Below are positions 1 to 36,088 of a stretch of 36,088 nt of DNA, piece after piece (position 1 is the first letter of the stretch; each line of letters starts with the position of its first letter). The notes under the pieces are model-generated. The model made no database searches. It was given only the letters and a program-made list of their open reading frames with translations, and was not told the DNA's origin. The stretch is from the NCBI GenBank assembly GCA_963932775.1, contig CAWVVG010000003.1:1-36088 (forward strand), read 5' to 3'. Both the position numbers and the translations under genes were made by a program. Source of the stretch: an uncultured bacterium. Its GTDB lineage: Bacteria > Myxococcota_A > UBA796.

Positions 1-298
1 GATAGAGAGCGAGTGGTACGCCGGGACGGTTGAATCGGTGCTGCCCACCCTCGAGCTGGGTGGTGCGAAGCATGTGGTGGTGGACCCGCCGCGGGCCGGT
101 TTGCACCCCAAAGCAGCCCTATTTTTAGCCACCCTGGATGCAGAAGTCTTGGTGTATGTGGCCTGCAGTCCGACTTCGTTGGGTCGAGATAGACTGGTGT
201 TGGAAGAAGGTGGCTGGAGTCTGGAGCGCTTGTGGACGGTGGATTTGTTCCCACAAACGCCTCACGTCGAGGCAGTCGCTCGGTTTGTTAGACGTTGA
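1..298 (+). CDS. rlmD: 23S rRNA (uracil-C5)-methyltransferase RlmD/TrmA family, 3' end (5' truncated by window)
   Basis: Frame is open from base 2. Contains DPPRAG, YVACSPTSLGRD (catalytic Cys motif) and VDLFPQTPHVE, typical of the RlmD/TrmA C-terminus. Confidence 0.88.
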   Translation, partial: IESEWYAGTVESVLPTLELGGAKHVVVDPPRAGLHPKAALFLATLDAEVLVYVACSPTSLGRDRLVLEEGGWSLERLWTVDLFPQTPHVEAVARFVRR

Positions 299-358
299 GC
301 GCTTCGCGGTTCTTCGGGTTATTGGGCTGACCTCCTCAACACCCAACAGGAGCGCACC

Positions 359-2170
359 ATGTTTGCACCTGGCGAACACACATCTGGCTGGTCCCCTCTT
401 CTTTCAACAAAAGCGGGGTGCAGTCTTCACTCATACAAGGTGAAGACCATTACAAACCCCAGCCAGGACGAGCTCCGAGCCCTGGCTCTGGAGCACACAC
501 CTGCGGTGAGTCAGACGGCCCAAGGAAATTTGGTCAAAGTCGCAAAAAACAAGGCACGCAAGGCGCAGTGGACCTACGTGATCGCTCCTGAGACGGATGC
601 CGAAAAGTACAGTTGCAAGGTCATCGACCGGGACTTGGCAAACGCGCTCATCACCCGACAACGTGCCTACATTGAAGAGAAAGGAACCCTGATAGAAGTC
701 CGCGGCTTCATCGGTCTCGGTGCGCGGGCTGTTTCAACCCAGTGGCTCTACACCCTTGAGGGTGCGAACATCGCCGGGATGCAACAGGTGTTGAGCTTTC
801 CGGTATCCGATGTGCTCGATGTGGAGGACGAATTTGTGCCCACCTTCAAGGTGGTCTACACGCCCAATTGCCCAGCAACGGGCATGGAAGGTGGTCAGGC
901 GATCCTCGTTGATCTCGAAAATTACACCACCTACATCATGGGTCCAGACTACTTCGGTGAGTCCAAGAAGGGCGCGCTTCGGATGTTGAACCACAAGGTC
1001 TTCCAAGAAGGCGGACTGGTCCTGCACGCTGGAGCCAAGTCGGTACAGATCGACGGAAAGACAGTGTCCATGACCATCATGGGGCTGAGTGGAACCGGCA
1101 AGACCACGACCACGTTCTCGAAGCAAGGCGATGTCACCCAGCCCATTCAAGATGACATGGTCAGCCTTTGGCCAGCGGGCGAGCTGTCCATCACGGAGAA
1201 TGGTTGTTTTGCCAAGACATTTGGCCTCAACGAGGCCAACGAGCCCGTGATTTACCGTGGGACCATGTCTTCAGATGCTTGGGTTGAGAACGTTTACACC
1301 GATGCCCATGGTCGCTTCGACTTCGACAAGGGCGTGCTCTCCCCGACCGAGGCCAAGCGTCTCAAAGAGACCCTGTTGCTCACGGGAGCGAACGCTGAGA
1401 ACTTGGAGAGCTACATCACGGGTGGCGTAGATCCATCCAGCATTGTCAGTGAGTCCGGTACCGTTCAGCCTGGCTGGGACTTCGTCAAGTGGACGGAGAA
1501 TGGTCGCTCGATCATCCCGATGTCTTCCATTGAGGATGCCGCAGATTTGAAGCAAATTTCTGCGGTTGCCACCATGGGTATCTTGAATCGGGATGAGGGC
1601 GCTGATGCTGCGACACCAGGAATCGTTCGCTTCATCAGTCCCGCCCAGGCTGCGGGCTACTTTATGCTCGGTGAGACCACCAAGACTTCGGCTGCGGGCA
1701 CGGACACGGGCAAGACTCGCTCGCCCTTCACCCAGCCGTTCTTTCCTTTGGCCCACGGACTTCAGGCCCAGCGCTTTTCTGAGCTCGCTACCACCATGCC
1801 GAACGTCGGCCTGTGGATGATGAACACAGGCTTCGTCGGTGGAGATGCCGTGAGCGTGAAGGCAGGACGAGGACTGAAGGTCAAGATTCGCCATTCGAGT
1901 GCAATGCTCGAAGCAATGCTCAAAGATGAGGTCGTCTGGACCAAAGATCCAGACTTTGGCTATGAGGTTGTAGACGTCGATGCACCGGAGAACGCAGAAT
2001 TGCTCCAGAAGGTGCCCCAAGCAATCCTGAATCCACGGAGGTATTACCAATCGACAGGAAACCTTGCTGGGTACGAAGCCTGGGTGCTTCAGATGAAGGC
2101 TGAGCGTCGCTCCTTCCTCCAATCTTACGCGGTTGACGAGAGCATCATCTCGGCAGTTTTCGGCAGCTGA
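359..2170 (+). CDS. pckA: Phosphoenolpyruvate carboxykinase (ATP)
   Basis: Motifs YFGESKKG, LHAGAK, P-loop GLSGTGKTT, QDD, ENGCFAKT and TENGR. AGGAG at 348-352 precedes ATG 359; alternative GTG start at 440. Confidence 0.93.
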   Translation: MFAPGEHTSGWSPLLSTKAGCSLHSYKVKTITNPSQDELRALALEHTPAVSQTAQGNLVKVAKNKARKAQWTYVIAPETDAEKYSCKVIDRDLANALITRQRAYIEEKGTLIEVRGFIGLGARAVSTQWLYTLEGANIAGMQQVLSFPVSDVLDVEDEFVPTFKVVYTPNCPATGMEGGQAILVDLENYTTYIMGPDYFGESKKGALRMLNHKVFQEGGLVLHAGAKSVQIDGKTVSMTIMGLSGTGKTTTTFSKQGDVTQPIQDDMVSLWPAGELSITENGCFAKTFGLNEANEPVIYRGTMSSDAWVENVYTDAHGRFDFDKGVLSPTEAKRLKETLLLTGANAENLESYITGGVDPSSIVSESGTVQPGWDFVKWTENGRSIIPMSSIEDAADLKQISAVATMGILNRDEGADAATPGIVRFISPAQAAGYFMLGETTKTSAAGTDTGKTRSPFTQPFFPLAHGLQAQRFSELATTMPNVGLWMMNTGFVGGDAVSVKAGRGLKVKIRHSSAMLEAMLKDEVVWTKDPDFGYEVVDVDAPENAELLQKVPQAILNPRRYYQSTGNLAGYEAWVLQMKAERRSFLQSYAVDESIISAVFGS

Positions 2171-2265
2171 ATATTTGCTCAGGGCAGTCTCTGGGCACAT
2201 CCAAGGCGAGAGTCACGCACGCGCGAGGGCATTTACGGTAATATCGTCGCTGAGGAGAACTGCGC

Positions 2266-4605
2266 GTGGGACCTGTACTCAAGTACTCGCTACTGAGCAT
2301 TTCTCTGATCTGGGGAATTGCGATTGGAGGCCTATGGCCTCGGTTGATCGATATTCGAGAGAAGACCCGCTCGATGGCCGACAGTCATTTGAAGCATGAG
2401 GTCGCTCATCCTGGGTGGTCTTTCCCAGCGAAAATTTGGTCCGATGGTGCGCTGTTGGACCTTCCAAAAGAGCGACTGATCGAACACGCACGGTTGCGTG
2501 GGTATGTATTGGCTTGCCCTGCGCGCTTGCCGGGTGAGTACTGCGACAAGGGTGGAGTTGTGATTCCCCGTGGAGGCATCTTTCCTGAAGGGAAGCAACC
2601 CTCTGGATTGGCAGGCTGGACCCGTCCGTTGTCTCTCGAGCCCATGTTGATTGGATATCTGTTGGGACCCGATGGTGAGGTGCGGGATCATCTTCCTCTG
2701 GACGAAGCTCCAGAACACCTCATCGATGCGATCATCGCCGCTGAGGATGAAGAGTTCTGGAATCATCCTGGGGTGAACCCACTGGCCAGCATGCGGGCAT
2801 TGTGGGCCAACATCACCAAGGCTCGGTACAGTCAGGGGGCATCGACGCTGACCATGCAGGTGGTTCGGCGCCTCTCCCAGAACGAAGAAAAGACCATGTC
2901 GCGAAAGATTCGGGAGATGGCCATGGCGGTCACCCTGGACGGCTACATCGGCAAAGAGGGTGTCCTGCAGATGTACCTCGATGCCCCATACCTGGGTCAG
3001 GCAGGAAATTTGTCCATCTGTGGGTTTGAGGCCGCTGCTCAACATTACTGGGGAAAGTCAGCTCGGGACTTGTCTCTTGGCGAGGCGGCAACCTTGGCAG
3101 GTATTCTTCCCGCTCCTGGCCGGTACGGGCCTGACATTGCACCGACCAACGCCAAACTCCGTAGGGATCGAGTCCTCCGACGGATGGAGCTGATGGGCTA
3201 CAACGTCGATGACGCTCGCATGGAACCGGTCTCTACTGAGATGACGCCGCTGCCGCAGACCAAGTACCCATCGTATATGCAGTCGACCCGTGCTTGGTTG
3301 GAGGCTCATATGCCGAGCCAGTCTGTGTACGGCGCAGGCCTTAATGTCTACACGGCCCTCGATGTGGTGGCCCAAGAACGCACCGAAGAAATCATCGGTG
3401 AAAAGGTTGCCTACCTTGAGAAGTCGGTGGGACATCGGAGCGAGGAGCCGCTTCAAGCGGCAGCCGCCTTGGTGGACCCAAATACTGGCGCCTTGGTGGC
3501 GGTCTATGGTGGCCGAGATTCCACATCCACAGGCTTTAATCGTGCGACTCAAGCCCGGCGCCAAGCGGGCTCGAGCTTTAAGCCGCTGGTATATGCCTTG
3601 GCATTTTCGCGCATGGATGGCGATGGAATGCCCCTGTACACCGCCTCGGACACCGTCCCCAATGAGCGGCGGACCTTTGAGAACACCGATGGGTGGCGCC
3701 CACGGAATGTCGGTGGAAAATACACAGCGACCATTCCCCTTGCCCAAGCCTTGGCGAGCAGCTCCAATGTCGGTACTGCGTCGCTCTTGGAGGAGCTTGG
3801 TGGGCCGAGACACTTGGTAGATTTCGCTGATCACCTGGGCTTTGAGAAGCGGTGGTTGCCAGAGGAGATGGGCTTGGCACTCGGGCAGGGTGAGGTCACC
3901 CCCCTTGAGATGGCTTCATTCGTATCTGCGGTCATCAACGGGGGCCGGCGATCGATGGGAAGTCCGGTGTTGCTTGCTCGTGATGCTGCCCAACAGATTC
4001 TCGTAGGTGCGCTGACACAGGAGCGTCCTGCGATGTCCCCTGAGGCTGCGGCGCTTACCCGAGAGTTGATGCGTGGCGTGGTGCTCTCCGGAACCGGTGG
4101 CGCAGTCCGCGGTGTCAATGGAATCGTAGGCTATGAGGGTGAAGCGATAGGAAAGACAGGTACCACCGACAAGGAAATGGACCTTTGGTTCGTCGGCGGG
4201 ACACCCCGGTACGCGAGTGCGCTTTGGGTGGGCTACGACACACCCGCCACCATCGGCGGAAGCTCCAGCGAGCTGGCAGCACCCTTGTGGGGATGGTGGA
4301 TGAAGGGCCTTCACGATGGCCTCGCTAAGCGGAGCTTCGAGGGACCCGAGATCGAGTACCGGCAGATCTGTATCGTGACCGGGTTGCGTCCTCAGAGGGG
4401 GCAAGGCTGTTTGAGTATTCGGGCACCCTTCCTGCCAGGCACAGCTCCGAAAGGTGTATCGAGTGTCTGTGCCAAGCCAGACCCCGAGAAGAAGTTCGTG
4501 AGCATGTGGAAGCGCCGCAGGCAGAGTGCTGCTGGCGGTGAGCCATCCAAATCCACGGGTCAAGCGACAGGAAAATCACGCGCTACCGGTCCAGCACCGT
4601 TTTAA
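2266..4605 (+). CDS. mrcB: Class A penicillin-binding protein (transglycosylase/transpeptidase), PBP1B-like
   Basis: N-terminal TM. GT51 motifs EDEEFWNHPG, GASTLTMQ, RKIREM. Transpeptidase motifs SSFK (SxxK), SSN (SxN), KTG. UB2H-like segment after the TM. GAGGAG before the GTG. Confidence 0.88.
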   Translation: MGPVLKYSLLSISLIWGIAIGGLWPRLIDIREKTRSMADSHLKHEVAHPGWSFPAKIWSDGALLDLPKERLIEHARLRGYVLACPARLPGEYCDKGGVVIPRGGIFPEGKQPSGLAGWTRPLSLEPMLIGYLLGPDGEVRDHLPLDEAPEHLIDAIIAAEDEEFWNHPGVNPLASMRALWANITKARYSQGASTLTMQVVRRLSQNEEKTMSRKIREMAMAVTLDGYIGKEGVLQMYLDAPYLGQAGNLSICGFEAAAQHYWGKSARDLSLGEAATLAGILPAPGRYGPDIAPTNAKLRRDRVLRRMELMGYNVDDARMEPVSTEMTPLPQTKYPSYMQSTRAWLEAHMPSQSVYGAGLNVYTALDVVAQERTEEIIGEKVAYLEKSVGHRSEEPLQAAAALVDPNTGALVAVYGGRDSTSTGFNRATQARRQAGSSFKPLVYALAFSRMDGDGMPLYTASDTVPNERRTFENTDGWRPRNVGGKYTATIPLAQALASSSNVGTASLLEELGGPRHLVDFADHLGFEKRWLPEEMGLALGQGEVTPLEMASFVSAVINGGRRSMGSPVLLARDAAQQILVGALTQERPAMSPEAAALTRELMRGVVLSGTGGAVRGVNGIVGYEGEAIGKTGTTDKEMDLWFVGGTPRYASALWVGYDTPATIGGSSSELAAPLWGWWMKGLHDGLAKRSFEGPEIEYRQICIVTGLRPQRGQGCLSIRAPFLPGTAPKGVSSVCAKPDPEKKFVSMWKRRRQSAAGGEPSKSTGQATGKSRATGPAPF

Positions 4606-4614
4606 GGGGGGACC

Positions 4615-5634
4615 ATGTCAGTTCGACGCTTGGGTGCCACGTCATTGTCTCTGAGTCGAGTCATCCTTGGAGCCTGGTCCTACGGAGGCTGGTACTGGGG
4701 AGGGGCTGAGGACGATGCATCCATTCGCACCATTCATGCGGCGGTGGATTGTGGAATCACGAGCATCGATACCGCGCCGGTCTATGGGTTCGGGAGATCC
4801 GAGGAAGTAGTGGGTCGTGCGTTGGTTGGAATTCGGGAACGGGTTCAGATCATGACCAAGGTGGGCTTGCGGTGGGACACCGATGAGGGCTCACATTTCT
4901 TCGATACCGAAGACCCTGAAGGTCGATCTTGGACCATCAACCGAAACCTGCGGCCAGAGTCTGTTCGCTGGGAGGTAGAGCAGTCTCTGCGGCGCCTGGG
5001 CGTCGACCACATTGACCTCATTCAGTGTCACTGGCCGGACCCCTCTTGTCCGATTGATGAGACCATGGGAGCGCTCGCTGATCTGCACCAACAGGGCAAA
5101 GTTGGTGCTGTGGGGGTATCCAATTTTTCCCCTGAGCAAATGATCGAGGCGGCCCGGGCCTTGGGAAGTGTTCCCTTGGCATCGAATCAGCCGAGGTACT
5201 CACTGCTCCATCGTAAAATTGAGCGGGATGTACTGCCTCATTGTGTGGAGTCGAACATTGGCGTCGTGGCGTATTCCCCGATGGGTCGGGGAATACTCAC
5301 AGGCCGGGTCACCATGGACCGTGTCTTTCCAAAGGGAGATGGTCGTGCCGACGAACCCCTGTATCATCCGGAGAATCGGGCCCTGGTTCTCGATGCCTTG
5401 GAGCGCGTGCGGCCCATCGCGACTGCCCATGGCATCACCTTGGCCAATTTGGCTGTCGCCTGGGTCCTCCATCAGCCGGGCGTGACTGGCGCTCTTGTTG
5501 GTGCACGGACCCCGGATCAGGCCCTGGAGAATGCGGCTGCCATGAATGTTGCGCTCAGCGACGCGGATCTCGCGCTTTTGCGCTCGGTATTCGAGGATAC
5601 CCGCATCAATAATCGGCCTGGGTCCAGCAAATGA
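4615..5634 (+). CDS. Aldo/keto reductase
   Basis: Motifs IDTAPVYG, SEEVVG, TKVG, SLRRLGVDHIDLIQCHWPD, GVSNF, YSPMGRGIL. Confidence 0.95.
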   Translation: MSVRRLGATSLSLSRVILGAWSYGGWYWGGAEDDASIRTIHAAVDCGITSIDTAPVYGFGRSEEVVGRALVGIRERVQIMTKVGLRWDTDEGSHFFDTEDPEGRSWTINRNLRPESVRWEVEQSLRRLGVDHIDLIQCHWPDPSCPIDETMGALADLHQQGKVGAVGVSNFSPEQMIEAARALGSVPLASNQPRYSLLHRKIERDVLPHCVESNIGVVAYSPMGRGILTGRVTMDRVFPKGDGRADEPLYHPENRALVLDALERVRPIATAHGITLANLAVAWVLHQPGVTGALVGARTPDQALENAAAMNVALSDADLALLRSVFEDTRINNRPGSSK

Positions 5635-7322
5635 GCCGCATGGAGTGGTCTTTGCGGGGCCTGTTTTGGATTGTGGTGGCGGTGTTCGTGACGTGGCCGG
5701 CGTCTCTGTCTCCTGCCACTTCGTTGATTGGTCATGCAGATGTCGACGTGTGGAATCATGCATGGGGGTATTGGTTTATTCCCCATCAGATCTCAAGCCT
5801 GGAGTGGCCGTTCTCGACAGACTTGATCGGTGTACCAGAGGGTGGAGATCTCTACTTTATTGATCTGCTGGGTGCGTTGATTGGAACCCCGTTGGCGTGG
5901 TGCTTTGGCCCGGCGGTGGCCTACAACTGGGTGACGGTTCTTCGGATCGCCGCAGCAGGCCTGGCCGGTCAGTGCTTGGCTGGTTCTGTGCTGGGCAAAG
6001 GACCCCACTGTGCAGTCGCGGGACTGGGTTTGGCGACCCTGCCATTTCTTCTCACCGAGATGTCCAACGGGATCTCGGAGGTGGTGGCCATACACTGGAT
6101 TGTCTGGTGTCTATGGGCGGGGTGGCTGGTGCTCGAAGAGCCGACCCGCAAGCGTTGGGTTCGCCTGGCGGTGGTGTTTGGTCTGACCACCATTGCGAAC
6201 TTCTACTACGGTCTGGTGAGTGCGATGGTGCTCGCTGTGATGGCAGCTTTGCGGGGGTTTCGGGCCTGGCGTGCAGGGTGGAGACCGTCGCGCCCCGATG
6301 CTGTGGAGCCCGTTCGCGCACTCATCTTGGGTGCTGTAATCTCTCTTCCATTTTGGGGGGCCTTTCAGTGGACACTTCACAGCGAAAATGCCCTTATTGT
6401 GCGGCCAAAACAGTTTGGTGCGGGTTGGATTCTCAGTCACAACGCCGTTGATCCGCGCACCTATTTTATGCCCGGAGATTTTCAGTCGGTGGACCTCGCA
6501 GCGTACGGAGAGGCGTTTGTTCACACGGGCTACCTCCGCTGGACCGTCATTGTGTTGGCGATCATTGGCCTTGTACGAAACCCCAAGCTGAGAGACTGGG
6601 GTGTCGCCGCATGCGTGTCTCTTGTGGTGGGCCTCGGTCCCATTTTGTATCTTGGCGATTGGGTCAAAATTGGTGGGCACGCGGTCTCGTTGCCATTTTA
6701 CTGGGGCCAGTTGCTCCTGCCCGACGTGGCGATCACCCATCCTCTCCGCCTGAGCATCGGTGGGCAGATTATTTTTGTCTTGCTCGCTGCGGGAGGCTTA
6801 TTGAGCATGGGTCGGGTTTGGCTGGCACCGCTCGCTGGTATTTTGATTGTTGTGGAGTCTCTGTGGGCGTCGCCCGGCTCTTGGCCGGTACCCACAGCGG
6901 ACGCACGGATACCACCCGCCTACGCTGAAATTTCTGGAGATGGGCCTGTTCTTGATCTGCCAGGTAGCGTGGGGGCCACCATGGCCACGAGTCGATATTT
7001 TTGGTACCAGACTGCCCATGAGCGAGGAATTCCATACTCGCCGAATGTGCGCCTGGATAGCTGTCGGGACTTGGAGGTCCAGAGTGCCTTTACCGACCCC
7101 TATCTACGGGAAGGAAAACGCCAGGTCGTGGAGCACCCAGCCAAAGGGCCGGATCTGTACCAGAAGGCCCTGGCCCGACGGTATTCTGCCATTGTATTGC
7201 ACACGGATCTGGAGGATCGGGCGGGCCTGAAGAGCGCGTATACACCGGTATTGACCAGCGTGTTTGGTCCACCCACAGTGGATGGCCCGTTAATGGTGTG
7301 GACCTTTGGGGGGACGCCATGA
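5631..7322 (+). CDS. Multi-pass membrane protein, probable GT-C superfamily glycosyltransferase
   Basis: About 10-12 hydrophobic segments. Acidic DVD motif in the first extracytoplasmic loop (HADVDVWNHAW). Soluble C-terminal domain (VLDLP...YQTAH). ATGA overlap with the upstream gene. Confidence 0.6.
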   Translation: MSRMEWSLRGLFWIVVAVFVTWPASLSPATSLIGHADVDVWNHAWGYWFIPHQISSLEWPFSTDLIGVPEGGDLYFIDLLGALIGTPLAWCFGPAVAYNWVTVLRIAAAGLAGQCLAGSVLGKGPHCAVAGLGLATLPFLLTEMSNGISEVVAIHWIVWCLWAGWLVLEEPTRKRWVRLAVVFGLTTIANFYYGLVSAMVLAVMAALRGFRAWRAGWRPSRPDAVEPVRALILGAVISLPFWGAFQWTLHSENALIVRPKQFGAGWILSHNAVDPRTYFMPGDFQSVDLAAYGEAFVHTGYLRWTVIVLAIIGLVRNPKLRDWGVAACVSLVVGLGPILYLGDWVKIGGHAVSLPFYWGQLLLPDVAITHPLRLSIGGQIIFVLLAAGGLLSMGRVWLAPLAGILIVVESLWASPGSWPVPTADARIPPAYAEISGDGPVLDLPGSVGATMATSRYFWYQTAHERGIPYSPNVRLDSCRDLEVQSAFTDPYLREGKRQVVEHPAKGPDLYQKALARRYSAIVLHTDLEDRAGLKSAYTPVLTSVFGPPTVDGPLMVWTFGGTP

Positions 7323-8617
7323 TGATGATCATACTGGGATGGATGGTGGCGTGTTCCACCAATGAGCACACCCCGGTGGGTCCAAACATCGGGACCCCAG
7401 CTGGCGATGTCATGGGTGTTGTGGCGGGCATGAAGCACCCCCCGATTCCTGCTGACAGCCCGGCCTGGCGGCATGACCCCGGGGGGTTTGTCCCTGACTT
7501 CAACTTCTATGGTGAGCGCAACTGGGACGATGTCCGAATGCGGGTGGCTGGTCATATCGCTGTGATCGAGCGGGACAGGGCCAGACTTTTAGCCTCTGAT
7601 GGCCGGTTTGATGAGGCCGCCCGAATCTATGCTGAGTTGGCCAGGACATTGACCACGATGATTCCGGCTGAGGGTGGAGCATCGGTGGCCATTCCTTCGC
7701 TGGCCCGGGATGCTGCTCAGAGGGATGCGGAACTCATGAAGGGCATGCACACCGGCGCGGTCCCTACATCGGACACAGGCGTGGCAGGCATTCGGTCACA
7801 CTTCCTGTCACACCGACGCTCTGGGACCCTCACAGTACAAGTCGCCATACAGCTGCGGTCCTCACTGTCGTCATTGGCGAAACAAGTGGAGGTACCGGCC
7901 ATCGATGGATTCGATGACTTTGATGATAGACACGCACTTCGTATTCGCTTGTGGGAGCTGTATCTGGATGGTGTGGACCCGATTCAAACCCACGAACCCT
8001 GGGGCTATTTTGACGGTGCTGCTCGCGCCGCAGACATCGCGCATCTCGATGCTGAGATTGCTATCGCTGCGGGTCTGGAGCCACCGAAGTCCGCCGCGGT
8101 TCCTGTGGCGTTTTCAGTTCAGGGTGCTGGAGGCATGCCGACAGGGGACAGCCTGATCGATGTCGCGGGCCAGCCCGGGCCCAAGGCCATTGGACAGCTT
8201 GCGAAGCTTGGACTCGACGACCCCGCCCATCATCGTTGGGTTGAAGACACGGTATTTGTGCTCAATTCCAAGCTGAAAGAGAATCCAGGTGGTGTGCTCT
8301 CTATCGTTCATACCCGGACATCCCATCTCGACAAAATGGGCCATGGTAGCCGGTACTACAACATCAAACAGCTAAGAAATGAAGCCGTTCGTGTCCTGGC
8401 TCAGGCTGGACACCCGAGGGTGGCAATTCAGGTGCTTCAGATGAACTACCCGATTCATCATCAAGACTGGGAGTGCCCCAATCGCGAAGGCATATTGGTC
8501 GCCATTGAGGGACGGCTGTCTGCCCAGGCGGGCCTCCAGAATGCGATGGCACGATTGACGGAAGCCCGGGGGCTCACCGACGCTTACTTGGCGAAAGTAG
8601 ATTCAGCCTCGAGATAA
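7319..8617 (+). CDS. Putative lipoprotein of unknown function
   Basis: ATG 7319 overlaps the upstream TGA. Signal MMMIILGWMVA-C has a lipobox-like Cys. Ala-rich, likely helical body with no recognised family. Confidence 0.7.
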   Translation: MMMIILGWMVACSTNEHTPVGPNIGTPAGDVMGVVAGMKHPPIPADSPAWRHDPGGFVPDFNFYGERNWDDVRMRVAGHIAVIERDRARLLASDGRFDEAARIYAELARTLTTMIPAEGGASVAIPSLARDAAQRDAELMKGMHTGAVPTSDTGVAGIRSHFLSHRRSGTLTVQVAIQLRSSLSSLAKQVEVPAIDGFDDFDDRHALRIRLWELYLDGVDPIQTHEPWGYFDGAARAADIAHLDAEIAIAAGLEPPKSAAVPVAFSVQGAGGMPTGDSLIDVAGQPGPKAIGQLAKLGLDDPAHHRWVEDTVFVLNSKLKENPGGVLSIVHTRTSHLDKMGHGSRYYNIKQLRNEAVRVLAQAGHPRVAIQVLQMNYPIHHQDWECPNREGILVAIEGRLSAQAGLQNAMARLTEARGLTDAYLAKVDSASR

Positions 8618-8676
8618 GGTCGTCAAGCGGGATCTGCTGACTCACAACCCCGACGCTCCTACAGCGCGGTGTAGGC

Positions 8677-10008
8677 TCATTCTTCCCCAAATATATAGAC
8701 GGTACGCACGGGAAAGTGGTCAGAGAGCAATCCGGGTGGAATCACGGTCTCTTGTGTGGCTTCGCTCGGTGAAAGATGGGCGCTCGAGTACAGCACGTAG
8801 TCCAGTGCTTGGCGCTTGCTCCCTGGTCTGCGCATCATGAAGCTGTGGCGGGTTTTCCCCACACGCTTTGGCATCGCTGCGTTTAGATTTTTCAGCGCTC
8901 TGGCTAGTATTCCAGGGTCGTTTCCGTCAAAATTGAGATCGCCGGCAATCAGCACAGCTTGGTCGGTGGGAATGCGCTTTGAAGCCACCCACGCTCCCAC
9001 CCGTTTGGTCTGAAGCATCAACTTCGCCGAGGCGCGCTCGGAGGAACGCAAGACAGGGGAGGTGGACTGAAGGTGCGTGGCAAAGATGTGGAATGTACGG
9101 TCGTGCTTTCGAACCGTCACATATTGAATGCCCTTGGCGGCAAAGCAGTCTTCTCCGGAGCACTCCGACTCATCAAAGAGATACTGTTGGGCTTGATACA
9201 GGCCCGCATGATTTGGTTGAAGCCCCTCAAAAGGCCACTTGCTGGCGATAAAGACCCCGCCGTTGAACCAGGCTCCAGGGCCGTCCAAAACGGCCGTTAT
9301 ATACGGGTACTCCACCCGCAATAGGGTCACGATCAGGTCGCGGTACTTGTTCTTGAAAGCCTCGGTAAACACCACCACATCATTGCCCGTGACAGTGGCT
9401 GGTATGCCCTTCCAGCGTTCCGCCTGGCGGGGCTTTCCAAGTAGGTACCAAATGTTGTAGGTCATCACATTCAGGCCATCCTCTGATGAGCTGGGGGCGC
9501 CCTTCGTTACGTCCAAATCCTCTACCAAAAATTCGACCCGCTCCTCACCACCCTGGCAAAAAGGGAACCTTCGTAGAAACGGAGACTCCTGGCTGCTTAC
9601 CACCCAGAAGTGATGCTCACCTGGGGTCCAGTTTACGTGGCTTGAGGCGCTTTCTCCCGCGCCGCTTTCGAGCCGGGTTCCACAGAGTGAAGGCCTCACT
9701 TTCGTGCGAAGTTCGATATGCTCATCACCAGGTTTTGGTTGAATTCGTGCCACAATGGTTGCGCCACCACCACTCAGATGGCTGCGTTTTCGACTGAAAT
9801 TGGCGATGTTTACGACCTCTCCTGGCTGCACACTTTTGGCTCCAGGGGTCCACTGCTTGCCTTCGACCCAGGGCTTGGCGGATCGTGCGGTCGTTTGAAT
9901 AGTCAACACTTCGTCGGTGTGATTTCGGAGCCAGATCTGACTCTCTGCCTGGACTTCGAGCGACCAAATTGCTCCGAGCATTAGCAGTAAAAGTCGGAAG
10001 TTACCCAC
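8677..10008 (-). CDS. Secreted sphingomyelinase C-like phosphodiesterase (EEP/DNase I-like fold) with an N-terminal accessory domain
   Basis: Signal peptide ending VQA. EEP motifs TYNIW, FTEAF, NGGVFIASKWP, AAKG, ATHLQS, AGDLN, LDYV and SDHFPV. Confidence 0.8.
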   Translation of the reverse strand: MGNFRLLLLMLGAIWSLEVQAESQIWLRNHTDEVLTIQTTARSAKPWVEGKQWTPGAKSVQPGEVVNIANFSRKRSHLSGGGATIVARIQPKPGDEHIELRTKVRPSLCGTRLESGAGESASSHVNWTPGEHHFWVVSSQESPFLRRFPFCQGGEERVEFLVEDLDVTKGAPSSSEDGLNVMTYNIWYLLGKPRQAERWKGIPATVTGNDVVVFTEAFKNKYRDLIVTLLRVEYPYITAVLDGPGAWFNGGVFIASKWPFEGLQPNHAGLYQAQQYLFDESECSGEDCFAAKGIQYVTVRKHDRTFHIFATHLQSTSPVLRSSERASAKLMLQTKRVGAWVASKRIPTDQAVLIAGDLNFDGNDPGILARALKNLNAAMPKRVGKTRHSFMMRRPGSKRQALDYVLYSSAHLSPSEATQETVIPPGLLSDHFPVRTVYIFGEE

Positions 10009-10143
10009 CTCAACCTCACGGCATGAGGCTAGTTCCCTCCAATGCTACAGCATGTTCTCGCGAATTTTGTTCCTTTCTGACCCCCAAAGTCGGGTCCCGA
10101 TGACCCATTGGCTGAGTCGGGCTCACCTTTAAGGTAGCCGCGG

Positions 10144-10776
10144 CTACTCAGATGGAGGCGGATCGGTCGGCGCGGGATTGGTCTCGGGGGGCATCAGCGC
10201 ATTTGGGTCGTCTTCCGCAGGAGGAAGCGGCGGCGTGTCGGGCACAACCCCAACCGTCAATTCGATGGAGTCCGGTGGTGCATCGGTGTTGAGCAGGCCG
10301 CCAGTCCAGAGCCCGATGGCTTCACCTGGTGTTGGCTGCCCATTGCCATCGATGTCGTTCACAATCATGAGGACGGCCTTGATGCCCTTGGGTGCCATGA
10401 TGGTGTGCTTGCCGGTGGTGGTGAAGGTCTTCTCGGTAGAAACGACGGGCGGGCTCTTAGTGGCATCTTCGACGCGCACTATGAACGAACCGGTACAGTC
10501 ATCGCACCCGATCACGAGATTCAACTTGGCACCATCCGCAAGGTCTGATTGTTCAAACTGGGGTGTGGGCGCACCCATGGTTGAGCCGTCGTGGGGGGCC
10601 GGTACGGTTGCGGCTTGTGGGGGGCCATCGCTTAGCGGGGGCCCGGCTTCTTCTGCGCCGGGCGTGGGTGCGCCAGGCTTGGCGGCTCCGCCAGGCTCCG
10701 TTCCACCTTCCGTCGCGGAGGGTGGTGGCTCGATACATGCGAACAACGCGCTTAGCGTAAAAATCGAAAACAACAT
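10144..10776 (-). CDS. Pro-rich lipoprotein of unknown function
   Basis: Lipobox LFA-C. Pro/Ala/Gly-rich N- and C-terminal regions around a beta-rich core with a DIDGNG (Dx[DN]xDG-like) motif. GAGGA upstream. Confidence 0.7.
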   Translation of the reverse strand: MLFSIFTLSALFACIEPPPSATEGGTEPGGAAKPGAPTPGAEEAGPPLSDGPPQAATVPAPHDGSTMGAPTPQFEQSDLADGAKLNLVIGCDDCTGSFIVRVEDATKSPPVVSTEKTFTTTGKHTIMAPKGIKAVLMIVNDIDGNGQPTPGEAIGLWTGGLLNTDAPPDSIELTVGVVPDTPPLPPAEDDPNALMPPETNPAPTDPPPSE

Positions 10777-10791
10777 GGGCAGTTCCTCACT

Positions 10792-13700
10792 TTAAGGTTT
10801 CTGTATATCCAACTCACCATCACCTGCACTGCTGATCGAAGCTCGGCTGATGGCTTCGCGGTATGAAACCGCTCGGCTGGAAATGTCATTCCAGCCATTG
10901 CGATCGGCCGCTGTGGCAATGCGCTGAAGCGGCTCAACCAGGTCCACCGAGATGATTCGTCCCAGTCCACGCTCGATGGCCACGGACCACCATGCCCGGC
11001 AGGTATTCTCATCGGCACTCTCGGCTGCCCAGCCCGCTCTAATCACCCCGATCACCAGCCAGGCCCAATGCTTGGGGTGGTTCTGGAGGAGCGCTTCAGC
11101 CTGGTCGAGCTGGATGCGCGCGAAGCTAGGGTCTTCACGGGTCAGGTTGATGAAGGTGAGGTTGAGGTGGGCGATGGCGGCTGGCACAGGCCAGTTGTGC
11201 TCCTCTGAGAACCTCGCCACCCCTTCGTACATCCGCTCGGCATCCTTGATGTCCCCTTTGAGCCGCAAGGTCTCTCCCAAGTTGTTTTCGCTCTCGATCT
11301 GCAATCGGAAGTCTCCCACCGTGACGCTAAGGGCTCGGGTGGTGTAGAAGTGTTTCTCGGCATCCTCGAAGTCCCTCAGTGCGAGACGCACAAGGCCGGC
11401 TACGAACGTTGCCTTTGCAATCCGCCGGGTATCTCCAGTGGCCAGCGCTGCTTCTCGCAAGCGTTGCACCAAGGGGTCGATGCCCGCGAGCCGACCACTG
11501 GCCACCCGAGAATCCACCAGCCCGTGGAGTGCCCGTACCTCGGTGCGCTTGTCCCCCCGATTGAGCCGCAGCATTTTGGTATATCGACGGGCGGCATCCA
11601 CTGGTCGCCCTTCCAAGCGATACACGCGGCCAATGGCCTCTGCGGTATCGATCAGTCCTTCTCGATCCTGGGTCGCCTCAAAAGTTGTTTCGGCACTCTC
11701 TAAGAGCCGCTTGGCCTCCTCCAGTCGTCCCAGGTTCTTTTCGGCATGGGCCATACAGACCCACAGTCGTGCCTGGGTTCTGCGGTCTAAGTGTCCTATT
11801 TTTTGGGCTTCGCGAATGAGCTGAATGGCTTCTTCTATCGCGCCTGAGGAAAGCAAGGTCTGTGCTTGGCAGATTCGGGCCTCGGCCCGGGCGGAGACAC
11901 CTTCCGCCCGATCGGCTGCCTCCACAGCTAGTTTACAGGCATTCAAGGACACGGCGAACCGGCCTTCTTCATGGGTTCGGCGGGCTGCACGGAGCAGTGG
12001 GACCGTCGCTCCACCTGGGTTGCCAGCGTGAAGTCGGTGGATTCCTACCGGAAGGTCTACATTGGCTCCGGTGCGGTCACCAACGCGGGCCCAGGCGTCA
12101 GCAAGACGCTGGTGGAGGCCGCTGACATTGGGTCGCCCGAGGGCGACTTGGAGGGCCGCACTGTGGATGCGTCCATGCTCAAAGACGAGCCTCCAGCCCC
12201 GTTGGCGTATCAAGCCGGTGGCCAACAGCGCGTCTAGACCCTCTGGGTTTACCTCTCGAATCACCATCGACGGTGGGGCTTGGCCGGCCAAGGCTGTTGC
12301 AGCGAGGGCTTCGTATGCAGCATCAGGGCGTTCTGTGGCGGTGACGGCACCTCGGATACGGGCCAAGAACAGGTCATGGAGATCGTTGGGCAGCACATCT
12401 TCGACCATGACCAATGGGTCCAAGGTCAGGTCTGCGTTTGGTGTCTGCACCAGGTGACCCTGGGTGGCCCAGTCACGGGCCATCAACATTGCACGACTGG
12501 GACTCCCGTAGCAGTGCGGGGCGATGGCATTGGCGAGTTCCGGCTGGAGATTTAGCGACTGGCGTAGGAATGTGCGCATCTCTCCGTCGGACATTCCGTG
12601 AAGGTCGACCCGGAGCGCACCCCTGCGTTCCAAAGAGCGGACCCGCTTGGCCAGTTTCGGATCTTCCTGTAGTGCTTCTTCGGACAGGGTGGCGATCAAC
12701 AAGAAGGGTCGTTCGCCAATGCTGCGGTCGATGACAGCGTCACAAATATTCAGCCCATCGCCGGGCTCTTGGGCAAGGTGGGCGTCGTCGAGGATCATCA
12801 GAGCTCCACCTCGCCAAGATCGGGCATCTAGGTGGCGATACAGGAACGCGAGACCCACCGATGCATTGACGGTGGTCTCTCCTTCATCCATGTACCCACA
12901 CCAACGGGCCAATACACTTGCCTCGGTGTCGACGCGCTCGGGGGTGCGCTGTTGGTCCCGACTCAGCCAGCGCTTGAAGCGGGCTTGGAGCGCGGTTCGG
13001 TTGTCATTCCAGGGGGCCAGGATCTCTTGAACTGCACCCCGGTAGCCATCTTCGGGTCCGGGCGGGTTGTGATAGCGGAGAACAGCGATCTCCATGTGCC
13101 CTTGGGCACCGATGGTCTGGGCGACCGACTGGGCGGTACGGGACTTTCCAATGCCGTTTGGACCCACGAGCAGGACCACGCGGGGTTCACGGGTCTGCAC
13201 CACCTCTCGGGCTTGTTGCCACAAGAGCCAGCGTATGTCTTCGTGGGCCTCGATCGGGGGATCACGCATGCCAACCATTGCCAGTCCACCCGCTTCAGCG
13301 CCCGATGCAGCGGGTGGTGGCGGCTCCAAGGGCATCTCATCGGGAGTGACGCGGTTCCATCGCACTCCAGTCTCTGGGATGGGCACGGCGGAGGTAGCGG
13401 TGATCGCTTCGTACCCATCCGCCAACAACACGTCGGAGAGGCTCTGACCGATGTGCCCACCGATGGGTGGGGGTACCGGCATGGTTAGCTGGGTATCGCT
13501 TACCGCATTTCGGATGGCTCGAATCACGTCAGCTGCTTGGTCATACCGTTCCCGAGGGTCCGGTTGAAGCAGGTTTCGAACCACCTCCTCCAGGTTCTTG
13601 GGTACATCCGGGTTGAGGCCGAGCGGTCCACTCGGTAGGGGATCAATGAGGCGCCGAGTACCGGGTTGCTGGCCGCTGCGATCTCCGCCCAGGATCTCGA

Positions 13701-14313
13701 ACAGCATCAGACCGACGGCGTATAGGTCGGTAGATGGGCCCAGCTCCGCGTAGCGGCCGGCGCGTTGTTCGGGTGCCATCCAGATGGGTGTGCCGCCCAT
13801 GCCTTGCTGGTGCAGAGCGAGCTCTGACATGGCGCCAGCGACCCCGAGGTCAGCCACCCACGCATGGGGACCATCACCGGTGGCCGTATGGAGCAACACA
13901 TTGGCCGGCTTGAGGTCTTGGTGCAGGACTCCTCGGGCGTGCATATGGGCCAATGCATCCAGCATCTCGTTGACGATTCGGAGGGCTTCGCCCATGGGCG
14001 GTCGGCGCTTGAGCAGATCGCTAAAGCTGCCCTGGTCGGCATGGGCAAGGGAAACAAAGGGTCGACCATCATCGAGTCGGCCGGTGTCGAGAACGGGGAT
14101 CACGCGGGGGTGGACCACCTCTGCAGAGAGGGCCACTTCTCGTGCGAAGCGAGCGCGAAACCGGGCATGGAGAGCCAGGCTTCGGCGAACTATCTTGAAG
14201 GCGACATCTCGATTGAGCAAGGTGTCCCGGGCCCGAAAAACAGAACAGGTCGCTCCTTCACCGATCTCGTCGATGAGTTCATACCGTGGCGGAAGTTCTG
14301 GAGATTCGGTCAT
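10792..14313 (-). CDS. Ser/Thr protein kinase fused to a P-loop (STAND/AAA16-like) ATPase and TPR repeats
   Basis: Kinase motifs IGEGATCSV, VAFK, RFARE, LHQDLKPANV, DLG, GTPIWMAPEQ, TDLYAVG. Walker A GPNGIGKS, Walker B LMILDDAH. C-terminal MalT-like TPR helices. Start set to ATG 14313, 5 nt after the cyaY stop. Confidence 0.9.
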   Translation of the reverse strand: MTESPELPPRYELIDEIGEGATCSVFRARDTLLNRDVAFKIVRRSLALHARFRARFAREVALSAEVVHPRVIPVLDTGRLDDGRPFVSLAHADQGSFSDLLKRRPPMGEALRIVNEMLDALAHMHARGVLHQDLKPANVLLHTATGDGPHAWVADLGVAGAMSELALHQQGMGGTPIWMAPEQRAGRYAELGPSTDLYAVGLMLFEILGGDRSGQQPGTRRLIDPLPSGPLGLNPDVPKNLEEVVRNLLQPDPRERYDQAADVIRAIRNAVSDTQLTMPVPPPIGGHIGQSLSDVLLADGYEAITATSAVPIPETGVRWNRVTPDEMPLEPPPPAASGAEAGGLAMVGMRDPPIEAHEDIRWLLWQQAREVVQTREPRVVLLVGPNGIGKSRTAQSVAQTIGAQGHMEIAVLRYHNPPGPEDGYRGAVQEILAPWNDNRTALQARFKRWLSRDQQRTPERVDTEASVLARWCGYMDEGETTVNASVGLAFLYRHLDARSWRGGALMILDDAHLAQEPGDGLNICDAVIDRSIGERPFLLIATLSEEALQEDPKLAKRVRSLERRGALRVDLHGMSDGEMRTFLRQSLNLQPELANAIAPHCYGSPSRAMLMARDWATQGHLVQTPNADLTLDPLVMVEDVLPNDLHDLFLARIRGAVTATERPDAAYEALAATALAGQAPPSMVIREVNPEGLDALLATGLIRQRGWRLVFEHGRIHSAALQVALGRPNVSGLHQRLADAWARVGDRTGANVDLPVGIHRLHAGNPGGATVPLLRAARRTHEEGRFAVSLNACKLAVEAADRAEGVSARAEARICQAQTLLSSGAIEEAIQLIREAQKIGHLDRRTQARLWVCMAHAEKNLGRLEEAKRLLESAETTFEATQDREGLIDTAEAIGRVYRLEGRPVDAARRYTKMLRLNRGDKRTEVRALHGLVDSRVASGRLAGIDPLVQRLREAALATGDTRRIAKATFVAGLVRLALRDFEDAEKHFYTTRALSVTVGDFRLQIESENNLGETLRLKGDIKDAERMYEGVARFSEEHNWPVPAAIAHLNLTFINLTREDPSFARIQLDQAEALLQNHPKHWAWLVIGVIRAGWAAESADENTCRAWWSVAIERGLGRIISVDLVEPLQRIATAADRNGWNDISSRAVSYREAISRASISSAGDGELDIQKP

Positions 14314-14318
14314 ACCAC

Positions 14319-14660
14319 TCAGAGCGTCAACTGGATGTTCATCTCTAGTTTGTCCGAAAACAGGCTGGAGAGAACGGTTGTCATGGGCTCTCTGTTGTCT
14401 CTCTCCAGCCATATGCCACCACAGCACACAAAGTGCCAGGCCGTGAAGTTGGCGGAGAGCCAGAATTCACGGGTGGGCGGCTGCTGGGACAGAATGAAGG
14501 TGGAGTCATCCTCGAACACGATTTTGAGGTTTCCATCGGTCATCGATGGGTCGTGGTCATCGGATTCTATCTTATCGAGCTGGTCCAGTAGGTTCGTGAG
14601 TGCGGCCTTGACCGCGTCTCGAAATGGGCCATCTTCCGTGAAGTCGTTGGGGGTGGTCAT
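14319..14660 (-). CDS. cyaY: Frataxin-family iron-sulfur cluster assembly protein CyaY
   Basis: 113 aa. Acidic N-terminal helix, then DGNLKIVF and FILSQQPPTREFWLS...WHF...W, matching the frataxin (N/S)xQxPxxxIWLS signature. Confidence 0.85.
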   Translation of the reverse strand: MTTPNDFTEDGPFRDAVKAALTNLLDQLDKIESDDHDPSMTDGNLKIVFEDDSTFILSQQPPTREFWLSANFTAWHFVCCGGIWLERDNREPMTTVLSSLFSDKLEMNIQLTL

Positions 14661-14661
14661 T

Positions 14662-15969
14662 CTATTTTCCGATCGTGTTGTGAATGGAGGCTTCCAAACG
14701 CGCTAGCATGGGAGTCAGTTCGTCCATTGTCACCGTGCCGATACTGATTCGAAACCAACCAGAGTCTTCATCGAGGTCGAAGGCCTGGAAGGGCACGACG
14801 GCAACGCCGGCATCCTGCAGCAACATGGTTCGAATGGATTCATTGGTTCTGCCTTGAAGGTTCACACGGAAGCTCAAGTAGATGGCACCTTGAGGCTCGA
14901 TGGCGTCCACTGGTAGCCCTCGGGCCTTCATGGACAGGATGCCGGCATACAGGGCATCAAGTCGGGCATTGATCTCTGACTTGATCCAACGGTTGTAGTC
15001 GGCCACGGCCTCGGTATTATTCAGCAACGCCGCAGTCGCGATTTGCTCAGGCCGGCCGGCCCAGGCTCCCATGTGTCCGATCAATGCCTTCATCTTGGAT
15101 TGCAGGTACGGGGGCAATACTGCCCAGCCGACTCGCATACCCGTCGCAGCAAATCCCTTGGAAATTGCATCGATGTGCACCACATACGGCGCGATCTCGG
15201 GCACCAGCTGAACCGGGCTGTGGAAGGGGTATTCGTCCTTGGTGAGCTGCCAATAGACCGCGTCCCACATCAGCATGCAGGGTGGCGCCTCACCGCGGGC
15301 ACGGTTCTCATCGACGATCGCCTGGGCGATGCCCCGGAGAACTTCTGGGTCGATCACGGTGCCAGTGGGGTTGAGTGGACTGTTCATGACAATCAAGCGC
15401 GCACCAGGGAGCGCATCTTTCACCTGTTGAACCGTTGGAAAAAAATTGGTCTCGGGTGTTGTGGGTATGAAGTGGTGGTCGGTCTGAAAGAGGTGGGCGT
15501 AGTAGCCGACATTCCATGCTGGTAGGAAGCTGACCGTCTTGTCTCCAGGGTTGGTGAACAAGCGCCAGGTTGCGTAGAGCACTGGACGGGCTCCAGAGCA
15601 CACGACGACGCCATCGGCACCGTAGTCCAGTCCCAGATCCCGGGTGTACATGTCCGAGATGGCTTGGCGCAGAACTGGAAGGCCGTCGGAGGGTGGGTAA
15701 TTGGTCTCGCCTCTCTCCAGCGCAGCCTGCGTTTCCTTCACCAGTAGACTTGGGACGGGAAAGATGGCTGGGTCGAAGTCGCCGACGGTGAGATTACAGA
15801 CTTGCCGGCCTTCCCCGATCATGCCCCGAACGGCGGTGGCGATGGCGAGGATCTGGGAACCACGCAGTCCATCTACAACCTCTGTCACCGCGCGTGTGGT
15901 GGCCGAAGGCTTGTCGTTGGGCAGGTAGTTTTGGATAGAGGTGGTCATGGCGCTCTCGATTACTGCCAC
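14662..15969 (-). CDS. PLP-dependent aminotransferase class I/II (aspartate aminotransferase-like)
   Basis: Motifs NLTVGDFD, YPPSDGLPVLR, NSPLNPTG, DAVY and SKGFAATGMRVGW (PLP Lys). Confidence 0.92.
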   Translation of the reverse strand: MAVIESAMTTSIQNYLPNDKPSATTRAVTEVVDGLRGSQILAIATAVRGMIGEGRQVCNLTVGDFDPAIFPVPSLLVKETQAALERGETNYPPSDGLPVLRQAISDMYTRDLGLDYGADGVVVCSGARPVLYATWRLFTNPGDKTVSFLPAWNVGYYAHLFQTDHHFIPTTPETNFFPTVQQVKDALPGARLIVMNSPLNPTGTVIDPEVLRGIAQAIVDENRARGEAPPCMLMWDAVYWQLTKDEYPFHSPVQLVPEIAPYVVHIDAISKGFAATGMRVGWAVLPPYLQSKMKALIGHMGAWAGRPEQIATAALLNNTEAVADYNRWIKSEINARLDALYAGILSMKARGLPVDAIEPQGAIYLSFRVNLQGRTNESIRTMLLQDAGVAVVPFQAFDLDEDSGWFRISIGTVTMDELTPMLARLEASIHNTIGK

Positions 15970-16015
15970 GGACTAACCATCTCGACTGCAGGGGGGCAGC
16001 CCAAAACGCAGAGGA

Positions 16016-17521
16016 TCAAGCCCTGGGCCCAAATTCCCAGACGAGGCCAGCACCGAAGATAAGCAGGCTCGATTCATATTTCCCATTTCCAATGACTGTT
16101 CCGTCGAGAAAGTCTCCTGTGAGTGCGTCCACTGAGATTTGTCTGACCTCCGAATTTGTGGCATTCGTTGGATTCAAGAAGGATTGGCTGACCCCAAAGT
16201 CCAAGCTTAAATTTTCCGACGGACGGTAGGACCCACCGACTCCGTACCCAACCTTGTCTCCATCAACGAGGGTGACGCTCTGGGTCGAGGTGGGAACCCC
16301 GCTGGTTTCATAAAAGACGCCGGCACGCATCGTGAATTTTCGGTTCAAGTCTTCTTCGCAGCCCAGTCGAATGGACCAGGAATCTTTGTAATTGGCCGGT
16401 AGGTTCACATCGTCGTCGATGACGATGTCATCCATTTGTGCATCGGGCACAGGGTGTTCACCGTTGAGGTCCACCGCGAGATCGAGGTCGGTGATTGTGA
16501 TGGTCTTGATGCTGCTCCAGTTTTGCCACACTCCGGCGATTTCGATCTCGCTGTCTTCGTTGGGCCTGAAAGCGAACCCGGTCTTCAGGATCAGCGGCAT
16601 GGTGATGTTCAGGGTCACATTCTTGTCGACACTGGATTCGGACAGAATGATGGGGGCGCCTGCGAACCCTTCGGTGGCGAGTATGTGGCTGGAGAAGTCA
16701 GCAGATAGCTCGCCCTTGGCTTCGAATTTGACGGGTGGTTGCACCATTAAACCAAAGGCCCATTGGCCATCTGGGGGCTCGATGGTCAGACCGGCGTTGT
16801 ATGAGAGGCCTTTCCAGTCCGCCGCGGAGAACTTGAAGCCCACGTCATTGCTGGGGTCTTCGTTGGGCGTTGGCTCGTCGATCACGGTGACAATCTGACC
16901 ATCGACGACCTCGGAACGGACCTGACTCTTGTGAAAAGGAACCGAGACCTTGAGTTCTTCTTCTGCCATCATCACACCCCACGCAGCACCCACTCCGACC
17001 GATACCCAGTCGTTGAACTTGTGGGCCACTGTGGGTCCCATAGAGGTCTGGATGATCATCACGTCGATGAGCGAGTAGCGCTGTGCTCCATCGGCATCGT
17101 AGGCCAGATCGGGCGCATAGGGTGGGTAGAACCCAAAGGCGAAAGTGGTGTTCTTGGTGCCGAGCTTGGAGCTCACAGCGAAGTGGGGAATCACAAAGGC
17201 GGAGGCCTGGTCTTCGATTGGAGCGAAGGTGATGTCGGTGGGGGTACCATCGTCGGCTAACGGTCCCGCCCCTGAGGTCTGAGCGCGCGAGAAGGTGACA
17301 AATTGGTCCACGCCAGCGACATTGAGCATGAACTGGGGGCGGTCGAGGCGAGTGAGGGCGGCGGGGTTGTAGTACAAGGCCGTCAGATCATCGGTGCCTG
17401 CGATGAATGCACCGCCCCGCGAGAAGGACCGGATGCCGATGTCTGTGAAGTAGAAGGCGGATGCCTCGGCGTTGCTGGATATCAAGAGGGCGCAGCTAAT
17501 AGAGAACAACGTGCGTTTCAT
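16016..17521 (-). CDS. OmpP1/FadL/TodX family outer-membrane long-chain fatty acid/hydrophobic compound transporter
   Basis: Signal MKRTLF...AEA followed by SAFYF...SRGGAFIAGTDDLTALYYNPAAL (FadL hatch NPA motif). Beta-barrel amphipathic pattern and aromatic C-terminal strand. Confidence 0.88.
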   Translation of the reverse strand: MKRTLFSISCALLISSNAEASAFYFTDIGIRSFSRGGAFIAGTDDLTALYYNPAALTRLDRPQFMLNVAGVDQFVTFSRAQTSGAGPLADDGTPTDITFAPIEDQASAFVIPHFAVSSKLGTKNTTFAFGFYPPYAPDLAYDADGAQRYSLIDVMIIQTSMGPTVAHKFNDWVSVGVGAAWGVMMAEEELKVSVPFHKSQVRSEVVDGQIVTVIDEPTPNEDPSNDVGFKFSAADWKGLSYNAGLTIEPPDGQWAFGLMVQPPVKFEAKGELSADFSSHILATEGFAGAPIILSESSVDKNVTLNITMPLILKTGFAFRPNEDSEIEIAGVWQNWSSIKTITITDLDLAVDLNGEHPVPDAQMDDIVIDDDVNLPANYKDSWSIRLGCEEDLNRKFTMRAGVFYETSGVPTSTQSVTLVDGDKVGYGVGGSYRPSENLSLDFGVSQSFLNPTNATNSEVRQISVDALTGDFLDGTVIGNGKYESSLLIFGAGLVWEFGPRA

Positions 17522-17581
17522 GATTGGACCTCGAGGCAAAGACTGGATGGTGTTTTGACACTGAATCATACGCTGCAAGTC

Positions 17582-18415
17582 TTAGGATCGCCTCAATCGG
17601 TCTGCGACTGCCCGTGCGCTGGGTCGGTCATTGGGCACCTTTTCCAACATATTTGCCACGATCTGGGCCACTGAGTTGGGTAGGTCGGCCACGAGCCCGT
17701 GGAGGAGCATTGGCGTTTCGGTGAGGTGCAGGTTGATCAGCGCCTCTGTGGTGTCGGCTTCGAATGGTCTCTTTCCGCTCAACATGCGGTAGAGCAACAC
17801 ACCGAGGGCATAGACGTCGGCATGACCGTCGATGGGCAGTCCTTGGATTTGTTCCGGAGGCGCGTAGGTGTAGGTTCCAATGAAGTGTCCGGCTCGCGAT
17901 GGCAGGCGCTCCATGACCACGGAGTCGAAGTCTATGATGCACGCGCTGTGGTCTTCGCGAACCATCACATTGGCCGACTTGATGTCTCGGTGAATGACGT
18001 GGTTCTGGTGGAGGTAGTCGAGGGCTTCGGCCACCTGGATGGCGATGGTAATAACGGCGGTGGTCCGTTTTTCTGATCCTGGTACTCCCATGGACTTGGC
18101 GAAGACCTGTGCTGGGCACCCACCCACAAAGTCGAGGAGCATATATGCTCGACCGTCGCTGGTTTCACCGCACCGGTGGGACTTGAGTACGCCCGGGTGA
18201 TCAAAAGTGGAGAGGGCCCGGTGAATGTGCTCGAGTCGGGTTCGGGCGTGGGGCTCAGGTGAGGTGAGCTTCAGGGCGAAGATCTCGCCAGTTTCGGGAT
18301 CTTCGACCTGGTATACGGCACCCATGCCACCCTGGGCAACGTGCCGGATAATGCGGTATCGACCGATTTTAAAATCGCTGTTGGATTCGAATGAGTCGGG
18401 TGGTTGGGTGGTCAC
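17582..18415 (-). CDS. Stand-alone Ser/Thr protein kinase domain (degenerate motifs)
   Basis: Motifs AQGGMGAVY, ALK, HRDIKSANV, DFD, GTYTYAPPEQ and ADVYALG. GTG overlaps the upstream TGA. Confidence 0.88.
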   Translation of the reverse strand: MTTQPPDSFESNSDFKIGRYRIIRHVAQGGMGAVYQVEDPETGEIFALKLTSPEPHARTRLEHIHRALSTFDHPGVLKSHRCGETSDGRAYMLLDFVGGCPAQVFAKSMGVPGSEKRTTAVITIAIQVAEALDYLHQNHVIHRDIKSANVMVREDHSACIIDFDSVVMERLPSRAGHFIGTYTYAPPEQIQGLPIDGHADVYALGVLLYRMLSGKRPFEADTTEALINLHLTETPMLLHGLVADLPNSVAQIVANMLEKVPNDRPSARAVADRLRRS

Positions 18416-19821
18416 CAGCGGGCGTCCTCAAGATGGGTCTGCGGGTCGGAGATGGTGGCCCAATCATAGGCTCCGCCTCTCTGATGGGGAAGTGCCTTTT
18501 GGACATTGAGCCAAAGCCTGGCATCTTGGGCGTCCTTCAACTCAATGATTTGACCTTCTGGGGCCGATGCTCGGACCTCGAGCAGAATGAATGGAATATC
18601 GGGCCCCAAGCGGAAGTCTCGACGGCCGTTCAGCCAACCACTGAGGACCACGGCTGCTGGGTCCAGTGTCGGTGGCCCATCCCACCACACCCGGTCTACC
18701 CACAGCGCGGTGGTGGGCAGTTCAGCGGACACTCGGTCATGGCGGGCGACCGCGCCCAGATCTGGACCCACGGGCAAGCGGTGGTGGGTCTGGACCACAA
18801 ATGCCACGGCACCTACAATGGCCAAAGGCCACAGTCGGGCGAGCCCAATGCCAGCGGCTACAGCGAACGGAACCGCAGCGATGCGAAGATGGTAGCTCCG
18901 AATGTATCCAGTGAACAGACCGAGCAGCATCAGGCCGATCACGCCGGCGAGGGCAAATTGACCGGCCTTCCGATGTGCTGAGATGCGGCACATAAGGACA
19001 GCTGCGAGACCAGCGAGCACCACCCAGACTCCCCAAGCCAGGTCACCCGTACTCCGGTCGTGAATGGTGGTGGTCGCCAATGTGAGCCATGGAATGGGCT
19101 CGGTCACGTTGCTCTGAGCGACCCGGCTTAAGCATGTGGAAATGCCTTCTCCACAGTTGGCGAGGAGGCCCATTCGGATGAGGCGGGGAACGGCGACCAG
19201 TGCGCCGATCATGAAGGCTTGTCGCAGGCGGCGGCCGCCCACCGCTTGATGCATCGCTGGTATCAAGAGAATCAACCCGAGCCCGAACCCGAGGGCAAGT
19301 GGGTGGTGTCCTGCGGCGGCGATGAGGGCACCAAAGGCCAGGGCGGGTGCCCAGGGATGGGCTCGAAGGCTGAGCGCCGCCGCCAGGGTCATGACCCCAA
19401 TGAGCTCCGGCGCCCCATAGGAGCGGGCACCGCTCACCAGGGTGTCCAAGAGGCCCGGGTCGAAGGCCAGAAACAATCCGGAGGCCAAGGCCCCTGCCCA
19501 CCTTCTGGCTGTGGATGCCTCGGGATCGGTCCAGTGGTACGCGGCGGCAAAGCCGATGGGTGCGACCAGTCCACCCAAAATGAACCGACCCTGGAGCAGC
19601 TCTGTGAGCGAGCCGGTAGCAGCCACAAGTGGTACCGCCATAATCCACAGAGCATCCCCGCTCTCCGGGTTGGGTGGTCGGGGCAGGTGACCGAACAGCG
19701 CGGCTTGTGCTTGTAGATAGGGCCCGAGACTGTCGGAACTTACGATGGCCTCATCGAAGACTCTCAGTCGATGCCAAGCGGCGATCACCCACAGGGCGAT
19801 CATGGTGAGAAAGCGGATCAC
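18412..19821 (-). CDS. Multi-pass membrane protein, possible GT-C (PMT/ArnT-like) glycosyltransferase
   Basis: About 10 hydrophobic segments, an acidic residue in the first loop (SSDSLGPY) and a short soluble C-terminus. Starts 9 nt after the hscA stop. Confidence 0.5.
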   Translation of the reverse strand: MIRFLTMIALWVIAAWHRLRVFDEAIVSSDSLGPYLQAQAALFGHLPRPPNPESGDALWIMAVPLVAATGSLTELLQGRFILGGLVAPIGFAAAYHWTDPEASTARRWAGALASGLFLAFDPGLLDTLVSGARSYGAPELIGVMTLAAALSLRAHPWAPALAFGALIAAAGHHPLALGFGLGLILLIPAMHQAVGGRRLRQAFMIGALVAVPRLIRMGLLANCGEGISTCLSRVAQSNVTEPIPWLTLATTTIHDRSTGDLAWGVWVVLAGLAAVLMCRISAHRKAGQFALAGVIGLMLLGLFTGYIRSYHLRIAAVPFAVAAGIGLARLWPLAIVGAVAFVVQTHHRLPVGPDLGAVARHDRVSAELPTTALWVDRVWWDGPPTLDPAAVVLSGWLNGRRDFRLGPDIPFILLEVRASAPEGQIIELKDAQDARLWLNVQKALPHQRGGAYDWATISDPQTHLEDARW

Positions 19822-19830
19822 GCCCCGAGT

Positions 19831-21672
19831 TTACTTCGAGATGCCCAGCTTCTCAGCGACCTCATTGGTGCTTCGGCCCCGTATGGCCAGCTGAAGATCC
19901 CGCTCAATCCGTCGCTGGGCGAAGGGTGCTGTGACCTCATCCACCCTGTGTGAGAGCTCGCTAATTCGCTGCCGGTCGCGGCCTTTCATGGCTTCCTTTA
20001 GCTCGACAACGAGTGCCTGAATCTGTTCCTCTTCACCCGCTTCGAGCATTGCAGCATCGGTGACAATGGCTTTGTCTACTTGGTGAACAATTTGCTCAGC
20101 CTCGATCCGCGCATCGATCAGGAGCCGTTCATCCACATCGGATTCAGCGTGGTCGATCGCTGCCTCCAGCATGGTCTCAATCTCGTCCTCAGACAGGCCG
20201 TAGCTGGGCTGTACATCTACACTGGTGCTTGCCCCGGTCGTCGCATCGGAGGCATTCACCCGAAGAATTCCGTCGGCATCCACCATAAACTCCACCTTGA
20301 TGCGCGGAACCCCAGCGGGCTGCGGCGTGAGGCCGGTCAGCTTGAAGCGCGCGAGGCTCCGGCAGTCACCGACGAGCTCACGTTCACCTTGGACCACATG
20401 GAGGTCCACGGCAGTCTGGTTGTCCGCGTGGGTCGTGAATGTCTGTGACTGGGCGGCAGGGATCGGGCTGCATCGTGGAATTAGTCGTTCAACTACTCCG
20501 CCCATCATCTCGAGTCCGAGACTCAAGGGCACGACATCCAACAGCAGCATGTCGTCCGCGAGTTCGCTGTTTCCAGTAAGGATGTCGGCCTGCATGGCGG
20601 CGCCGAGGGCCACGACCTGGTCGGGATCCAAATCACAATGGGGCTTTCGACCGAACAGGTCCTCTACAAAAGATCGGACCATCGGTATGCGAGTGGAGCC
20701 GCCAACCAAGACCACTTCATCGATGTCGGTGGGCGTGAGTTGTGCATCCTTCAGGGCTTGTAGGCAGGCTGCTCCCGTCCGCTGAACAATGGGTCGAATC
20801 AAGTTCTCAAAACTCGCCCGATCGATTTCAGCCTCAACGACCTGGCCGTTTAAGGTTGCCTGAAGTGTGGTGGTCTCGGAGTCCGTGAGATCGCGCTTGG
20901 CCTGCTCTGCCGCTCGAATTGCGGTTCGATAGGTGATGCCGTCGGCATCGGTGATACCGGCCTGGTTGAGCAATATAGCGGCCAGCGCTTGGTCAAAATC
21001 GTCTCCGCCGAGGTGGGTGTCACCGGCTGTGGAGAGGACCTGAAAGATTCCCTCGTCGAGCTTGAGGATGGAGATATCGAAGGTGCCACCGCCCAGGTCG
21101 AAGACGGCCACAGTTTGATTGTCTTTGCCTTCGTTGAGTCCATAGGCCAGTGCGGCGGCCGTGGGCTCATTGAGCAGGCGAAGTACGTTCACTCCAGCCA
21201 ACTGTGCGGCATCTCGGGTCGACTGGCGTTGGGCATCATCAAAGTAGGCTGGGACGGTGATGACCGCTCCACCAGGACGACCAAATAAGCACTCCTCGGC
21301 CCGGGAATGGAGCAGCCTGAGAATCATGGCGCTGACTTCAGTCGGTGTGACTTCCCCTTCGCCTACACGGAATCGCACCGCCTTGGTGTCGTCCGTAATC
21401 AAATCGTAGCGAAACAGTCGCGCCTCGTCGGCCACTTCGGGGCCAGAGCGCCCCATAAAACGCTTAACGCTCGTGAACGTGGTGCCGCCCTCCTCGGTGG
21501 CCGCCTCGAGGGCTGGGTAGCCCACGGAGACGGGCTTGCCTTCCTCGTTGTACCGGACGGCACTGGGCAGGAGGGCTCGCTCGTCATCATCGAGCAAGCA
21601 GCGTGCCTGCCCGTTGATGATGACTGAAACGAGAGAGTGGGTGGTCCCGAGATCTATACCGATGTTTGCCAT
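19831..21672 (-). CDS. hscA: Fe-S cluster assembly chaperone HscA (Hsp70 family)
   Basis: Motifs [44 protein letters not shown] and [13 protein letters not shown]. Lies immediately after hscB. Confidence 0.93.
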
Positions 21673-21683
21673 ATGGGCTCCGT

Positions 21684-22244
21684 CTACGCGCTGGTTTGGT
21701 TCCGCGCGGTGTTCAAATACTGCAATTTAGCGAGGAGCATCTCGACGCCATCGAGGGATGACTCTCCTGCTTCCCATTTTGAAAAGGTTCGCTCGAGTTG
21801 GCCGTGGTGTGTATCCCACATGTTTTGGACCGTCATTCGAGCGCTCTCTGGATCTGCTGCGCTCATCATCTGAAGGTCAAAGATGGTCTCCAGAAAGTCG
21901 CCATCTGGTTGCAGGCCACCCAGCTCGGGAGGGTGTGGGTTGCCGGTTGCGAGATAGCGGGCCCGACTCAAGGGGTCTTTGAGTATGCGCTTGGCTTCAT
22001 TGATTGCCGCCGTCCACTGCAAGCTCATTCGTCGAAATACTGCAGGCTTTCCAGCCCAGCGATCCGGATGGACTTGCCGAGAGACCGTTCGCCATGCCTG
22101 GTCAATCTGGGTACCGTCCATCGCATAGCTGCGCTTCAGGCCCAAGATCACATAGGGATCAGGCTCGGGTGGTGGCGGCTGAAGCGACGCACACCCGACG
22201 CAGACTGCCCCTTGGGTGGGCTCGTGGCATTGCCAGCAGATCAC
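21684..22244 (-). CDS. hscB: Co-chaperone HscB (J-domain) with N-terminal tetracysteine motif
   Basis: CWQC-x8-CVGC, J-domain [21 protein letters not shown]. Lies between iscA and hscA. Confidence 0.92.
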
Positions 22245-22252
22245 GGGATTCC

Positions 22253-22585
22253 TTAGATGGTGAAAGACTCACCGCAGGAGCAGGACCGGCCGGCTATCGG
22301 GTTGTTGAACTCGAAGCCGCTCTTCATCATGGTTTGAGCGAAATTGATCTCTGTGCCATTCAAGAACAAATAGGACTTTCGGTCGACGGCGAGGACAATG
22401 CTCGGATCACCAAATTCGAAGATTTTATCCTTCTCTTCAGGCACTTCTACGAAGTCCATGAAGTAGGAGAGACCGGAGCAGCCACCACCACGAACTCCAA
22501 CACGCAAGACGGCATCGGGTGTCTGTCGCTTCTTACAGAGCGTGCGGACACGCTTTACTGCGGCTTCTGTCATGGAAACTGCCAT
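22253..22585 (-). CDS. iscA: A-type Fe-S carrier IscA (HesB family)
   Basis: GGCSGLSY and CSCGESF motifs; isc operon position. Confidence 0.95.
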   Translation of the reverse strand: MAVSMTEAAVKRVRTLCKKRQTPDAVLRVGVRGGGCSGLSYFMDFVEVPEEKDKIFEFGDPSIVLAVDRKSYLFLNGTEINFAQTMMKSGFEFNNPIAGRSCSCGESFTI

Positions 22586-22594
22586 GGGTCTTAC

Positions 22595-22981
22595 CTATTC
22601 GCTTTGCTTCTTGGTTTGGTAGTCGTTGATAGCGGCCTTGATGGCATCTTCAGCGAGCACTGAGCAGTGAATCTTCACTGGCGGAAGGGAGAGTTCACGA
22701 GCGATGTCCGCGTTGGAGATCGAGATCGCGTAGTCGATGCTCTGTCCCTTCACCATGGTGGTGATCAAGGAACTGGAAGCGATTGCAGAGCCGCATCCAA
22801 AGGTCTTGAATTTTGCATCCTCGATGATGCCGTTGTCATTGATCTTGAGTTGTAGTTTCATTACGTCACCACAGGCTGGAGCTCCAACCATGCCGGTGCC
22901 TACGTCTGGATCATTTCGGTCGAGGCTACCCACATTGCGGGGGCTTTCTAGGTGGTCGATGACCTTGTCGCTGTATGCCAT
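22595..22981 (-). CDS. iscU: Fe-S cluster scaffold IscU
   Basis: Motifs GAPACGD, FGCGSAIASS and LPPVKIHC (HscA-binding LPPVK). Confidence 0.98.
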   Translation of the reverse strand: MAYSDKVIDHLESPRNVGSLDRNDPDVGTGMVGAPACGDVMKLQLKINDNGIIEDAKFKTFGCGSAIASSSLITTMVKGQSIDYAISISNADIARELSLPPVKIHCSVLAEDAIKAAINDYQTKKQSE

Positions 22982-23000
22982 GAGTCAGTTCCTTGGGGTT

Positions 23001-24224
23001 TTAGTGGGCTGTCCACTGGATTGATTTGAGATCGATGCCTTCCTGCGCCATTTCATAGAGCGGGGACATATTGCGGAGCCATTTGACCTTCTCGACAATG
23101 AGATCGATTGCAAAGTCAATCTCCTCGTCGGTGGTGAAGCGGCCGATACCGAAGCGGATGGATGTGTGGGCCAGCTCAACGTCGACGCCGAGTGCGCGGA
23201 GCACATAGCTGGGCTCGAGGCTTGCTGAGGTGCATGCGGAACCCGATGAGCACGCGATGTCCTTGATCCCCATCATCATCGCCTCACCTTCTACGTAGGC
23301 GAAGCTGACATTCAGGTTGTTGGGAAGGCGATGCTCCCACGATCCATTCAAGTACAGCTCATCGAGTTGTTCTTGGAGCGCGGTCCACAGCTTGTTCCGA
23401 AGGCGCAGTACATTTTCGATGCTGCCATTCTCGAGGTCGAGTTTAGAGAGCTCAGCGGCTTTACCGAAGCCTACAATCTGGTGCACGGGCAGGGTGCCGG
23501 AGCGCATGCCGCGTTCGTGTCCACCACCATCGATGAGCGGTGCCAAGCGAACCCGTGGCCGACCGCGTCGAACCCACAATGCGCCGACGCCCTTCGGACC
23601 GTACATTTTGTGGGCAGAGATGCTGACCAGGTCGACTTTCATCTCGGCAACATCGAATGGAACGCGGCCGAGGCCCTGAACGGCATCGCAGTGAAAAATT
23701 ACCTTGCGTTCACGGCAGCGTGTACCGATTTCAGCGATGGGCTGGATGACGCCGATTTCGTTGTTGGCGAACATGATGCTGACCAAAACGGTGTCTTCAC
23801 GGAAGGCGGCATCGAGCTCATCGAGGTTGATGCGGCCTTGGTCATCTACACCAAGGTAGGTGATCTCCCACCCTTCAGCTTCGAGGGAATGGCAGGAGTC
23901 CAGTACGGCCTTGTGCTCTGTGGCACAGGTAATGATGTGCTTGCCTTTGGCTTCGTAAAACTTTGCAGCACCCTTGATGGCCAAGTTGTTGGACTCTGTG
24001 GCACCAGAGGTAAATACGATTTCTTTCGCATTTCCGCCGATCAGCCCGGAGATTTGTTCGCGGGCGACCTCCACAGCTTCACGTGCAGCCCAGCCGAAGG
24101 CATGGCTGCGGCTCGCCTCATTTCCAAATGATTCGGTGAGGTATGGCCACATGGCTTCCGCGACCTTGGGGTCACAAGGCGTGGTGGCGTGGTTATCGAG
24201 GTAGATGGGGGTATTGACGCTCAT
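23001..24224 (-). CDS. iscS: Cysteine desulfurase IscS
   Basis: Motifs [30 protein letters not shown] (PLP Lys), SSGSACTS (catalytic Cys) and C-terminal IQWTAH. Start set to ATG 24224 with GAGG upstream. Confidence 0.97.
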
Positions 24225-24231
24225 AGTTGCC

Positions 24232-24720
24232 TCAGGAGGGAGCAGCGATTGTGGCCACCATTCGTGGCGCTTCGCTATCGGAGTGGTGATCATCGGTACA
24301 AGACGCACAGGCCTGGACGGGCTCATTCAACGAGCACTGGGTACATGCCTCAAGATATGCGATGGAGGCATTGAGTTCGGCCTCCAAGGACTGTAGGCGG
24401 CTCATGGCGGCCTGGGTCTCGGTGAGCTTGTCGCCATAGAAGCTGCGCAGTGCATCCATGGACTGCGGCCCGGTGTCGCGAGACTGGAAGTCGGTCAGGA
24501 AATTCTTAATGTCGGTGAGAGAGAATCCAAGGTCCTGGAGGCGTTCAATCCAGTGAATTCGGTCCAGCGCGTCGTCGTTGTACATCCGAAACCCACCGGG
24601 ACTGCGGTTAGCAGGATTCAGCAGGCCCAACTCCTCGTAGAAATGGATCGTACGCACAGTTTTCTCTGTGCGCTTGGCCAGTTCGCCGATTCGGTAGGTG
24701 GATGGTGAGGCGCCGGTCAT
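24232..24720 (-). CDS. MerR-family transcriptional regulator with C-terminal Cx2Cx8Cx2C-x3-HH metal/cluster-binding tail
   Basis: Mer[30 protein letters not shown]...RSPGGFRMY and LGFSLTDI, then a coiled-coil dimerisation helix, then [21 protein letters not shown]. Ends 7 nt before iscS. Confidence 0.93.
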
Positions 24721-24731
24721 ACTTGGATTAC

Positions 24732-24753
24732 ACACTAACGTTAACGTAAGGGT
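24732..24753. promoter_or_regulatory. Palindromic operator candidate for the MerR-family regulator
   Basis: Perfect core ACGTTAACGT inside CTAACGTTAACGTAAG (24735-24750), extending to a 22-bp dyad with 2 mismatched pairs. The 16-bp core ends 14 nt upstream of the regulator ATG. Confidence 0.7.
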
Positions 24754-24770
24754 TTGGTTTGCTCGGCTTA

Positions 24771-24799
24771 GTTGTACCCCCGTGTTCGGGGGGTGTCAA
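24771..24799 (-). promoter_or_regulatory. Sigma70-type promoter of the MerR-isc operon
   Basis: Minus strand reads TTGACA-17 nt-TACAAC, immediately after the comEC stop. The spacer contains the inverted repeat CCCCCG-AACA-CGGGGG. Confidence 0.65.
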
Positions 24800-24803
24800 C
24801 GGT

Positions 24804-26897
24804 TTAGGGCAACTGTCGGGAGACCGAGGCCCAGCCAGTTGTGGGGCTCCAGTGTTCTGTTTTGAGGTTCTTGCCATCGCTTTGGAAGCGCAGGGTACCG
24901 AGCATGTCGGTGCGGAGTACCGTTTTAGGGCTCCACCGTTCGAGAACTTCGGCTGCCGGATGACCATATCGATTGTTTTTACCGGCTTGAATTACCGCAT
25001 AAACCGGTGCAGTTCGCTGAATAAAGTCGGTCGAAGATGACGTCTTGGATCCATGGTGGCCCACCTGAACGACCGAGAAGTGAGAGAGGCGGTCGACCAT
25101 ACGCGACTCGGGGCCTGCACCAAGGTCCCCCATAAGTAGAAAGCTGTGAGCTCCAAGGCGTGTACGGATCACAAGGCCCTCGTTGTTGTCGTTGGAACCG
25201 TGGGCGTTGCCAAACACCCCGCTTGGGATTCCTTTTTGGTGGGCGTCTCTCCACAGGTTGTGAAATCGACGCTCATCTACTTTGGGTCGTCGTGGTACCC
25301 ACAGTCGGTGCACCTTGATTCCATCGATCACCTGCGACAGGCCGCCGATGTGGTCGATGTCGGGGTGACTCAAGAACACGGCATCCAGTTCGCGGACTCC
25401 GGAACGCCGGAGCCACTGGCACAGGGCGCTCCCTGGTGGGCCACCATCCACGAGCCATTTTTTTCCATCCGGAAAGGAGATCAAGACCGACGAACCTTGG
25501 CCTACATCGGGAAAGATCACCTCAAATTTAGACGTGTTGTGGGGCGGGAAGAACGCGATCACTCCGAGGAGCAGTGCGATTTTCGGGCGAGACGAGGCAA
25601 AGATGGTGGCGGCAAGCAGGGTTGCACCGATGGGTCCTACCGCCACAGATACCGTTCCCCAGTCAACCCAAGTCAGCCATGTCATTGTCCATTCGACAGC
25701 GCGATCGGCGATGGTCAGAAGATATGGGGCGTTGATGTGGTGCCCCAACAAGCTCATGGGAACGGCGATGCCAGCGAATAAGGGCACAGCGATGAGGTTT
25801 GCCAATGGTGCGCTGGGAGCCACTTGCTGAAATACCCAGGCAGTGACGGGTAGAGTGCCCAGCGTGGCGGCCAGGGTTGCCGCCAAACTTTGTCCGATCC
25901 GGCGGAGCAACCACGGATGTGAGGGGCGGAGCCAAGCGGTTGCCCAGGGCATCCATCCAATCAGTGCGGCCACGGCCCCGAAGGACATCAAGAATCCCAA
26001 CGATGCCACGGCAGATGGGTCCTGCAGCACCACTGCGAGGGCTGCAATACCGATCAGTTGCCACGGGCTAACCCCTCGTCCGACAACGGTGGCTGTGGCG
26101 CCCGCTGCGATCATCCAAGCCGCCCGTTGTGTGGAGACTGGCCAGCCCACGAGGGTTCCATACGTTCCCGCTGCCAACAGAGCGCCCAAGGCCGGCCCCA
26201 GCCGTGCAAGGACGACCCATCCGAAGAGAACCATCGGGCGACTCAACAACCAACCAATAAAGGCACCGCCCGCTGCAACCATGCCCACATGAAGACCGCT
26301 GATGGCCAGCAGGTGAATGGTGCCAGTATTTCGCAAGAGAGTGAGCTGTGGACTGGGGACTTCACCTCGGTCACCGGTCGCGAGGGCCTTCAGAATGGGC
26401 GCGTATAGAAGCCCCTCGGCATTCGTGGTCTCCTCCGCGTCGACCGATTGTCCCACCCAGCTTCTCACCCTCACTGGAAGCGCCTTGGCTAGGCGGGGCC
26501 TGCGTTCGGATTGCCAGCCACCCGGAAGCACGGGGCGGGCTCGTCCGGGAACGACGTCTGCGCTGATCCATTCTCCTTGTCTGGGCCCTCCGGGTCCAAA
26601 GCGCATCCAGGCCTTGCCCGTGTCGGTTCTAACCATCGCGGACTGGCCACTGGTGCTCAGTACTCGCCCAATCATGGGGCTTCGAAATGCAGGAGCAGCA
26701 GGCTGAAGGTGACCCGCGAACCCTCCCAGCCCCAGCCCAAAGAGGCACAGCCACAGGCTTCGAGTGGGCGTCGGTTGCGACCTCAATATGGCTGCACCCA
26801 TGGCCATGGCCACGGTACTGAACCACAAGGGCACCTCAGGCCAAGTCCACGCTCCGAGTATCGCCCCCACCGCCACCCACCCCAATGGTGCTCGCAT
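24804..26897 (-). CDS. comEC: DNA internalization competence protein ComEC/Rec2
   Basis: Competence-domain motif HLLAISGLHVG and many TMs. Metallo-beta-lactamase domain DVGQG, LVDGG, SHPDIDH, GHHGSKTSS and NRYGHP. GGAGG before ATG 26897. Confidence 0.93.
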   Translation of the reverse strand: MRAPLGWVAVGAILGAWTWPEVPLWFSTVAMAMGAAILRSQPTPTRSLWLCLFGLGLGGFAGHLQPAAPAFRSPMIGRVLSTSGQSAMVRTDTGKAWMRFGPGGPRQGEWISADVVPGRARPVLPGGWQSERRPRLAKALPVRVRSWVGQSVDAEETTNAEGLLYAPILKALATGDRGEVPSPQLTLLRNTGTIHLLAISGLHVGMVAAGGAFIGWLLSRPMVLFGWVVLARLGPALGALLAAGTYGTLVGWPVSTQRAAWMIAAGATATVVGRGVSPWQLIGIAALAVVLQDPSAVASLGFLMSFGAVAALIGWMPWATAWLRPSHPWLLRRIGQSLAATLAATLGTLPVTAWVFQQVAPSAPLANLIAVPLFAGIAVPMSLLGHHINAPYLLTIADRAVEWTMTWLTWVDWGTVSVAVGPIGATLLAATIFASSRPKIALLLGVIAFFPPHNTSKFEVIFPDVGQGSSVLISFPDGKKWLVDGGPPGSALCQWLRRSGVRELDAVFLSHPDIDHIGGLSQVIDGIKVHRLWVPRRPKVDERRFHNLWRDAHQKGIPSGVFGNAHGSNDNNEGLVIRTRLGAHSFLLMGDLGAGPESRMVDRLSHFSVVQVGHHGSKTSSSTDFIQRTAPVYAVIQAGKNNRYGHPAAEVLERWSPKTVLRTDMLGTLRFQSDGKNLKTEHWSPTTGWASVSRQLP

Positions 26898-27027
26898 GTC
26901 CACCTCCAGTGGCTTTCGGGCGCACAATCCGTACCAACGTAAATTCAACGACATGGAGTTGTTTTGGGTGCCCATTTGTCGGTCACCTGTCGGTTGTCAC
27001 ACCACTGTGACGCTCCAAGCAAGGGTT

Positions 27028-27185
27028 CGGTCTTGACTGTGAAGTCCCAGCGAGGCAAAAGCGGACCAGAGTTGGCCACCGTGAGTTTCACGGTCAGCGG
27101 CTCGTTACCCGCTGGATTGTAGTTCCAGTAGGACCGCTCCCAAATGCGACCCCGAATAGAGACCCAAATCTTCACAGCCTGACCG
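27028..27185 (-). ncRNA. Candidate structured non-coding RNA (~160 nt rod with a two-hairpin apex; possibly 6S-like)
   Basis: Nested complementary segments: CGGTC/GACCG, GGCTGTGAAG/CTTCACAGTC and GGGAGCGGTCC/GGTCCGCTTTT, plus two abutting hairpins. G-U pairs favour the minus strand. Confidence 0.45.
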
Positions 27186-27239
27186 CTTCTGGGTGCGCCC
27201 CCGAGCCGGCGCAGGATTTAGACCCCCAGGAGACATCCC

Positions 27240-27401
27240 ATGCAGTTCAAAGGACGTGATCGAAAGGATGCGAAGCGCAAAGCGCTTTCATATTGGCACT
27301 CACACTCCCGGGAGTTGGGCCTCAGCCTGCGCGAGTTCCTTACGCATTGTCGCATCGGCCCGAAAGAGAAAACCATCGTCTTTAGTGAACCACAGGCTTA
27401 A
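27240..27401 (+). CDS. Small basic protein (53 aa), not in the ORF track
   Basis: AGGAG at 27228-27232, then ATG 27240. Translates to MQFKGRDRKDAKRKALSYWHSHSRELGLSLREFLTHCRIGPKEKTIVFSEPQA. Its TAA overlaps the convergent oxoprolinase TAA. Confidence 0.65.
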   Translation: MQFKGRDRKDAKRKALSYWHSHSRELGLSLREFLTHCRIGPKEKTIVFSEPQA

Positions 27402-30400
27402 TCTTGGTCGGGCAGAAGGCCAAAGCCCCCTCCTCCTGGAGTTCGGATGCGGAGTCGGGTTCCCGCACTTGCTGAAAAGCGTGGGGGTGCAGGCTCCCAG
27501 CCCTGGCCAAAATCAACTTCATCCTGACCTGGCAAGCCGGGTTCTCCGCCATCCACGCCGGGCGCGCCCGCTGCTCTGCGTTCTGCGAGAATTGCAATCT
27601 CCGCATGGTCCAAGAACTCCCAGATCTTTTCGGTTCCTTGTCCGCCGCACCATTTCCCTCGACCCCCGGAGTCGGCGTGTCGTCCCCATCGTGTGAGTCG
27701 CACGGGGAATCGCACCTCCAGGTCTTCCACATCGGAGGCTCGGGTGTTGGTCATGTGAACCTGGACTGCATCCGCACCGTCAAAGCCGGGTCCTGCACCG
27801 GATCCGCCGCCGATGGTCTCGTACCACACGCCTGCACGGGTCCCGACCGTGAGGTTGTTCATGGTTCCTTGGCTCCCTGCTTGGGCGCCCAGGGCCCGAA
27901 GCAGGGCGTCGACGAGTCGCTGACTTGTCTCCACATTTCCACCCGCGACTGCGGCTGGGTGTTGAGGGTCGAACAGGCCGCCTTTGGTGGTCTCGAGGGT
28001 GACCGGTGACAGTGAGCCTTCGTTGAGCAAAGGGAGGGGCTCATCTACCAAGCTTCTCAAGACATACAGCAATGCCGCCTGGGCCACAGCTCGGGGAGCA
28101 TTGAGGTTTCCAGGGTGGGCAGATCCATGAATTGCAAGAGAGCCGCGGTCGCCTTCCACCTTGAGTTCAACCCTCAATTTCGTGCCATCATCGAGGATCT
28201 CTGTGGCGGTATGTGTGCCTCCGTAACAGAGCAATACCCGCCCCACGGACCGAGCGGCTTGTCCGATCAGGTGGGTCATTTGGGCTTTAAAAGCGGCGTG
28301 TCCGATCTCCTGAATCAGCTGGACGGTAGCGGCGGCACCGATGGCGACGGCTGCGGTCTGGGCGAGCAAGTCGGCCTTGACCTCGTCGGGCTGCCTGCAT
28401 CCGGGAAGCGGAGGGGGATGAAAGCCGTGGTCGTCCGCCAACAAGATATTGTGGAAGCGCAGGCCTTCTTCATCGATGTGGGTAGAGTGCGGCGGCATGG
28501 ATCCGGGTGTGGTGCCGCCGACGTCCACATGATGTCCTCGGACCGCGACGAAAGCGATTCGGTGAGGGCCATAAAATACGGGGCGAATGACGGTGATGTC
28601 CGGAAGGTGTGATCCCCCACGGTAGGGGTCATTGCTCGCCCAGGTGGTTCCCTCGGTCAAGGCGTCCTTTCGGTGTTCGATGAGGTCGCGCACGGTCTCA
28701 CCCATGGCGCCGAGGTGGACCGGAACATGGGGTGCATTGGCGATCAAGCGCCCATCGGAATCGAAGATTGCTGCGGAGAAGTCCCGTCGCTGACGAATGG
28801 AGACAGAGCGGGCCAAGCGGGCGAGTTGTTCTCCCATCTGCTCTGCGACGGCCATGATGCGAGTGGCGAATACGGCGGTGTGGGTCGGGTGGAAGCTGGT
28901 TCCCATTATGGGCGGCTTGGGGTGCTCGTCCGTCAATTGAATCCAAGAGTCGCCCACGGTTACGCGCCATCCTGGCTCCACGACTACGGTCGTGCCAGAG
29001 CCGGTCAGCAGGGCGGGCCCTAGTACACCATTTGAGCTGTGCATCGGGACCAGTGGCACCTCCATCCAATCTCCAAACCAAGCCCAGGTCACCCCTCTGG
29101 TGTCTGGTGGCGGCTCAAAATTCAGTGTGGGGTGGTCGGGTGCTTCCTCGATGCTGAGACGGATCTCAATGGGCTCGATCTCCAGATCCGGTCGACTGAA
29201 CCCAAATTGAGTGTGGTGGGCCTGGTGAAAGTCCGCGATATTGCCCTCGGTAAGGTGGTCTTGGGCAGTCTTTGTATCCAGTGCAATCTCTAGAGTATGT
29301 TGGGTGCCGGTGTGTCGAGCAGCGAGACGAATGCGGGTGGTGCCCTCAAACGGACGGCGAGCGATGGCATCTGCCACCGCTGTACCCACCGAGTCGCGCA
29401 CCGGGACGACCACCTCTGAACGCCGGCTTGCCTGACCGATGCCTACGGCGGAGAGCACACCCGCCAGATGGGGAACAAGGACGGTCTGAATGCCCAAGGC
29501 CCGCGCGATGGCCGTTGCGTGGCCCGGACCTGCACCGCCGAATGCCACCAGGGCGTGGTCGGCCGGGTCGACACCCCGGGCTGCAGCGAGAGAGCGAACG
29601 GCCCGTGCCGCAGTCTCAGCGGCCACCGTCTTGAATCCTTCCGCGGCTTCTTCGATGCCCAGTCCAGGGGCGGCACGCCCGATGGCATCTCGTGCAGCCG
29701 TCAGGTCCAGTCGTTGACTGCGATCCGGGCCACAGATGTCTGGAAAGCCTGGCAGTCGACCCAAAATCGCTTCGGCGTCGGTGAGTGTGGCGGGCCCTCC
29801 CCGTCCATAGGCGGCGGGTCCTGGATTGGCTCCGGCTGAGCGTGGCCCCACCATCATTACGCCATCAAGGGTCTGCACAATGGAGCCCCCGCCAGCAGCC
29901 ACGGTCTCCAAGCGCAAGCTAGGGACCCGCAAGCGCAGCCCGCTGATATCGATGTGGTCCGCCCGCTCGGGGCCGCCATCTACCCGGCAGACATCCGTAC
30001 TCGTTCCACCCATATCCAGGCCGAAAGCCGGCCCTACTCCTGCCGCTTCAGCGATGGACGCGGTGGCGATAACGCCACCAGAGGGCCCGGACAGAACCGC
30101 ATGTGCGCCGGACCACTCACCCGCCCGGCTCAGGCCGCCATCGGACCGCATGTACAGCCCGGGTGCGGTGGGCAACAGAGGGGTCAGGGCGGCATCGGCG
30201 AGGGTGGTGTGAAGTCGAGGAAGGTAGCCCCGGGACGGTGCAACCACATGACCCACACTGATCTGGGTAAATCCGGCGGACTCGCACATTCGTTCGATGC
30301 TCCGCTCGGTGGCTGGGTGGGCTGGGCCGTGGATGAGGACGATGGCCGCCGAACGGATGCCCGCCGTGACGTGACCCCGTAGCTTTGCTTCGTCCACATT

Positions 30401-30757
30401 GAGGGGAGATAGAACCCGGCCTTCCGCGGAGATTCTGCCACCCACCTCGAGCACTGCTGTAGCCAAGGAGGGCGCTCGCTCTATGTTCAGGCGAAACAGG
30501 TCCGGTCGCCGCTGGTCGCCAAGTTCGTGCAACTCACCGAAGCCCTCATTGGTGATCAGTAAGACGGGTTCACCGGTCCGCTCAAGCAAGGCGTTGGTCG
30601 CAGCAGTGGTGCCACAGCGCACCTCGCCTGCCCCTTGAGCCAGAACGTCCAGCGTGGCGGTGTCGGTCAGCACCTTTTCTACGGTGAAGTGACCATCGGA
30701 GTCCACTCGCACCACATCGGTGAAGGTTCCCCCTTGATCCATCCAGACCCGGTTCAT
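27398..30757 (-). CDS. Fused hydantoinase A/B-type ATP-dependent 5-oxoprolinase
   Basis: N-terminal half: DQGGTFTD, GTTAATNALLER, SGPSGGV, DMGGTSTDV, AGGGS. C-terminal half: HVPVHLGAM, NDPYRGGSHLPD, GHHVDVGG, GGNVETSQ, QGTMNN, TPGGGGFG. Confidence 0.93.
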   Translation of the reverse strand: MNRVWMDQGGTFTDVVRVDSDGHFTVEKVLTDTATLDVLAQGAGEVRCGTTAATNALLERTGEPVLLITNEGFGELHELGDQRRPDLFRLNIERAPSLATAVLEVGGRISAEGRVLSPLNVDEAKLRGHVTAGIRSAAIVLIHGPAHPATERSIERMCESAGFTQISVGHVVAPSRGYLPRLHTTLADAALTPLLPTAPGLYMRSDGGLSRAGEWSGAHAVLSGPSGGVIATASIAEAAGVGPAFGLDMGGTSTDVCRVDGGPERADHIDISGLRLRVPSLRLETVAAGGGSIVQTLDGVMMVGPRSAGANPGPAAYGRGGPATLTDAEAILGRLPGFPDICGPDRSQRLDLTAARDAIGRAAPGLGIEEAAEGFKTVAAETAARAVRSLAAARGVDPADHALVAFGGAGPGHATAIARALGIQTVLVPHLAGVLSAVGIGQASRRSEVVVPVRDSVGTAVADAIARRPFEGTTRIRLAARHTGTQHTLEIALDTKTAQDHLTEGNIADFHQAHHTQFGFSRPDLEIEPIEIRLSIEEAPDHPTLNFEPPPDTRGVTWAWFGDWMEVPLVPMHSSNGVLGPALLTGSGTTVVVEPGWRVTVGDSWIQLTDEHPKPPIMGTSFHPTHTAVFATRIMAVAEQMGEQLARLARSVSIRQRRDFSAAIFDSDGRLIANAPHVPVHLGAMGETVRDLIEHRKDALTEGTTWASNDPYRGGSHLPDITVIRPVFYGPHRIAFVAVRGHHVDVGGTTPGSMPPHSTHIDEEGLRFHNILLADDHGFHPPPLPGCRQPDEVKADLLAQTAAVAIGAAATVQLIQEIGHAAFKAQMTHLIGQAARSVGRVLLCYGGTHTATEILDDGTKLRVELKVEGDRGSLAIHGSAHPGNLNAPRAVAQAALLYVLRSLVDEPLPLLNEGSLSPVTLETTKGGLFDPQHPAAVAGGNVETSQRLVDALLRALGAQAGSQGTMNNLTVGTRAGVWYETIGGGSGAGPGFDGADAVQVHMTNTRASDVEDLEVRFPVRLTRWGRHADSGGRGKWCGGQGTEKIWEFLDHAEIAILAERRAAGAPGVDGGEPGLPGQDEVDFGQGWEPAPPRFSASAGTRLRIRTPGGGGFGLLPDQD

Positions 30758-30776
30758 GGGCCTTCCTTGGGTTAGA

Positions 30777-31280
30777 TCAGAGGGTCGGAGTGACGGGGTA
30801 TTCAGCGGACACGTTCAAGGCCGCATCTTTGAGTCGGAGCACCAATTCTATTTCCGTATCTTCAGGGTCGATGCCTGCCTGATCGAACAAAATCGTTACG
30901 TCGACCAGTCCTACATCGGCATCGTGCAGCGCTTCATTTCCGTCGATCATGAACCACTGTTCTGGGGTCGCGGTGCCATCAATAAGCGCGCTTACACCGA
31001 CTTTTCCACCTTCGATGTCACCATCTGGGTCTGAATAGCTCAGGGAGCAGAGCACTTGCCAATACCCGTCGGAGTTTTCGTTCCACATGGCTTCGGCACT
31101 ATCGATGGTCGGTGCGGCTCCGTATCCACCGGTGTCGTCACCACCATCGCTTCCACCGTCAGCGCTGCTCCCTTGATTGATTTCATTGGAGCTGCCGCCG
31201 CCGGCCATGCCGCCAGCATCTTCATCGCGCTGACAGCCAGTGGTCACCAACAGCAATGAGGTGAATAAAAAGATCTTCAT
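30777..31280 (-). CDS. Acidic lipoprotein of unknown function
   Basis: Signal MKIFLFTSLLLVTTG-C, Gly/Ser/Asp linker, beta-rich acidic domain with DPDGD. Start reassigned from the 346-aa ORF. Confidence 0.72.
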   Translation of the reverse strand: MKIFLFTSLLLVTTGCQRDEDAGGMAGGGSSNEINQGSSADGGSDGGDDTGGYGAAPTIDSAEAMWNENSDGYWQVLCSLSYSDPDGDIEGGKVGVSALIDGTATPEQWFMIDGNEALHDADVGLVDVTILFDQAGIDPEDTEIELVLRLKDAALNVSAEYPVTPTL

Positions 31281-31373
31281 GGGGGGTCTCCTGCGGCCAA
31301 GCCGTGGTTCCGTAATCACTCGTTGTATACAATGGCCCAAGCGTGGCCGACCACGCAAGCGGAGTCCGAACCC

Positions 31374-31829
31374 ATGAACAAGAATGTCCTCGCAGTACTC
31401 ATCCCATTCACGGCAGTTGCTGGGTTGACCATCGGCTTTGTGTGGTGGGATCGGGGCGCACCACCGGGCTTCAACCCCACCCCATACCCGGTCACTGTGG
31501 ATGAGGTGACGCGGGAGCATCGTGGCGTTCGAATCCGTGGCACCGCCCATTTTGTTGTGCGCATCAACCAGACCATGACCGACGGTGAGACCTATTGGTT
31601 GTTTCCGCTGATGGAGCCTGGAGACACCCTTAGTCGCGAAATCAAGGTGCTTGTTCGGGCCCAGCGGGGACCGGATCACTTGGTGACCTTCGAGGACTTG
31701 ACCATTGATGGCCTCGCCCGCCCGCCCGGTCGTTTGGTGGATCCAAAGGCGCGGGAGACCTTCTTGGATGGCGGCTACGACTTCCTCGAAGGCTACGTTG
31801 TGGTCGAGGCCTTTCACATCGAGGGATGA
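31374..31829 (+). CDS. Membrane-anchored hypothetical protein (possible OB-fold-like beta domain)
   Basis: GGAG at 31361, ATG 31374, one N-terminal TM, then beta-strand pattern (VRIRGTA, YWLFPL, IKVLVR, LTIDGLA). Confidence 0.65.
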   Translation: MNKNVLAVLIPFTAVAGLTIGFVWWDRGAPPGFNPTPYPVTVDEVTREHRGVRIRGTAHFVVRINQTMTDGETYWLFPLMEPGDTLSREIKVLVRAQRGPDHLVTFEDLTIDGLARPPGRLVDPKARETFLDGGYDFLEGYVVVEAFHIEG

Positions 31830-35422
<3,593 letters not shown>

Positions 35423-35423
35423 C

Positions 35424-36088
35424 TCAGTACAGGAGCTCGTCGTTTCCGTCGGTGACGGTGACCACGACGATGATGTCGTCCTTGAGCTCGCCCCCAAGGG
35501 TGGCGTAGGCCTCCTCGATGCGGTCGGCATTATCGCTGCTGTAGGCCATGACGTGGAGCATCGCGTAGTTCCACAGGTTTGAATCGGCGGCATTTTCCGC
35601 ACTGAGTAGAACGTCCGAGAGCTTGTCGCTCAACAGATCGAAGGCCTCATCGGCGGTGTAGGCTTCTTCCGGTGGCCAGTGGAAGGCCCGTGTGACGCTC
35701 ACCCCCACATTCTCGAGATCGATCTCTACGAGCATATCGGTCTTCTTTCCACCATCATCGTTGTACGCGATCTCCGTCTCGCTCTTGACTAGAAAGGCAA
35801 TCTCGCACCGGTGGAGCACCTCGTAGGCGAAGACTTCAGAGTGCACCGATGACCCCCCGAGGGTTCCTTCCTCGAAGATGTCTGCACCTCCGGCACTCAG
35901 TTCCCCTTCGTCGAACTCCAGGGTCCCGAAGTCGATGGCGTTTCGGTACAGTTGACCGGAGCTGTCCGGAAAGTCGATGACACCGCAGTCACCAGAGATC
36001 TCTCCGAATCCATCGAGGGGACCATCGGCATCGGCATCGGCATCGGCGTCCGCGTCGGCATCGGCGTCCGCGTCGGCATCGGCGTCCG
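35424..36088 (-). CDS. DA-repeat protein with a C-terminal AAC4-like domain (5' truncated by window)
   Basis: Frame is open from 36086: (DA)10D-GPLDGFGEISGDCG...GGSSVHSEVFAYEVL...KSETEIAY...KKTDMLV...VGVSVTRA...LLSDKL...W...LHV. Confidence 0.75.
   Translation of the reverse strand, partial: DADADADADADADADADADADGPLDGFGEISGDCGVIDFPDSSGQLYRNAIDFGTLEFDEGELSAGGADIFEEGTLGGSSVHSEVFAYEVLHRCEIAFLVKSETEIAYNDDGGKKTDMLVEIDLENVGVSVTRAFHWPPEEAYTADEAFDLLSDKLSDVLLSAENAADSNLWNYAMLHVMAYSSDNADRIEEAYATLGGELKDDIIVVVTVTDGNDELLY
36024..36088 (-). repeat. Coding hexanucleotide tandem repeat GAYGCN (Asp-Ala dipeptide repeat)
   Basis: Minus strand reads GACGCC GATGCC GACGCG... with variation only at third codon positions. 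Runs off the window end. Confidence 0.9.

Follow-up and report, generated by a model that had tools for sequence, protein, structure and literature searches.

How is the assembly of iron-sulfur (Fe-S) clusters controlled in a bacterium whose isc operon opens with a gene encoding a protein of a fold unrelated to that of IscR? What is known of how cells adjust Fe-S production to their needs comes mostly from IscR, SufR and, of late, RisR. In the stretch of DNA analyzed here (36,088 nucleotides, hereafter "the window"), an earlier note had assigned the iscR slot, immediately before iscS, to a MerR protein rather than to an Rrf2 one, and had suggested that the locus might represent an undescribed regulatory system.

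The regulator gene and its operon

The translation of positions 24232-24720 (minus strand) of this marine bacterium gives a 162-aa protein, P0001, whose sole Pfam matches are MerR domains (MerR_1, PF13411, E 4.9e-18, 65.4 bits; PF00376, 45.6 bits; PF09278, 38.3 bits; all above cut-off), a match to Rrf2 (PF02082) being absent from the same search. Pfam, an AlphaFold2 model and Foldseek agree on the architecture that is proper to the MerR family, that is, an N-terminal winged helix-turn-helix followed by a long coiled-coil dimerization helix. The stop codon of this gene is separated by 7 nt from the ATG of iscS (24224). The reading of the iscR slot given in the earlier note is borne out in all its parts. 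The genes lie on one strand in the order regulator-iscS-iscU-iscA-hscB-hscA; the corresponding features are the following:

24232-24720, minus strand: gene of the MerR-family regulator (ATG at 24720, stop TGA at 24232-24234; Pfam MerR_1, MerR and MerR-DNA-bind; 118 homologues)
24496-24696, minus strand: winged helix-turn-helix DNA-binding domain of the regulator, residues 9-75 (the stretch matched by PF13411; the own-genome search agrees)
23001-24224, minus strand: iscS, cysteine desulfurase (NF010611, 672 bits with a cut-off of 548; TIGR02006, 650 bits; both above cut-off)
22595-22981, minus strand: iscU, scaffold (TIGR01999, 217.7 bits, above cut-off)
22253-22585, minus strand: iscA-type gene, A-type carrier (TIGR00049, 110.8 bits, above cut-off)
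21684-22244, minus strand: hscB-like gene, J-domain co-chaperone (Pfam DnaJ; HscB models match below their cut-offs)
19831-21672, minus strand: hscA, chaperone (TIGR01991, 772.9 bits; NF003520, 780 bits; both above cut-off)

The NCBIfam IscS alignment begins at residue 3 counted from the ATG at 24224. Concerning the regulator itself, a longer GTG start at 24735, proposed by the ORF finder, falls within the putative operator described below; because of this, and because the closest homologues are 162 aa long, the ATG at 24720 is the likely start. The upstream neighbour of the regulator is a comEC-like gene ending at 24804.

Near-identical contigs covering the regulator gene were found in four seawater metatranscriptome runs belonging to four studies. 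One RNA-library contig of 2,784 nt corresponds to positions 22066-24849 and embeds part of hscB together with iscA, iscU, iscS and the regulator gene, with a word depth of 36.8 versus about 2 for the small comEC contigs; contigs of this kind do not reveal where transcripts start or end, or whether the genes share one transcript, and DNA may be present in RNA libraries. The regulator-isc region is represented in seawater RNA libraries, and no more than that is claimed here. No meaning can be read into the contig ends at 24745, 24535 and 23450, which bear adapter letters, and uncovered parts of comEC do not count as evidence either.

The cysteine motif and the distribution of the family

P0001 contains exactly four cysteines (C126, C129, C138 and C141), the last of which is followed by T-D-D-H145-H146. 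The translation thus gives, in motif and in position, the tail Cx2Cx8Cx2C-x3-HH that the earlier note had placed at 24283-24345. Two features of the C-terminal part of the protein are relevant here:

24283-24345, minus strand: candidate sensor motif C126-x2-C129-x8-C138-x2-C141-x2-D144-H145(H146), at or just after the end of the long dimerization helix
24247-24267, minus strand: C-terminal tail P-x-(M/L)-V-A-(A/T/G)-(I/V), conserved in the alignments, suf-linked members included, with a short predicted helix (residues 153-159)

The AlphaFold2 model (mean pLDDT 87) consists of the usual winged helix-turn-helix and a single long helix (residues 84-128), with C126 at its end and C129 just past it, the rest of the motif forming a loop modelled at a pLDDT of about 65, which is followed by the short C-terminal helix 153-159. 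The Cys motif is therefore predicted to occupy the position of the metal- or cluster-binding loop in the sensors of the MerR family. The top Foldseek structures for this model were all generic MerR-family ones, a search of the ESM Atlas retrieved generic "MerR family" clusters only, and the C-terminal 53 residues, that is, the sensor segment, had no sequence match in the PDB at E values up to 10. P0001 has no Cys at the start of the dimerization helix; indeed, the Cys column of MerR (4ua1), PbrR (5gpe) and CadR (6jgf) faces non-Cys residues in the family-profile alignments, which end near residue 118, short of the Cys motif. The idea that the helix-start Cys of divalent-metal MerRs is missing from P0001 is in agreement with these columns. 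A variant present in the RNA libraries at position 24337 changes Q128, located between the first two cysteines, to His, the residue found at this site in P0003.

The conservation of the four cysteines, which the earlier note had proposed as a check, holds in the sequences gathered. In an alignment of 40 homologues every sequence has C126 and C129, and at least 90% have C138. The pattern Cx2C-x6-11-Cx2C is found in 97 out of 119 sequences, 93 of these having a spacing of x8, and the remainder consists of fragments, a three-Cys Firmicutes group, or Cx3C variants. An exhaustive profile search retrieved 238 cluster representatives at E values up to 1e-30; among the 148 best new profile matches, the canonical motif is present in 88, a four-Cys variant in 30, and neither of them in 30, many of the last being truncated.

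A word-indexed search retrieved 118 relatives, mostly unnamed or called "MerR family", from MAGs of Myxococcota or "Deltaproteobacteria", and a scan of one genome per species found at least 569 relatives. The second check proposed, i.e., the adjacency to iscS, gave a similar outcome: 77 of the 80 best loci have the gene directly upstream of iscS and in the same orientation. Like the other locus counts given here, this one does not represent independent samples, since the loci were the top ones of their searches and belong to related genomes. Seven further isc-linked copies were found beyond the 80 best loci. Of the three loci lacking iscS, one lies on a contig ending right after the gene, and the other two head suf operons; in L072 the regulator is followed by a sufA-type carrier gene, sufC, sufB and a class-V aminotransferase gene, and in L053 by a sufA-type carrier gene and then sufC, where the locus ends.

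The locus L072 belongs to a second phylum, and a homologue (E up to 1e-20) was found in 57 of the 101 genomes sampled from it. The regulator gene precedes sufC-sufB in all the 30 loci fetched from this phylum, with sufA in between in 29 of them. All 30 proteins retain Cx2C-x8/9-Cx2C, the fourth Cys being followed by x2-D-H in 29, and the tail E/P-P-x-L-(V/L/I)-x-G is also kept in 30 out of 30. The 32 suf-linked proteins group together in one clade (SH-aLRT 99) of a quick maximum-likelihood tree, placed beside the isc-linked clades, with an unresolved backbone. The regulator has thus moved at least once between the ISC and the SUF machineries. Rrf2 regulators are likewise reported to have switched between assembly machineries (PMC9973013).

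On the whole, both the cysteines and the gene position are conserved, and P0001 is a member of a distinct MerR subfamily placed at the head of Fe-S assembly operons, which supports the earlier note on this point. The comparative evidence strongly points to a dedicated regulator of Fe-S biogenesis, one that probably fills the role of IscR in its carriers. In the loci examined, both isc- and suf-linked, no efflux gene is linked to the regulator, and no oxidant-defence gene was seen in the flanks that were checked. The family also includes paralogues (seven were considered) that share the motif and the tail as well as a related palindrome; genes coding for ECF sigma factors lie downstream in five of the six paralogue loci whose following gene was scanned.

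Does the MerR-type regulator really take the place of an Rrf2 one? In the genome harboring the window (an assembly of 4.15 Mb, 91% complete) no Rrf2 match exceeds the Pfam cut-off, the sole one reaching 24.8 bits (cut-off 30) inside a 433-aa frame on another contig; SufBD matches are absent and, with them, a SUF system. The same genome has three MerR_1 matches, including the regulator, and three Fur-family genes, located elsewhere. Among 151 genomes sampled from the phylum of the window, 39 possess the regulator, whose presence is strongly clade-bound (e.g., 11 out of 11 genomes in one family and 0 out of 13 in another). Ten of the 151 genomes are devoid of any Rrf2 match and eight of these carry the regulator; four more genomes, with sub-cut-off Rrf2 matches only, fall among five carriers. 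In other words, the regulator is found in 12 of the 14 genomes without an Rrf2 match over the cut-off, which represent 12 of the 39 carriers versus 2 of the 112 non-carriers, a tendency rather than a test of the exchange of one regulator for the other, because related genomes are not independent. The replacement of IscR proposed in the earlier note is thus consistent with the content of this genome, and the sample does not bear it out as a general rule, given that 27 of the 39 carriers also possess an Rrf2 gene over the cut-off. Since these carriers retain Rrf2 and three Fur-family genes occur in the genome studied here, other factors may co-regulate the operon.

A putative operator and the geometry of the promoter

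Two elements can be proposed upstream of the regulator gene:

24732-24753, no strand assigned: putative 22-bp operator palindrome, ACCCTTACGTTAACGTTAGTGT on the gene's strand (repeat search; matrix score 29.9 bits)
24771-24799, minus strand: putative promoter read from the sequence, with TTGACA at 24794-24799, a 17-nt spacer, and TACAAC at 24771-24776

Of 81 upstream regions, 78 contain a palindrome that fits the consensus ACCCTTACGT-NN-ACGTAAGGGT (at least 14 of the 20 specified positions). The three exceptions are L054, where hardly any upstream sequence is available, as well as L071 and L072, both of which harbor shorter variants; a 16-bp form, ACCCTTACGTAAGGGT, occurs in some lineages. A matrix was built from 70 sites, and in the whole 4.15-Mb assembly it gave one match of at least 14 bits, that is, the palindrome at 24732-24753 with its 29.9 bits. 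As a control, two shuffled genomes yielded four matches at the same threshold, the best of which scored about 21 bits. The matrix trained on the isc loci of Myxococcota was also applied to the 30 suf loci of the other phylum, a test that avoids circularity: in 30 out of 30 the top match lies 33-82 nt upstream, with a median score of 28.6 bits versus a median of -4.7 for the second-best position.

Since the site is single in the genome and was also found in the suf loci, P0001 seems to act locally, on the operon to which it belongs. It has the attributes of a local autoregulator of an Fe-S operon: conserved, co-oriented adjacency to the Fe-S genes and a conserved predicted site in its own promoter, occurring nowhere else in the genome. 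The idea of a wider regulon in this genome was rejected, a second site being absent from the matrix scan. Five other carrier genomes were scanned as well: two gave matches to the 22-bp pattern (up to 2 mismatches), and in four the 16-bp variant (up to 1 mismatch) was matched upstream of the regulator; a wider regulon is not claimed for these genomes either, the extra matches being about as frequent as those of a reversed-pattern control. Five of the extra pattern sites were inspected: three fall inside long ORFs, one where a P-type ATPase frame begins, and the remaining one 21 nt ahead of an ECF sigma ORF.

The position of the palindrome with respect to the promoter bears on the mode of action of the protein. 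The window and its five closest relatives share the sequence (C/G)GTTGACA and a -10-like element 17 nt downstream. Among 78 loci, the palindrome begins exactly 27 nt after TTGAC in 27 and 24-29 nt after it in 37. These distances correspond to a 17-nt spacer and a TA(T/C)AAC -10 element, the last bases of which are the first bases of the palindrome, and in several loci two boxes flank such a promoter. In the window and its five closest relatives the two promoter elements are placed further upstream; here the palindrome starts 46 nt after TTGAC, about 17 nt past the putative -10, which it does not overlap. A scan of 24150-24900 for consensus sigma-70 promoters and terminators called nothing; the blank promoter result is explained by the fact that the scan demands a T at the last -10 position, which TACAAC lacks. 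Owing to this blank scan, and to the RNA-library contig that reaches 24849 and so extends beyond the putative -35, the assignment of the promoter in the window is unsure.

The layout found, with putative promoter elements, is not the classical one of MerR activation, in which the palindrome is centred in a spacer of 19-20 bp. A site lying on, or just after, the -10 and the start, outside the promoter spacer, is the layout of a repressor, and on these grounds P0001 reads as an autorepressor.

Proposed mechanism and relationship to known systems

Taking all this into account, we propose that P0001 is a homodimeric, MerR-fold autorepressor of its own isc operon, which would sense the Fe-S status of the cell through the Cys4(+Asp-His) loop, a reading to which we assign a probability of roughly 0.6. 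According to this proposal, the homodimer would bind the 22-bp palindrome ahead of regulator-iscS-iscU-iscA-hscB-hscA. In most relatives the palindrome would overlap the 3' end of the -10 and the transcription start, so that the bound protein would block RNA polymerase; this would be repression, and not the classical MerR activation by untwisting of an overlong spacer. The loop formed by the four cysteines (and Asp-His) would act as the sensor, being placed like the [2Fe-2S] cluster of SoxR and the metal sites of CueR and ZntR. When Fe-S assembly is sufficient the loop would be occupied, in all likelihood by an Fe-S cluster that the products of the operon have built, and the operon would be repressed; when clusters are scarce or oxidized, the apo or damaged form would leave the DNA and the operon would be induced. 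The feedback would follow the logic of IscR, RisR and SufR, transferred to another fold. The family, the motif, its linkage, the operator, the uniqueness of the site and the geometry were computed; repression, the direction of the switch and the cofactor are what we infer.

The comparison with known systems helps to place the protein. P0001 falls below every NCBIfam equivalog cut-off tested, i.e., those for SoxR, ZntR, CueR, MerR, CadR and HspR. The resemblance to SoxR resides in the fold and dimer architecture (Foldseek 2zhg; profile match, E 1.9e-10), in the four cysteines lying in the loop right after the dimerization helix, and in a palindromic operator of about 20 bp. However, the SoxR model TIGR01950 gives 46.6 versus 116.9 bits, and the spacing Cx2Cx8Cx2C-x2-DH of P0001 differs from the Cx2CxCx5C of SoxR. 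Moreover, the predicted operator of the family is located at or after the -10, whereas that of SoxR lies inside an overlong spacer, and the predicted target is the family's own Fe-S assembly operon rather than soxS or efflux genes.

With IscR, the Rrf2 protein that carries a [2Fe-2S] cluster and whose gene comes first in iscRSUA, P0001 shares the position of its gene, the first of the isc genes and a few nt before iscS, the autoregulatory site in its own promoter (predicted for P0001) and, presumably, the same feedback logic. The two differ in their unrelated folds and in their ligand motifs; the winged-helix domain and the three Cys ligands proper to Rrf2, IscR and RisR have no counterpart in P0001, as the missing PF02082 match indicates. 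Besides, IscR has a wide regulon, of which there is no sign for P0001, because its site occurs once in its own genome.

Within the same phylum, RisR of Myxococcus xanthus is an Rrf2 protein with a [4Fe-4S] cluster, whose holo form represses isc and suf and whose gene heads the suf operon; its DNA site is GAC-N7-GTC, and the isc operon of M. xanthus is devoid of a regulator gene of its own (PMC9973013, which contains no mention of MerR). RisR and P0001 are alike in that they are regulators of Fe-S biogenesis (by prediction for P0001), found in the same phylum and encoded by a gene heading an assembly operon; they differ in that RisR has the Rrf2 fold and the MerR family sits in other clades of the phylum (the 39 carriers out of 151 sampled genomes). 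P0001 is thus similar to IscR, RisR and SufR in logic and gene position and to SoxR in fold and sensor position, and is a member of neither group.

The main rival to the cluster-sensing reading is a Zn-thiolate or thiol-disulfide redox switch, in which the four cysteines would hold a structural Zn or be free thiols, and oxidants would cause Zn release or disulfide formation and thereby the derepression of the operon for Fe-S repair. An interval of 8 residues between two CxxC pairs is typical of a mononuclear Cys4 site, Zn or rubredoxin-type, the nearest NCBIfam models (all below cut-off) are ZntR, CueR and MerR, and the ECF sigma factor genes following five of the six scanned paralogue loci are a typical stress-response layout. 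These points are countered, although not decisively, by the tight and exclusive isc/suf linkage in two phyla without oxidant-defence genes in the checked flanks, and by the conserved Asp-His after the fourth Cys, which resembles the mixed ligation known from Fe-S sensors. We consider this switch unlikely on balance; a sensor reading a more general redox or metal signal may nevertheless be at work, given that paralogues with the same motif adjoin ECF sigma factor genes.

The same spacing of the CxxC pairs would also suit a direct iron sensor, in which the Cys4 site would bind a mononuclear Fe(II) in the manner of rubredoxin and the operon would follow the labile iron pool instead of the cluster supply, and such a signal would be plausible in view of the operon's need for iron; the earlier note had left room for this reading. 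The Fe(II) sensors known from bacteria, among them Fur and DtxR, however, use N/O-rich sites, and three Fur-family genes are already present in the genome; in addition, the logic would be awkward, for repression at high iron would make sense, but the induction at low iron of a machinery that consumes iron is handled elsewhere via cluster sensing. This explanation, as well as the next one, is less likely than the Zn or thiol switch, and we regard it as improbable.

A heavy-metal (Zn/Cd/Cu) activator of the MerR type, which would induce Fe-S assembly by distorting the spacer when thiophilic metals poison the clusters, might be suggested by sequence similarity, which for P0001 is best with CueR, ZntR, MerR and CadR-PbrR. 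These proteins have their sensor loop at the same place, and the arms of the palindrome, ACC..T...A..GGT, resemble their operators. ZntR is the top NCBIfam match, followed by CueR and MerR, and one homologue, P0051, is labelled "Zn(II)-responsive regulator of zntA" in its source. Nonetheless, the scores of the ZntR, CueR, MerR and CadR-PbrR models (73.9/143, 70.5/168, 69.2/147, 68.4/151 and 61.5/151 bits, score/cut-off) are far under cut-offs of 143-168 bits. P0001 also differs from these proteins in lacking the helix-start Cys and a linked efflux gene (none in the loci examined) and in its 17-nt spacers, the palindrome being at or after the -10 and not in the spacer, all of which makes such an activator very improbable.

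HspR, the repressor of the dnaK operon, which is not known to have a Cys motif, is similar to P0001 in being a MerR-fold repressor (as proposed for P0001) within an operon that includes an Hsp70/J-protein pair, and differs in its operator and in that members of the P0001 family are also encoded at the head of suf operons devoid of chaperone genes; its model NF047375 reaches 28.3 versus 105 bits, in the helix-turn-helix region only. A chaperone-titrated repressor of the HspR/DnaK kind, with HscA binding the hydrophobic C-terminal tail and free HscA acting as co-repressor, would find a precedent in HspR, whose DnaK dependence reportedly lies in such a tail, as well as a basis in the HscA and HscB encoded by the operon and in the conserved P-x-M/L-V-A-A tail, but it was largely rejected, and we consider it barely tenable, because the tail persists in the suf-linked members, with neither hscA nor hscB among the suf genes seen alongside, and the HspR score stays at 28 versus 105 bits.

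Coming back to cluster sensing, a bolder and more tentative version of the proposal can be formulated, to which we would give slightly less than even odds. In this version MerR would represent a third independent fold, beside those of the Rrf2 and SufR types, recruited as a cluster-sensing master switch of Fe-S biogenesis; it would carry an undescribed Cys4(+Asp-His) Fe-S loop and repress from a non-classical operator position, heading isc in several Myxococcota lineages and suf in a second phylum, with the ECF-linked paralogues extending the sensor to a wider stress response.

In the full-text literature (subscription journals and supplements being outside reach) no description of a MerR-type isc/suf regulator was found, in agreement with the suggestion of the earlier note that the system is undescribed. 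A possible lead, PMC11631912, was discarded, its lone "MerR" match being the author name Merritt in the reference list. A four-Cys MerR family heading isc or suf operons in two phyla is thus apparently undescribed. If the proposal is correct, feedback control of Fe-S assembly would have evolved again on a new scaffold, with its own operator and a new Cys4 motif. The MerR family would include a second kind of possible Fe-S site beside that of SoxR, and a protein of the metal-sensor type would act as a plain repressor. The family spans hundreds of species in two phyla, and its annotation would gain a name for proteins now labelled generically or as Zn or Cu regulators.

Regulator copies away from the Fe-S operons

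The analysis of the homologues revealed second copies of the MerR-family regulator lying outside isc and suf, at loci L124 (genome G095), L126 (G075), L128 (G070), L130 (G140), L132 (G145) and L136 (G110). These paralogues retain the four Cys residues in an arrangement similar to that of the regulator heading iscSUA-hscBA, they end in a tail of the form F/E/M-P-D/E-(L/M/I)-(V/I), and a related palindrome was found 5' of them. A scan of the downstream genes, which took in five of the six loci (all except L128), found an ECF sigma factor as the next gene in every case (L124, L126, L130, L132 and L136). A more distant copy, L134 (G053), adjoins GTP cyclohydrolase I.

Operator forms and the promoter spacer

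In some lineages the 22-bp operator palindrome, ACCCTTACGT-NN-ACGTAAGGGT, is replaced by a 16-bp form, ACCCTTACGTAAGGGT; the outer arms of the two are identical, whereas the centre of the shorter one lacks 6 bp. The 16-bp form is listed for loci L007, L009, L019, L025, L058, L063 and L064 and for genomes G053, G094, G139 and G099, and in G105 a 16-bp box lies 21 nt 5' of an ECF sigma ORF (L085).

In the window, the promoter inferred for the regulator gene has a 17-nt spacer (24777-24793) containing an inverted repeat, CCCCC-N7-GGGGG, which directly follows the stop codon of the adjoining comEC-like gene. This repeat could represent a terminator-like hairpin for comEC or, alternatively, a promoter element; of the five loci closest to that of the window, four (L002, L003, L004 and L006) likewise have the sequence GGGGGTA immediately 5' of the -10.

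Genes following hscA

At the other end of the operon, neither a ferredoxin gene nor iscX was seen directly 3' of hscA in the window, where the following genes are found:

18412-19821, minus strand: 469-aa ORF without a Pfam match, directly 3' of hscA
17582-18415, minus strand: Ser/Thr protein kinase gene, next after the 469-aa ORF

The translation of the 469-aa ORF looks hydrophobic.

Sequence variants, record labels and distant relatives

In RNA-library contigs from two seawater metatranscriptome runs, the C at position 24337 is replaced by G, which changes Q128, between the first two Cys of the regulator, to H, the residue that the homologue P0003 has there. This is natural variation, and the Cys residues are unaffected.

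Among the public MAG records with the operon, many (L003, L008, L015, L016 and L018, among others) bear the label Klebsiella pneumoniae, Enterobacterales, Alphaproteobacteria or Phycisphaerae. Such labels look unreliable, since the regulator sequences of these records nest among Myxococcota sequences in the tree.

A distant group of homologues (P0113-P0117, about 35% identity) has only CxxC-x8-C and lacks the C-terminal tail; one of its members carries the source name Desulfosporosinus metallidurans.
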